50,924 nucleotides of DNA, from positions 1 to 50,924 of the forward strand of contig JBGVPJ010000047.1 in assembly GCA_045126955.1 (NCBI GenBank), read 5' to 3'. Shown here in pieces: positions 1-50,924 of the stretch; positions within the stretch are counted from its first letter, which is position 1; every line of letters starts with the position of its first letter. The stretch comes from Faecousia sp. Its GTDB lineage: Bacteria > Bacillota > Clostridia > Oscillospirales > Oscillospiraceae. The notes under the pieces are model-generated. The model ran no database searches. It was not told where the DNA came from and saw only the letters and a program-made list of their open reading frames with translations. Position numbers and translations under genes: made by a program.

Positions 1-176
1 GTGTCACGGCGTTAAGCCGTGACGGAGCGGTTGTGCTCGTAGTGACAATCCCCCAGTCACCGCCGTGGGGTGACAGCTCGGTGAGGCGAGCCCGGTCGGC
101 GGCTCTGACAGCCCACCCGGCTGTCAATCACTACCGCCGACAGCGCTGCGCTTACCCTTTACACAACGGGGCCTTA
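1..176. repeat. Composite REP-like palindromic repeat cluster (truncated by window edge)
   Basis: Nested short hairpins (gtcacggc..gccgtgac; gtcggcgg..ccgccgac; tgacagcc..ggctgtca). The acaatccc and ccctttacacaa motifs recur in the repeat at 39632-39759. Confidence 0.55.
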
Positions 177-351
177 GTGCGCACCTAACCGCATCTGCGG
201 TGGTGGGGCACCACACGCAAGCGAAAGAAAACTCGATGAGCCTATAGGCTCGGCAGGTTGTAGGCCCTAAGGGGGCCTGTGCATACCACCGGCACGGCTG
301 GTGGTTATGATTTGCGTAGGAGAGCCACGAGACGTTTTTATATGTCACAAT

Positions 352-1344
352 TTACAGCAGTGCCTTTCGCAATTCCTCACCGGACTTGGGAGAGAGATAG
401 GCCGGAGGAATATCAAAAACGGTTTTACAGCCGAAGCTGCCTTCTTTTGCCAGTCGCCAAGCGGCACGTGCATAGGCCACCAGTATACTGGCGGTAAATT
501 CCGGGTTGGAGTCCAGCTTAAGTGCATATTCAATGCGCTGGGCAGTTTCACCGGCTTGTCCCGTTACGCCGGTGCGAATCACAAAGCCGCCATGGGGGAT
601 GCCGCTGTGGTCCCGCCGCAGTTCATCCAAGGTGATGAAGTGGACGGTGGTATCGTAATCGGCAAAGTAGCCGGGCATGGTCTTGATTTCTCTTTCAATG
701 CGCTCTGTGTCGGCTCCGGGTGCTGCCACCACAAAGCACTCCCGGGTGTGTTTTTCCCGGGCGGTAAGGGTGGGGTTCTCTCCGGCACGTACCCGACGCA
801 GGGATTCCTCCACGGGAACGGTGTACTGACGGGCATCCAACACGCCTTCGATTCTGCGGATGGCATCGGAATGGCCCTGACTGACCCCCTTGCCCCAGAA
901 GGTATAATCATTGCCTTGGGGCAGGATGCAGTTGCCCAAAAGCCGCTGTAAGCTAAACATGCCCGGGTCCCAGCCCACACTGATGAGCGCCACATGGCCG
1001 GTCTTCCTTGCGCTTTCATCGCAGGCGGCAAAGTGTTCCGGAATACGGCTATGGTTGTCAAAGCTATCTACAATATGGAAGTGCTGTGCAAATTCCGGAC
1101 TCTGCATGGGCAGGTCGGTAGCGCTGCCACCGCAAAGTATCAGCACATCAACAGTATCTTTTTTTTCAAGCAGGGCATCTACGCCATATACCGGCACACC
1201 GGGGGTGCAAAGGGTAAGGGAGCCGGGATTTCGGCGGGTGAACACGGCAACCAGTTCCATATCCGGATTCTGGCGGATGGCAAGCTCAGCACCACGACCC
1301 AAATTGCCGTAGCCAAGGATGCCGATGCGGATTTTATTTTCCAT
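352..1344 (-). CDS. ddh: meso-diaminopimelate D-dehydrogenase
   Basis: N-terminal GYGNLG Rossmann motif; SVGWDPG, FWGKGVSQGHSDA, HGGFVIR and NPEFTAS motifs. Confidence 0.95.
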   Translation of the reverse strand: MENKIRIGILGYGNLGRGAELAIRQNPDMELVAVFTRRNPGSLTLCTPGVPVYGVDALLEKKDTVDVLILCGGSATDLPMQSPEFAQHFHIVDSFDNHSRIPEHFAACDESARKTGHVALISVGWDPGMFSLQRLLGNCILPQGNDYTFWGKGVSQGHSDAIRRIEGVLDARQYTVPVEESLRRVRAGENPTLTAREKHTRECFVVAAPGADTERIEREIKTMPGYFADYDTTVHFITLDELRRDHSGIPHGGFVIRTGVTGQAGETAQRIEYALKLDSNPEFTASILVAYARAAWRLAKEGSFGCKTVFDIPPAYLSPKSGEELRKALL

Positions 1345-1358
1345 AAGTCATTCTCCTT

Positions 1359-2279
1359 TCATCGAAACAGCGGGGTGGATAGGTATCGGTCGCCGGTATC
1401 CGGCAGTAGTACCACGATGGTTTTGCCCGGGTTCTCCTCTGCCAGAAGGAAGGCGGCATGGAGGGCGGCACCGGAGGAGATACCCACCAAAACGCCTTCG
1501 GTTTTTCCCAACAGCCTGGCGGCTTCGTAGGCCTGCTCCTCGGTGACGGCAATAATTCGGTCATAGATTGCGGTATTGAGCACCTTGGGCACAAAGTTGG
1601 CGCCGATGCCCTGCAGGCCATGGGGCCCGGCCTTGCCGCCGGAGAGCAGAGGTGAGCCGACAGGTTCCACCGCCACCACTTGTACGCCAGGCTTTTTCTC
1701 TTTTAAATACTCACCAACACCTGTGATGGTGCCTCCCGTGCCAACACCGGCCACGAAAAAGTCCACATCACCCTCGGTGTCCTGCCAAATTTCCGGCCCG
1801 GTGGTGGTTCGGTGGGCGGCCGCGTTGGCGGGGTTGCCAAATTGGTCGGGGATGAAGCTTCCGGGAAGCTCTTTTGCCAGTGCTTCTGCTTTGTCGATGG
1901 CACCCTGCATGCCCAGTGCGCCGGGGGTCAGCACCACCTCTGCACCGTAGGCTTTCATAAGTGTCTGCCGCTCCACGCTCATAGAATCGGGCATGACAAT
2001 AATGGTTCGGTAGCCTCTGGCCGCCGCTACACAGGCAAGGCCGATGCCCGTATTTCCGGAGGTTGGCTCAATAATCACAGAGCCCTCCTTGAGAAGTCCC
2101 CGGTTTTCTGCGTCTTCCACCATGCTTAGGGCAACCCGATCCTTTGCAGAGCCGGCTGGATTGAAAAACTCAAGCTTTGCCAGCACCCGAGCTTGAAGGC
2201 CTTTCATTTTTTGCATAGCGGTCAGTTCCAAAAGCGGCGTATTGCCGATGAGTGCACTTGCGGTTTTGTAAACAGCCAT
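1359..2279 (-). CDS. cysK: Cysteine synthase A (O-acetylserine sulfhydrylase)
   Basis: PLP lysine motif KLEFFNPAGSAKDR; PTSGNTG, GVGTGGT, PDTGDRYLST. Confidence 0.95.
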   Translation of the reverse strand: MAVYKTASALIGNTPLLELTAMQKMKGLQARVLAKLEFFNPAGSAKDRVALSMVEDAENRGLLKEGSVIIEPTSGNTGIGLACVAAARGYRTIIVMPDSMSVERQTLMKAYGAEVVLTPGALGMQGAIDKAEALAKELPGSFIPDQFGNPANAAAHRTTTGPEIWQDTEGDVDFFVAGVGTGGTITGVGEYLKEKKPGVQVVAVEPVGSPLLSGGKAGPHGLQGIGANFVPKVLNTAIYDRIIAVTEEQAYEAARLLGKTEGVLVGISSGAALHAAFLLAEENPGKTIVVLLPDTGDRYLSTPLFR

Positions 2280-2330
2280 ATCCCAGCCTCCTGCAAATAT
2301 TTACTAAATTATACTCCCAGAAAAGATTTC

Positions 2331-2370
2331 TTGTCAATAGGAACATTGACAAGGGGTGCATCCTATGATA
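2331..2370. promoter_or_regulatory. Divergent cysK/cysE promoters with inverted TTGACA -35 boxes
   Basis: ttgtcaat-aggaac-attgacaa inverted repeat between the divergent genes; TATGAT/GATATA candidates for -10 on the + strand. Confidence 0.5.
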
Positions 2371-2401
2371 TAAAAAGGAAAAGTGCGAGGGAGGATGTAT
2401 T

Positions 2402-3325
2402 ATGACACCGTTTGAAGAAAAAATTGAATCTGTGGTAGACAGTATTTTGCAGGATTACCACGGCGATCGGGATATTGATAAAATCGAGCTGTCTCGCAAG
2501 CCGGACAAGGATGTGGTGATTGACATCATTGAAAAGCTCCGAAGAATCGTATTTCCCGGTTATTTTAAAGATAAAAATTACCGGATGTACAATGCCAAGC
2601 ACAATCTGTCCATGCTCATTGAGGATGTGATGTTTAATTTAAACCGTCAAATCGCGCTGGTGTTTCAGAGCGGCGGTGAGTTGGAGGAATCTGCACAGAT
2701 GCACGCCCAGGATGTGTGCTTGGAATTCTTTCGGCAGATTCCCTCCGTGCGCGCCATGGTGCAGACGGATTTGGAGGCGGCTTATGAAGGTGACCCGGCG
2801 GCAACCGGTATGGCGGAGATCATTTTTGCCTATCCGGGTCTGTTTGCCATCACCGTATACCGCCTTGCCCATGTGCTGTACACCCTAAAGGTGCCCATGC
2901 TCCCCAGAATCATGACCGAGCATGCCCACAGCATCACAGGTATTGATATTCACCCGGGTGCCACTGTGGGAAAGTATTTCTTCATTGACCACGGCACCGG
3001 CATCGTGGTGGGCGAGACCACCGTGATTGGGGACAATGTCAAGCTCTACCAAGGCGTGACCTTGGGTGCGCTTTCCACCCGCGGCGGTCAGAGTTTACGG
3101 GGCAAGCGCCGCCATCCCACCATTGAGGACAATGTGACTATCTATGCCGGTGCCTCCGTGTTGGGCGGGGAGACGGTAATTGGCAGAGATTCGGTTATTG
3201 GCTCCAATGCCTTTATAACCAAGTCTGTAGCACCCTGCACCACAGTGTCCATCAAAAGCCAGGAGCTGCAGATGAAGACCCGGGCAGAATGTGCCGACTG
3301 TAAGCAGATATTCTGGTGCGAATAA
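2402..3325 (+). CDS. cysE: Serine O-acetyltransferase (long EpsC-type)
   Basis: GDPAA, GIDIHPGA, FFIDHGTG, YQGVTLG, KRHPTI hexapeptide-repeat motifs; ggagga RBS. Confidence 0.93.
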   Translation: MTPFEEKIESVVDSILQDYHGDRDIDKIELSRKPDKDVVIDIIEKLRRIVFPGYFKDKNYRMYNAKHNLSMLIEDVMFNLNRQIALVFQSGGELEESAQMHAQDVCLEFFRQIPSVRAMVQTDLEAAYEGDPAATGMAEIIFAYPGLFAITVYRLAHVLYTLKVPMLPRIMTEHAHSITGIDIHPGATVGKYFFIDHGTGIVVGETTVIGDNVKLYQGVTLGALSTRGGQSLRGKRRHPTIEDNVTIYAGASVLGGETVIGRDSVIGSNAFITKSVAPCTTVSIKSQELQMKTRAECADCKQIFWCE

Positions 3326-3330
3326 TTATT

Positions 3331-3636
3331 GAGGGCGTGTTTGTAACACGCCCTTCAGAGTGTCAATAAACCCCCAAATCGTCAAAATCCAATTTTTGAT
3401 GATTTGGGGTTCTTCTTTTCTTCGGATTCATGCGTCAATTGGGCATATAAGCGACAGGGGGTGCGAAAATGCTTGCTATGCAAGGGATTTTGACTTACTG
3501 CACAAACGGGCGGACTACCGTACCTATGTACGCCGACGCCGCCCGTTTGCTTGTCTTTGGGGCTTTCTTGACCTCTGCCGGTTGCGTCAAAAATACTTTT
3601 TTGACGCAACCGGAGGGCGTGTTTGTAACACGCCCT
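3331..3636. mobile_element. MITE-like/IS remnant between two copies of a 24 bp hairpin
   Basis: gagggcgtgtttgtaacacgccct at 3331-3354 and 3613-3636. Imperfect terminal IRs: cagagtgtcaataaacccc (from 3356) and ggggctttcttgacctctg (to 3577). Perfect palindrome at 3578-3613. No transposase ORF. Confidence 0.55.
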
Positions 3637-3649
3637 CTTTATGTTATGA

Positions 3650-4039
3650 TTATGCGTCCGAGGGAAGCAAAAGTAACATGGGATACAGCAATTGCGCCTG
3701 CGTACCATCAATTTGCTGCCATTCGCCATCGTCTCTGCGCAGATAGTCATAGCCCTGCTGCACAAAAATGCTGTCCGGTCCGTGGGAATACCGCAGGGTG
3801 AATCGACAGGTGATTTCGTGAGTATTCTCCGGGATAATCGGCCCAAAGGGGCGTATTATCCGCAGATAGTTGAGTATTGATTGGATGCTCTCCTGTTGTG
3901 AATAGGTGCGGGTCAGCACCCCCTCAGGTCGCAGAAATTCGATCTGTATACCGGTCACCACCTGCGTTACGGGCGCCCTCCGAGTGGCGCAGCCACTCAA
4001 CAACAGCACTAAAATCAATATTACTGCAAATTTTTTCAT
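3650..4039 (-). CDS. Hypothetical lipoprotein
   Basis: MKKFAVILILVLLLSGC signal peptide and lipobox; gaggtgg RBS upstream. Confidence 0.7.
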   Translation of the reverse strand: MKKFAVILILVLLLSGCATRRAPVTQVVTGIQIEFLRPEGVLTRTYSQQESIQSILNYLRIIRPFGPIIPENTHEITCRFTLRYSHGPDSIFVQQGYDYLRRDDGEWQQIDGTQAQLLYPMLLLLPSDA

Positions 4040-4310
4040 GCCACCCACCTCATTTTCCAGTATGGCATGAAATGAAGAGAGCTATTCAAAAAATACCGTG
4101 AAAATTTCACAGCGCTTTTCAACCGTTGCAAGGCCGGTACAGGCGAAAAATATGAGTTTCCTCTTGTAAAACGCAGGTTTCTGTGATAAACTAAGTTGAT
4201 TTAGTATGGAGAGTATACGCTTTTGGAGGTAATTGTGCGTTTATCGTATCCGCCTTAGTTCTCTGGCGTTTTATCAAACATTTACCTTACTAATTGCTTG
4301 GAGGAAAATT

Positions 4311-5903
4311 ATGTCGACCTTGATAGAAGAAATCAGCCGCCGCCGAACCTTTGCCATCATCTCCCATCCGGACGCCGGTAAAACCACCTTAACGGAAAAA
4401 TTCCTGCTCTACGGCGGTGCAATCGCCCAGGCAGGTGTGGTAAAGGGCAAGAAAAATTCCCGTGCCGCCACCTCCGACTGGATGGAGATTGAGAAGCAGC
4501 GTGGTATTTCTGTTACATCGTCTGTAATGCAATTTCAGTACGGCGGCTTCTGCATCAACATTTTGGATACCCCCGGTCACCAGGACTTTTCCGAGGACAC
4601 CTACCGCACATTGATGGCTGCCGACGCTGCCGTAATGGTTATTGATGGCGCCAAGGGCGTGGAGCCTCAGACCAGAAAGCTGTTTAAGGTCTGTGCCATG
4701 CGCCATATTCCTATTTTCACCTTTGTGAATAAGATGGACCGTGAGACCAAGGACCCCTTTGACCTGCTGGACGAAGTGGAACGGGAGCTGGGTATTGAGA
4801 CCTATGCCATGAACTGGCCCATCGGTTCCGGCAAGGATTTTCAGGGTGTCTATGACAGAGAAAAGAGCCAGCTGCTGTTTTTCTCGGGACTCAACGGCAA
4901 AGCAAAAGCGGAAAAACAGGCAATAGACCTGTACGACAGTAAGGTTGCGGAGCTTTTGGACTCCGAAGCCAAGCATCAGCAGTTGATTGATGATGTGGAG
5001 CTGTTGTCTGCCGGTCGGGAGATGGACTTTGAGGCTGTGAAAAAAGGGCAGCTGTCCCCGGTGTTCTTCGGCTCGGCACTGACCAATTTCGGCATTGAAC
5101 CGTTTTTGGAGAATTTCCTGAAGCTGACCCCGCCCCCCATGTCCCGGGTATCCGACTGCGGCGAAATCGACACCTTCAGTCCGGATTTTTCTGCCTTTGT
5201 GTTTAAGATTCAAGCCAATATGAACAAAGCCCACCGGGATCGGCTGGCTTTTATGCGGATTTGCTCCGGAAAATTCCAGCGGGATACCGAATACTACCAC
5301 ATGCAGGGCGGTCGCAAAATGCGGCTTTCCCAGCCTCAGCAGCTGATGGCCGCGGAGCGGGAAATCGTGGAAGAGGCCTACGCAGGTGACGTGATCGGTG
5401 TATTTGACCCGGGAATCTTCGCCATCGGTGACACCATCACCGTACCCGGCAAGAAATTCCTGTACTCCGGCATTCCCACCTTTGCACCCGAGCATTTTTG
5501 TCGGGTATCCGCACGGGATTCCATGAAGCGCAAGCAATTTGTCAAGGGAACGGAACAGATTGCCCAGGAGGGCGCTATTCAGATTTTCAAGGTGCCCAAC
5601 TCCGGTATGGAGGAGGTCATCGTGGGCGTTGTGGGTACTTTGCAGTTTGACGTGTTCGAGTATCGGATGAAGAATGAGTACGGTGTGGACCTGCGGATGA
5701 GCATGCTGCCCTATGAGGAGATTCGTCTCATTGACAGCTATCCCGGCGAACTGTCTGATTTGAATTTGGGAAGCGACGCAGAGCTTTTGGAGGATTACCG
5801 CGGTCGGAATCTGCTGGTGTTCAGCAGCTACTGGGCCATTGACTTCACCTGCAAGCGAAACCCAGGTTTAACACTGAAGGAAATTGTCGTTGAAGAAGGT
5901 TAA
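4311..5903 (+). CDS. prfC: Peptide chain release factor 3
   Basis: RRRTFAIISHPDAGKTT, SDWMEIEKQRGISV, DTPGH, NKMD; ATG 4311 follows ggagg RBS. Confidence 0.96.
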   Translation: MSTLIEEISRRRTFAIISHPDAGKTTLTEKFLLYGGAIAQAGVVKGKKNSRAATSDWMEIEKQRGISVTSSVMQFQYGGFCINILDTPGHQDFSEDTYRTLMAADAAVMVIDGAKGVEPQTRKLFKVCAMRHIPIFTFVNKMDRETKDPFDLLDEVERELGIETYAMNWPIGSGKDFQGVYDREKSQLLFFSGLNGKAKAEKQAIDLYDSKVAELLDSEAKHQQLIDDVELLSAGREMDFEAVKKGQLSPVFFGSALTNFGIEPFLENFLKLTPPPMSRVSDCGEIDTFSPDFSAFVFKIQANMNKAHRDRLAFMRICSGKFQRDTEYYHMQGGRKMRLSQPQQLMAAEREIVEEAYAGDVIGVFDPGIFAIGDTITVPGKKFLYSGIPTFAPEHFCRVSARDSMKRKQFVKGTEQIAQEGAIQIFKVPNSGMEEVIVGVVGTLQFDVFEYRMKNEYGVDLRMSMLPYEEIRLIDSYPGELSDLNLGSDAELLEDYRGRNLLVFSSYWAIDFTCKRNPGLTLKEIVVEEG

Positions 5904-5941
5904 GCGGTGACGCAGTCACCCGAACTCTGAGAGGTGTTTCT

Positions 5942-7543
5942 ATGAAGATACAATTTATTGGCGCTGCCCATGAGGTTACAGGCTCGTGTACGCTGTTAGA
6001 GGTTGGTGGAAGAAAGTATCTTGTAGACTGTGGCATGGAGCAGGGTAAGGATATTTTTGAAAATGTACCGATTCCCGTTCCTGCTATGGAAATTGAAGCA
6101 GTTTTTCTAACCCATGCACATATTGACCATTCCGGCATGCTTCCCAAACTCTACAAGGACGGGTTCCGGGGGACTATTTATGCAACAAGAGAAACATGCA
6201 ACCTGTGCAATATTATGCTCCGAGACTCTGCCCATATTCAAATGTCAGAGGCGGAGCGGCAAAACAGAAAGGCAAAACGGGCCGGAACAGAGCCGGTGGA
6301 GCCGGTGTATGATTTGGAGGACACATTGGGTGCAATTTCCCAGTTCCGTCCCTGTGGCTATGGTGAGCTGGTGCGGATGGCAGAGGGCATCTGCGTTCGT
6401 TTTACAGATGTAGGACACTTGCTTGGCTCCGCCTGTATCGAGTTGTGGCTTACAGAGGGAAAACAGACGAGAAAAATTGTCTTTTCCGGCGACGTGGGAA
6501 ATACCAACCAACCCATTATTAATGACCCAAAGACGGTAGAGGAAACGGATTTCCTGGTTATTGAATCTACCTATGGCAATCGCAATCACACACCGGGAGC
6601 AGACCCGGTTTGGGACTTGGCTACGCACATTCAGCAGACCTTAGACAAGGGTGGCAACGTGGTAATTCCTTCTTTTGCGGTGGGACGTACCCAAGAAATG
6701 CTCTATGCCATTCGGCAAATTAAGCTGCAGGGTTTGGTGAAGGGCCATGAGGGTTTCCCGGTTTATGTGGATAGCCCCTTGGCGGTAGAAGCGACCAGTA
6801 TTTTCTTGCAATGTGATTTGAGTTGTCTGGATGCACCTACCATGGCTATGGTGGAACAGGGCATTAACCCGTTATGGTTTGACGGTTTGACGCTGTCTGT
6901 CACTGCGGACGAATCCAAAGCCATCAATGAGGACAGCCGACCGAAGGTGATTCTCTCAGCAAGCGGTATGTGTGAGGCCGGACGGATACGGCATCATTTG
7001 AAGCACAACTTGTGGCGTCCGGAAAGCACAATTCTATTTGTAGGCTATCAGGCGGAAGGCTCCTTGGGTCGGCGGTTGCAGGATGGCTTTAAGGATGTGC
7101 GGCTTTTTGGAGAGGATATTACTGTCCATGCGCAAATTGCTTCACTCCACGGCACTTCAGGTCATGCGGATCAGGCAGGCCTGTTGCGATGGCTGGGAGG
7201 TTTCCGTGAAAAACCGAGAACCGTGTATATCAACCATGGTGACGATGAGTCAGTCCAAATCTTCCAGACATTGCTTGAAGAAAAGGGCTATCATGTCCAG
7301 GCTCCCTACAGCGGGGCAGCCTATGATTTGTTGCAGGATAAACTGCTGATTCGTGCTGAGTCAAGACCTATTCGCAAAATCCAAAGGCAGCAGAGCACCC
7401 AAAACGCCAATGACGCCTATAACCAACTGGTCAATGCCGCAGAGGGGTTGTTGGCGCTGGTAAAAAAACGCCGTGGTTGCCCCAATAAGGAAAATACCCG
7501 TCTAACGAATCAAATTCTCAATCTCATTCAAAGATGGAAATAA
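5942..7543 (+). CDS. MBL-fold / beta-CASP metallo-hydrolase (RNA-processing family)
   Basis: THAHIDHSG motif, GHLLGSA, FSGDVG, ESTYG, PSFAVGRTQE, SGHAD, NHGD. Confidence 0.9.
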   Translation: MKIQFIGAAHEVTGSCTLLEVGGRKYLVDCGMEQGKDIFENVPIPVPAMEIEAVFLTHAHIDHSGMLPKLYKDGFRGTIYATRETCNLCNIMLRDSAHIQMSEAERQNRKAKRAGTEPVEPVYDLEDTLGAISQFRPCGYGELVRMAEGICVRFTDVGHLLGSACIELWLTEGKQTRKIVFSGDVGNTNQPIINDPKTVEETDFLVIESTYGNRNHTPGADPVWDLATHIQQTLDKGGNVVIPSFAVGRTQEMLYAIRQIKLQGLVKGHEGFPVYVDSPLAVEATSIFLQCDLSCLDAPTMAMVEQGINPLWFDGLTLSVTADESKAINEDSRPKVILSASGMCEAGRIRHHLKHNLWRPESTILFVGYQAEGSLGRRLQDGFKDVRLFGEDITVHAQIASLHGTSGHADQAGLLRWLGGFREKPRTVYINHGDDESVQIFQTLLEEKGYHVQAPYSGAAYDLLQDKLLIRAESRPIRKIQRQQSTQNANDAYNQLVNAAEGLLALVKKRRGCPNKENTRLTNQILNLIQRWK

Positions 7544-7549
7544 CAAGAA

Positions 7550-7579
7550 GGGCGTGTTGCAGCATTTTGCAACACGCCC
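7550..7579. terminator. Hairpin between convergent genes
   Basis: gggcgtgttgc / gcaacacgccc inverted repeat. Confidence 0.6.
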
Positions 7580-7583
7580 AGAA

Positions 7584-8045
7584 TCATGTCTTTTGTTTCC
7601 GAAAGATGAGAAATTTGGAAATTAGATAATTGCCGATCAAAACGGCAACCTGTGCCACGATTTTTACCACGGTGCTGTTAAAATCCAGCCAAGTGACGAA
7701 TATCAGAAGCAACAACTCCTCCATTCCCAAGGTCAGTAGCCGCCCGGAGTAGAAGGTAACCAGCTCCTGCCACAGGGCCTGTCCCTTTGTTTGGGAGCAG
7801 AACACCCAAATGCGGTTGGTAATGTAGGCAAAACCCACCGCCAGCACCCAAGACAGCGCATTGGCCAAAAGCTCGTTCATACCCAACACCGAATCAAACA
7901 GCACAAATGACCCGATGCTGATCAGCGTGGTGCATCCACCGAAGAAAATATACAGCAGTAGCTCCTTGTACTTTTCATACGGCCCGTAGAAGCGGCGCAA
8001 GATCGGAAGACGCATCATTTTATCAAAAATATCCTTTTGATTCAT
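7584..8045 (-). CDS. GtrA-family membrane protein (lipid-linked sugar translocase)
   Basis: Four hydrophobic segments; YIFFGGCTT, FAYITNRIWVF, NYLISKFLIF typical of GtrA. Confidence 0.88.
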   Translation of the reverse strand: MNQKDIFDKMMRLPILRRFYGPYEKYKELLLYIFFGGCTTLISIGSFVLFDSVLGMNELLANALSWVLAVGFAYITNRIWVFCSQTKGQALWQELVTFYSGRLLTLGMEELLLLIFVTWLDFNSTVVKIVAQVAVLIGNYLISKFLIFRKQKT

Positions 8046-8992
8046 GCTTCTCCGTCCTGTTCCAACAGCTTGTCGGTGTCCACCCGAACAATATATCGGG
8101 GGCGTTGCTTGACCTCCTCATAAATGGCCGCCACATAGCTGCCAATCAGGCCCAAACCCAGCAGAATTCCACCGCCCAATAACAGCAGCAGCAAAATTAC
8201 CGTGGTAAAGCCCTCCATAGCCCAACCGCAGGCCCAACGCACCAGTGTTTGAATGCCCAAAATAGCACCCGCTAGCAGAGCAATAATACCAATATAGCTG
8301 ACAATGTTCAGCGGTTTGGTGCTGAAGGCCACAATATTGGAAACGGCATACCGCACCAGTTTGAAAAAGGACCATTTTGTGGTGCCGAAGGCCCGCTCTG
8401 CCACATCGTAACAGACCTGACAGCTTTTGAAGCCCACCCAGAAGGACATGGCCCGGAAGAAGGTCTTCCGCTCCGGCATATCCAATAGCACCTGTACCAC
8501 CTTTTTGTCCAGTAGCTTAAAATCGCTGGTATTTTCCATATCCATGCCGGTGAGAGATGAGATGAGCTTATAAAAGGAGCCGGCAAACAGCTTGTGCAGG
8601 GCCGATTCTTTGCCCCGGCTGTTCTTTACACCCTCCACAACCTCATACCCCTGCTCCCACAGGCGGTACATTTCCACAATAGTCCGGGGTGGATGCTGTA
8701 AATCGCAGTCCATTACCACAGCACAGCCGCCCTTTATGGTGCTAAGGCCGGCAAAAACCGCCGCCTCCTTGCCAAAGTTGCGGCTGAATTCCAGACCACG
8801 GATACGGTTATCCTCCTTCGCCAGTGCCAAAATCTTGGCAAAGGTGCTGTCCCTGGAGCCGTCACTGACAAATACCAGCTCATAGGGGATCTGCGCCTGC
8901 GTCATGACATCCTGCACTACCCGGGCGGTGTTGCAGATATTTTCCTCCTCATTGAAGGCAGGTATGACGATGGAAAGCAGAGCGTTTTTCAT
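8042..8992 (-). CDS. GT2 polyprenol-phosphate glycosyltransferase (GtrB-like)
   Basis: SIVIPAFNEE, DGSRD, FSRNFGKEAA, MDCDLQHPP, two C-terminal TM helices, EVKQRPRYIV; ATGA overlap with the gtrA-like gene. Confidence 0.92.
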   Translation of the reverse strand: MKNALLSIVIPAFNEEENICNTARVVQDVMTQAQIPYELVFVSDGSRDSTFAKILALAKEDNRIRGLEFSRNFGKEAAVFAGLSTIKGGCAVVMDCDLQHPPRTIVEMYRLWEQGYEVVEGVKNSRGKESALHKLFAGSFYKLISSLTGMDMENTSDFKLLDKKVVQVLLDMPERKTFFRAMSFWVGFKSCQVCYDVAERAFGTTKWSFFKLVRYAVSNIVAFSTKPLNIVSYIGIIALLAGAILGIQTLVRWACGWAMEGFTTVILLLLLLGGGILLGLGLIGSYVAAIYEEVKQRPRYIVRVDTDKLLEQDGEA

Positions 8993-8995
8993 TTT

Positions 8996-9127
8996 CTATC
9001 TCCTTAAGTAATGTTCCGACAAATCTGATGTACTGTTTGACAGAGCTGGGCAATCAGCGATATCCTTAAGATACCGGGTAACATCCATTGAAAAACTATT
9101 CCCAATTACAAGAATTTTAATCGGCAT
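8996..9127 (-). pseudogene. 43-aa stub resembling the N-terminus of an SGNH-like (DUF4886-type) protein
   Basis: Manual translation MPIKILVIGNSFSMDVTRYLKDIADCPALSNSTSDLSEHYLRR*; the KILxIGNSFS block was recognised from memory. Confidence 0.45.
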
Positions 9128-9369
9128 CCATACTTCTTCCTGTTTTTCCCAATAATGCCGTTTCTCAATAAAAGGTTCCTTGTTTCTTTCATAATAGCAT
9201 GTATTCTCTAAAAAGCAAGGGGAATTTTGCGCTTTTTTGACGGCTCTGATATGTCATGTTACAGTCAAACAAATCATAAACAATGAAGGGAAAATTGTGG
9301 TTTTTAAGTACGGAGAAGCGCTTTATAGTGAAAGCGGTATTTTCGCCGATGTGCAGACAGAGAATAGAA

Positions 9370-9504
9370 ATATCCACTTCTACAACCAAGAGCGCATCCG
9401 GAATAAAACCGGAGTGGCGCCGCTGACGCTGCGCCACTCCCCGTAAACGAAATATTTCCTTCATAGGTGCTTTTTGTGCTGTTCGCATAAATCGGAGCAA
9501 TTCA
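9370..9504 (+). mobile_element. IS3-family (IS150-like) right-end remnant
   Basis: IHFYNQERIRNKTGVAPLTLRHS resembles an IS3 OrfB C-terminus. It is followed by an IR-like end (tgtgctgttcgcataaatcggagcaattca) terminating in CA. Confidence 0.65.
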
Positions 9505-9521
9505 CAGCAACCACCACTTTT

Positions 9522-12035
9522 TCAGGCATTGGGATTGCTTGCGGTATCGGCACCGTCACCGGTGAGACCCAGCCGTTCTGCCGCCTCCTGGCGCATTTTG
9601 TACTTGAGCACCTTGCCGGCGGCGTTCATGGGAAAGCCTTCAACAAAGGCAATGTACTTGGGCACCTTGTGACGAGCCATGCTGGCGGCAATATAATTAT
9701 GCATTTCCTCTTCGGTGACCTTTGCGTCCTCTTTCAGCACGATGGCGGCGTAAATCTCCTCACCGTACTTCTTGTCGGGCACACCGATGACCTGTACATC
9801 CTTCACATCCTTATGGGTGTAGATGAATTCCTCGATTTCCTTGGGGTAGATGTTCTCACCGCCACGGATAATCATATCTTTCAGGCGTCCTGTAATCCGG
9901 TAGTTGCCTTCTTCGTCACGGCAGGCCAAGTCGCCGGAGTGGAGCCAACCCTCACTGTCCACCGTTTCCTTAGTGGCCTGAGGCATTTTGTAGTAGCCCT
10001 TCATGGTGTTGTAGCCACGGGAGCAGAACTCACCGTTTACACCGGGGCCCACTTCCTCGCCGGTTTCCGGATTCACGATTTTACACTGCACATGAGGGAA
10101 GGCATAGCCGACGGTATCGGTGCGTACCTCCAGAGAATCCGTCCATGCGGACATGGTGGAACCGGGGGCGGATTCGGTCTGCCCGTAGACACTCACGATA
10201 CCCCGCATATTCATCTCGTCGGCTCTGGCGGCTCTGCGCATCAGCTCCGGCGGACAGCCGGCACCGGCCATAATGCCTGTACGCATGTGGGAGAAGTCGG
10301 TTTTCCGATAGTCCGGATGATTGAACATGGCAATGAACATGGTGGGCACGCCGTTGAAGCAGGTAATTTTCTCCTGTGTGATACAGGCAAGGGAGGATTT
10401 TGCGGAAAAATAGGGCAACGGACATACAGTTGCACCGTGGGTCATGGAGGAGGTCATAGACAGCACCATGCCGAAGCAGTGGAACATGGGCACCTGAATC
10501 ATCATCCGGTCGGCGGTGGAAAGACCCATCCGGTCGCCGATGCACTTGCCGTTGTTCACCACATTGTAGTGAGTTAACATAACACCTTTGGGGAATCCTG
10601 TGGTACCGGAGGTGTACTGCATATTGCACACATCATCCGGGCGGACGGCGGTGGCCATCCGTGTCAGCTGCTCTTGGCTTACCAGCTCGTACCGGCTCAT
10701 GGCCTCATCAAAGGTGAGGCATCCGGGCTGCTTAAATCCTACGGTAATCACATTCCGCAGGAAGGGCAGGCGCTTGCAGTGCAGGGGCGTGCCGGCCTTT
10801 GTGTCGGCAATCTCCGGACACAGCTCATTGATAATCCCCCGATAATCCGAATCCAGACAGGATTCAATCATCACCAAGGTATGCGTATCCGACTGGCGGA
10901 GCAGATATTCCGCCTCATGAGATTTGTAGGCGGTGTTCACGGTCACCAGCACCGCACCGATTTTGGTGGCGGCCCAAAAGGTAATGTACCAAGCAGGCAC
11001 ATTGGTGGCCCATACTGCCACCTTGCTGCCGGCCTTCACACCCATGGAAATCAATGCCCGTGCAAACCGGTCCACATCACTGCGGAATTCCTCATAGGTG
11101 CGGGTATAGTCCAGTGTGGTGTATTTGAAGGCATACTGGTCCGGAAATTCCTCCACCATCCGATCCAGCACCTGAGAAAAGGTCAAATCAATCAGCTCGT
11201 CCTTTTTCCAAACATACTGACCTGTGCCGTCATGGTTAAAATAGAGGGATTTCTTTTTGCCCCGGGGGCTGTCAAACCGGTGCATATAGTTGACAAAGTA
11301 GGGGAAGATGATTTCTGGGTCCTGCAGCTCCTCCATCCACTCCGGCTTCCACTCCAAGGAGATAAAGCCGTCGTAGTTGACGGAGGACAGGGCGCGCATC
11401 ATATCATCGATGGGCATGGTGCCCTCACCGATGAGCTGATAGACACCGCTGTCATCGGAGTCCCGCAGGTGTACATGACGCACATAGGCGCCCAAATTTT
11501 TAATGGTTGTATCGCCACTCTCTCCCATATCCCGATAGGGGTGGTGCACATCCCAAAGGGCAGCCAGCTGGTCGCAGGGGAAGCTGTCCATCATTCGGCG
11601 CAGTCGGGCGGTGTCGGCATAAATACCGCTGGTTTTCAGCAGTAAGGTAACCTCCGCTTCCTCTGCCTTTGGCAGCAATATCCGCAGATTTTCTCGGACG
11701 GTGTCCTCATGCTCCGTCAGCGCACAGCATACTACATAGGGCACGCCGGTGTTGTGGGCCACCTCCATAAGCACCTGCAGGTCCTCTATGTGACAGTCGG
11801 CAGAGGAGATATCGCAGGAGGAGTCGAAGCAGGGGATTTTCAGCTTCAGCTCCCGCAGCTGCCGTACCGTGGCGGCAGCCTGGTATTTGTGAAAGGGACC
11901 GCTGCGGTCCAAAAGGGGATTGAACTTGGGGAGATTATATACCTCCACACCGGAAAATCCCATATCCTTCGCCGTTTGGAGCATCTCCTCCCAGCTTAAT
12001 TCCGGCCAACCCCGTGTGGAAAAGGAGAGATTCAT
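9522..12035 (-). CDS. Fusion: xylose-isomerase-like TIM barrel + acyl-CoA synthetase (AMP-binding)
   Basis: N-terminal ~250 aa with WDVHHP, HVHLRD, IGEG, GFISLEW; C-terminal YTSGTTGFPKG, YGQTE, HSGDL, GRLKDMIIRGGENIYP, GKVLK. Confidence 0.88.
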   Translation of the reverse strand: MNLSFSTRGWPELSWEEMLQTAKDMGFSGVEVYNLPKFNPLLDRSGPFHKYQAAATVRQLRELKLKIPCFDSSCDISSADCHIEDLQVLMEVAHNTGVPYVVCCALTEHEDTVRENLRILLPKAEEAEVTLLLKTSGIYADTARLRRMMDSFPCDQLAALWDVHHPYRDMGESGDTTIKNLGAYVRHVHLRDSDDSGVYQLIGEGTMPIDDMMRALSSVNYDGFISLEWKPEWMEELQDPEIIFPYFVNYMHRFDSPRGKKKSLYFNHDGTGQYVWKKDELIDLTFSQVLDRMVEEFPDQYAFKYTTLDYTRTYEEFRSDVDRFARALISMGVKAGSKVAVWATNVPAWYITFWAATKIGAVLVTVNTAYKSHEAEYLLRQSDTHTLVMIESCLDSDYRGIINELCPEIADTKAGTPLHCKRLPFLRNVITVGFKQPGCLTFDEAMSRYELVSQEQLTRMATAVRPDDVCNMQYTSGTTGFPKGVMLTHYNVVNNGKCIGDRMGLSTADRMMIQVPMFHCFGMVLSMTSSMTHGATVCPLPYFSAKSSLACITQEKITCFNGVPTMFIAMFNHPDYRKTDFSHMRTGIMAGAGCPPELMRRAARADEMNMRGIVSVYGQTESAPGSTMSAWTDSLEVRTDTVGYAFPHVQCKIVNPETGEEVGPGVNGEFCSRGYNTMKGYYKMPQATKETVDSEGWLHSGDLACRDEEGNYRITGRLKDMIIRGGENIYPKEIEEFIYTHKDVKDVQVIGVPDKKYGEEIYAAIVLKEDAKVTEEEMHNYIAASMARHKVPKYIAFVEGFPMNAAGKVLKYKMRQEAAERLGLTGDGADTASNPNA

Positions 12036-13444
12036 ACGTCTTCCTCCTCATAGACAATTTTGTTCAGTGCGCTAATGTAGGCCCGGATACTGGCGCCCAC
12101 GATATCCGTGGAAATGCCCCGTCCGGAGTAAAGCCTGCCGCCGGAGCGCAGCTTCACGATGGTCTGGCCCATGGCCTCCCGACCTTCCGTAACCGCTTGG
12201 ATTTGGAAGTCGTCCAGCTCATAATGGTGGCCGGTAATTTGCTCAATGGCCAAAAATGCCGCATCAATGGGGCCGTCACCGATGCAAACGCCCTCCAAAA
12301 AGCTGCCCTTTTTCTGTAGCCGTAGATGGGCGGTGGCAGAGATGGTGTTGCCTGCGGTAATCACATAGGTATCCAGTACATAGGCAGGGGGCACCTGCAT
12401 GGCCGCAGAGGCCACGATGGCATCCAATTCCTTCACGCTCACCTGCTCTTTTTTACCGGCGATGGCCTGGAAGGCTTCATAGACCTTCTCCTGATCCTCC
12501 GGAGAAAGCTCGTAGCCCAAATGGGCAACCGCCTTGCTCACGGCGGCCAAATCGTCGTGGGCGGTGAGGTACAGACCGTTTTCCTCTTCCCTGACACCGC
12601 TGTCAAAGGGGGAATTCTTGCTCCGTCCGGTCTGGCACATCCATTGAATCTGTCCTACAATCCGGCTGAGCTGGGTGGTGTGTACGGAGGTACGCCAATC
12701 AAAACCGTCGCCTCTTGCGGCGATGATTTTTGTCACTTTGGAAAGGTCGGCGGTATCGATGGGGTAGGCCGCAGTTTTGACTTCTCCGGCGCCTTGGCAC
12801 AGGGCGGCAATGGAGCAGGAAACTGCCATGCTCAAGCTATTGGAGCAGCGTACGCCAAGGCAAACGGTTTTCAAAGCCGGCACAGCCTCTACAACCCGCG
12901 TGATAAAATCGCCAAACTCCTCCGGCAGAAGGCTTGCGGCAGTGTCGCACAGGGTCACTGTGGTAGCACCGGCAGCGATTGCCGTCTGTATCGCCTCACA
13001 CAGGAAGGCAAATTCACTTCTTGTGGCATCCTGTGCGATGAATTCCACATCCGTGCAGCAAGCAGCACAGCTTTTTACCGTCTGCCCGATGGCAACGAGC
13101 ATCGCCTCCGGCTTCTTGTGGTACAGGTATTCCATCTGTACCGCACTCACAGGTGCCGGCACCTGCAGACGGGGTGCTTTGGCAAGCTGCAGGGCGTTCC
13201 AAACCTCCTGCACACTCGCTTCATTTAAGAAAACAGGAACCGCTACGGTGCTCTCCTTCACCGCTGCGGCGATGGATTTAATCCGTAGGCTGTCCACTCT
13301 GGAGTTCTCTATTCCTTCCAGTTCAATCACTGCCACACCCAGCTTATCCAACAGCTTGGAAAGCTCAATCTTCTCCTTAAAGGAGAGGGTAAAGCCCTCC
13401 GCTGTTTGTTTCATGGTCATATCGGAAATTCTAATGTTTGCCAT
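12032..13444 (-). CDS. 2-isopropylmalate synthase-like protein with degenerate catalytic domain and intact regulatory domain
   Basis: LeuA C-terminal motifs GDGPIDA, AVTEGREA, GRGISTDIVGAS. DTTLRDGEQ is replaced by DMTMKQTAE and HxHND by RCSNS. ATG 13444 follows aaggag. Confidence 0.8.
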   Translation of the reverse strand: MANIRISDMTMKQTAEGFTLSFKEKIELSKLLDKLGVAVIELEGIENSRVDSLRIKSIAAAVKESTVAVPVFLNEASVQEVWNALQLAKAPRLQVPAPVSAVQMEYLYHKKPEAMLVAIGQTVKSCAACCTDVEFIAQDATRSEFAFLCEAIQTAIAAGATTVTLCDTAASLLPEEFGDFITRVVEAVPALKTVCLGVRCSNSLSMAVSCSIAALCQGAGEVKTAAYPIDTADLSKVTKIIAARGDGFDWRTSVHTTQLSRIVGQIQWMCQTGRSKNSPFDSGVREEENGLYLTAHDDLAAVSKAVAHLGYELSPEDQEKVYEAFQAIAGKKEQVSVKELDAIVASAAMQVPPAYVLDTYVITAGNTISATAHLRLQKKGSFLEGVCIGDGPIDAAFLAIEQITGHHYELDDFQIQAVTEGREAMGQTIVKLRSGGRLYSGRGISTDIVGASIRAYISALNKIVYEEEDV

Positions 13445-13466
13445 CGTATCCAACTCCTTAAATAAT

Positions 13467-13725
13467 AAAAAAACCCGAGGTCGATGTTGACCTCAGGGAC
13501 GAAATAAATTCGCGGTACCACCCCGGTTACCCTCCCGAAAGGGAGAATCTCTCTCGGACTTCCAACAAAGTCCCAGCCTGTAACGGGGCGACCGGGTCTC
13601 ACTACTTTCACAACGGGTTCGCAAGACCGACTCGGGAAGCAGATTGCCAAATCCTTCCGCACCGGCTCGCACCAACCGCCGGCTCTCTGGAGCTTTTAGA
13701 AAAGGCAAATTTTCCGTCATTGTCT
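13467..13725 (-). promoter_or_regulatory. T-box riboswitch, probable Leu (CUG) specifier
   Basis: On the - strand: AGAGA box, GGTGCGA loop, CTG at 13642-13640 before the ttcc stem, T-box GGTGGTACCGCG, terminator ctgaggtc..gacctcggg-ttttttt. Confidence 0.85.
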
Positions 13726-13899
13726 TTTTCTATATTATTGTAAACATTTAAGCATAAATTGTTCGGTTTGTCAACAGGAAAACCGCAAAAAACCACAGTT
13801 TGCAATTTTGCACAAAAGTTGTACAGGATTTAAATTAATCTTTAGCAGAAAAACATTTGACTTTTTCTCGTGGACATTGTATAATGTCTCCAACATATA

Positions 13900-14152
13900 G
13901 AAGGCTGTGACGAAGACGGTCCGGCGAGAAGACTTTCAGAGAGTCGGCGGTTGGTGTGAGCCGATGGTCTGCTGCCACAAGACCCATCACTTCCGAGCTG
14001 AAGCGCCGAGCATTTGTTAGGTGTTTCCGTTTGCCCGCGTTAAGGGCTAGGACTTGATGGAGTCTGAAGGGGCGGCAATGCTGCAATTTGAGTGGTACCG
14101 CGGGTAGAATTTTACTCGTCTCAAGATTTTTCTTGAGACGATTTTTGTTTTA
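13900..14152 (+). promoter_or_regulatory. T-box riboswitch, Ile (AUC) specifier
   Basis: AGAGA box, GGTGTGA loop, ATC at 13986-13988, AGTGGTACCGCG at 14091-14102, terminator tcgtctcaaga..tcttgagacga-tttttgtttt. TTGACT-N17-TATAAT promoter just upstream. Confidence 0.9.
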
Positions 14153-14167
14153 TAGGAGGTAATTGTT

Positions 14168-16450
14168 ATGAGCAACCAAAATAATGCGAGTAATCAACTG
14201 TTGGATGTGGCGCAGCGAATTCGGGAAATGCGTCAAATCGTGGGTTACAGCATAGCGCAGATGGCTGAAAAGACAGAACTTTCTGAAGCGTTATACCAAC
14301 AGTATGAGGCAGGCAGCACCGATCTGCCCTTTACCTTTATGCACAAATGTGCCAAGATATTCGGTTTGGAGCTGACAGAACTTCTGGAAGGCCACAGTGC
14401 TAAGCTATCCGGCTATGCCGTTACTCGCAAGGGAAAGGGTATGGTTACTGCCAGCGAGGATGGCATTACCATTCAAGATATGGCCGCTATGTTCCGCAAG
14501 AAGCTGGCCACGCCCTACTATGTTACCTATGAATACTCCCAGGAGCTGCAGGATAAGCCTATTCACACCACTACCCACGATGGCCAGGAGTTCGACCTGG
14601 TACTCAAGGGTGCTATGCGTATCAAAGTGGGCGATCACGAGGAGATCCTGCGGGAGGGTGACAGCATCTTCTACAAATCCTCCACACCGCATGGTATGAT
14701 CGCTATCGACGGGGAGTCTTGTGTATTCCTTTCTATGATTATGGCCGGTGACAAAACCGATACGGCTATGCACCATCCTACTGCCAAAAAGGCAAAAGCA
14801 CAGAAAGAGTCACTGCTGTGCAACCAATTTGTGTGGGGCAGCGAGGATGACCACGGGGTCATGACCGGCATTCACTTTGCCAATACTGATCGTTATAACT
14901 TTGCCTTTGATACGGTGGATGCTATCGCCCGGAAGGAGCCGGACAAGCTGGCAATGATTCACATTGCAAACGATATGAGCGAACGGCGCTTCACCTTTAA
15001 GGATATGAAGGATGCGTCCAGCCAGTGTGCCAACTACTTTAAATCCTTGGGCATCAAACGGGGCGATCGGGTAATGCTGGTACTGAAGCGTCACTATCAG
15101 TTCTGGTTCTCGATCCTGGCGCTGCACAAGCTTGGTGCCATTGCCATCCCTGCTACCAACCAGCTGATGGAACATGATTTTGTCTACCGCTTTGAGGCAG
15201 GCGGCGTTTCCGCCATCGTATGTACCGCTGACGGTGATACTGCCCATCAGGTAGAGTTGGCAGAGCAATCCGCTGGGCTGAAACTGACCAAGATCCTGGT
15301 TGCAGATAACGGAATGAAAAAGGAAGGCTGGCACGATTTTAACGAAGAATACCACCTGTTCAGCCGTCGCTATCTGCGTACTGATCACGCCCCATGTGGG
15401 GAAGATCGTATGCTGATGCTCTTTACCTCCGGTACCACCGGCTACCCCAAGATGGCAATGCACTCTTACAAGTATGCCTTAGGTCACTATGTCACCGCCA
15501 AATACTGGCATCTGTGTGAGAGGGACGGTCTGCACTTTACCATCTCCGAGACCGGCTGGGGTAAAGCGCTGTGGGGCAAGCTCTACGGCCAATGGCTGTG
15601 TGAGGGTGCAGTGTTTACTTATGATTTTGATCGCTTTGATGCAGAAAAGATTCTGCCGATGTTTGCCAAGTACAACATCACCACCTTCTGCGCACCTCCC
15701 ACAATGTACCGTATGCTTATCAAGCAAGATCTTAGCCGATTTGATCTTTCCTCCATTCATCACGCAACGACCGCCGGTGAGGCACTGAACCCCGAGGTAT
15801 TTTATCAGTTTGAAAAATCCACCGGTCTGCGGATTCACGAGGGCTTTGGCCAGACGGAAATGACCCTTGGTATTGCGAACCTCTTTGGCTGTGAGATCAA
15901 ACCCGGTGCCATGGGCAAACCCATTCCCGGCTACGGCATTGACATTGTTGACAGTGACGGCAATCCGGTACAGGACGGTGTCAACGGCGAGATCGTCATC
16001 CATACCGACCCGGCACCCACCTGTGGCGTATTCTTGGGTTATTATCGTAATCAAGAAGCTACCGACTCTGTGTGGCACGATGGCATGTATCACACCGGCG
16101 ATGTTGCTTGGCGAGATGAGGACGGTTACTATTGGTATGTGGGTCGTGCGGATGATGTGATCAAGTCCTCCGGCTATCGGATTGGACCGTTCGAGATCGA
16201 GTCTACCATTATGGAGCTTCCCTATGTGCTGGAATGTGGTGTCTGCGCTGCACCGGACGAGGTTAGAGGTCAGATAGTCAAGGCCTGCATTGTGTTGGTG
16301 CCCGGCACGGAAGGTACGGAGGAGCTAAAGAAAGAGATTCAGGCCTATGTAAAGGCGCATACCGCTCCTTACAAATACCCCCGAATTGTGGAATTCCGCA
16401 CAGAGCTGCCCAAGACCATCTCCGGTAAGATTATGCGTAACAAGCTATAA
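14168..16450 (+). CDS. XRE HTH-cupin-acyl-CoA synthetase fusion (paralog 1)
   Basis: N-terminal HTH (RIREMR..SIAQMAEKT), cupin (HDGQEF..PHGM), medium-chain ACS motifs FTSGTTGYPK, GFGQTE, YHTGD, GRADDVIKSSGYRIGP, PKTISGK. Confidence 0.9.
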   Translation: MSNQNNASNQLLDVAQRIREMRQIVGYSIAQMAEKTELSEALYQQYEAGSTDLPFTFMHKCAKIFGLELTELLEGHSAKLSGYAVTRKGKGMVTASEDGITIQDMAAMFRKKLATPYYVTYEYSQELQDKPIHTTTHDGQEFDLVLKGAMRIKVGDHEEILREGDSIFYKSSTPHGMIAIDGESCVFLSMIMAGDKTDTAMHHPTAKKAKAQKESLLCNQFVWGSEDDHGVMTGIHFANTDRYNFAFDTVDAIARKEPDKLAMIHIANDMSERRFTFKDMKDASSQCANYFKSLGIKRGDRVMLVLKRHYQFWFSILALHKLGAIAIPATNQLMEHDFVYRFEAGGVSAIVCTADGDTAHQVELAEQSAGLKLTKILVADNGMKKEGWHDFNEEYHLFSRRYLRTDHAPCGEDRMLMLFTSGTTGYPKMAMHSYKYALGHYVTAKYWHLCERDGLHFTISETGWGKALWGKLYGQWLCEGAVFTYDFDRFDAEKILPMFAKYNITTFCAPPTMYRMLIKQDLSRFDLSSIHHATTAGEALNPEVFYQFEKSTGLRIHEGFGQTEMTLGIANLFGCEIKPGAMGKPIPGYGIDIVDSDGNPVQDGVNGEIVIHTDPAPTCGVFLGYYRNQEATDSVWHDGMYHTGDVAWRDEDGYYWYVGRADDVIKSSGYRIGPFEIESTIMELPYVLECGVCAAPDEVRGQIVKACIVLVPGTEGTEELKKEIQAYVKAHTAPYKYPRIVEFRTELPKTISGKIMRNKL

Positions 16451-16599
16451 GTTTAGAAAGCAACGCCTAGGTGCTTCTTCTAAAGCGGAAGCACTTACAC
16501 ATCATAAAAACATTCAAATTTATTGACAACTTTTTATATAAATGATAAAATTTTATTTTCCGGGAGTCTGGAGTAAATCGCCTATTTGAGAGGTAGCTT

Positions 16600-18888
16600 A
16601 TGGAATATAGTATAACTGGTGCGGATTACAAAACGAAAGAAATAGCCGCTCGTATTCGGGATCTGCGAGAGATTTCCGGTATCAGTCAGGAAGAGATGGC
16701 TAACCGCACAGGTGTGAGTTTAGAGGAATACCGTTGCTGTGAGGAAGGCAAAAAGGATCTGAGCATTGCTTTTCTGTACCGCTGTGTGCTGATTCTGGAT
16801 GTGGATATGGGCGACCTGCTGGAAGGTCATAGCCCCAAACTCCGCTCTTATGCCCTTACCCGCAAAGGAGAGGGCCAGCGAATTGAAGAAGCGCACCATA
16901 TGGTTGGCTACAACCTTGCCTCCGGTTTCCGCAACCGTATCGCATTGCCCCTGTATATGGAACTGAACTATCGCCCCGGCGCACAGGCCGAGGATATGGA
17001 GTTGACCAGCCACGAGGGACAGGAATGTGACATCGTCATCCGAGGTCATATGCGTATTCAAATCGGTGAGCACTTTGAAACCCTCTACCCCGGCGACTGT
17101 ATTTATTACGACTCCTCCACACCCCACGGTATGATTGCCGTAGACGGAGAGGACTGCGCGTTCTATGCCATTGTGCTGAGCAATTCTGCTGCCCGTCAGG
17201 AAGAACCGTCCGCTGCATTGGAATCTCTCACTGTGCCTATGCCCACGCCGGACAAAGTGCGTCGGGTATACCACGACTTTATTATCCCCACTGTGGAGAA
17301 CGGCAAGCTTACCAAAATTGCATTCCAAAACGAAGAGAAATTTAATTTCGCCTTCGATATCGTGGACAAGCTGGGCAGAACAAAGCCGGACAAGCTGGCA
17401 ATGCTTCACCTGTCTGAGGATGGCACTGAGCGGCGCTTTACCTTCCAGGATATGAAAAAGGAATCTGCCCGGGCAGCCAATTTCTTTAAATCTATCGGTA
17501 TCCGCCGGGGCGATCGGGTCATGCTGGTGCTCAAGCGTCACTGGCAGTTCTGGGTAGCAATTTTGGGTCTGCACAAGCTGGGCGCCATTGCCATTCCAGG
17601 TACAGATCAGCTGCTGGAAAAGGACCTTACCTACCGCTTCCAAGCAGGAAAAGTGAAGGCGATCCTCTGCACTGCCGACGGCAATACTGCTCAGTCGGTG
17701 GAGGCCGCCGCTGAAAAATGTCCCAATTTGGCACACAAGATTCTTGTGGGAGGCAAAAAAGAGGGCTGGCATGATTTCAACGAGGAATATGCCATGTTTA
17801 GCAGCCATTATGCAAGAGCAGAGGATGCCCCCTGTGGCAGCGACCCCATGCTTATGTTCTTTACCTCCGGCACATCCGGCTATCCTAAGCTGGCAGCGCA
17901 CAACTACAAATACCCCTTGGGTCACTTTATCACCGCCAAGTACTGGCATCAGGTCCATTCCGACGGTCTGCACCTGACCATCTCCGATACCGGCTGGGCT
18001 AAGGCCTTGTGGGGCAAGCTCTACGGTCAGTGGCTGTGCGAAGCGGCAACCTTTGTCTACGATTTCAGCCGCTTTGACGCAGAGAAGATTCTGCCTCTGT
18101 TTGAAAAGTACCAAATCACCACCTTCTGCGCACCCCCTACCATGTACCGGATGCTTATTAAGCAGGATTTGAGCCGCTTTGACCTATCTTCTATCCGGCA
18201 TGCTTCCATTGCAGGCGAGGCGCTGAACCCGGAGGTATTCCGTCAGTTCAGAAAAGCTACCGGCTTGGCGATTATGGAGGGCTTTGGTCAGTCCGAAAGC
18301 ACACTTATTATCGGCAACCTCTCCGGCGATAATCACAAGGTGGGCTCCATGGGCAAGCCTGTGCCTCTGTATGATGTGCACCTTTTGGACAGCGAGGGCA
18401 ACGAGGTGGCAACCGGCGAAAACGGTGAAATTTGCATCAACATCGCAAACGGTCTGCCCTGTGGCCTTGCCTATGCCTATGAGGGCAACGAGGAAGTCAC
18501 CCGTGAGACTTGGCGTGACGGTTACTATCACACCGGCGATTTGGCATGGCGTGACGAGGATGGCTTCTACTGGTATGTGGGCCGTGCCGACGATGTGATC
18601 AAATCCTCCGGCTACCGGATCGGACCTTTTGAAATTGAAAATGTCATCATGGAGCTGCCCTATGTATTGGAATGCGGTGTTTCTGCCGCCCCCGATGAAA
18701 TTCGCGGACAGGTGGTAAAGGCCAGCATTGTGCTGGTGAAGGATTTTAAGGGCACCGATGAGCTGAAAAAGCAGATTCAGGACTATGTAAAGTCTAGAAC
18801 CGCTCCCTACAAGTACCCCCGAATTGTAGAATTCCGGGAATCTCTCCCTAAAACCACCAGTGGAAAAATCATCAGAAAGCAACTATAA
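16600..18888 (+). CDS. XRE HTH-cupin-acyl-CoA synthetase fusion (paralog 2)
   Basis: Same architecture as 14168-16450; FTSGTSGYPK, GFGQSE, YHTGD, PKTTSGK. Confidence 0.9.
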   Translation: MEYSITGADYKTKEIAARIRDLREISGISQEEMANRTGVSLEEYRCCEEGKKDLSIAFLYRCVLILDVDMGDLLEGHSPKLRSYALTRKGEGQRIEEAHHMVGYNLASGFRNRIALPLYMELNYRPGAQAEDMELTSHEGQECDIVIRGHMRIQIGEHFETLYPGDCIYYDSSTPHGMIAVDGEDCAFYAIVLSNSAARQEEPSAALESLTVPMPTPDKVRRVYHDFIIPTVENGKLTKIAFQNEEKFNFAFDIVDKLGRTKPDKLAMLHLSEDGTERRFTFQDMKKESARAANFFKSIGIRRGDRVMLVLKRHWQFWVAILGLHKLGAIAIPGTDQLLEKDLTYRFQAGKVKAILCTADGNTAQSVEAAAEKCPNLAHKILVGGKKEGWHDFNEEYAMFSSHYARAEDAPCGSDPMLMFFTSGTSGYPKLAAHNYKYPLGHFITAKYWHQVHSDGLHLTISDTGWAKALWGKLYGQWLCEAATFVYDFSRFDAEKILPLFEKYQITTFCAPPTMYRMLIKQDLSRFDLSSIRHASIAGEALNPEVFRQFRKATGLAIMEGFGQSESTLIIGNLSGDNHKVGSMGKPVPLYDVHLLDSEGNEVATGENGEICINIANGLPCGLAYAYEGNEEVTRETWRDGYYHTGDLAWRDEDGFYWYVGRADDVIKSSGYRIGPFEIENVIMELPYVLECGVSAAPDEIRGQVVKASIVLVKDFKGTDELKKQIQDYVKSRTAPYKYPRIVEFRESLPKTTSGKIIRKQL

Positions 18889-18890
18889 AT

Positions 18891-19592
18891 ATGGAACATA
18901 AACGACTGACGCTCTTTGCAGGGCATTACGGCAGCGGCAAAACCAACATCGCCGTGAACTATGCCATTGCTCTATCGGGAGAGGGGAAAAAGGTCTGTAT
19001 CGGGGATTTGGACATTGTAAACCCCTATTTCCGTACTGCCGACAGCAAAAAAGAGCTGGAAAACGCCGGCGTAACATTGATTTCTCCCCAATTTGCCAAC
19101 TCCAATGTGGATTTGCCGGCTCTGCCGGCGGAGGCCTATCGGCTGGTGACAGATCGCAATACCTATGGTGTTATGGATATCGGCGGTGACGACCGTGGTG
19201 CATATGCCCTTGGCAGGTATGTGCCGGCCATCCTTGAGGAGGGGAACTTCCGCATGGTATTCGTTGCCAACTGCTACCGGCCCCTTACCCGCACCCCGGA
19301 GGAGGCGCTGGAAGTGATGCGGGAGATAGAGGCCGCCTGCGGGCTTCCCTTTACCGACATCGTCAACAATTCCAATTTAGGTCCGGAAACCACTCCGGAA
19401 ACGGTGCTGGCTTCTGTTTCTTATGTGGAACAGCTCAGCCAACTCTCCGGTCTGCCTCTGTGGCAGACCGCCGCAAGAGAGGATGTGGCAGCAAAGCTTA
19501 CCAAGCTTCCCAATGTGCTCCCCCTGCGCCTGCAGGAAAAATATTTTGATTTACCATCCCAGAAGCCGGGTTCCCGACCTCTGTGGGGATAA
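18891..19592 (+). CDS. P-loop NTPase (MinD/CobQ-like) associated with vor operons
   Basis: GHYGSGKT Walker A, DLDIVNPYFR, DIGGDD. Confidence 0.8.
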   Translation: MEHKRLTLFAGHYGSGKTNIAVNYAIALSGEGKKVCIGDLDIVNPYFRTADSKKELENAGVTLISPQFANSNVDLPALPAEAYRLVTDRNTYGVMDIGGDDRGAYALGRYVPAILEEGNFRMVFVANCYRPLTRTPEEALEVMREIEAACGLPFTDIVNNSNLGPETTPETVLASVSYVEQLSQLSGLPLWQTAAREDVAAKLTKLPNVLPLRLQEKYFDLPSQKPGSRPLWG

Positions 19593-19607
19593 ATGGAGGA
19601 ATTGAAA

Positions 19608-19814
19608 ATGGCAACTGTAACATTTCGCACCGACTGGTGCAAAGGCTGCGGTCTATGTGTGGACGCCTGTCCTAAAGGGTGTCTGACCATTGCCGCCGAC
19701 AAAATTAACAAAAAAGGCTATTCTCCCGCTGTGATGGAACATCCCGAAAAGTGCATTGGCTGTGCCTTCTGCGCAACCATGTGTCCGGATTGCATCATTA
19801 CAGTGGAAAAGTAA
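19608..19814 (+). CDS. 2[4Fe-4S] ferredoxin subunit of 2-oxoacid:ferredoxin oxidoreductase
   Basis: Two CxxCxxCxxxCP motifs; ggagg RBS. Confidence 0.92.
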   Translation: MATVTFRTDWCKGCGLCVDACPKGCLTIAADKINKKGYSPAVMEHPEKCIGCAFCATMCPDCIITVEK

Positions 19815-19825
19815 GGAGGCGCATT

Positions 19826-20887
19826 ATGGCAGAACGTGTACTTATGAAGGGCAACGAAGCCATTGCCGAGGCCGCCATCCGAGCAGGCTGTCGTCACTAC
19901 TTCGGCTACCCCATCACCCCCCAAACGGAAATTGCCGCCTATATGGCAAAGAAAATGCCCAAAATCGGCGGTGTGTTCCTGCAGGCGGAGAGTGAAATCG
20001 CATCCATTAACATGGTCTACGGCGCAGCTGCCGCCGGTGTGCGGGTCATGACCTCATCCTCCAGCCCCGGAATCTCCCTGAAGGCAGAGGGCTTGAGCTA
20101 CATAGCAGGCTCCGATGTGCCGGCACTGGTGGTAAATGTCCAGCGTGGCGGCCCCGGTCTCGGCGGTATTCAGCCCTCCCAGTCCGACTACTTCCAAGCT
20201 ACCAAGGGCGGTGGACACGGCGACTACAAAATGATTGTGCTGGCTCCCGCCTCCGTGCAGGAAATGGCAAGCCTTACCATCAAGGGCTTCAATTTGGCAG
20301 ACAAATACCTGATGACCTCCATGATTTTGGCTGACGGCACCATTGGACAGATGATGGAGCCTATCACCTTTGAGGATGCCGAAATTGAAACCTACGAAAA
20401 GCCTTGGGCGCTCACCGGTACCAAGGGACAGAGAACGCACAATGTTGTCAACTCCCTGTACCTGAAGCCGGATGAGCTGGAGGTTAAGAATTTCGAACGG
20501 TACGAGCGGTATAAAATCGTGGAAGAAAACGAACCCATGTGGGAGGAGTACATGATGGAAGACGCAGAGTATTGCGTCGTGGCCTTTGGCATTGCCTCCC
20601 GTGTGGCTAAGAATGCGGTGGTTGCCGCAAGAAATGAGGGCATTAAGGTGGGTCTTATCCGTCCCATCACTCTGTGGCCCTTCCCCAAGAAGGCCTTGCA
20701 GGCAGCAGCCGATAAAGTCAAGGGCTTCATTTCCGTGGAGCTGAGCATGGGTCAAATGATTGAAGACATCAAGCTCTATACCCAGTGCAAGCGTCCGGTT
20801 GCCCTGTGTAACCGTTGCGGCGGTATGATTCCCAGCCCCGATGAGGTGCTGTCATCCATCCGCAAGGCACAGAAAGGAGAGTTCTAA
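19826..20887 (+). CDS. vorB: 2-oxoacid:ferredoxin oxidoreductase alpha-type subunit (3-methyl-2-oxobutanoate dehydrogenase VorB-like)
   Basis: [43 protein letters not shown]. Confidence 0.9.
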
Positions 20888-20889
20888 CC

Positions 20890-21645
20890 ATGGCAGTTGT
20901 ATTTGAAAAGCCCAAGTCTTTGGCAGATATTCCTCTGCACTATTGTCCCGGCTGTCCCCACGGCATTATCCATCGACTGGTTGCCGAGGTGTTGGATGAA
21001 CTGGGCATTGAGGGAAATACCATCGGTGTTGCTCCCGTGGGCTGTGCCGTTATGGCCTACGATTATTTCACCTGTGACATGATTGAAGCGCCCCACGGCC
21101 GTGCTCCCGCTGTTGCCACCGGCATCAAGCGCAGCCGTCCGGAGAATGTTGTCTTTACTTATCAGGGAGACGGCGACCTTGCCTCCATCGGCATGGCAGA
21201 AACCGTCCACTCTGCCGCAAGAAACGAGAACATTACCGTGATTTTCGTGAACAATGCCATTTACGGCATGACCGGCGGCCAAATGGCACCCACCAGCCTT
21301 CCCGGACAGGTTACTCAAACATCTCCCTACGGCCGGGATGTGAATCACTGTGGTTGGCCCATTAAGGTTTGTGAAATGCTTGCAACATTGGAAGGCCCCG
21401 AGTACATCACCCGTGTGGCTGTGAACAACGTGAAAAACGTAAAGAACGCTAAAAAGGCCATCAAAAAAGCCTTTGAAAACCAAATCGCCGGTAAGGGTTT
21501 CTCCCTTGTGGAAGTGGTTTCTGCCTGCCCCACCAACTGGGGCATGACACCGCAAAAGGCACTGGAGTGGGTGGAAAGCGACATGCTTCCCTACTATCCC
21601 ATCGGCGTGTACAAGGACAAAACCGCTGCAAAGGAGGGCCTGTGA
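20890..21645 (+). CDS. 2-oxoacid:ferredoxin oxidoreductase TPP-binding beta subunit
   Basis: [27 protein letters not shown] motif, YGMTGGQ, CPTNW. Confidence 0.92.
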
Positions 21646-21646
21646 T

Positions 21647-22183
21647 ATGAAAACCACACAGATTCTCATTGCCGGCTTTGGCGGACAGGGTATTCTGTTT
21701 GCCGGAAAGTTTTTGGCCTATAAGGGTCTTTTGGAGGAGCTGCAGGTATCTTGGCTTCCCTCTTACGGTCCGGAAATGCGTGGCGGTACCGCCAACTGCA
21801 ATGTAATCCTCTCCGATACCCCTGTGGGTAGCCCTATTATCACTGCGCCCGATGTGCTGATTGCCATGAACCTGCCGTCCCTGCAAAAATATGTGGACAC
21901 CGTGGTGCCCGGCGGACAGATTTATGTGGACTCTGCACTCATTGATGTAAAGGTGGAGCGCACCGATGTGGAGGTATTCTACATTCCTGCTACCCAATTG
22001 GCAAAGGACAATAACATCGCAACCCTTGCCAATATGATTATTGTGGGTCATCTGCTGGAAAACAACCCCAACCTGTCCTTTGAGGGCACGGATGCCGTGG
22101 TTGCCAAGCTGGTACCCCCCAAGAAAGCCGCCCTCGTGGAGCTGAACCAAAAGGCTTTGGCACTGGGTAAAAATTATAAATAA
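21647..22183 (+). CDS. 2-oxoacid:ferredoxin oxidoreductase gamma subunit
   Basis: AGFGGQG, PSYGPEMRGG motifs. Confidence 0.92.
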   Translation: MKTTQILIAGFGGQGILFAGKFLAYKGLLEELQVSWLPSYGPEMRGGTANCNVILSDTPVGSPIITAPDVLIAMNLPSLQKYVDTVVPGGQIYVDSALIDVKVERTDVEVFYIPATQLAKDNNIATLANMIIVGHLLENNPNLSFEGTDAVVAKLVPPKKAALVELNQKALALGKNYK

Positions 22184-22207
22184 CAAAACAATTTAGGAGG
22201 AATAAAT

Positions 22208-23239
22208 ATGAATGCAATGACCGAAATGAGCAACTTCCGTCATGAGAAGGTTCTGTTCATCAACAATGAAAAGGCTGGTTTGAAGGCCATTATCGCCGTT
22301 CACAACACCAATCTTGGCCCCGCCATCGGCGGCTGCCGTCTGTTCCCTTATGAGTCCTACGACGCTGCTCTGTTTGATGTTCTGCGTCTGTCCCGGGGCA
22401 TGTCCCACAAGAACGCAGTGGCCGGTCTGCCCCACGGCGGCGGCAAGGGCGTTATCATCGCTGACCCCTCACAGAAGACCGAGGCTATGTTCGAGGCCTT
22501 TGGCGAGGCTGTCAACAACCTGGGCGGCGACTACATCACTGCCGAGGACGTGAACACCACCTGTGACGATGCACTGGTGATGCTCCGCAAGACCAACCAC
22601 ATCTGCGGCCTGCCTCAGAACAGCGGCGATCCCTCTCCCTTCACCGCACGGGGCGTATGGCAGGGTATTAAGGCTACCGCCAAGGTGGCTTTGGACCGGG
22701 ATTCTCTGGAAGGATTGACCATCGCTGTGCAGGGTCTTGGCAAGGTCGGCTACGATCTGTGCCGTCTGCTGCACGAGTCCGGCGCCAAGCTGATCGTAGC
22801 TAACCGCAGCAACAAGGCAGCTGCTGAGCGTGCTGCCGACGAGTTCGGTGCCATCGTGGTTCCTACTGAAGAAATCATGCGTCAGGAGTGCGACATTTTC
22901 TCCCCCAACGCCATGGGCGCTATTTTGAACCCCAACACCATTCCTTACCTGAACTGTAAGGCAGTCGCCGGCGGTGCCAACAACCAGATTCTGGATGAGG
23001 CATCCGGTTTGGCTCTGAAGGCCCGGGGTATCTACTACGCACCCGACTTCGTCATCAACGGCGGCGGTGTTATCAATGCAGCTGCTGAGGTGGACGGTCC
23101 CTACGATGTGAAGGCCGTGCTTGCCAAGGTGGACAACATCTACAACTCCATCGAGCACATTCTCACCGAGTCCAAGGCTACCGGCGAACCCGAAGGTGTT
23201 ATCGCCACCCGTTACGCCGAGTCCATCATCTACAAATAA
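22208..23239 (+). CDS. Leucine (Glu/Leu/Phe/Val) dehydrogenase
   Basis: IIAVHNTNLGPAIGGCR, LRLSRGMSHK, GGGKGV, TAEDV, GDPSPFTA, QGLGKVG, GGANNQ, PDFVINGGG. Confidence 0.92.
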   Translation: MNAMTEMSNFRHEKVLFINNEKAGLKAIIAVHNTNLGPAIGGCRLFPYESYDAALFDVLRLSRGMSHKNAVAGLPHGGGKGVIIADPSQKTEAMFEAFGEAVNNLGGDYITAEDVNTTCDDALVMLRKTNHICGLPQNSGDPSPFTARGVWQGIKATAKVALDRDSLEGLTIAVQGLGKVGYDLCRLLHESGAKLIVANRSNKAAAERAADEFGAIVVPTEEIMRQECDIFSPNAMGAILNPNTIPYLNCKAVAGGANNQILDEASGLALKARGIYYAPDFVINGGGVINAAAEVDGPYDVKAVLAKVDNIYNSIEHILTESKATGEPEGVIATRYAESIIYK

Positions 23240-23245
23240 TCCAAA

Positions 23246-23280
23246 AAGCATTGGGTGTGTCAAAAACACACCCAATGCTT
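23246..23280 (+). terminator. Hairpin after leucine dehydrogenase
   Basis: aagcattgggtgtgt / acacacccaatgctt perfect inverted repeat. Confidence 0.6.
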
Positions 23281-23299
23281 ATGAAGAAGGTACTTTGTT

Positions 23300-24085
23300 T
23301 TGGAATTTATCGACTTTCATACCCACGTTTATCCTGATGCTATTGCCTCCAAGGCAGCTGAGAGCATCCGGCAGTTCTATTCTCTTGACGAGTATGTTTT
23401 GGATGGGACTGCTCAAATGTTACTGCGGCAGGGGCAGGCTGCCGGCACCAACCGGTATGTGATTTTGCCGGTTGCCGTCCGCCCGGAGCGCACCCGGCAC
23501 ATTAACGATTTTATCATCGGGCAGGTCGCTCAGGAGCCAAGGTTTTTTGGCTTTGGCACTGTCCATGCAGGCATGGAAAATATTACGGCAGAAGTGGACT
23601 ACATCCGAGAAAAGGGTCTGCGGGGACTGAAAATGCATCCGGATTTTCAGGTGTTTTCCATTGATGACCCCCGACTGTTTCCGGTGTATGAGCAGTTACA
23701 GGGAGAACTGCCCGTGCTGCTTCACATGGGAGACCACCGGTATGATTACTCTCATCCTGCCCGTCTGCGGCACGTTTTGGAGCTTTTTCCGAAATTGCAG
23801 GTCATTGCCGCCCATTTCGGCGGCTACGAGATGTATGAAGAGGCTTACAAGTATCTCAAGGATACCAATTGCTTCTTTGATGTTTCCAGCACCCTTATGT
23901 TCATGGACGAAGGGGTTGCGGAAGATTATATCGGCCGCTACGGCGCCGAGCGTTTTGTCTATGGCAGCGACTATCCCCTGTGGGACCCTGCTGTGGAAAT
24001 GGAGCGCTTCTTAAAGCTAAAGCTTACAGATGCCCAATTCGAGCAAATCGCCCACAAAACCGCCGAAGAGATTTTGAAGATTTAA
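23300..24085 (+). CDS. Amidohydrolase family protein (Amidohydro_2-like)
   Basis: IDFHTH, GLKMHP, LLHMG, AAHFGG, YGSDYP; TTG start. Confidence 0.88.
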   Translation: MEFIDFHTHVYPDAIASKAAESIRQFYSLDEYVLDGTAQMLLRQGQAAGTNRYVILPVAVRPERTRHINDFIIGQVAQEPRFFGFGTVHAGMENITAEVDYIREKGLRGLKMHPDFQVFSIDDPRLFPVYEQLQGELPVLLHMGDHRYDYSHPARLRHVLELFPKLQVIAAHFGGYEMYEEAYKYLKDTNCFFDVSSTLMFMDEGVAEDYIGRYGAERFVYGSDYPLWDPAVEMERFLKLKLTDAQFEQIAHKTAEEILKI

Positions 24086-24224
24086 GCACTGCCGGAAATC
24101 CCGTGAGATTGCCGGCGGTGCTTATTTTTCCTCCGGAGTGTAGGTGTCACACATACATGAAAATTGAAAGAAAGTACAGGAAATAATGCTTGACTTTCTA
24201 TAAAAGCTATGATAAAATACCCGA

Positions 24225-24345
24225 GTAATAAAGAAGGCCAAATATCCGCCTCACCTCAAGCTGACTGCAAAGAGGTCAATATTCCACCTTTCCCTGCGGG
24301 GAGACTGTGCGAATGTGCGGATGCGTGGCATCCGCTTTTTTGTTT
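24225..24345 (+). promoter_or_regulatory. Probable L20 leader RNA upstream of infC-rpmI-rplT
   Basis: Structured leader (ccgc..gcgg pairing; terminator-like gcggatgc..gcatccgc-tttttt) after a TTGACT-N17-TAAAAT promoter, in the position known for the Firmicute L20 leader. Confidence 0.6.
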
Positions 24346-24367
24346 TTATTTTGTGGAGGTGCTTATC

Positions 24368-24886
24368 ATAGCCAAGTTAGATCATCAGCTAAATGAGGAA
24401 ATCCGGGACAAGGAGATTCGTGTCATCGGTGAGGACGGTACACAACTGGGCATCATGTCTGCCGATCAGGCCAATGCATTGGCCGAGGAGCAGGGCTTTG
24501 ACCTGGTAAAAATCTCTCCCAATGCAGTTCCCCCTGTCTGCAAAATCATGGATTACTCCAAATTCTGTTTCGACCAAAAGAAACGGGAAAAGGAAGCCAA
24601 GAAGAACCAGCACGTGGTGGAAGTCAAGGAAATCCGCATGAGCCCCGGTATTGATACCAATGACTTTAACACCAAGGTCAAGTCTGCCCAAAAGTTCCTA
24701 AAGGACGGCGACCGGGTCAAGGTAAGCGTACGCTTCCGTGGCCGTGAGATGGCACACACCGATCTGGGTGAGAAGTTGCTGATGAATTTTGCTGAGGCCT
24801 GTGCTGACACCGCTTCCATGGAGAAAAACCCCAAGCTGGAAGGCCGGTTCATGGGAATGTTCCTGGCCCCTAAAAACAGTAAGTAA
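24368..24886 (+). CDS. infC: Translation initiation factor IF-3 (non-AUG start, probably ATA)
   Basis: [35 protein letters not shown]; ggaggt RBS 7 nt before an in-frame ATA, with no ATG nearby. Confidence 0.93.
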
Positions 24887-24930
24887 CAAATTTTTGTTCT
24901 ATTACCAACGATACGGAAGGAGAACCAATT

Positions 24931-25128
24931 ATGCCCAAGCTGAAAACACATAGCGGTGCAAAGAAGAGATTCAACCTGACCAAATCCGGTAAGGTTAAGA
25001 GAGCCCGCGCTTACAAGAGCCATATCCTCACCAAGAAGGATACCAAGCGTACCCGTCGTCTTCGCACCACTGCCTACGCTGATGAGACCAACGTAGCCAC
25101 TGTTAAGAAGATGATTCCCTACAAATAA
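24931..25128 (+). CDS. rpmI: 50S ribosomal protein L35
   Basis: [20 protein letters not shown]. Confidence 0.97.
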
Positions 25129-25148
25129 GCCAAGGAGGATATTGAGAA

Positions 25149-25505
25149 ATGGCAAGAGTCAAAGGCGCAATGATGACGCGCAAAAGAAGAAATGCTACCC
25201 TGAAGCTGGCCAAGGGCTACTGGGGTTCTAAGTCTACTCACTTTAAGATGGCCAAGCAGCAGGTCATGAAGTCCGGCAACTATGCTTACGTTGGCCGCAA
25301 GCTGAAGAAGCGTGACTACCGCAGACTGTGGATCACTCGTCTGTCCGCTGCTGTTGCTCCCTACGGTCTGAACTACTCCACCTTCATGCACGGTGTGAAG
25401 CTGGCCGGTATCGAGATGAACCGCAAGAGCCTGTCCGAAATGGCTATTCAGGACTCCGCCGCTTTCGCCGCTCTGGTTGAGAAGGCAAAGGCTGCTCTGA
25501 ACTAA
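25149..25505 (+). CDS. rplT: 50S ribosomal protein L20
   Basis: [27 protein letters not shown]. Confidence 0.97.
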
Positions 25506-25510
25506 AATAC

Positions 25511-25550
25511 AAAAACTGCTCTGCCAATTGGCAGAGCAGTTTTTTCTTTT
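25511..25550. terminator. Rho-independent terminator (bidirectional)
   Basis: aaaaactgctctgcc-aatt-ggcagagcagtttttt. Confidence 0.85.
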
Positions 25551-25602
25551 TCCATTTTATGTGTTTGTATCAGTATAGCCCAAACAGGGGAAAAAGTCTA
25601 CT

Positions 25603-26808
25603 TTAAATCCCTAAAAAATCACCGCCGGAGGCTTGGTTTTTACTCCGGTAGAAAATATTCATGTATTTCAGAGCGTTGAATCGGGCATCGCCCTTAATTT
25701 GATAAAGGGCGTCCTTGTGATAGATATTCAGCTTGTTCTTGCCCAGCACGGTGATGACATTGATATCGTCAAAGAATAAGGTTTTGTTTCCGGCCTGAAT
25801 ACGGTTTCCGTAAAGGACAAGCTTTGCTTCTTTTTCCAGCACCACCTTGTGTTTGTAGGGCTCCACATGGCTGAACATGGCGATATCCTGATACAGGGGG
25901 GCTTCTATGTAAGCGGCGGTATCCAAATGATTTACAAAGTCGCATTGATATTGGTACCATTGGGCAACATAAGGGAATGGGAATTCACAACCCACACCCT
26001 GTAGTTGCTGATTGGGCAGATATCGGATTTGCCGACCGCAGGTTTTGCAGGTGATGATATCGTTTTCGCTGTGAAATTCCGCCAACCCGCACCAAGGGCA
26101 CACATACATGGCTCGCTCCAAATATTCTGCCAGTTTTTTATGATGAAATTCCTGCCCGGATTGGGTTTCATCCACATACAGTTCCTTTTGGATAAGGGCA
26201 AAAAGTTCTTCCTTGGACAAATCCTTGTATTCCTCCGGCTCGATAATCCGCTTCACATAGGCGCGCATGGTGCCCTTGCGGCATACATCGCTCCACCGTG
26301 GCTGGATGCCGTAGCCACCCTCAATGCGGAAGATGGCAAGGGGCAGACCCAGTTTTTTTATCAGCGGTGTGATGGCCGGATTGCTGTAGCAGGGTAGGCC
26401 GCTGAAGGTGCGGTTTCCCTCCGGGGCAAGGGCAATGGTGCCGCCTTCTCGGGCAACTTTGATACAGTTCATCACCGCTTGCACGTCGGTGGTCTGCTTT
26501 TTGATGGGGATGGGCGCCACCGCCCACCTTAACAGCCGGGACAGGAAACCCAAACTGAATAAATCCTCCGAGGCCACAAAATACGCATGGCGGGGGAACA
26601 GCGCCTTGCTCACAAAGAACTGGTCAAAGGCCGTCTGATGGTTCATAATGACCAGACATTGGCGTTTTTTCAGCTCCGGGCACTTGGTTACCCGGACATG
26701 GTACTTTAGCCGCATCCAGGGGAATATTACCAGCGCAGCCAGTTTAATAATGAATCTATGGCGGGGCAGTGTCCAGCGTTTGGCTTTTTGCTTGGTTTTG
26801 GTCTGCAT
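25603..26808 (-). CDS. Lysophospholipid acyltransferase family protein (PlsC-like, with C-terminal extension)
   Basis: NHQTAFD (NHxxxxD), PEGNR; CPWC..CKTC region. Confidence 0.85.
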   Translation of the reverse strand: MQTKTKQKAKRWTLPRHRFIIKLAALVIFPWMRLKYHVRVTKCPELKKRQCLVIMNHQTAFDQFFVSKALFPRHAYFVASEDLFSLGFLSRLLRWAVAPIPIKKQTTDVQAVMNCIKVAREGGTIALAPEGNRTFSGLPCYSNPAITPLIKKLGLPLAIFRIEGGYGIQPRWSDVCRKGTMRAYVKRIIEPEEYKDLSKEELFALIQKELYVDETQSGQEFHHKKLAEYLERAMYVCPWCGLAEFHSENDIITCKTCGRQIRYLPNQQLQGVGCEFPFPYVAQWYQYQCDFVNHLDTAAYIEAPLYQDIAMFSHVEPYKHKVVLEKEAKLVLYGNRIQAGNKTLFFDDINVITVLGKNKLNIYHKDALYQIKGDARFNALKYMNIFYRSKNQASGGDFLGI

Positions 26809-26954
26809 ATGTCACCTCAAAATGGGATAAAAAGTCTCAAATTTATAAACCTTAGAACAATGTGGATATTCTATCATTTTTTGGGGTCTTTTGTCAAGAA
26901 ACGGTCTTGCTCCCGGAGTATTCAGATGGTAAAATAAGAAAAAGAGGTGTAATT

Positions 26955-27386
26955 ATGGACTGGAATTTGGAAGAGGCTTTGGCTTATTATCAGAAGCAGG
27001 GCGCTCCCGGTGACCAAACGGCTCTTGTGAGTCTGCTTCGTGAGGTGCAAAAAGAGTTGGGTGGCGGCATTCCCAATTGGGTAATTGAAAAAATTGCTCA
27101 GCACTATGGGGTGAAGGAGAGCTATCTGTTGGCGGTGGTCAAGCGGATTCCCGATTTACGGCTGGAAAATACCCACCTGCTGGAGCTGTGCGGCGGCCCC
27201 AACTGCCGGGCAAGCCTTGCCCCCTTTGTGGAAAAGGCCTATGGTGCAAATCCCAAAGCATTTACCTTTAAAATTACCGGCTGTATGCGTATGTGCGGCA
27301 AGGGTCCCAACCTGAAATGGGACGGTAAGCTCTACAACCATGCGGACGAAGACCTCATCCGTCGTTTGGTGGAGGGGAAGGAATAG
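26955..27386 (+). CDS. NuoE/HydC-like [2Fe-2S] thioredoxin-fold protein
   Basis: LLREVQ..GGIP helical N-terminus; CGGPNC and CMRMCGKGPN. Confidence 0.8.
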   Translation: MDWNLEEALAYYQKQGAPGDQTALVSLLREVQKELGGGIPNWVIEKIAQHYGVKESYLLAVVKRIPDLRLENTHLLELCGGPNCRASLAPFVEKAYGANPKAFTFKITGCMRMCGKGPNLKWDGKLYNHADEDLIRRLVEGKE

Positions 27387-27464
27387 GGATGCTATATATT
27401 ATGGGCTTTTCCGAGATAGATTACCAATCCGTAAGAAACAAGGTAAGAGTGTAACGGCACGATA

Positions 27465-27496
27465 AAAAAGCCTGTTGCTTTTGCAACAGGCTTTTT
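27465..27496. terminator. Bidirectional terminator
   Basis: aaaaagcctgttgc-tttt-gcaacaggcttttt. Confidence 0.8.
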
Positions 27497-27497
27497 G

Positions 27498-28073
27498 CTA
27501 TAGTTGGTCCAAATTCAAGCGGAAGGGCTCCAAACAGTTGTCAATAAACCAGTCCAGCTCCGGACGGTTCATTTCTTTCATTGCCTGCAGGGTGGAGGCG
27601 GCGGCAGAGTCAAATTCCGTGTTGCCGGCCTTTTGCTCCTCAACGCACTTGATATAGGCAGAGAGCTTATCGGCGGCCTTAACCAAAGGCGTTACAGTCT
27701 CGTCCTCCTCCAACACCAAGCCGGCGTAGCTGTCTCGAAGGGCGGGAGGCAGCATGTCCAGCAGCCGCTCCCCGGCAATTCGCTCCACCTGCTTGTAGGC
27801 CAGCTTAATGTCCGGGTTGTAATACTTAATCGGGGTGGGCAGGTCTCCTGTGAGAATTTCCGAGGCATCGTGGTACAGGGCTGCCACAGCGCACTTATCC
27901 GGGTCGGGTCCTGCAAGCTGCAGAACATCCCGGCGAATCAGCGCCAAAGCATGGGCCAGCACAGCCACCTGGTGGCTGTGTTCCTGAATATTCTCAGAGA
28001 AGGTGTTGCGCATGAGTCCCCAACGGGTAATGTAGCGCATCCGACTTAAAAGCGCATAAAATTCGTTTGCCAT
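27498..28073 (-). CDS. yfbR: 5'-deoxynucleotidase (HD domain, YfbR-like)
   Basis: RMRYITRW, ENIQEHS, YHDASEILTGDLPTPIKY, ADKLSAYIKC. Confidence 0.9.
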   Translation of the reverse strand: MANEFYALLSRMRYITRWGLMRNTFSENIQEHSHQVAVLAHALALIRRDVLQLAGPDPDKCAVAALYHDASEILTGDLPTPIKYYNPDIKLAYKQVERIAGERLLDMLPPALRDSYAGLVLEEDETVTPLVKAADKLSAYIKCVEEQKAGNTEFDSAAASTLQAMKEMNRPELDWFIDNCLEPFRLNLDQL

Positions 28074-28074
28074 G

Positions 28075-28716
28075 TTATACCATTTCCTTCAAGCAATCTA
28101 ATAGTTTTCCGGGGTCATCACAGAAGTGGGTGGCACCGTTTTCTATTAAACAATCCTCGTCACGGAAGCCCCACAGCACCGTTAAGCAGGGGACACCGGC
28201 GTTTTTGGCAGTGAGGATGTCCACCTCGCTGTCTCCAACGTAAATGCAACGCTCCACGCCGATGGCGGCCATAGCCCGGTACACCATGTCCGGTGCCGGC
28301 TTTTTGGGGCAATCGTCACTCTGCCCCAAGGCAAAAATATCCCCGTCCAAATACTTTTTGCACAGCGGTTTGGTATCGTGGTCCGGTTTGTTGGATACCA
28401 CAGCCACGGGAAACTCCTTTCGGATTTCCGCCAATGCCTCCAAAATGCCGTCATAGGGACGGGTTTTGATCTGGTTATGTTGGGCATAGTAGGCGAGATA
28501 GGTGGCAAACGCCTCTGTGCGCAGGGCATCGTCGGCATCTGCAGGGAGGGATCGTTCAATTAAATTTTTGGCGCCGTTACCTAAAAAACGGCGGATTTCC
28601 ATGGGGCTGCGCTCTGGGCAGTTGTGGAGGCGCAGGGTGTAGTTGACGGAATCGGTCAGGTCCTCCAAGGTGTTTAGCAGTGTGCCGTCTAAGTCAAATA
28701 AAATGCCGGTTTTCAA
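28075..28716 (-). CDS. HAD-family hydrolase (phosphoglycolate phosphatase-like)
   Basis: FDLDGTL, VSNK, KKPAP, YVGDSEVD. Confidence 0.9.
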   Translation of the reverse strand: MKTGILFDLDGTLLNTLEDLTDSVNYTLRLHNCPERSPMEIRRFLGNGAKNLIERSLPADADDALRTEAFATYLAYYAQHNQIKTRPYDGILEALAEIRKEFPVAVVSNKPDHDTKPLCKKYLDGDIFALGQSDDCPKKPAPDMVYRAMAAIGVERCIYVGDSEVDILTAKNAGVPCLTVLWGFRDEDCLIENGATHFCDDPGKLLDCLKEMV

Positions 28717-28726
28717 TGGTAAATCC

Positions 28727-29704
28727 TCACTTGTTTTTCAGTACGCGGATATCCTCTCCCACAAAGGGCAAAAGCTGGAAGCTGCCCTGAAGCCGGGAGG
28801 CGATCTGGGGGGAGTACCGCTCTTTGATTTCGTTGATGCTCAGATTCGTGGAGATAATCATAGGCTTACCGGCCAGCAGGCGGTCGTTTACCAGCGCATA
28901 CAGGGCGGCGGTGACAAAATTGCCGGGCAGCTCCGTGCCCAAATCGTCCACAATCAGCAAATCGCAATCGTTAAATTTTGCAACTTCCGCGGCACTCTCC
29001 TCATCGGGATGGAAGCGGTTCTTTTCCAGCTTGGCAAACAGGTGCTGGGCACTTTCGTATGCTACGGAGTAGCCTTTCTCTGCCGCCTCTCGGGCAATGC
29101 ATGCGGATAGGAAGGTCTTGCCCAGTCCTGTACCGCCGTTAAACAGGAGGTTTCCTGCATCTGCGGTAAAGCCTGCGGCATATTTGCGGCAAGCCTCAAA
29201 GGTGCGTGTCATAATGAATCGGGGAGTCACACCGTATTTGGGGTCAATTTGCTCCGGATAGTATTCCACATGGAACCGGTCAAAGGTGTGCTCACCGGCA
29301 GAAAGCAGTGCCAGCTCTTTTTTCTGCTCCTCACGGCATAACTCCAGCAGGCAAGTGCACATGGCGCTGCCGATGTAGCCGGAGCCGCCGCAGTGACTGC
29401 AGATGGGACTCTCGTCTAAGTAAACAGGGGGGAATGCGGCGGCAATCAGTGCTTTGCGCTGGTCCTGCAGAGCCAAATTGGCTTGCTTCACCTGTGCAAG
29501 GGCCTCTTGTCCATCGGTGCCCTTGAGAAATGCTGCCTGTGCGGCAAGCACCATGGAGCTGCGCAGCTCTCTGTCAATCTCCCGGACACTGGGGAGCTTT
29601 TGGTAAATCTCCTGCAGGCGTGCCTGCTGCACCGACTCGCGGTCGGCCTTCTTGCTTTCCAGCCGCTGGCGCGCCCGGCGCACCACAGTGTTGCTGTATG
29701 CCAT
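28727..29704 (-). CDS. DnaC/IstB-like ATPase (helicase loader)
   Basis: CSHC..CTC Zn motif, GGTGLGKT, IVDDLGTE, ISTNL, SRL. Confidence 0.88.
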   Translation of the reverse strand: MAYSNTVVRRARQRLESKKADRESVQQARLQEIYQKLPSVREIDRELRSSMVLAAQAAFLKGTDGQEALAQVKQANLALQDQRKALIAAAFPPVYLDESPICSHCGGSGYIGSAMCTCLLELCREEQKKELALLSAGEHTFDRFHVEYYPEQIDPKYGVTPRFIMTRTFEACRKYAAGFTADAGNLLFNGGTGLGKTFLSACIAREAAEKGYSVAYESAQHLFAKLEKNRFHPDEESAAEVAKFNDCDLLIVDDLGTELPGNFVTAALYALVNDRLLAGKPMIISTNLSINEIKERYSPQIASRLQGSFQLLPFVGEDIRVLKNK

Positions 29705-29707
29705 AGG

Positions 29708-30586
29708 TTATTCCTCCCGTAATAGCTTTTGAATGGCGTCCAGTTCCGCCTGGCCCGGTTCTCCGGAGGCACCCTTGGGAATGGGCTTCCGGTCGCCGGA
29801 TTTCACTTGCTCTACCGTGTAGAAACCGGCCTCCTGCCAGCGCAGAAGAATCTTGTTCATGTATGCCCAGCTAAGACCGCCGGTGTTCAGACAGGTGCGT
29901 TCATAGGCCAGTGCCAGTATGTCTTCCCCAAATCCCATATCCAGCCAATTTTTGGCATAGCGCTCCTCTCCGGCGGTCAAGGTTCTGCCGCGGATTTGCA
30001 GTATCTTCATAAGACCGGCCAGCTGTGTGTTGCGCATATTTTGATTTTGGATAAAGGCGACAGCCTCCTCCATGGTATCAATGCCCTGCTCGGCCCATAA
30101 GTAAGCCTCTTTCTCGATGGTGCGCAGACTGGGGTTTCGCAGGTTGCCCTTGGCGCGGGCACGCTCCTTGCAGTAGCACACCAGCACGGAAATCACATCC
30201 CCGGGCAGACCCAAATAGCGGATAAACCCGAGAAGAATTTTCAGCTCCTCGGTATTCAGGCTTCTGCCAAGCACCCGTTGCACCTCGCCGTACAGCGCCT
30301 GAAAGCTTTTATCTGTGTGCATGGCGCCCAGTACATCCTGCTCGGAATACTGGGGGCGCTCCCCGGAGAATAGGGGAGCGTTGCGCTCCTGGGGCCATAG
30401 GCCCAGCTGTCGCAAGGTGGCGGCGGCGCAGGAGAAACGGGATTGGGACAGTTGCAGTGCTTGTTCTGCCTGTGAGGGGTCGTTGCCGCCGGTGATGTAC
30501 AGGTACAGCAGCGTCGCATCGGGGTTTTTGGCGCACAGCAGCTTATGGACGTGCGCCTGTGGAATGTGCAGTTCGGTTGCGTTCAT
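29708..30586 (-). CDS. DnaD domain protein
   Basis: Two DnaD-like repeats (YMNKILLRW; IEKEAYLWAEQGIDT); sits directly upstream of the DnaC-like gene. Confidence 0.85.
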   Translation of the reverse strand: MNATELHIPQAHVHKLLCAKNPDATLLYLYITGGNDPSQAEQALQLSQSRFSCAAATLRQLGLWPQERNAPLFSGERPQYSEQDVLGAMHTDKSFQALYGEVQRVLGRSLNTEELKILLGFIRYLGLPGDVISVLVCYCKERARAKGNLRNPSLRTIEKEAYLWAEQGIDTMEEAVAFIQNQNMRNTQLAGLMKILQIRGRTLTAGEERYAKNWLDMGFGEDILALAYERTCLNTGGLSWAYMNKILLRWQEAGFYTVEQVKSGDRKPIPKGASGEPGQAELDAIQKLLREE

Positions 30587-30893
30587 AGGCTGCTCCTCTC
30601 AAAATGTCAATTACAGTCATTATAGCACAGATTTTCTGCAGGCACAACGGCTATTAAGAGAAGTTTTATTAGAAAAACCGGGTCAAAATTTGGCATATCA
30701 CTGCATATTGTGGTGGAGAAAATTTTTAGCCACAACAGGCAAGACGGGTGTTGCTTGTCACCATAAATATAAATTTGCTGCGGTTTTCTTATTAATAGAC
30801 TGTTTACAAGTATGGAAAATTTCGCTATAATATATTTTATTAAAGTGGCGGAGTGTATGCTGCGCCCATTCGATTATTTTTGAGGTGTATCCT

Positions 30894-32702
30894 ATGACAG
30901 ACCTTTCCAAGATTCGAAATTTTTCCATTATTGCCCACATTGACCACGGCAAGTCCACACTGGCAGACCGGCTGCTGGAGGAATGTGCGGCTATCGATAA
31001 ACGGGAGATGGAGGACCAGATTTTGGACTCCATGGATTTAGAGCGGGAGCGGGGCATTACCATTAAAGCTACTGCTGTACAGCTGACTTATCAGGCAGAT
31101 GACGGGGAAACCTATGCTCTGAATCTTATTGATACCCCGGGTCATGTGGACTTTAACTATGAGGTATCCCGCTCCTTGGCAGCCTGTGAAGGTGCGGTGC
31201 TGGTGGTGGACGCCTCTCAAGGCGTGGAAGCACAAACGCTGGCAAATACCTTCCTTGCCACCGATGCAGGCTTGGAGGTGCTGCCGGTCATTAACAAGAT
31301 TGACCTGCCCTCTGCCCGGCCGCAGGAGGTAAAACAGGAGATTGAGGATATTATCTGCGTGCCTGCTGAGGATGCGCCGGAGATTTCCGCCAAGAACGGT
31401 ATTAATATCCATGCTGTGCTGGAGATGATTGTAAACGGTGTGCCGGCTCCCACCGGTGACCGGAATGCACCGCTACAGGCGCTGATTTTTGACAGCCAGT
31501 ACGATTCCTATCGGGGCGTGATCGTCTACACCCGAATCAAGCAGGGCACTGTGCGACCGGGTATGGACATTAAAATGATGGCCACCGGTGCCACCTACAA
31601 GGTGGTGGAGGTAGGTACCATGAGTCCTAAGGGATTGGTTCCCGGGGAGGCGCTGGGTGCCGGCGAGGTCGGCTACATTACCGCCTCCATTAAGACGGTA
31701 TCTGACACCCAGGTGGGTGACACCATTACAGGGCTTGAGAATCCCGCAAAAGAACCCCTTCCCGGCTACCGGCAGGTACAGCCTATGGTCTACTCCGGTG
31801 TTTATCCGGCAGACGGCGCCAAGTATCAGGATTTGCGGGAGGCCTTGGAAAAGCTGAAGCTGAACGATGCATCTTTTGTCTACGAGCTGGAAAGCTCCAT
31901 TGCCCTCGGTTTTGGTTTCCGGTGCGGCTTTTTGGGATTGCTCCACATGGAGATTATTCAGGAGCGGCTGGAGCGGGAGTATAATTTGGATTTAATCACC
32001 ACCGCCCCAAACGTCTCTTATCGGGTCACAACCTTGGACGGCACTGTGCACATGGTGGATAACCCCTTGGACTACCCGGACCCCATGAATATTCAGCTGG
32101 CGGAGGAGCCTTTTGTAAAGATCAACCTTATGGCACCGCAGGAGTATGTGGGCAACATTATGGACTTGGCCACCTCCCGCCGAGGCGAATTTAAGGATAT
32201 GGTCTATTTGGATGCCAATCGGGTAGAATTACATTATGAGATGCCTCTGAATGAGATTATTTATGACTTTTTCGATGCGCTGAAATCCCGCACCCGTGGC
32301 TACGGCAGTTTGGACTATGAGCTGATTGGCTACCGACCCAGCCGGTTGGTTAAGTTGGATATTCTCCTGAACGGCGATATTGTGGATGCCCTCAGCTTCA
32401 TTCTTTTTGCAGACAATGCCTATCCCCGTGCGCGGAAAATCTGCGAGCGGCTGAAGGAGAATATCCCCCGTGCCCAGTTTGAGATTCCGGTGCAGGCAGC
32501 GATTGGCGGTAAGATTATCGCCCGGGAGACCATTAAGGCTTTGCGTAAGGATGTGCTGGCCAAGTGCTACGGCGGTGACATCACCCGAAAGAAGAAGCTG
32601 TTGGAAAAGCAGAAGGAAGGCAAGAAGCGGATGCGTACCTTCGGCACCGTGTCCGTTCCCTCGGAGGCCTTTATGGCCGTTCTCAAGCTGGACGAGAATT
32701 AA
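30894..32702 (+). CDS. lepA: Elongation factor 4
   Basis: [55 protein letters not shown]. Confidence 0.98.
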
Positions 32703-32840
32703 GCAGGCAATGCGCGCATGGCTGTTCTATAACCGTTATGCCCTCCTCGCCATGCTCGGTTCGTTACCTTTCTAAGTGATATATTAGGAAGTTTTTGTCG
32801 TTTTATAGATTGAAGGCGTTTACAGCCAAGGAGATAGCTC

Positions 32841-34013
32841 ATGCCTTTGTTTAGCAATAAAAACAAAACCCCTTTGGGAATATACATTCATGTGCCCTTC
32901 TGTCGTAGCAAGTGCCAATACTGCGACTTTTACTCCGTGACCACCAAGGAGGATGAACTGCTGGACGGTTATCAAGATGCAGTCTGTGCCCACATCAAGG
33001 AGGCCGGCGCATTGGCACCGGATTATGTGGTTGATACCATCTATTTTGGCGGCGGTACCCCCAGCTTTTTCGGCGCTGATGGCATGGCGGCAATCCTCAC
33101 AGCTATTCGCAAGGCTTTCCGTGTGTCCTCTACGGCAGAAATCACCTTTGAGGCCAATCCGGACTCTGTGTCTGACCGCCTTCTGCGGCGGCTGCGCAGT
33201 GAGGGCTTTAACCGGGTGAGCTTAGGTATCCAGTGTGACGATGATGAGATTCTCAAGAAACTGGGCCGTCCCCATACCTACCAACAGGCGGTGGCGGCGG
33301 TAAAGCGGATTCGCAAGTTTCGTTTTAAGAACCTGTCGCTGGATTTGATGTACGGCCTGCCCGGACAGAGCCTGCAGGACTGGGAACGCACCCTCACCAA
33401 TGTGCTGAAGCTCCAGCCGGAGCACATCAGCTGCTATGGACTAAAAGTGGAAGAGGGTACACCCCTCTACCGGTACCACGAGTTCTGCAATCTGGCAGAT
33501 GATGACACACAGGCGGATATGTACCTGTCTGCCATTGAAATTCTCCGACAGCATGGCTACCGACAGTATGAGATTTCTAATTTCTGCCGCAAGGGAATGG
33601 TTTCCCGGCATAACTTAAAGTACTGGAATGGCGAACCTTATTTGGGCTTCGGACCAAATGCCAGCTCCGACTTTGGCGGCAGCCGGTTCACCATCATTCG
33701 GGATTTGCCGGGGTATATTGACGGCATTAAGCATGGTGGTCAGGTACTGCAGGACATTCAGGAGATTGCCCCTCGGGAGCGGGCGGGCGAATACCTGATG
33801 ATGCGCCTGCGCACCGCGGCCGGCATCGACCCCAAGGTATACGAGCGGCGGTATCTCATGCCCTTTGCGCCCTTGGAAAAGAGCCTTATGGTCTGTAAGG
33901 AGCGGGGTCTTGCCAACAAGACCTTTGATGGACGCTGGCATTTGACACCCAACGGTTTTTTGGTATCCAACAGCATTATCTCCGATCTTTTACTGATTCA
34001 AGAGAAGTACTGA
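32841..34013 (+). CDS. hemW: Radical SAM heme chaperone HemW
   Basis: YIHVPFCRSKCQYCDF, GGGTPS, YEISNF, HNLKYW; follows lepA. Confidence 0.9.
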   Translation: MPLFSNKNKTPLGIYIHVPFCRSKCQYCDFYSVTTKEDELLDGYQDAVCAHIKEAGALAPDYVVDTIYFGGGTPSFFGADGMAAILTAIRKAFRVSSTAEITFEANPDSVSDRLLRRLRSEGFNRVSLGIQCDDDEILKKLGRPHTYQQAVAAVKRIRKFRFKNLSLDLMYGLPGQSLQDWERTLTNVLKLQPEHISCYGLKVEEGTPLYRYHEFCNLADDDTQADMYLSAIEILRQHGYRQYEISNFCRKGMVSRHNLKYWNGEPYLGFGPNASSDFGGSRFTIIRDLPGYIDGIKHGGQVLQDIQEIAPRERAGEYLMMRLRTAAGIDPKVYERRYLMPFAPLEKSLMVCKERGLANKTFDGRWHLTPNGFLVSNSIISDLLLIQEKY

Positions 34014-34098
34014 CAATCAAATAAAGAAAGTGCAATTGTTCTTTATTTTACGTTGGAAGCGTGTTCTGTCCGTTATATAGTAAAATTTTAAAATTTCC

Positions 34099-34140
34099 AA
34101 AAGCAAGGCACTCCTTTCTGTAAAGGAGTGCCTTGCTTTT
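34099..34140. terminator. Bidirectional terminator
   Basis: aaaagcaaggcactccttt / aaaggagtgccttgctttt perfect inverted repeat. Confidence 0.8.
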
Positions 34141-34153
34141 GGTACAACCAATA

Positions 34154-34240
34154 CGGATTGCCACGGCTTGCAAACAAGCTTCGCAATGACGGTGGTTTTT
34201 GATGGTTACTGCCACTGCCGAAAACCACGTCATTCCGAGA
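34154..34240. repeat. REP-like palindrome (GGATTGCCAC..CGCAATGAC / GTCATTCCGAG type)
   Basis: cggattgccacggcttgcaaacaagcttcgcaatgacggtggtttt..aaaaccacgtcattccgag forms an imperfect hairpin. Confidence 0.55.
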
Positions 34241-34254
34241 ATAGGACAACATTT

Positions 34255-35016
34255 CTAGAAAGATTCCGGGTCGGAAGGGAGGTAACCGTATCTGTTTTTG
34301 AATACCTTGCTGAAATATAAGGGGTCTTCAAAGCCTACCGCCGCCGCTACCGCATACACATAAGAATAATCGCCGCAGTCCAGGATGTTTTTGGCTTGGG
34401 CAAGGCGCTTTTCTAATACATACTTTTTCGGGGGGATGCCGTATACCGCAATAAAGATCTTCCGGAAATAGGTATCGGATATGTTGCACAAGGTGTGCAG
34501 CTGTCCAATCTTCAAGCTGCAATCGAAAATGTTATTCTCTAAATAGTCGATAGCCGGCTTTATCAAATTCCTTTTGTCTGAGCTGCAATAACTTTTTCTT
34601 TCGTGTTGATATATAATGGTTGCGATTTTATAAAACAGGGACATGCTCTCCATCGTACCGGAAGGACTACCGAAAATTAAGACCCGGATTAGCCGGTCAA
34701 TTATGTGCCTGAACATGTGAAAGTCGCTGCAAGGGAAGAGCCTTGGCTGGCAGTCCGGTAATGAGGCCGTGAAGTTGATCACAGCATAGTGGCTTTCCTC
34801 CGGAGAAACCCTGCCGACAGTGTAGGTGGCTCCCATTGGGATAAAAAGTACCTGCCCCTTAGACAGCGAGATCTTTTTGTCGTGAAAAGTATACACACTT
34901 TCTCCGTCGATCTTAAAGATTAGTGCATGATATGGCCTGTCTGTAAACTGTTGCTTGATGGCTGATTTGCCATACAACGCGCTGACAATTTTTAATTTTT
35001 CCATACTCTCAAACAT
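34255..35016 (-). CDS. AraC-family transcriptional regulator
   Basis: C-terminal ISDTYFRKIF..YGIPP..VGFEDPLYFSKVFK; N-terminal cupin-like domain. The start is chosen after ggtga, and the upstream part of the ORF contains the -10 box. Confidence 0.88.
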   Translation of the reverse strand: MFESMEKLKIVSALYGKSAIKQQFTDRPYHALIFKIDGESVYTFHDKKISLSKGQVLFIPMGATYTVGRVSPEESHYAVINFTASLPDCQPRLFPCSDFHMFRHIIDRLIRVLIFGSPSGTMESMSLFYKIATIIYQHERKSYCSSDKRNLIKPAIDYLENNIFDCSLKIGQLHTLCNISDTYFRKIFIAVYGIPPKKYVLEKRLAQAKNILDCGDYSYVYAVAAAVGFEDPLYFSKVFKNRYGYLPSDPESF

Positions 35017-35144
35017 AAAATCACCGGATTTATTATAACATTCCATTGCCTTGTGTCAATAAGTGTTTTAAAAATTCTATATTGTAATTTTATTTCCCTT
35101 TACATGGCAGCCATAGACGGTATAATTGCACTGGGTGATGTGAT

Positions 35145-36053
35145 ATGTTTGTTATCTTCAGTCAGGTTCTAATTCTTCTTATCTTTGTGTTCATAGGTTT
35201 TGTATTAGGCAAGGGGAATGTTGTGAAAACGGAACACACGAAAATACTATCGAGTTTGTTGGTGTATGTTTTCCTGTCTTGCAATATTTATAAGACCTTC
35301 TCAGCCAGATTCTCTCCGGCATACATAGCAACCAATTACAGACTGCTTCTCATATCCGCGGCTGTGTTGTGTGTTTTGTTGGTGGCGGCGCATTTCGCGG
35401 CAAAGGTATTTTCAAAAAATAAATACGAACGGTGTATTTACGAATACTCTCTGGTGATCCCTAACTACGGGTATATCGGATATGCTTTGGCTGAGGCGCT
35501 GTTTGGGCAAGCGGGTCTCATTAACTTCATGACTTTTGCAGTACCTGTTTCGCTCTATACCTATACCTTTGGTTTTGCTAAGCTGACCAAACAGGGTGCC
35601 AGTCTGAAAAAACTGTGCAACCCGGTAATTATTTCTATGGTCCTGGGTATCATAGCCGGATTGTCCGGCTTTACAGTTCCGGATGTGCTGACCGATGTGA
35701 TAAATAAGGCAAGCGGCTGTATGGCTCCGGTGAGCATGCTGCTTGCGGGTATCGTCATATCGGGTTTTTCCCTTAAAAGCATGCTCAGCAATATCAAAAG
35801 CTATGGTTTCGTCATGCTCCGGCTTGTGGTGATACCGCTGCTGTTGGGTACCGTGTTGTGCCTGTTTTGTGAACAACGTGTGGTGCAGACGGCCATTTTG
35901 TTCTATGCGCTCCCCTGCGGTCTCAATACGGTGGTTTTCCCAAGGCTGGTGGACGAGAATTGTCAGATCGGTGCCGGTCTGGCGCTGATTTCCACGGTGC
36001 TTTCCTGTGTCACACTTCCTGTTATTTTAACAATATTTCATATAGGAGGATGA
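35145..36053 (+). CDS. AEC (auxin efflux carrier / malate permease) family transporter
   Basis: Highly hydrophobic; PNYGYIGY, NPVII, RLVVIP, ISTVLS..TLP. Confidence 0.88.
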   Translation: MFVIFSQVLILLIFVFIGFVLGKGNVVKTEHTKILSSLLVYVFLSCNIYKTFSARFSPAYIATNYRLLLISAAVLCVLLVAAHFAAKVFSKNKYERCIYEYSLVIPNYGYIGYALAEALFGQAGLINFMTFAVPVSLYTYTFGFAKLTKQGASLKKLCNPVIISMVLGIIAGLSGFTVPDVLTDVINKASGCMAPVSMLLAGIVISGFSLKSMLSNIKSYGFVMLRLVVIPLLLGTVLCLFCEQRVVQTAILFYALPCGLNTVVFPRLVDENCQIGAGLALISTVLSCVTLPVILTIFHIGG

Positions 36054-36056
36054 TTT

Positions 36057-37625
36057 ATGTATCCAATTGTTACTGAAAATGAAACCGTAAGTGTTACTGA
36101 ACAGTATTTTACAATGCCCGATGGAGTAAAGCTCTATACACGAATTGTGGTACCGAAAGGCAAGGATAAATATCCCATTATATTTAAGAGGTCACCGTAT
36201 GAACCGGCGCATAACGGTGTTGCACACGACATTTCTCAATACGACAATGACAGATTCATAAAAAATGGGTATGCCTTTATTTTGCAGCATTGCAGAGGCA
36301 GAGGTGATAGCGAGGGATTTTGCGTTCCCTATGAGGAAAGAAACGATGGGTTAAGCAGTCTTGAAATTATTAGAAAGCTTGATATTTATAACGGTGAGAT
36401 ATACCTTTTCGGTGGAAGCTACCTTTCTACTGCACATTTGAGCTATCTGGACACAAACCCTGAAGATGTTAAGGGTGCTGTGCTTTTTGTACAAACAGAC
36501 AGGATGTATTTCAGAAATTACAGAAACGGTTGTTGTTATGATTTTTGTAATCTAAATTGGTGGCTTGGAATGATAAAACGGCAATTCCCAAATCCCAATT
36601 TAGATGGTGCAGTGAAAAGACCTTATAAAAACATTATGAAACGCGCTATTGGCACGGAATACTCCCCTTATACAGATTTACTGCTAAATGATAAATACAA
36701 TGATTTCTGGAAAAATGATCCGAGAACCTATGTAATAGATAATCTTAAAATCCCTGTCCTTTTTGTTGAGGGGTGGTATGATTTTTATATTGAAGGTATG
36801 TTTTCAATGTGGGAACGACTACCCAAAACCACTAAAAACAAATCGGCATTTATTGTAGGACCTTGGGGGCACGGTACCTCTGTTCCCTCCGATACAGAAT
36901 ATTCTTTGGAAAACGGCAATATACCCGATGACTTTGATGTGGAATGGTTTAACAGTGTCCGAAGCGACACGGCGTATAAATATGCTAAGAAGGGTCAGGT
37001 CAACTATTACTCCATAGGAAAAGACACTTGGCAAGTTTCTGCATATCCTGCTCCGCTTGCTAACAAGAAACGTCTGTATTTCGGCGAAAGTAATACTTTA
37101 AATGATTCACCTTGCGAAACAGATAAAAACATTTCTTATATTTACGATCCCGAAAAGCGATTAAATTGCTATAAATACCATAATATTTATAAGGCAGCTG
37201 AAGTTGGAAGTGTTGACGGAGTAGTATCTTTTCAGTCGAAAGAATTTAGTGAGGACACATCCTTTTATGGTAAAGTGAGATGGCATATGAATGTCAGCTC
37301 TGATTGTAATGACACAGCTTTTTTCATAAGAGTATATTTCGTTGAAAACAATGTGGCCTATAATCTAACAGAAACGATAACTTCACTCTCACATATAAAG
37401 GAAAACTATAAATCGGGAGAAAAAATTACAATCGACCTCTTCACTCCACCTATTGCTTTTACGATAAAAAGCGGAGCCAAAATCAGAGTAGATATTTCTT
37501 CTGATGGTGGAATTTATGTGCCCCACGCAAATGTTAAGGGACATTGGGCAAAAGTCACCAAAACAAAAATTGCCACGAATACGATCTACTTGAACGATTC
37601 CTTCATTGAGCTTGATATAGAATAG
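36057..37625 (+). CDS. CocE/NonD-family hydrolase (S15)
   Basis: MPDGVKL, RSPY, RGRGDSEG, GGSYL nucleophile, GWYD, GPWGH; visibly AT-rich. Confidence 0.9.
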   Translation: MYPIVTENETVSVTEQYFTMPDGVKLYTRIVVPKGKDKYPIIFKRSPYEPAHNGVAHDISQYDNDRFIKNGYAFILQHCRGRGDSEGFCVPYEERNDGLSSLEIIRKLDIYNGEIYLFGGSYLSTAHLSYLDTNPEDVKGAVLFVQTDRMYFRNYRNGCCYDFCNLNWWLGMIKRQFPNPNLDGAVKRPYKNIMKRAIGTEYSPYTDLLLNDKYNDFWKNDPRTYVIDNLKIPVLFVEGWYDFYIEGMFSMWERLPKTTKNKSAFIVGPWGHGTSVPSDTEYSLENGNIPDDFDVEWFNSVRSDTAYKYAKKGQVNYYSIGKDTWQVSAYPAPLANKKRLYFGESNTLNDSPCETDKNISYIYDPEKRLNCYKYHNIYKAAEVGSVDGVVSFQSKEFSEDTSFYGKVRWHMNVSSDCNDTAFFIRVYFVENNVAYNLTETITSLSHIKENYKSGEKITIDLFTPPIAFTIKSGAKIRVDISSDGGIYVPHANVKGHWAKVTKTKIATNTIYLNDSFIELDIE

Positions 37626-37630
37626 TTCAC

Positions 37631-37656
37631 ATGCCTCCCTACATTTAGGGAGGCAT
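37631..37656. terminator. Hairpin terminator
   Basis: atgcctcccta-catt-tagggaggcat. Confidence 0.7.
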
Positions 37657-37720
37657 TCGTTTATAATGCATCTTTCACAGATGGAATTTAATCTGGAATT
37701 TATTGGCAATCCCTTCTCTT

Positions 37721-37843
37721 TTATGCCGCGGCATTCAGCATATTTTCAATAAAAATGCCATAGCCGGTGGTTGGGTCGTTTACAAGGACATGGGTAACCG
37801 CGCCGACCAGCTTGCCGTCTTGGATAATGGGACTGCCGGACAC
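37721..37843 (-). pseudogene. Displaced spoIVB 3' end, copy 3
   Basis: Translates (V)[39 protein letters not shown], matching the SpoIVB C-terminus at 39760-39882. Confidence 0.95.
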
Positions 37844-38015
37844 GCTGATGTCAAGTAAGGGACAAAAGAATTTTGTGCTTCTCTGCGGTTTTTATGCGTT
37901 TTTTGCAGGTAAACGGCAGGTTTTTACACACCTCAATCAGAATCCCTAAGTTGACATGGATGAATTGTCGAAAATACCGTATTTTAAGACTTCTCGCATT
38001 TCCGACAAATTCTGA
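37843..38015. repeat. Conserved non-coding cassette arm, copy A
   Basis: cgctgatgtcaagtaagggacaaaagaattttgtg..taagttgacat..cgacaaattctga aligns with 38972-39143. Confidence 0.9.
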
Positions 38016-38086
38016 GATATGCCGGACCATCGGTTTTATCTTCTAATAAACCAAAACGCAAGCTGAAAAACAGCTTGCGTTGCATG

Positions 38087-38416
38087 TTATAAGATAGAAA
38101 TTGTTCCGATAATATGATGATTAAAGTTTTCCAGTTCTTCTGCGGGAATCCACAGTTCTTGGTGATAGCTTGCTCCAACGGTCTGTACCGGGAACTGAGC
38201 GATATAGGTATCATCAACTTCAAAAGTGGTAACATACCCAGTGTACTGTGAGTCAGCATATCTTTTGTTCCATTTTTCTGCAATTTCCCGGGCATAGCGT
38301 TCGTTCAGCACGGGATAGAAGATGGGTTGTTCTGGCAAACGGGGAGGGTATGCAGTAAAGCCGGATTGTACAATCAAATCATATTCTGCTTGCCCCACAG
38401 GACGATAAAGTCTCAT
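38087..38416 (-). CDS. Conserved small protein, family often labelled ADP-ribosylation/crystallin J1; possible ART-like fold
   Basis: LYRPVG..PPRLPEQPIFYPVLN..WN..GYVT.F.V..ELWIPAEEL..FN; ATGA overlap with the upstream ORF; aggag RBS. Confidence 0.8.
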   Translation of the reverse strand: MRLYRPVGQAEYDLIVQSGFTAYPPRLPEQPIFYPVLNERYAREIAEKWNKRYADSQYTGYVTTFEVDDTYIAQFPVQTVGASYHQELWIPAEELENFNHHIIGTISIL

Positions 38417-38703
38417 TCTGTATCTCCTCTTTTCAATGTCCAACCAAACATTTCTTTAAAGTCTTCGTAGCATTCCGGGCAAATCCAGTCAGCATCACGA
38501 CAATTCTGCGGTCTGGTACAGTAGCCTTCTTGTAGACATTCCTCGTGCAAATAAAACTTGGCCCAACAGAAAGTGCAATGCTCATGATCCCAGTTTTCAG
38601 AAAGCGGTTGGAAAGGTATGTAATACAAGGGGATGTTCTTTAGCTTTTCTTCGTTACCCAGAACAGGTCCGGCAGTTAACCGCCAATCGTCCTTTTCAAT
38701 CAT
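38413..38703 (-). CDS. Hypothetical Cys/His-rich protein (possible Zn binding)
   Basis: 96 aa; WDHEHCTFCW and WICPECYEDF motifs; directly after a promoter and RBS. Confidence 0.75.
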   Translation of the reverse strand: MIEKDDWRLTAGPVLGNEEKLKNIPLYYIPFQPLSENWDHEHCTFCWAKFYLHEECLQEGYCTRPQNCRDADWICPECYEDFKEMFGWTLKRGDTE

Positions 38704-38714
38704 ATTGTTCACCG

Positions 38715-38765
38715 CCTTTTCTTTTATCATATCACAAGGCGGCAGAATTGGCAACAAAAAGCGGG
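38715..38765 (-). promoter_or_regulatory. Cassette sigma-A-type promoter/RBS module, copy 2
   Basis: TTGCCA-N17-TATGAT with extended TG, followed by aaaagaaaagg; homologous to 39574-39624. Confidence 0.75.
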
Positions 38766-38781
38766 GGCTAATAGCCGCCCG

Positions 38782-38848
38782 CGGGCGAACACAGTTCGCC
38801 CCTACGGTGTGTATCGTTTCTATTCGTAGGGGCGATCTGCGATCGCCT
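38782..38848. repeat. Inverted pair of GTAG-type REP sequences (REPIN-like)
   Basis: cgggcgaacacagttcgcccctacg and cgtaggggcgatctgcgatcgcc: each has GTAG followed by a short palindrome, in opposite orientations. Confidence 0.75.
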
Positions 38849-38849
38849 G

Positions 38850-38972
38850 TTATGCCGCAGCATCTAACATATTTTCGATGAAGATGCCATATCCCGTTGT
38901 GGGATCGTTGACCAGCACATGAGTAACGGCGCCTACCAGTTTTCCGTCCTGTATAATCGGTGAGCCGGACAC
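38850..38972 (-). pseudogene. Displaced spoIVB 3' end, copy 2
   Basis: Translates (V)[39 protein letters not shown]. Confidence 0.95.
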
Positions 38973-39143
38973 GCTGATGTCAAGTATGGGACAAAAGAAT
39001 TTTGTGTTTTTCTGCGGTTTTTATGCGTTTTTGCGGGTAAAAGGCAGGTTTTGACACACTCCAACCGCAATCCTTAAGTTGACATAGATGAAATGTCGAA
39101 ACTGGTCGCTTTTAAGTTTTCTTTCACTTTCGACAAATTCTGA
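38972..39143. repeat. Conserved non-coding cassette arm, copy B
   Basis: cgctgatgtcaagtatgggacaaaagaattttgtg..taagttgacat..cgacaaattctga. Confidence 0.9.
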
Positions 39144-39224
39144 TTTCGGGGGGTGCGCAAGTATCTATCCTTAGAATGACCAGTAAAAAGCGCAAGCCGT
39201 AGGAGATACAGCTTGCGCTTAGTA

Positions 39225-39563
39225 TTAAGATATGAATTGACAAATAACCATCATGATACCTAATATACCAAATATTATGGGTATGCCGTACGCATCTGAT
39301 TTTTTGACTTTTCCCCATATGATATGATCCGGCGTCATCTTCTGATGGTAGGCATTTTGATAAGAGCAGTAAATATGCTTCCACCGGAATATGTAACCAA
39401 TTAGACTATATAAAGCATACACGAAAAAGCCTATACCCATTCGGAGCATAAAAAATTCTTTACCAAAACAGAACACAAAAGCAAACACACAAGCAATCCA
39501 AAGATAGCGATGAAAATAGGCGAGCATTTTTACTGTTGCATGTCTGCGCTTTGTTGCGTTCAT
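39225..39563 (-). CDS. Hypothetical membrane protein (112 aa, about 3 TM segments)
   Basis: ATG 39563 follows aaggag; hydrophobic segments; AT-rich. The longer ORF-track start runs through a repeat and the spoIVB tail. Confidence 0.75.
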   Translation of the reverse strand: MNATKRRHATVKMLAYFHRYLWIACVFAFVFCFGKEFFMLRMGIGFFVYALYSLIGYIFRWKHIYCSYQNAYHQKMTPDHIIWGKVKKSDAYGIPIIFGILGIMMVICQFIS

Positions 39564-39573
39564 CTTTAGCACT

Positions 39574-39624
39574 CCTTTTCTTTTATCATAGCACAGGGCA
39601 ATGATAATTGCAACAAAAAGCGGG
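39574..39624 (-). promoter_or_regulatory. Cassette sigma-A-type promoter/RBS module, copy 1
   Basis: TTGCAA-N17-TATGAT with extended TG, followed by aaaagaaaaggag. Confidence 0.75.
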
Positions 39625-39631
39625 CGGTAAA

Positions 39632-39759
39632 AGGCCCCCTTGTGTAAAGGGGGCTGGCAAAAATCTCTGATTTTTGACTGGGGGATTGTCACGCACCGAT
39701 CCATTACAATCCCTCCGTCTGCCCTTCGGGCAGCCACCTCCCTTTGCACAAGGGAGGCT
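39632..39759. repeat. REP-like palindromic repeat pair
   Basis: gcccccttgtgtaaagggggc..gggattgt and acaatccctc..cctccctttgcacaagggagg in inverted arrangement; related to 1-176. Confidence 0.7.
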
Positions 39760-40728
39760 TTAGGCAGCGGCATCCAGCATGTTTTCAATAAAGATGCCAT
39801 ACCCGGTTGTTGGGTCGTTCACAAGGACATGGGTAACAGCGCCGATGAGCTTGCCGTTTTGGATGATGGGGCTGCCGGACATACCCTGCACAATGCCGCC
39901 GGTGGTTTCTAAAAGGGCGGGGTCTGTGATGTGGAGTAGGATGTTGCGGCCCGTTGCGCCTGCGTTGGGATAAACCTTCAAAATCTCCACAGAATATTCC
40001 TGTACCTTGTCACCCTGCACTGTGGAGCGAATGGTAGCAGGTCCTGCCTGCACATCCTTTGCTGTTCCTACAGGCAGCGGCTCGCCTGTCCAGCCGGACG
40101 AGGTGGTACCAAAAACGCCCCGGTTGGTATTTTTATAAAGGGTGCCCACCGGCTCGGCATTCTTTAGCGCTCCCATGAGCTGTCCCGGGTCACCGCACGC
40201 GCCTTTACGCACCGATACAACGGTTGCATTATATGCAGTGCCGGACACCATGCTCAGTAGCTCCCCACGGGCGTTGTTCACCCCGTGACCCAGTGTGCCG
40301 AATTTCTTGCTGTCCGGGTCGTACCAGGTGACCGTCCCCACACCGGTAACACCCTGCTTTAAATAGATGCCCAGCTTGGGACCCTCCCGGGTGATGGACG
40401 GCGTCAGGCGGACGGTGGCGGATTTTTTGTTTCGCACAACAGTCATCTCCACCGTTCCGTCCGACCTGTCCAAGGCATAACGCACGTCCGCCGCGGTATG
40501 GACGGACTGCCCGTTTACCGACAAAATCCGGTCGCCTACCCGCAAGCCCGCCTGCTGGGCCGCCGGTCCCAAATTCTCGTCAAAGGCCGCCACCGTAACG
40601 GTATTGTCCCCCAATTCCAGCCCCACAACCTGTCCGCCCGGTACCAGCATCTGGGCCGCGCTGACACTCACCGTCAACAGCCACGCACAGATGACCAATA
40701 TACCTGTGCGGTTTAAAAATTTTTTCAT
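39760..40728 (-). CDS. spoIVB: SpoIVB serine peptidase (S55, PDZ domain)
   Basis: Signal sequence, PDZ (AGLRVGDRILSVNG), [47 protein letters not shown]. Confidence 0.95.
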   Translation of the reverse strand: MKKFLNRTGILVICAWLLTVSVSAAQMLVPGGQVVGLELGDNTVTVAAFDENLGPAAQQAGLRVGDRILSVNGQSVHTAADVRYALDRSDGTVEMTVVRNKKSATVRLTPSITREGPKLGIYLKQGVTGVGTVTWYDPDSKKFGTLGHGVNNARGELLSMVSGTAYNATVVSVRKGACGDPGQLMGALKNAEPVGTLYKNTNRGVFGTTSSGWTGEPLPVGTAKDVQAGPATIRSTVQGDKVQEYSVEILKVYPNAGATGRNILLHITDPALLETTGGIVQGMSGSPIIQNGKLIGAVTHVLVNDPTTGYGIFIENMLDAAA

Positions 40729-40981
40729 CGTCAGGTCCTCCTTTCGTCTGCCCTGTTAATATTCCTCAAGCGCCGATTTGTAACCCTTGCAAAAGTCGAA
40801 AAAACAGGGGATTTTTGTAAATTACAGATTGTTCCGCCTGTGGATTTGGGATATAATACAAATAAGGAGTGAACACTATGGATTGCAAATATTATGTAAA
40901 CAACGCTTTGCTTTGACGGATGCGGCCAAAAAAAGTGTGTTTGTTCTCTAAATTTATAATAATTTTTCTATTATACGCCAT

Positions 40982-41039
40982 TTACCCATTGACAAAGTAG
41001 GTTAATAATGGTATATTACCCATGCATTAACTAGGTAAA
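40982..41039 (+). promoter_or_regulatory. nifS promoter with two tandem candidate Rrf2 operator sites
   Basis: TTGACA-N17-TATATT, overlapped by ttacccattgacaaagtaggttaa and ttacccatgcattaactaggtaaa. Confidence 0.55.
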
Positions 41040-41057
41040 TATCCCGGAGGAAAAAAT

Positions 41058-42245
41058 ATGCAAGTTTACGCAGACAATGCTGCTACTACTAAACTCAGCG
41101 CTCATGCCTTGCAGGCCATGATGCCCTGCTTTGAAACCTATTACGGCAACCCCTCCAGTCTGCATACCGTAGGACAGGAGGCCAAAGAGGTGATGGACGA
41201 CGCCCGGGCCCGGATCGCCAAATGCCTTGGCTGTGAGCCGAGGGAAATCTACTTCACCTCCGGCGGCAGCGAGGCCGACAATCAGGCCATCCGTTCAGCC
41301 GCCTTCTACGGTGCCAAAAAGGGTAAAAAGCACATTATCTCCACCGCCTTTGAGCATCATGCGGTGTTGCACACCCTGAGCGCACTGGAAAAAGAGGGCT
41401 TTGAAATCACCCTTTTGGATGTGAAGAATAATCACAACATCACCCCACAGCAGGTCAAGGACGCCATCCGTCCCGATACCTGTTTGGTAACTACCATGTA
41501 CGCCAACAACGAAATCGGCTCGGTACTGCCTATTGCGGAAATCGGTGCCGTATGCAAGGCCGCCGGTGTACCCTTCCACACGGATGCGGTACAGGCTGTC
41601 GGTCATCTGCACATCCATGTAAAAGAGCAGAACATCGATATGCTCAGCCTGTCTGCCCACAAGTTCCACGGCCCCAAAGGTGTGGGTGCCCTGTATGTCC
41701 GTCGGGGAATCCCCATGGTGAACGTGATTGAGGGCGGTGCGCAGGAGCGTGGCAAGCGGGGCGGCACGGAAAACCTGCCCGGCATTGTGGGCATGGCTGT
41801 GGCCATGGAGGATGCCTGCAACAATATGGACGCCAACAACGAAAAGGTTGTGGCTCTGCGGGATAAGCTGATTGCCGGTCTTTCCAAAATTCCCCACTGC
41901 GACTTAAACGGCGATCGGGTGAATCGGTTGCCTGGCAATGTGAGCTTCTGCTTTGAGGGCATTGAGGGCGAGAGCCTGCTGCTTTTGCTGGATATGAAGG
42001 GCGTTTGCGCCTCCTCCGGCTCTGCCTGCACCTCCGGTTCTTTGGACCCCAGCCATGTGCTGCTGGCCATTGGCAGAGTCCACGATGTGGCCCACGGCTC
42101 TTTGCGGCTGTCTTTGTGCCATGAAAACACAGAGGAAGAAATTGACCACATCCTCACAGCGGTGCCCCAAGTGGTGGAGCTGCTGCGGAGCATGAGTCCT
42201 GTGTGGCGTGATTTGCAGACCGGCAAACGGGAATATATTTTATAA
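41058..42245 (+). CDS. nifS: Cysteine desulfurase NifS/IscS
   Basis: YADNAATT, GNPSSLH, FTSGGSE, HTDAVQ, SAHKFHGPKG, SSGSACTS. Confidence 0.95.
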   Translation: MQVYADNAATTKLSAHALQAMMPCFETYYGNPSSLHTVGQEAKEVMDDARARIAKCLGCEPREIYFTSGGSEADNQAIRSAAFYGAKKGKKHIISTAFEHHAVLHTLSALEKEGFEITLLDVKNNHNITPQQVKDAIRPDTCLVTTMYANNEIGSVLPIAEIGAVCKAAGVPFHTDAVQAVGHLHIHVKEQNIDMLSLSAHKFHGPKGVGALYVRRGIPMVNVIEGGAQERGKRGGTENLPGIVGMAVAMEDACNNMDANNEKVVALRDKLIAGLSKIPHCDLNGDRVNRLPGNVSFCFEGIEGESLLLLLDMKGVCASSGSACTSGSLDPSHVLLAIGRVHDVAHGSLRLSLCHENTEEEIDHILTAVPQVVELLRSMSPVWRDLQTGKREYIL

Positions 42246-42260
42246 TTAGGAGAATAAACT

Positions 42261-42692
42261 ATGGCATTATACAGCGAAGTGGTCATGGACCATTTTATGC
42301 ACCCCCGAAATGTGGGCGTAATTGAAAACGCCGACGGCATCGGTGAGGTGGGCAACGCCAAATGCGGCGATATTATGAAAATTTACCTGAAAATCGAGAA
42401 CGACATCATTGCCGATGTGAAGTTTGAAACCTTTGGCTGCGGCTCTGCTATCGCCTCCTCCTCTATGGCAACGGAGATGATTAAGGGCAAGCCCATCGCA
42501 GATGCTATGAAGCTGACCAACGATGCGGTCGCCGAGGCGCTCCACGGTCTGCCTGCCCACAAGCTCCACTGCTCCGTGTTGGCAGAGGAGGCCATCAAGT
42601 CCGCCCTCAAGGACTACTACGACAAAAACGGCATCGCCTACGACCACACCCAGTTCCCCGACTGTGCCCATTGCAGCCACTGTAGTGAGTAA
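42261..42692 (+). CDS. nifU: Fe-S cluster scaffold NifU/IscU
   Basis: HFMHPRNVG, CGD, FGCGSAIASSS, KLHCSVLAE. Confidence 0.95.
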   Translation: MALYSEVVMDHFMHPRNVGVIENADGIGEVGNAKCGDIMKIYLKIENDIIADVKFETFGCGSAIASSSMATEMIKGKPIADAMKLTNDAVAEALHGLPAHKLHCSVLAEEAIKSALKDYYDKNGIAYDHTQFPDCAHCSHCSE

Positions 42693-42695
42693 GGT

Positions 42696-43112
42696 ATGAT
42701 TGTATCGACAAAAGGCCGCTATGCCCTGCGGGTGATGGTGCATTTCGCCACAAAAGGGGCAGAGGATTACATTCCGCTGAAAGAAATTGCCGAGGCGGAG
42801 GAAATTTCTCAAAAATACTTGGAATCCATTATGACAGTTCTGTCCAAGGCCGGCTTTGTGGATGCGGTACACGGCAAAGGTGGTGGCTATCGGCTGAACC
42901 GAAAGCCCTGTGAGTACACCGTAGGCAGCATTCTGAAGCTGACGGAGGGCTCCCTGGCTGCGGTATCCTGCACGGGACAGGGCCCGTCCGCCTGCGGGCG
43001 TTCCACCTGCTGTCAGACCAAGCCTATGTGGGACAAGCTGGATGCTATGATTGACAGCTTTTTTGAGGGGATCACCCTTGCGGATTTACTGGAAAATAAT
43101 GAAAAATTGTGA
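42696..43112 (+). CDS. Rrf2-family regulator (IscR/CymR-like) with Cys cluster
   Basis: STKGRYALR, ISQKYLE, GKGGGY, C-terminal cysteines. Confidence 0.92.
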   Translation: MIVSTKGRYALRVMVHFATKGAEDYIPLKEIAEAEEISQKYLESIMTVLSKAGFVDAVHGKGGGYRLNRKPCEYTVGSILKLTEGSLAAVSCTGQGPSACGRSTCCQTKPMWDKLDAMIDSFFEGITLADLLENNEKL

Positions 43113-43122
43113 GGTAAAAACT

Positions 43123-43773
43123 ATGGCTATTTTAGCACCTTCTATTCTCTCCTGTGATTACATGCATATGGAACGGGATTTTGCCGCCTGTAAGGAAAAC
43201 GGAGTCAAGTGGCTTCATGTGGACATTATGGACGGACATTTTGTGCCCAATCTGTCCTTCGGTTATTCATTGGTCAAGTCCATGCGCCCGATTACCGATT
43301 TGGTGCTGGATGTGCACCTGATGATTGACACCCCCATTAAGTATGCAGAAAACTTCTGCAAGGCCGGTGCCGACTACTTAACTATCCATGTGGAGGCCGA
43401 CACCCCCGAGAATATCCGCAAAACACTGGAGCTGATTCGCTCTCTGGGCGTGAAGCCCGGCATTGTGGTGAAGCCCAAGACCCCGGCTGAGGCCATTGCG
43501 GAATACCTGCCCATGGTTGACATGGTGCTGGTTATGACTGTGGAGCCGGGCTTTGGCGGTCAGAAGTTTATGGCAGATATGATGCCTAAGGTGAAGAAGC
43601 TTCGTGAAATGATCGACAGCGTCAATCCCGATTGCTACCTGGAGGTAGACGGCGGTGTGGATTTGAACACCGTGGTTACCTGCAAGGAAAACGGCGCAAA
43701 CGTATTCGTCGCCGGCTCTGCCTATTTCGGCGCACAGGACAAAAAGGCCTTCACCCAGCAAATGGAAGCCTAA
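43123..43773 (+). CDS. rpe: Ribulose-phosphate 3-epimerase
   Basis: APSILS, HVDIMDGHFVPN, DVHLM, MTVEPGFGGQ, VDGG, VAGS. Confidence 0.96.
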   Translation: MAILAPSILSCDYMHMERDFAACKENGVKWLHVDIMDGHFVPNLSFGYSLVKSMRPITDLVLDVHLMIDTPIKYAENFCKAGADYLTIHVEADTPENIRKTLELIRSLGVKPGIVVKPKTPAEAIAEYLPMVDMVLVMTVEPGFGGQKFMADMMPKVKKLREMIDSVNPDCYLEVDGGVDLNTVVTCKENGANVFVAGSAYFGAQDKKAFTQQMEA

Positions 43774-43781
43774 ATATCCGC

Positions 43782-43813
43782 TAAAAAGCAAGCACAACAG
43801 GTGCTTGCTTTTT
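43782..43813 (+). terminator. Rho-independent terminator
   Basis: aaaaagcaagcac-aacag-gtgcttgcttttt. Confidence 0.8.
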
Positions 43814-44002
43814 AACGGTGGTGGGGCAGAACAGGCAAGCGAAAGAGCCTTACCCGGTGAAGGACGGCAGGTTTTGTAAAAATTTTGAAACAGAAGGCCG
43901 GTCTTATCCCATAGGGAGTGGTAGCTGCGTGGCCGGAATTTTGCTTGCTTTCCCCGGTTTGCTATGGTAAAATAAGGGAAATTCATTGTTAGGAGTCTGT
44001 AA

Positions 44003-44473
44003 ATGGCCAAATATTTGACTGTTTTTTTTGTTTCCATGGTGCCCATCGTTGAGCTGCGGGGTGCCATGCCCATTGCGATGGGTATGGATATTCCTTTTCT
44101 TCAAGCGCTGCTTATCTGCGCAATAGGCAATATGATTCCCGTACCGATCGTCTACTTTTTCGCCCGGAAGTTTCTTGTTTGGGGCGTTAAACAGAAGTAC
44201 ATCGGAAAATTCTGTAATTTCTTTCTGGTCAAAGGGGAGCACGCCGGACAAAAGCTGGTGAAAGCCACCGGCCGAGGCGGTCTTTTTATTGCGCTGATGG
44301 TATTTGTGGGCATACCGCTACCCGGCACCGGCGCATGGACCGGCACCTTGGGCGCCAGCTTTTTGGATATGGGTTTTAAATCCACCGTTGTTTCCGTATC
44401 CCTCGGTGTGGTGATGGCCGGTATCATCATGGCCCTTGCCAGCACCGGCGCATTTGCCATATTCGGATTTTAA
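44003..44473 (+). CDS. Putative small multi-drug export family membrane protein
   Basis: SMVPIVELRGAMP, GNMIPVP, FVGIPLPGTGAWTG. Confidence 0.85.
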   Translation: MAKYLTVFFVSMVPIVELRGAMPIAMGMDIPFLQALLICAIGNMIPVPIVYFFARKFLVWGVKQKYIGKFCNFFLVKGEHAGQKLVKATGRGGLFIALMVFVGIPLPGTGAWTGTLGASFLDMGFKSTVVSVSLGVVMAGIIMALASTGAFAIFGF

Positions 44474-44490
44474 TTTGGAGGTAATAAAAA

Positions 44491-44829
44491 ATGGATTGTC
44501 TGTTCTGTAAAATCATTGCTGGGGATATCCCCTCTGCCAAGGTCTACGAGGACGAGACCGTTTACGCCTTCCGGGACATCAACCCTCAGGCACCCACCCA
44601 TATTTTGATCGTGCCCAAGGTACATTTGGGCAGTGTAAACGATGTGACTGCCGAAAACAGCGCCGTGGTGGCCCATATTTTTGAGGTGATTCCCCAGATT
44701 GCCGCTGCCGAAAAGCTCACAAACGGCTATCGGGTCGTGTCCAACTGCGGAGCCGATGCCGGTCAGACCGTGCAGCATTTGCATTTTCATATTTTGGGCG
44801 GTAAAGAGCTGGCTTTAGATATGGCTTGA
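44491..44829 (+). CDS. HIT (histidine triad) nucleotide-binding protein
   Basis: CLFCKI, DINPQAPTH, GQTVQHLHFHILGG. Confidence 0.95.
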   Translation: MDCLFCKIIAGDIPSAKVYEDETVYAFRDINPQAPTHILIVPKVHLGSVNDVTAENSAVVAHIFEVIPQIAAAEKLTNGYRVVSNCGADAGQTVQHLHFHILGGKELALDMA

Positions 44830-44871
44830 CTTTTTCCAAAAATCGGTTATAATATCTACAATCGCATAGAA

Positions 44872-44966
44872 CTTTGTCTTCGGGGAGCCGGTGCACCGGC
44901 TGAGATTGGGCTTTGGAGCCTTGACCCGCGAACCTGATACGGTCAGTACCGTCGTAGGAAAAGATG
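44872..44966 (+). promoter_or_regulatory. TPP riboswitch
   Basis: GGGGAGC..GCTGAGA..GACCC..AACCTGAT..CGTAGGA core; expression-platform hairpin tgtatcgcattgca..tgcaatgcgataca-tttttt at 44985-45029; lies upstream of thiT. Confidence 0.93.
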
Positions 44967-45041
44967 CACATATGAGATGCTTTTTGTATCGCATTGCACC
45001 TAGACGGGTTGCAATGCGATACATTTTTTAGGAGGTATCTT

Positions 45042-45617
45042 ATGTCTGAAACTGTCGCAAAATTCCATCTGCGCATCCGCGCCCTGTGCGAAGGCGCCAT
45101 CATGGTGGCCTTGGCCTTTGTTTTGAGCTTTATTAAGCTCTATGAGCTTCCCAACGGCGGCTCTCTGACCCCCGCTATGTTCCCCATCCTGCTGTACGCC
45201 CTTCGTTGGGGTCTCCCCCAGGGCTTGACTGCCGGCTTTGTGTTCGGTCTGCTGCAGCTGCTTTTTGACGGCGCGTATGCTTGGGGCTGGCAGAGTATGC
45301 TCCTTGACTATCTGCTGGCATTCACCCCTTTGGGTCTGGCCGGTCTGTTTAAGGGAAAGGCTTGGGGTATTTTCCCCGGCACCTTCATCGGCTGCCTTGG
45401 CCGCTTTATCGTACACCATATCTCCGGCATTACCATTTACCGAATCATCGAGCCTACTGCCGTTCCCGGTCTGGGCACATACGACAATGCCCACCTGTAT
45501 TCTTTGGTATATAACGGTAGCTATATGCTTCCCAATATGATTCTGGCACTGCTGCTGGCAGGCGTGCTGTATGTTCCCATGAAGCGTTACTTCTCCGGTC
45601 AGGACCTGCGGAAATAA
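45042..45617 (+). CDS. thiT: ECF thiamine transporter S component ThiT
   Basis: LPNGGS, LLDYLLAF, HHISG, YSLVYNGSYM; under a TPP riboswitch. Confidence 0.92.
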   Translation: MSETVAKFHLRIRALCEGAIMVALAFVLSFIKLYELPNGGSLTPAMFPILLYALRWGLPQGLTAGFVFGLLQLLFDGAYAWGWQSMLLDYLLAFTPLGLAGLFKGKAWGIFPGTFIGCLGRFIVHHISGITIYRIIEPTAVPGLGTYDNAHLYSLVYNGSYMLPNMILALLLAGVLYVPMKRYFSGQDLRK

Positions 45618-45631
45618 ATTCAATCATTTAA

Positions 45632-45711
45632 GAGGCTGTTGCAATTTGCAACAGCCTCCTTTTTGGCAACGCCAACCAAATCCCCACTTGCTTTTTGACA
45701 AGTGGGGATTT
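45632..45711. terminator. Two hairpins between convergent thiT and trxA
   Basis: gaggctgttgcaa/ttgcaacagcctc and aaatccccacttg/caagtggggattt. Confidence 0.7.
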
Positions 45712-45717
45712 TTAGGG

Positions 45718-46023
45718 TTACAGCAGGGCAAGTATCTGTGCCTTGGGCTTCGCACCCAAAGACTGATTCACAACGTTGCCGTCCTTGATGACCAGCAGTG
45801 TGGGAATGCTTGCGATTTGGTACTTGGCAGCCAGCTCCGGCTCCGCATCCACATCAACCTTGCAGACCTTAATGTCCTCCCGCTCGGCGGCAATCTCCTC
45901 CAGCGTGGGGGCGATCATACGGCAGGGACCGCACCAAGTGGCGAAAAAGTCCAGCAGGACGGGTTTGTCGGAATTCAGGACCTCCTCCTGAAAGGTAGCT
46001 TTTGTAATATGAAGTACAGACAT
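45718..46023 (-). CDS. trxA: Thioredoxin
   Basis: DFFATWCGPC, SIPTL; ggagg RBS before ATG 46023. Confidence 0.95.
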   Translation of the reverse strand: MSVLHITKATFQEEVLNSDKPVLLDFFATWCGPCRMIAPTLEEIAAEREDIKVCKVDVDAEPELAAKYQIASIPTLLVIKDGNVVNQSLGAKPKAQILALL

Positions 46024-46254
46024 TGTATGTTCCTCCTTGATGTATTTTTGTTTTATGGATTTATTATACCACAAATTTTGCAAAGTACCGTGACAAAATC
46101 ACATATTTTTTCGTGTACAGCTATGTGGTTTTTGCAGCTTTTTCTCGGCATTTTGATTACATGATAATCATACGCCTTTTTTGCTGAAAAAGCAATTGAC
46201 ATATCCGCCGAAATTTTCCATAGACTATACAACAAAAAAGCAGGGAGGCGTTCT

Positions 46255-46536
46255 ATGTCAGCCAAATTCACGGATTTGCACTGCAAAGAGGTTATCTGCG
46301 TCAGCGACGGACGGCGGCTTGGCTTTATTCAGGATGTGATTATCCAGCTGCCAAACGGGGAGGTCAATGCCATTGTGGTGCCGGGTCGGTGCAAGCTGGG
46401 AGGACTGGGCCCGCCAAGGGACGATTTTGTCATTCCCTGGAATTGTATTTGCCGCATTGGGCCGGACATTGTACTTGTGGACATCAAGCCGGACGATTGC
46501 CGAGTCCTGCGGGGAAAGCCACGACTACTGTTTTGA
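46255..46536 (+). CDS. YlmC/YmxH family sporulation PRC-barrel protein
   Basis: DLHCKEVI..DGRRLG..D, IPWNCI..IGPDIVLV. Confidence 0.9.
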   Translation: MSAKFTDLHCKEVICVSDGRRLGFIQDVIIQLPNGEVNAIVVPGRCKLGGLGPPRDDFVIPWNCICRIGPDIVLVDIKPDDCRVLRGKPRLLF

Positions 46537-46682
46537 AAGATTCAAGATGTCTGGCGCACTGTGCATGCATGTCCCTCCCCGCACCGGGGATATAAATAAA
46601 TCGTAAATAATGGGGCGATATACTTGCAAAAATGGAGAAAACTCCATATAATAAGGGAAAGATAATTCCAAAGGTGGAGCCT

Positions 46683-47096
46683 ATGAACGGATTTATGGAC
46701 TTTCTGCGCCGGATAGGTGCAAAAATATCAAGCGGTCTGCGCCATTTCATGCTGGGTCGTTATGGCACGGACAAACTGAATATGGCCATTTTAGGCGCAG
46801 GCTTGGTGCTGTCCATCCTTGTGGCCTTTATCAAGGTGCCGATTTTGGATTTGACACTCACATTGTTTGCCTATGGCCTCATGTTCTGGGCCATCTTCCG
46901 AATGCTCTCCCGGAACACCTACAAGCGCTACCAGGAGAACCGGAAATACCTGCGCTTTTTGGAGCGCATCAAGGACCGGGAACACCGTTACTTCGACTGC
47001 CCCCGTTGTCATCAGCCTGTGCGAGTACCTAGAGGCAAGGGCAAAATTTCCATCACTTGCCCCAAATGTAAAGAAAAATTTATCAAAAAAACTTGA
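46683..47096 (+). CDS. Conserved membrane protein with C-terminal Zn ribbon
   Basis: FMLGRYGTDKL, two TM segments, CPRC..RVPRGKGKISITCPKC. Confidence 0.8.
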   Translation: MNGFMDFLRRIGAKISSGLRHFMLGRYGTDKLNMAILGAGLVLSILVAFIKVPILDLTLTLFAYGLMFWAIFRMLSRNTYKRYQENRKYLRFLERIKDREHRYFDCPRCHQPVRVPRGKGKISITCPKCKEKFIKKT

Positions 47097-47184
47097 TTTC
47101 CGGGCGCATATTGCGCCCGTTTTTTCTTGACATCGAGGAAAAATACAGATAATATGGTGCTACAACGAATAAAGGAATAAAATC

Positions 47185-49167
47185 ATGAAACACAAGCTTT
47201 TTAAGTATGATAAAAATCTAAAGCCCTTTGAAAAGGACTTGGACCTGCGGGTAAACCGCTACAAGGAAAAACTCTCGCAGCTTCTGCCAGCAGGAGAAAC
47301 CCTAAAGGATTTTGCTAACGGCCATGAATATTTTGGCTTTCACAAAACTGAAACCGGTTGGTTTTATCGGGAGTGGGCGCCGGGGGCGGAAAAAATGTAC
47401 CTCACCGGCGATTTTTGCGGCTGGGAGCGCCATGCCTACCCTATGGAAAAGCTGGCAGGCGGCGTATTCCAGTTGTTTTTGGAGGGTACTGAAACTCTCA
47501 AGGACGGCATGAAGGTGATGGCGCTGGTGGTTCGTGAAGGGCAGGAGCTGGAGCGCATCCCCCTGTACGCCACCCGTGTGGTGCAGGACCCCTTGGATTT
47601 TTCATGGAATGCCGTGATATACGATCCCGAGGAGGAATTTTGCTGGACGGACGGGGATTTTATCCCCAAAAAGAAGCTCTTCATCTATGAATGTCACATC
47701 GGAATGGCACAAGAGGAGGGCCGGGTGGGCACCTATGAGGCGTTCCGCACCCAAATCCTTCCCAGAATCCGGGCTTTAGGCTATAATACCATTCAAATTA
47801 TGGCTGTTATGGAGCATCCTTATTACGCCTCCTTCGGCTATCAAGTGACCAATTTCTTCGCCGCCTCCTCCCGGTTTGGCCGCCCTGAGGATTTAAAGCG
47901 GCTCGTTGACACCGCCCACAGCATGGGCATATCCGTTCTTTTGGACGTGGTCCACTCCCATGCCAGCTCCAATACCAGGGAGGGCATCAACCGATTCGAC
48001 GGCACCGACTACCAGTTTTTTCACGCAGGCGACCGGGGTAATCATCCGGCATGGAACACCAAATGCTTCAATTATGATAAAAACGAGGTCATCCACTTCC
48101 TGCTGTCCAACCTGAAGTACTGGCTCACCGAGTATCACTTTGACGGCTTCCGGTTCGATGGCGTCACCTCCATGCTCTACCACGACCACGGTCTGGGTGT
48201 GGCCTTTACCGACTACAGCAAGTATTTTTCCATGAACACCGATGTGGAGGCTGTGACCTACCTGCAGCTAGCCACCACCCTCACCCGACAGGTGAAAAAG
48301 GATGCCATCTTAATTGCGGAGGATATGTCCGCACTGCCCGGCTTGTGCGTGCCTATTGAGGACGGAGGCGTGGGCTTTGATTACCGCCTTGCCATGGGCG
48401 AGCCGGATATGTGGATCCGTCTTTTAAAGGACGTCCGGGATGAGGACTGGGACTTAAATAACATTTACTATGAATTGACAATTCGCCGTCCCCACGAGAA
48501 GGTCATCGGCTACTGCGAGTCCCATGACCAGGCGCTGGTGGGAGACAAAACCATCATGTTCCGGCTGTGCGACCAAGAGATGTACTGGGGTATGAACAAG
48601 GACAACCATTCCATTGTCATCGACCGGGGTATGGCACTACACAAAATGCTCCGGCTGATTACAATGACCCTTGGCGGCGAGGGGTATTTGAACTTCATGG
48701 GCAATGAATTCGGCCACCCGGAGTGGATTGACTTTCCCCGGGAGGGGAACGGCTGGAGCTATCACTACTGCCGCCGTCAGTGGAGCCTTGCAGACAATGA
48801 AGCGCTCAAATATCAGTATTTGAATAGCTTCGAAAAGGCTGCCGTCGCGCTTTGTAAGCGTCTACGGGTGGTAGGTGGCAGGGATGTGCAGCTGAAGCTG
48901 GATAACCGCGATAAGGTTGTGGTGTATAAAAAGGGCGGCGGGGTGCTGGCCTTTAACTTCCATCCGGTCAATTCCTACGACGGGTGCTTCCTTGTAATGC
49001 CCGAGGCGGGGGAATATGAGGTTGTTATGTCAACCGATGACCTGTGTTTTGGCGGTTTCGGACGGATTTACCACCAAAAATACGCCACCACAGAGGAAAA
49101 CGGTAAAACAGGCATCCGGATGTATCTGCCCAGCCGCACCGCCGCAGTGCTGAAAAAGGTAAAGTAA
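47185..49167 (+). CDS. glgB: 1,4-alpha-glucan branching enzyme (GH13)
   Basis: YREWAPGA, IYECHIGM, ASFGYQVTNFFA, DGFRFDGVTSM, AEDMS, ESHDQALVGDK, NFMGNEFGHPEWIDFPR. Confidence 0.93.
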   Translation: MKHKLFKYDKNLKPFEKDLDLRVNRYKEKLSQLLPAGETLKDFANGHEYFGFHKTETGWFYREWAPGAEKMYLTGDFCGWERHAYPMEKLAGGVFQLFLEGTETLKDGMKVMALVVREGQELERIPLYATRVVQDPLDFSWNAVIYDPEEEFCWTDGDFIPKKKLFIYECHIGMAQEEGRVGTYEAFRTQILPRIRALGYNTIQIMAVMEHPYYASFGYQVTNFFAASSRFGRPEDLKRLVDTAHSMGISVLLDVVHSHASSNTREGINRFDGTDYQFFHAGDRGNHPAWNTKCFNYDKNEVIHFLLSNLKYWLTEYHFDGFRFDGVTSMLYHDHGLGVAFTDYSKYFSMNTDVEAVTYLQLATTLTRQVKKDAILIAEDMSALPGLCVPIEDGGVGFDYRLAMGEPDMWIRLLKDVRDEDWDLNNIYYELTIRRPHEKVIGYCESHDQALVGDKTIMFRLCDQEMYWGMNKDNHSIVIDRGMALHKMLRLITMTLGGEGYLNFMGNEFGHPEWIDFPREGNGWSYHYCRRQWSLADNEALKYQYLNSFEKAAVALCKRLRVVGGRDVQLKLDNRDKVVVYKKGGGVLAFNFHPVNSYDGCFLVMPEAGEYEVVMSTDDLCFGGFGRIYHQKYATTEENGKTGIRMYLPSRTAAVLKKVK

Positions 49168-49312
49168 TCTTCAGCTGACAACATGGCGGTAACGTCACCG
49201 AGCCCAGTGAATGGGGAACGATACCTGCCGTGCCTTGCACGTATTGCCTGTCTAGCCACAAAACTATTGACAAAATATAGGAAAACAGGGTATAATAGCT
49301 TAGGTAATTGAT

Positions 49313-49542
49313 AAAAGCTGTGAAAAGAAGAGTAAGCACGCAGGAACGTCGCAGAGAGCCCCGGCAGGTGAAAAGGGGTACGGGGTGGCTGCCGAACATG
49401 GTCTTGGAGCCGGTGCGCCGATAGGTAGGCACGCCCGGGTGCGCCCGTTATTGCGTTTAGAGGCACAGACTCTGTGCGAACCAAGGTGGTACCGCGAAGG
49501 AATTCCTTTCGCCCTTGCTATGCGAGGGCGAATTTTCGTTTA
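49313..49542 (+). promoter_or_regulatory. T-box riboswitch, Met (AUG) specifier
   Basis: AGAGA and GGTGAAA elements, GAAC-ATG at 49398-49400, AAGGTGGTACCGCG, terminator ttcgccctt..agggcgaa-tttt; TTGACA..TATAAT promoter upstream. Confidence 0.92.
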
Positions 49543-49560
49543 TTAGGAGGATATATTTAT

Positions 49561-50924
49561 ATGAGTAAGGGCAATTTCTACATCACAACCCCCATCTATT
49601 ACCCCTCGGCCAAGCTTCACATCGGCCACACCTACTGCACCGTGGCAACCGATGCCATGGCTCGCTATAAGCGGCTGAAGGGCTACAATGTGCTGTTCCT
49701 CACCGGTACCGATGAGCACGGCCAAAAAATTGAAGATAAGGCTAAGGAGGCCGGCTGCACCCCCCAGGAATATGTGGACAGCATCGTGCTGGGCGAGGGC
49801 GGTGTGTTGGATTTGTGGAAGCTGATGAACATCTCCAACGACCGGTTCATCCGCACCACCGATGATTACCATGTGGCCGCAATTCAGAAAATCTTCAAGA
49901 AGATGTACGAAAACGGCGACATCTACAAGGGTAAATACACCGGCAAGTATTGCAAGCCCTGCGAGTCTTTCTGGACTGAGAGCCAGCTGGTGGACGGCAA
50001 GTGCCCCGACTGCGGCCGTGAGGTGCAGGACGCAGAGGAGGAGGCTTACTTCTTCCGTCTGAGCAAGTATGCCGGCCGGGTGCAGGATCTGCTGGAAAAC
50101 ACCGATTTTCTGGAGCCCAGATCCCGTGTCCACGAGATGGTCAACAATTTCATTAAGCCGGGTCTTGAGGATCTGTGCGTATCCCGTACCAGCTTTTCCT
50201 GGGGTGTGCCCGTGGACTTCGATGAAGGCCATGTGGTGTACGTTTGGATCGATGCTTTGTTCAACTACATGACCGCCCTGGGCTACTGCAACGATAAGCA
50301 CGACGATTTGGATGCTTTTTGGCCTGCGGATGTACACTTCGTGGGCAAGGAAATCGTCCGTTTCCACTCCATTATTTGGCCGGCCATGCTGATGAGTTTG
50401 GATTTGCCCCTGCCCAAGAAGGTATACGGCCACGGCTGGCTGCTGTTGGACGGCGGTAAAATGAGCAAATCTAAGGGCAATGTGGTAGACCCCTATATTC
50501 TTGCCCAGCGGTTTGGCGTGGATGCCCTGCGGTTCTTCCTGCTTCGCTCCTTCCCCTTCGGCTCCGACGGCAACTTCTCCAATGAGCTGCTGATTTCCAC
50601 CATCAACACTGATTTGGCCAACGATTTGGGCAATTTGGTATCCCGGACAGTGGCTATGGCCCAAAAGTACTTTGGTGAACACCTGCCGGAACAGCAGCAG
50701 GTGGATATCGAGAAGGACAAAGAACTGGTGGAGCTGGTCTGCGGCCTGCGGGAAAAATACGAAGCACAGATGGAGAAATTTGCCTTCCAAAATGCTCTTG
50801 CGGAGGTTTTCAAGGTCATCTCCCGTGCTAATAAGTATATTGACGAAAATGCGCCTTGGGTGCTGGCAAAGGACGAGGCCAATCATCCCCGCCTGGCCAA
50901 GGTTTTGTATAATCTATTGGAAAC
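49561..50924 (+). CDS. metG: Methionyl-tRNA synthetase (runs off window end; absent from ORF track)
   Basis: Manual translation MSKGNFYITTPIYYPSAKLHIGH, TGTDEHGQKI, YVWIDAL, GKEI, KMSKS; aggagg RBS; Met T-box upstream. Confidence 0.97.
   Translation, partial: MSKGNFYITTPIYYPSAKLHIGHTYCTVATDAMARYKRLKGYNVLFLTGTDEHGQKIEDKAKEAGCTPQEYVDSIVLGEGGVLDLWKLMNISNDRFIRTTDDYHVAAIQKIFKKMYENGDIYKGKYTGKYCKPCESFWTESQLVDGKCPDCGREVQDAEEEAYFFRLSKYAGRVQDLLENTDFLEPRSRVHEMVNNFIKPGLEDLCVSRTSFSWGVPVDFDEGHVVYVWIDALFNYMTALGYCNDKHDDLDAFWPADVHFVGKEIVRFHSIIWPAMLMSLDLPLPKKVYGHGWLLLDGGKMSKSKGNVVDPYILAQRFGVDALRFFLLRSFPFGSDGNFSNELLISTINTDLANDLGNLVSRTVAMAQKYFGEHLPEQQQVDIEKDKELVELVCGLREKYEAQMEKFAFQNALAEVFKVISRANKYIDENAPWVLAKDEANHPRLAKVLYNLLE

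Follow-up and report, generated by a model that had tools for sequence, protein, structure and literature searches.

The window, a contig of 50,924 nucleotides from a draft genome of Faecousia sp. (GCA_045126955.1, JBGVPJ010000047.1), contains an intact spoIVB gene at 39760..40728; this gene and all features of the adjacent array lie on the minus strand. The 322 aa protein has PDZ and peptidase S55 domains and matched Pfam PF05580 (E 6.5e-73) and PDB 9lnf (E 4e-60); the TIGR02860 score of 295 bits was slightly below the cut-off of 305. The last 40 codons with the stop codon (39760-39882) recur at 38850-38972 and 37721-37843. The three tails have pairwise identities of 75 %, 88 % and 79 % in the alignment, with differences mainly in the third codon position (25 of 31, 11 of 15 and 22 of 26, respectively). 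Homology begins at a TG dinucleotide that is preceded by A in the gene and by G in the copies. In the gene, this crossover dinucleotide (39881-39880) is part of the Met codon of the GMSGSP motif, according to the junction alignment and to recombinase triplet elements of relatives which cut spoIVB at this position. The attB-like target site covers 39860..39905 with putative limits. The tails delimit two units of 910 bp and 1129 bp: the current gene tail is the left end of unit 1, displaced tail copy 1 (38850..38972), with a half-site before it that makes it an attR-type junction, is the left end of unit 2, and displaced tail copy 2 (37721..37843) forms the outermost attR-type junction. A search of this genome found no further copies of tail or arm elsewhere. 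An earlier note on this DNA had described the three tails, the two unit lengths and a common arm and promoter, all confirmed by the alignment; of its claim that both units share one order, the common tail, promoter, hairpin and arm stood, but the palindromic repeats differ between the units.

These repeats belong to different dispersed families and lie outside the cassette backbone. The family 1 repeat of unit 1 (39630..39761; fold of -67.6 kcal/mol) matched 18 further contigs of the genome, the family 2 repeat of unit 2 (38784..38847; inverted repeat I2) 3 further contigs. Both units have a promoter/RBS block of 67 bp with 80.6 % identity (39574..39639 in unit 1 and 38715..38780 in unit 2). 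Its -35/extended -10 matches at 39613-39585 and 38754-38726 came from a consensus scan with 5 sites in total, no excess over shuffled sequences. Among relatives, 18 of the 48 arm units had the block, but none of the 44 other units. The cargo of unit 1 is a hydrophobic protein of 112 aa that belongs to no known family (39225..39563, GC 0.36), without match in Pfam or NCBIfam and with only weak, unnamed Atlas clusters at 0.90-0.91. Unit 2 codes for a 95-aa Cys/His protein (cargo 2a, 38413..38700; unnamed Atlas clusters at 0.96), coupled to a 109-aa protein (cargo 2b, 38087..38416); both are of no known family and had no Pfam or NCBIfam match. Homologues of cargo 2a in L088, L135 and L276 were 87-94 % identical, those of cargo 2b in L088, L135 and L114 90-91 %. 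Terminator-like hairpins follow cargo 1 (39188..39220) and cargo 2 (38055..38081) and are similar between the units (inverted repeats I3/I7/I17).

The units end in a common arm of 172 bp with 83.7 % identity, located at 38973..39143 (arm 1) and 37844..38015 (arm 2). Arm 1 has its terminal attachment half-site at about 38973-38996 and an inverted half-site at 39071-39084; arm 2 also has a terminal attachment half-site, with the inverted half-site at 37943-37956. In 60 arms, the terminal half-site and the inverted copy ranked among the best-conserved parts. The arm end corresponds to the left half-site of the triplet elements and is followed by TG and tail, which makes each arm-tail junction an attR-type site. 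The half-site preceded 18 of 30 extra tail matches at loci that had been picked without using the motif, a variant shifted by one base was seen by eye in 4 more, and 8 of the 30 had no such half-site. Many units carry only a bare, highly conserved 24-bp half-site right behind the stop codon of the cargo. A mirrored half-site was absent from this genome. A derivation of the arm from a triplet spacer or from the degenerate end of a recombinase gene was rejected, as the 60-arm profile had no match on recombinase-att spacers; compared to the L205 spacer, the arm scored lower than shuffled sequences. A role of the arm as plasmid or phage origin was also dismissed: plasmids gave no match, and phage matches were limited to the tail. 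An oriT function of the arm is conceivable. Nor were arm and right-hand tail inherited as one connector. The likeness of two arms was uncorrelated with the likeness of the tails that follow (Spearman 0.002, all pairs of 60 junctions), and arms 98 % alike were followed by tails at background similarity. Arm similarity has no predictive value for the next tail, hence the break at TG has been renewed. The arm anatomy of terminal half-site, inverted copy about 100 bp upstream and heptamers was absent from the earlier note. The heptamers, two in arm 1 (39129-39135 and 39094-39100) and one in arm 2 (37966-37972), are Spo0A-box-like by the Spo0A box consensus.

Profile searches with PF07508, PF00239 and PF00589 had no match on the window contig (C47); all 17 PF00589 matches of the genome were on other contigs. 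A helper within this genome, 83 % complete, was not found: four serine-recombinase loci were present, none in the spoIVB clade, and neither a spoIVB-clade triplet nor a tail-linked single recombinase was detected. In relatives, 12 of 159 copy junctions had the half-site directly behind a recombinase module, among them all four IMG/VR contigs. The helper module lies at the end of the element, behind DUF6870, and consists of three tandem genes with the same orientation and of the Resolvase+Recombinase+Zn-ribbon type; the Pfam run on these domains covered one gene, the third of L061. In a quick tree, first and third genes formed one starred clade each and middle genes two groups. At attL, TG and a mirror image of the half-site follow the gene head, which means that the element splits spoIVB; at attR, the half-site is followed by TG and the tail. 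The left end of the element mirrors the half-site around TG; this places the crossover one codon ahead of the first Ser in GMSGSP. In all nine scorable genomes with the module next to a tail, spoIVB was cut after GGIVQG-ATG and joined to the mirrored half-site; spoIVB was intact in two recombinase-less control genomes. The attL pattern occurred in 12 of 400 genus genomes, two of which had been used to build the pattern, and the reversed control gave 0; some of these elements stand ahead of arm arrays. Triplets at other targets have the same geometry, with TTRACA, 6 nt and the core.

Most large helper elements are split over several contigs. The helper proteins scanned comprised RecD2, YqaJ, DUF3854, actin-like, ParB, DUF6017, sigma-70 r4 and HTH_16 proteins; none of these few was named as a relaxase, conjugation or capsid protein. 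The G325 element of about 19 kb has cargo-like ORFs by eye. An identity of the helper as prophage was rejected, the four IMG/VR contigs being short fragments and no phage structural gene being recognised. A search by protein alone found three third recombinases of at least 50 % identity: G189 with the tail, G164, a locus already counted, and G020 without. The latter spoIVB-clade triplet (G020, L206) has no spoIVB tail behind it, and none of 11 more distant loci had one. A search across the order with a third recombinase at E 1e-130, run with no positive control, gave 0 of 401 genomes. A single recombinase just behind the tail of a restored gene was observed in L062, L305, L139 and L204. The recombinases of L062, L305 and L149_4 grouped with middle genes of the spoIVB triplets in the quick tree (SH-aLRT 100).

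The array is variable within the genus. The window arm was found in 70 of 300 genus genomes, extra spoIVB tails in 15 of 36 sampled genomes, and the 48 arm units carried 36 cargo groups. G827 has the order attL, triplet, attR, tail and arm-type cassette, the arm being 91 % identical to the window arm; this cassette also occurs mid-array in L250 and, in L102, directly joined to the intact spoIVB. In G222, an arm array is preceded by attL together with the same end of the element (99 of 103 nt match), and the spoIVB head is 76 % identical to that of the window. Unit 2 of the window holds the first array position in L088. G827 and L250 share a cargo tract of 99.6 % identity, with its start near nt 94 of the tail and its end roughly 70 nt inside the arm. 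Adjacent tails often share blocks of 10/10 codons, and in several arrays palindromic repeats are inserted in tails just past TG. In nine same-cargo pairs, the same-codon fraction of the left tail was 0.41-0.51 by segment, against a background of 0.40-0.49; arms were likewise unlinked to the cargo. The left tail failed as marker of its own cassette for arm-type units. Among 92 unit ends, a set that includes some units with undetected inner junctions and kin genomes that are not independent, two ends of recombinase-less units resemble the spacer of one triplet, as would be expected for deletion derivatives. The window arm resembles none of the spacers tested and appears unrelated to them, so that its descent from such an element would be hypothetical.

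Several claims of the earlier note agree with these results: a site-specific att at the GMSGSP codons, units without recombinase, variation of cassette number, order and cargo, with the same cassette in first or inner position, and a recombinase encoded elsewhere. The search for the arm in relatives and for a larger recombinase-bearing unit beside it, both proposed there, succeeded with the varied cargo of the arm units and with the G827 triplet. The claim that an incoming replacement tail restores the gene was not supported in this form, since the main recombinase-bearing elements interrupt spoIVB; the repeated tails are better read as displaced tails of earlier hosts. The free non-autonomous circles it postulated were absent from the contigs of six runs, and the coinheritance of tail or arm with cargo, expected from pure circle integration, was mostly lacking in same-cargo pairs.

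The best model is a CIME-like cis-mobilisation with homologous cargo exchange. We consider it probable that the units are recombinase-less cassettes with the attachment-site ends of the triplets, likely to ride out with the element and likely to swap cargo homologously. A triplet element would integrate at spoIVB ahead of the array and excise via its own attR or a more distant attR, in the latter case taking cassettes along. The composite would then integrate in another host. If the element by itself were afterwards excised precisely, the carried tail would become fused to the new gene head, spoIVB would be restored, and the host tail and older cassettes would be pushed downstream. Each step would be a standard recombination, either attL x attR or attP x attB. 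Tails and arms are unlinked to cargo, so this model needs an added layer of recombination: between such events, cargo may be replaced by double crossovers within the arm-tail connectors of about 290 bp. The intermediate and product arrangements predicted for cis-mobilisation were seen in relatives, as arrangements only; in the contigs analysed, excision, circle or transfer was not observed.

A rather unlikely alternative is that each unit was its own small circle of half-site, TG, tail and cargo, which integrated in the intact gene with a recombinase supplied in trans, most plausibly the tail-linked single recombinase. Gene-restoring units with such a recombinase exist, as described above, and the recombinases of L062, L305 and L149_4 group with triplet middle genes. 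One unit of tail and recombinase directly continues the gene in one genome but stands behind the half-site in another, with identity from TG (25 and 43 identical nt), and the bare 24-bp unit ends would also fit. The reaction required is a non-canonical one of attR x attB type; Ccr recombinases do take non-canonical att pairs (PMC5595907). However, the single recombinase is uncommon, with one occurrence among 401 order genomes and one among 80 metagenome loci, and was not found in this genome, circle joints were absent from the contigs of six runs, arm-type cassettes show no linkage of tail and cargo, and position swaps of cassettes fit cis-mobilisation as well. Mini-circles also appear in an unlikely extension, in which spoIVB would be the hub of a two-tier, sporulation-linked gene shuffler of gut Clostridia: triplets, which split the protease at its catalytic motif, would excise during sporulation, Spo0A-box arms with their additional half-site would at that stage favour the gene-restoring cassettes as substrates, and these would be excised, reordered and spread in the form of autonomous-style mini-circles coupled to spore formation.

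Distinctly less probable are dead remnants of old insertions with unused att sites, the variation being due to host homologous recombination among repeats. Breakpoints inside tail and arm, the patchy identity of tails, the palindromic repeats just past TG and the missing helper in this genome would suit remnants. The conservation of half-site and inverted copy in 60 arms, the renewed break at TG and the helper elements at the site in genus genomes, some ahead of arm arrays, argue against them. An assembly chimera of strain variants is hardly credible, although the draft genome is fragmented, the array is not covered by any one record and the best run had no long piece for 39402-39657, because the tails (75-88 % alike) are too divergent for allelic collapse, the same architecture occurs in dozens of other genomes and overlapping contigs of run X1, probably the source sample and thus not independent, tile 36500-39401 with zero mismatch. 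In a strain of run X8, the downstream flank at 37710 is joined to another unit end. Two X8 joints that skip both units and have sides of 20-25 nt were disregarded; missing cargo cover in X2, X6, X7 and X8 was not counted as evidence.

In integrons, small cargo units stack at one site with the newest beside the site, and the label integron-like of the earlier note is an analogy only: the array is no integron. The contig has no tyrosine integrase, the sites are serine-recombinase half-sites, and each window unit has its own promoter block, whereas integron cassettes are promoterless and read from one Pc. The preferred cis-mobilisation model has its closest counterpart in streptococcal CIMEs, described as cargo-bearing elements of about 1-10 kb which have retained att sites but no genes for recombination or transfer and which stand in tandem with an autonomous element at one target gene; composites are located at 3' ends of rpmG, rpsI, fda, rplL and a tRNA gene (PMC7563491). 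The window units likewise are flanked by att sites of an integrative element and stack at one gene, and their three short cargo ORFs include no recombination, relaxase or conjugation gene. The tandem with an autonomous element was found in G827 and G222, not in this genome. In contrast to the CIMEs of that description, the helper is a serine-recombinase triplet which splits a sporulation gene, each unit begins with a coding tail of 40 codons, many different cargos are combined with a conserved promoter and arm, and there are also arrays without a helper in front.

Serine-integrase triplets on streptococcal ICEs target mutT, traG and hsdM (Ambroset et al. 2016, PMC4701971). As described there, three tandem recombinases at the element end cluster by position and disrupt the target with a very short common core (2-8 bp), here TG in the nine scorable genomes; the spoIVB target and recombinase-less arrays at the same site are not among the descriptions drawn from that source. 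For the spoIVB helpers, a conjugation module of relaxase, coupling protein and VirB4 would be putative. SCC/SCCmec elements at rlmH use large serine recombinases with a 2-bp crossover in the 3' part of the gene and form tandem composites, in which older units are displaced downstream; att-flanked units that lack recombinase genes also occur (PMC13739063). Gene, host and core (GA in SCC, TG here) are different, and so, apparently, are the recombinases, arranged as a triplet behind DUF6870 in the spoIVB helpers. In addition, the coding segment duplicated at spoIVB comprises 40 codons with the catalytic motif, and as long as the main helper resides in the gene, it is inactive. The helpers resemble gin, skin and SPbeta in splitting a sporulation gene by serine recombinases; the window units leave spoIVB uninterrupted. 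The gin element in gerE also has three recombinase genes, two of them in an operon and one far away, and requires no more than GirC and GirX (PMC5595907). A literature search found no description of such spoIVB cassettes; in Durrant et al. 2022 (PMC10083194), spoIVB was absent from the main text, and eight supplementary files gave no match.

With the triplet elements of relatives, spoIVB joins the sporulation genes split by mobile elements. The gene is a forespore gene in Bacillus subtilis, while the targets of gin, skin and SPbeta are mother-cell genes; if spoIVB is forespore-expressed here, excision would be needed in the spore's own chromosome, unlike in the mother-cell cases. The constant half-site at different targets makes it directly testable why three serine recombinases travel together. 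A common gene-acquisition hotspot of uncultured gut Oscillospiraceae-type bacteria is given a defined site and enzyme family, and orphan 40-aa 'SpoIVB' fragments in these genomes are explained.

The spoIVB gene of the window (39760..40728, minus strand) encodes a product of 322 amino acids with a match to PF05580 (Pfam). As read in the earlier note, the final 40 codons (39760-39882) occur in two further copies (38850-38972 and 37721-37843). The three tails are 75-88 % identical and differ mainly at third positions. The homology of the three tails has a common start at TG, which follows an A in the gene and a G in the copies. The two units of 910 and 1129 bp were confirmed, each with a 172-bp arm (38973..39143 and 37844..38015, minus strand; 83.7 % identity), and a promoter block of 67 bp is common to both (80.6 % identity). 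Three recombinase families (PF07508, PF00239, PF00589) had no match on the contig, in line with the reported lack of a recombinase gene in the window. The palindromes behind the tails, once regarded as a common unit part, belong to two distinct dispersed repeat families with matches on 18 and 3 other contigs of the genome, respectively, and are not backbone. Palindromic repeats of about 120-140 bp were also observed inside displaced tails, a few codons past TG (L043, L053, L108, L114, L282, L435). The first serine of GMSGSP is presumably the catalytic serine of SpoIVB. A relative in the PDB, 9lnf, has GMAGAP at this place, in agreement with a catalytic-serine mutant.

Across relatives the arrangement is not the fixed one that the earlier note had named as a refutation; the array is therefore real and variable. 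The tail matched in 33 of 36 genus relatives, with two to four matches in 15, while several tails were present in one of 24 genomes from the other families of the order. An arm match was obtained in 70 of 300 genus genomes, and many arm-carrying named records bear the label Faecousia. Ninety-two units were delimited between junctions in the loci analysed, some long ones concealing an inner junction. The window-type arm formed the end of 48 of these (910-9872 bp, median 1.5 kb) and not of the other 44; a recombinase lay inside a single one of the 92. The 48 arm units carried 36 cargo groups. The second unit of the window is the first unit in L088, joined to the gene head, and four other cargos were seen at first and inner positions alike. 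In sequencing run X8, a contig is identical to the flank at 37400-37710 and then enters a different unit end. The cargo of arm units combined genes with a likely role in defence or conflict (Fic, HNH, T5orf172, ribonuclease with barstar, DMP19-like, PARG) and sugar-use operons; 21 of 54 scanned proteins were without Pfam match.

A half-site, TTG-N8-TTGACA-N5 followed by GTG, precedes 18 of 30 extra tail matches at loci picked without the motif; a shifted variant was present at four and no half-site at eight. Scanning for the pattern yielded at least 130 stretches in records of Oscillospiraceae, Acutalibacteraceae and Lachnospiraceae, plus four IMG/VR contigs. An inverted half-site is present in 53 of 60 arms. 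Spo0A-box-like heptamers occur at least once in 59 of 60 arms and twice in 46, one such heptamer in 12 % of background 200-nt windows. Comparison of the arm with plasmids and triplet spacers gave no match. Unit ends of a second arm family have a degenerate direct half-site about 125 nt before att (L034, L062, L088, L111, L117, L137, L147); in others, a bare 24-bp half-site lies, by eye, at most about 20 nt from the apparent cargo stop codon (L075, L083, L110, L143, L146).

Among 159 copy junctions, 12 have a module of large serine recombinases directly before the half-site, and wherever the locus was long enough this module is a triplet of tandem genes, preceded by a DUF6870 ORF in both cases scanned. 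In all nine scorable genomes with a tail-adjoining module, spoIVB ends after GGIVQG-ATG and a near-perfect inverted half-site follows; G164, G020 and a viral record, without scorable spoIVB head, stand outside these nine. The element's own site is symmetric about TG, thus the crossover is fixed there. The triplet elements thus split spoIVB, and the window's arm-TG-tail junctions all match the right end of these elements, attR, in form. The pattern of the left end, attL, was found in 12 of 400 genus genomes versus none in reversed controls. Where a triplet has another target, the order TTRACA, 6 nt, core is conserved, and identity to the native gene starts at the core. The half-site geometry is common to same-genus triplet clades whose targets we take to be a SpoVT/AbrB-like gene (L209, L216), a SpoVAC/E-like gene (L210-L212) and an NPPF-motif methyltransferase (L214, L215, L219); the first two targets matched genes in the window's genome.

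One genome (G827) presents the order attL, triplet, attR, tail and an arm-type cassette with its own junction. Its triplet matches the third gene of L061 at 58 % and its cassette arm the window's arm at 91 %; the cassette is also joined to an intact gene in L102 and located mid-array in L250. G222, whose spoIVB head shares 76 % identity with that of the window, has a two-arm array behind attL and the same element end; the triplet was not found in its assembly. These arrangements are states expected under an element-carried cassette chain. The element would land ahead of an array and exit with one or more cassettes via a distal attR, the composite would integrate elsewhere, and the element would then excise alone, the carried tail staying on the new gene head. 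Each step would be a canonical reaction. Alternatively, a single tail-linked recombinase could integrate tail-bearing circles directly, as proposed earlier. One-recombinase units do occur directly behind the tail (L062, L305, L139, L204), the recombinases of L062, L305 and L149_4 are sister to middle recombinases of spoIVB triplets in a quick tree, and for each of two such units one gene-joined copy and one copy behind a half-site were seen, their identity starting at TG. However, these units are rare, none was found in the window's genome, and no circle junction was seen in the contigs of six runs.

Besides the proposed transport by the triplet element, homologous exchange through the connectors seems to move cargo as well, judged from unlinked tails and arms, a common tract and perfect tail blocks. 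In nine same-cargo pairs the left tails were at background (same-codon fraction 0.41-0.51 vs 0.40-0.49), as were the arms, at 58-88 % identity of cargo third positions. G827 and L250 have a tract of 99.6 % identity in common, from the last third of the tail to 70 nt into the arm; 23 differences precede this tract and about 16 follow it. Adjacent tails often have perfect blocks in common. The break at TG is still renewed, since arm identity had no predictive value for the tail after it and since, in a gene pair with 96 % identical heads, the shared codons are 112 of 140 up to the junction and 12 of 34 past it.

The array is real, occurs widely and is mechanistically anchored; it represents a form of tandem accretion and is neither an SCC nor an integron. 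With att sites, no recombinase and a tandem position, the units may work like CIMEs as outlined in parts of PMC7563491, and they resemble the ccr-less units of SCC composites (PMC13739063). Gene layout and gene disruption are common to the spoIVB helper and the triplet serine-integrase elements in an excerpt of PMC4701971; gin and skin, in passages of PMC5595907, likewise split a sporulation gene. Full-text searches of mostly non-subscription papers, and of the supplements of PMC10083194, brought up no account of elements or arrays located at spoIVB.

In a triplet clade from human-gut contigs (L306-L409), a near-constant half-site and TG are followed by different sequence at almost every locus, which points to a low-specificity, transposon-like element. 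A second, unrelated family of single serine recombinases, with about 20-26 % to the triplet (L069:5620-5715, L066, L067, L264), has its target in spoIVB too, about 16 codons deeper in the tail near T-H-V, and appears to cut the gene there (L067). Just beyond the last tail of the window, the stretch 34050-37720 codes for an AraC regulator, a membrane transporter and an S15 peptidase at a GC content of 0.35-0.50 vs 0.53-0.59 in the flanks; no half-site remnant was found there, and it probably represents another acquired block. In the window's genome spo0A (G000:C14:13861-14172) lies away from spoIVB; in L119 a displaced tail is followed by spo0A.
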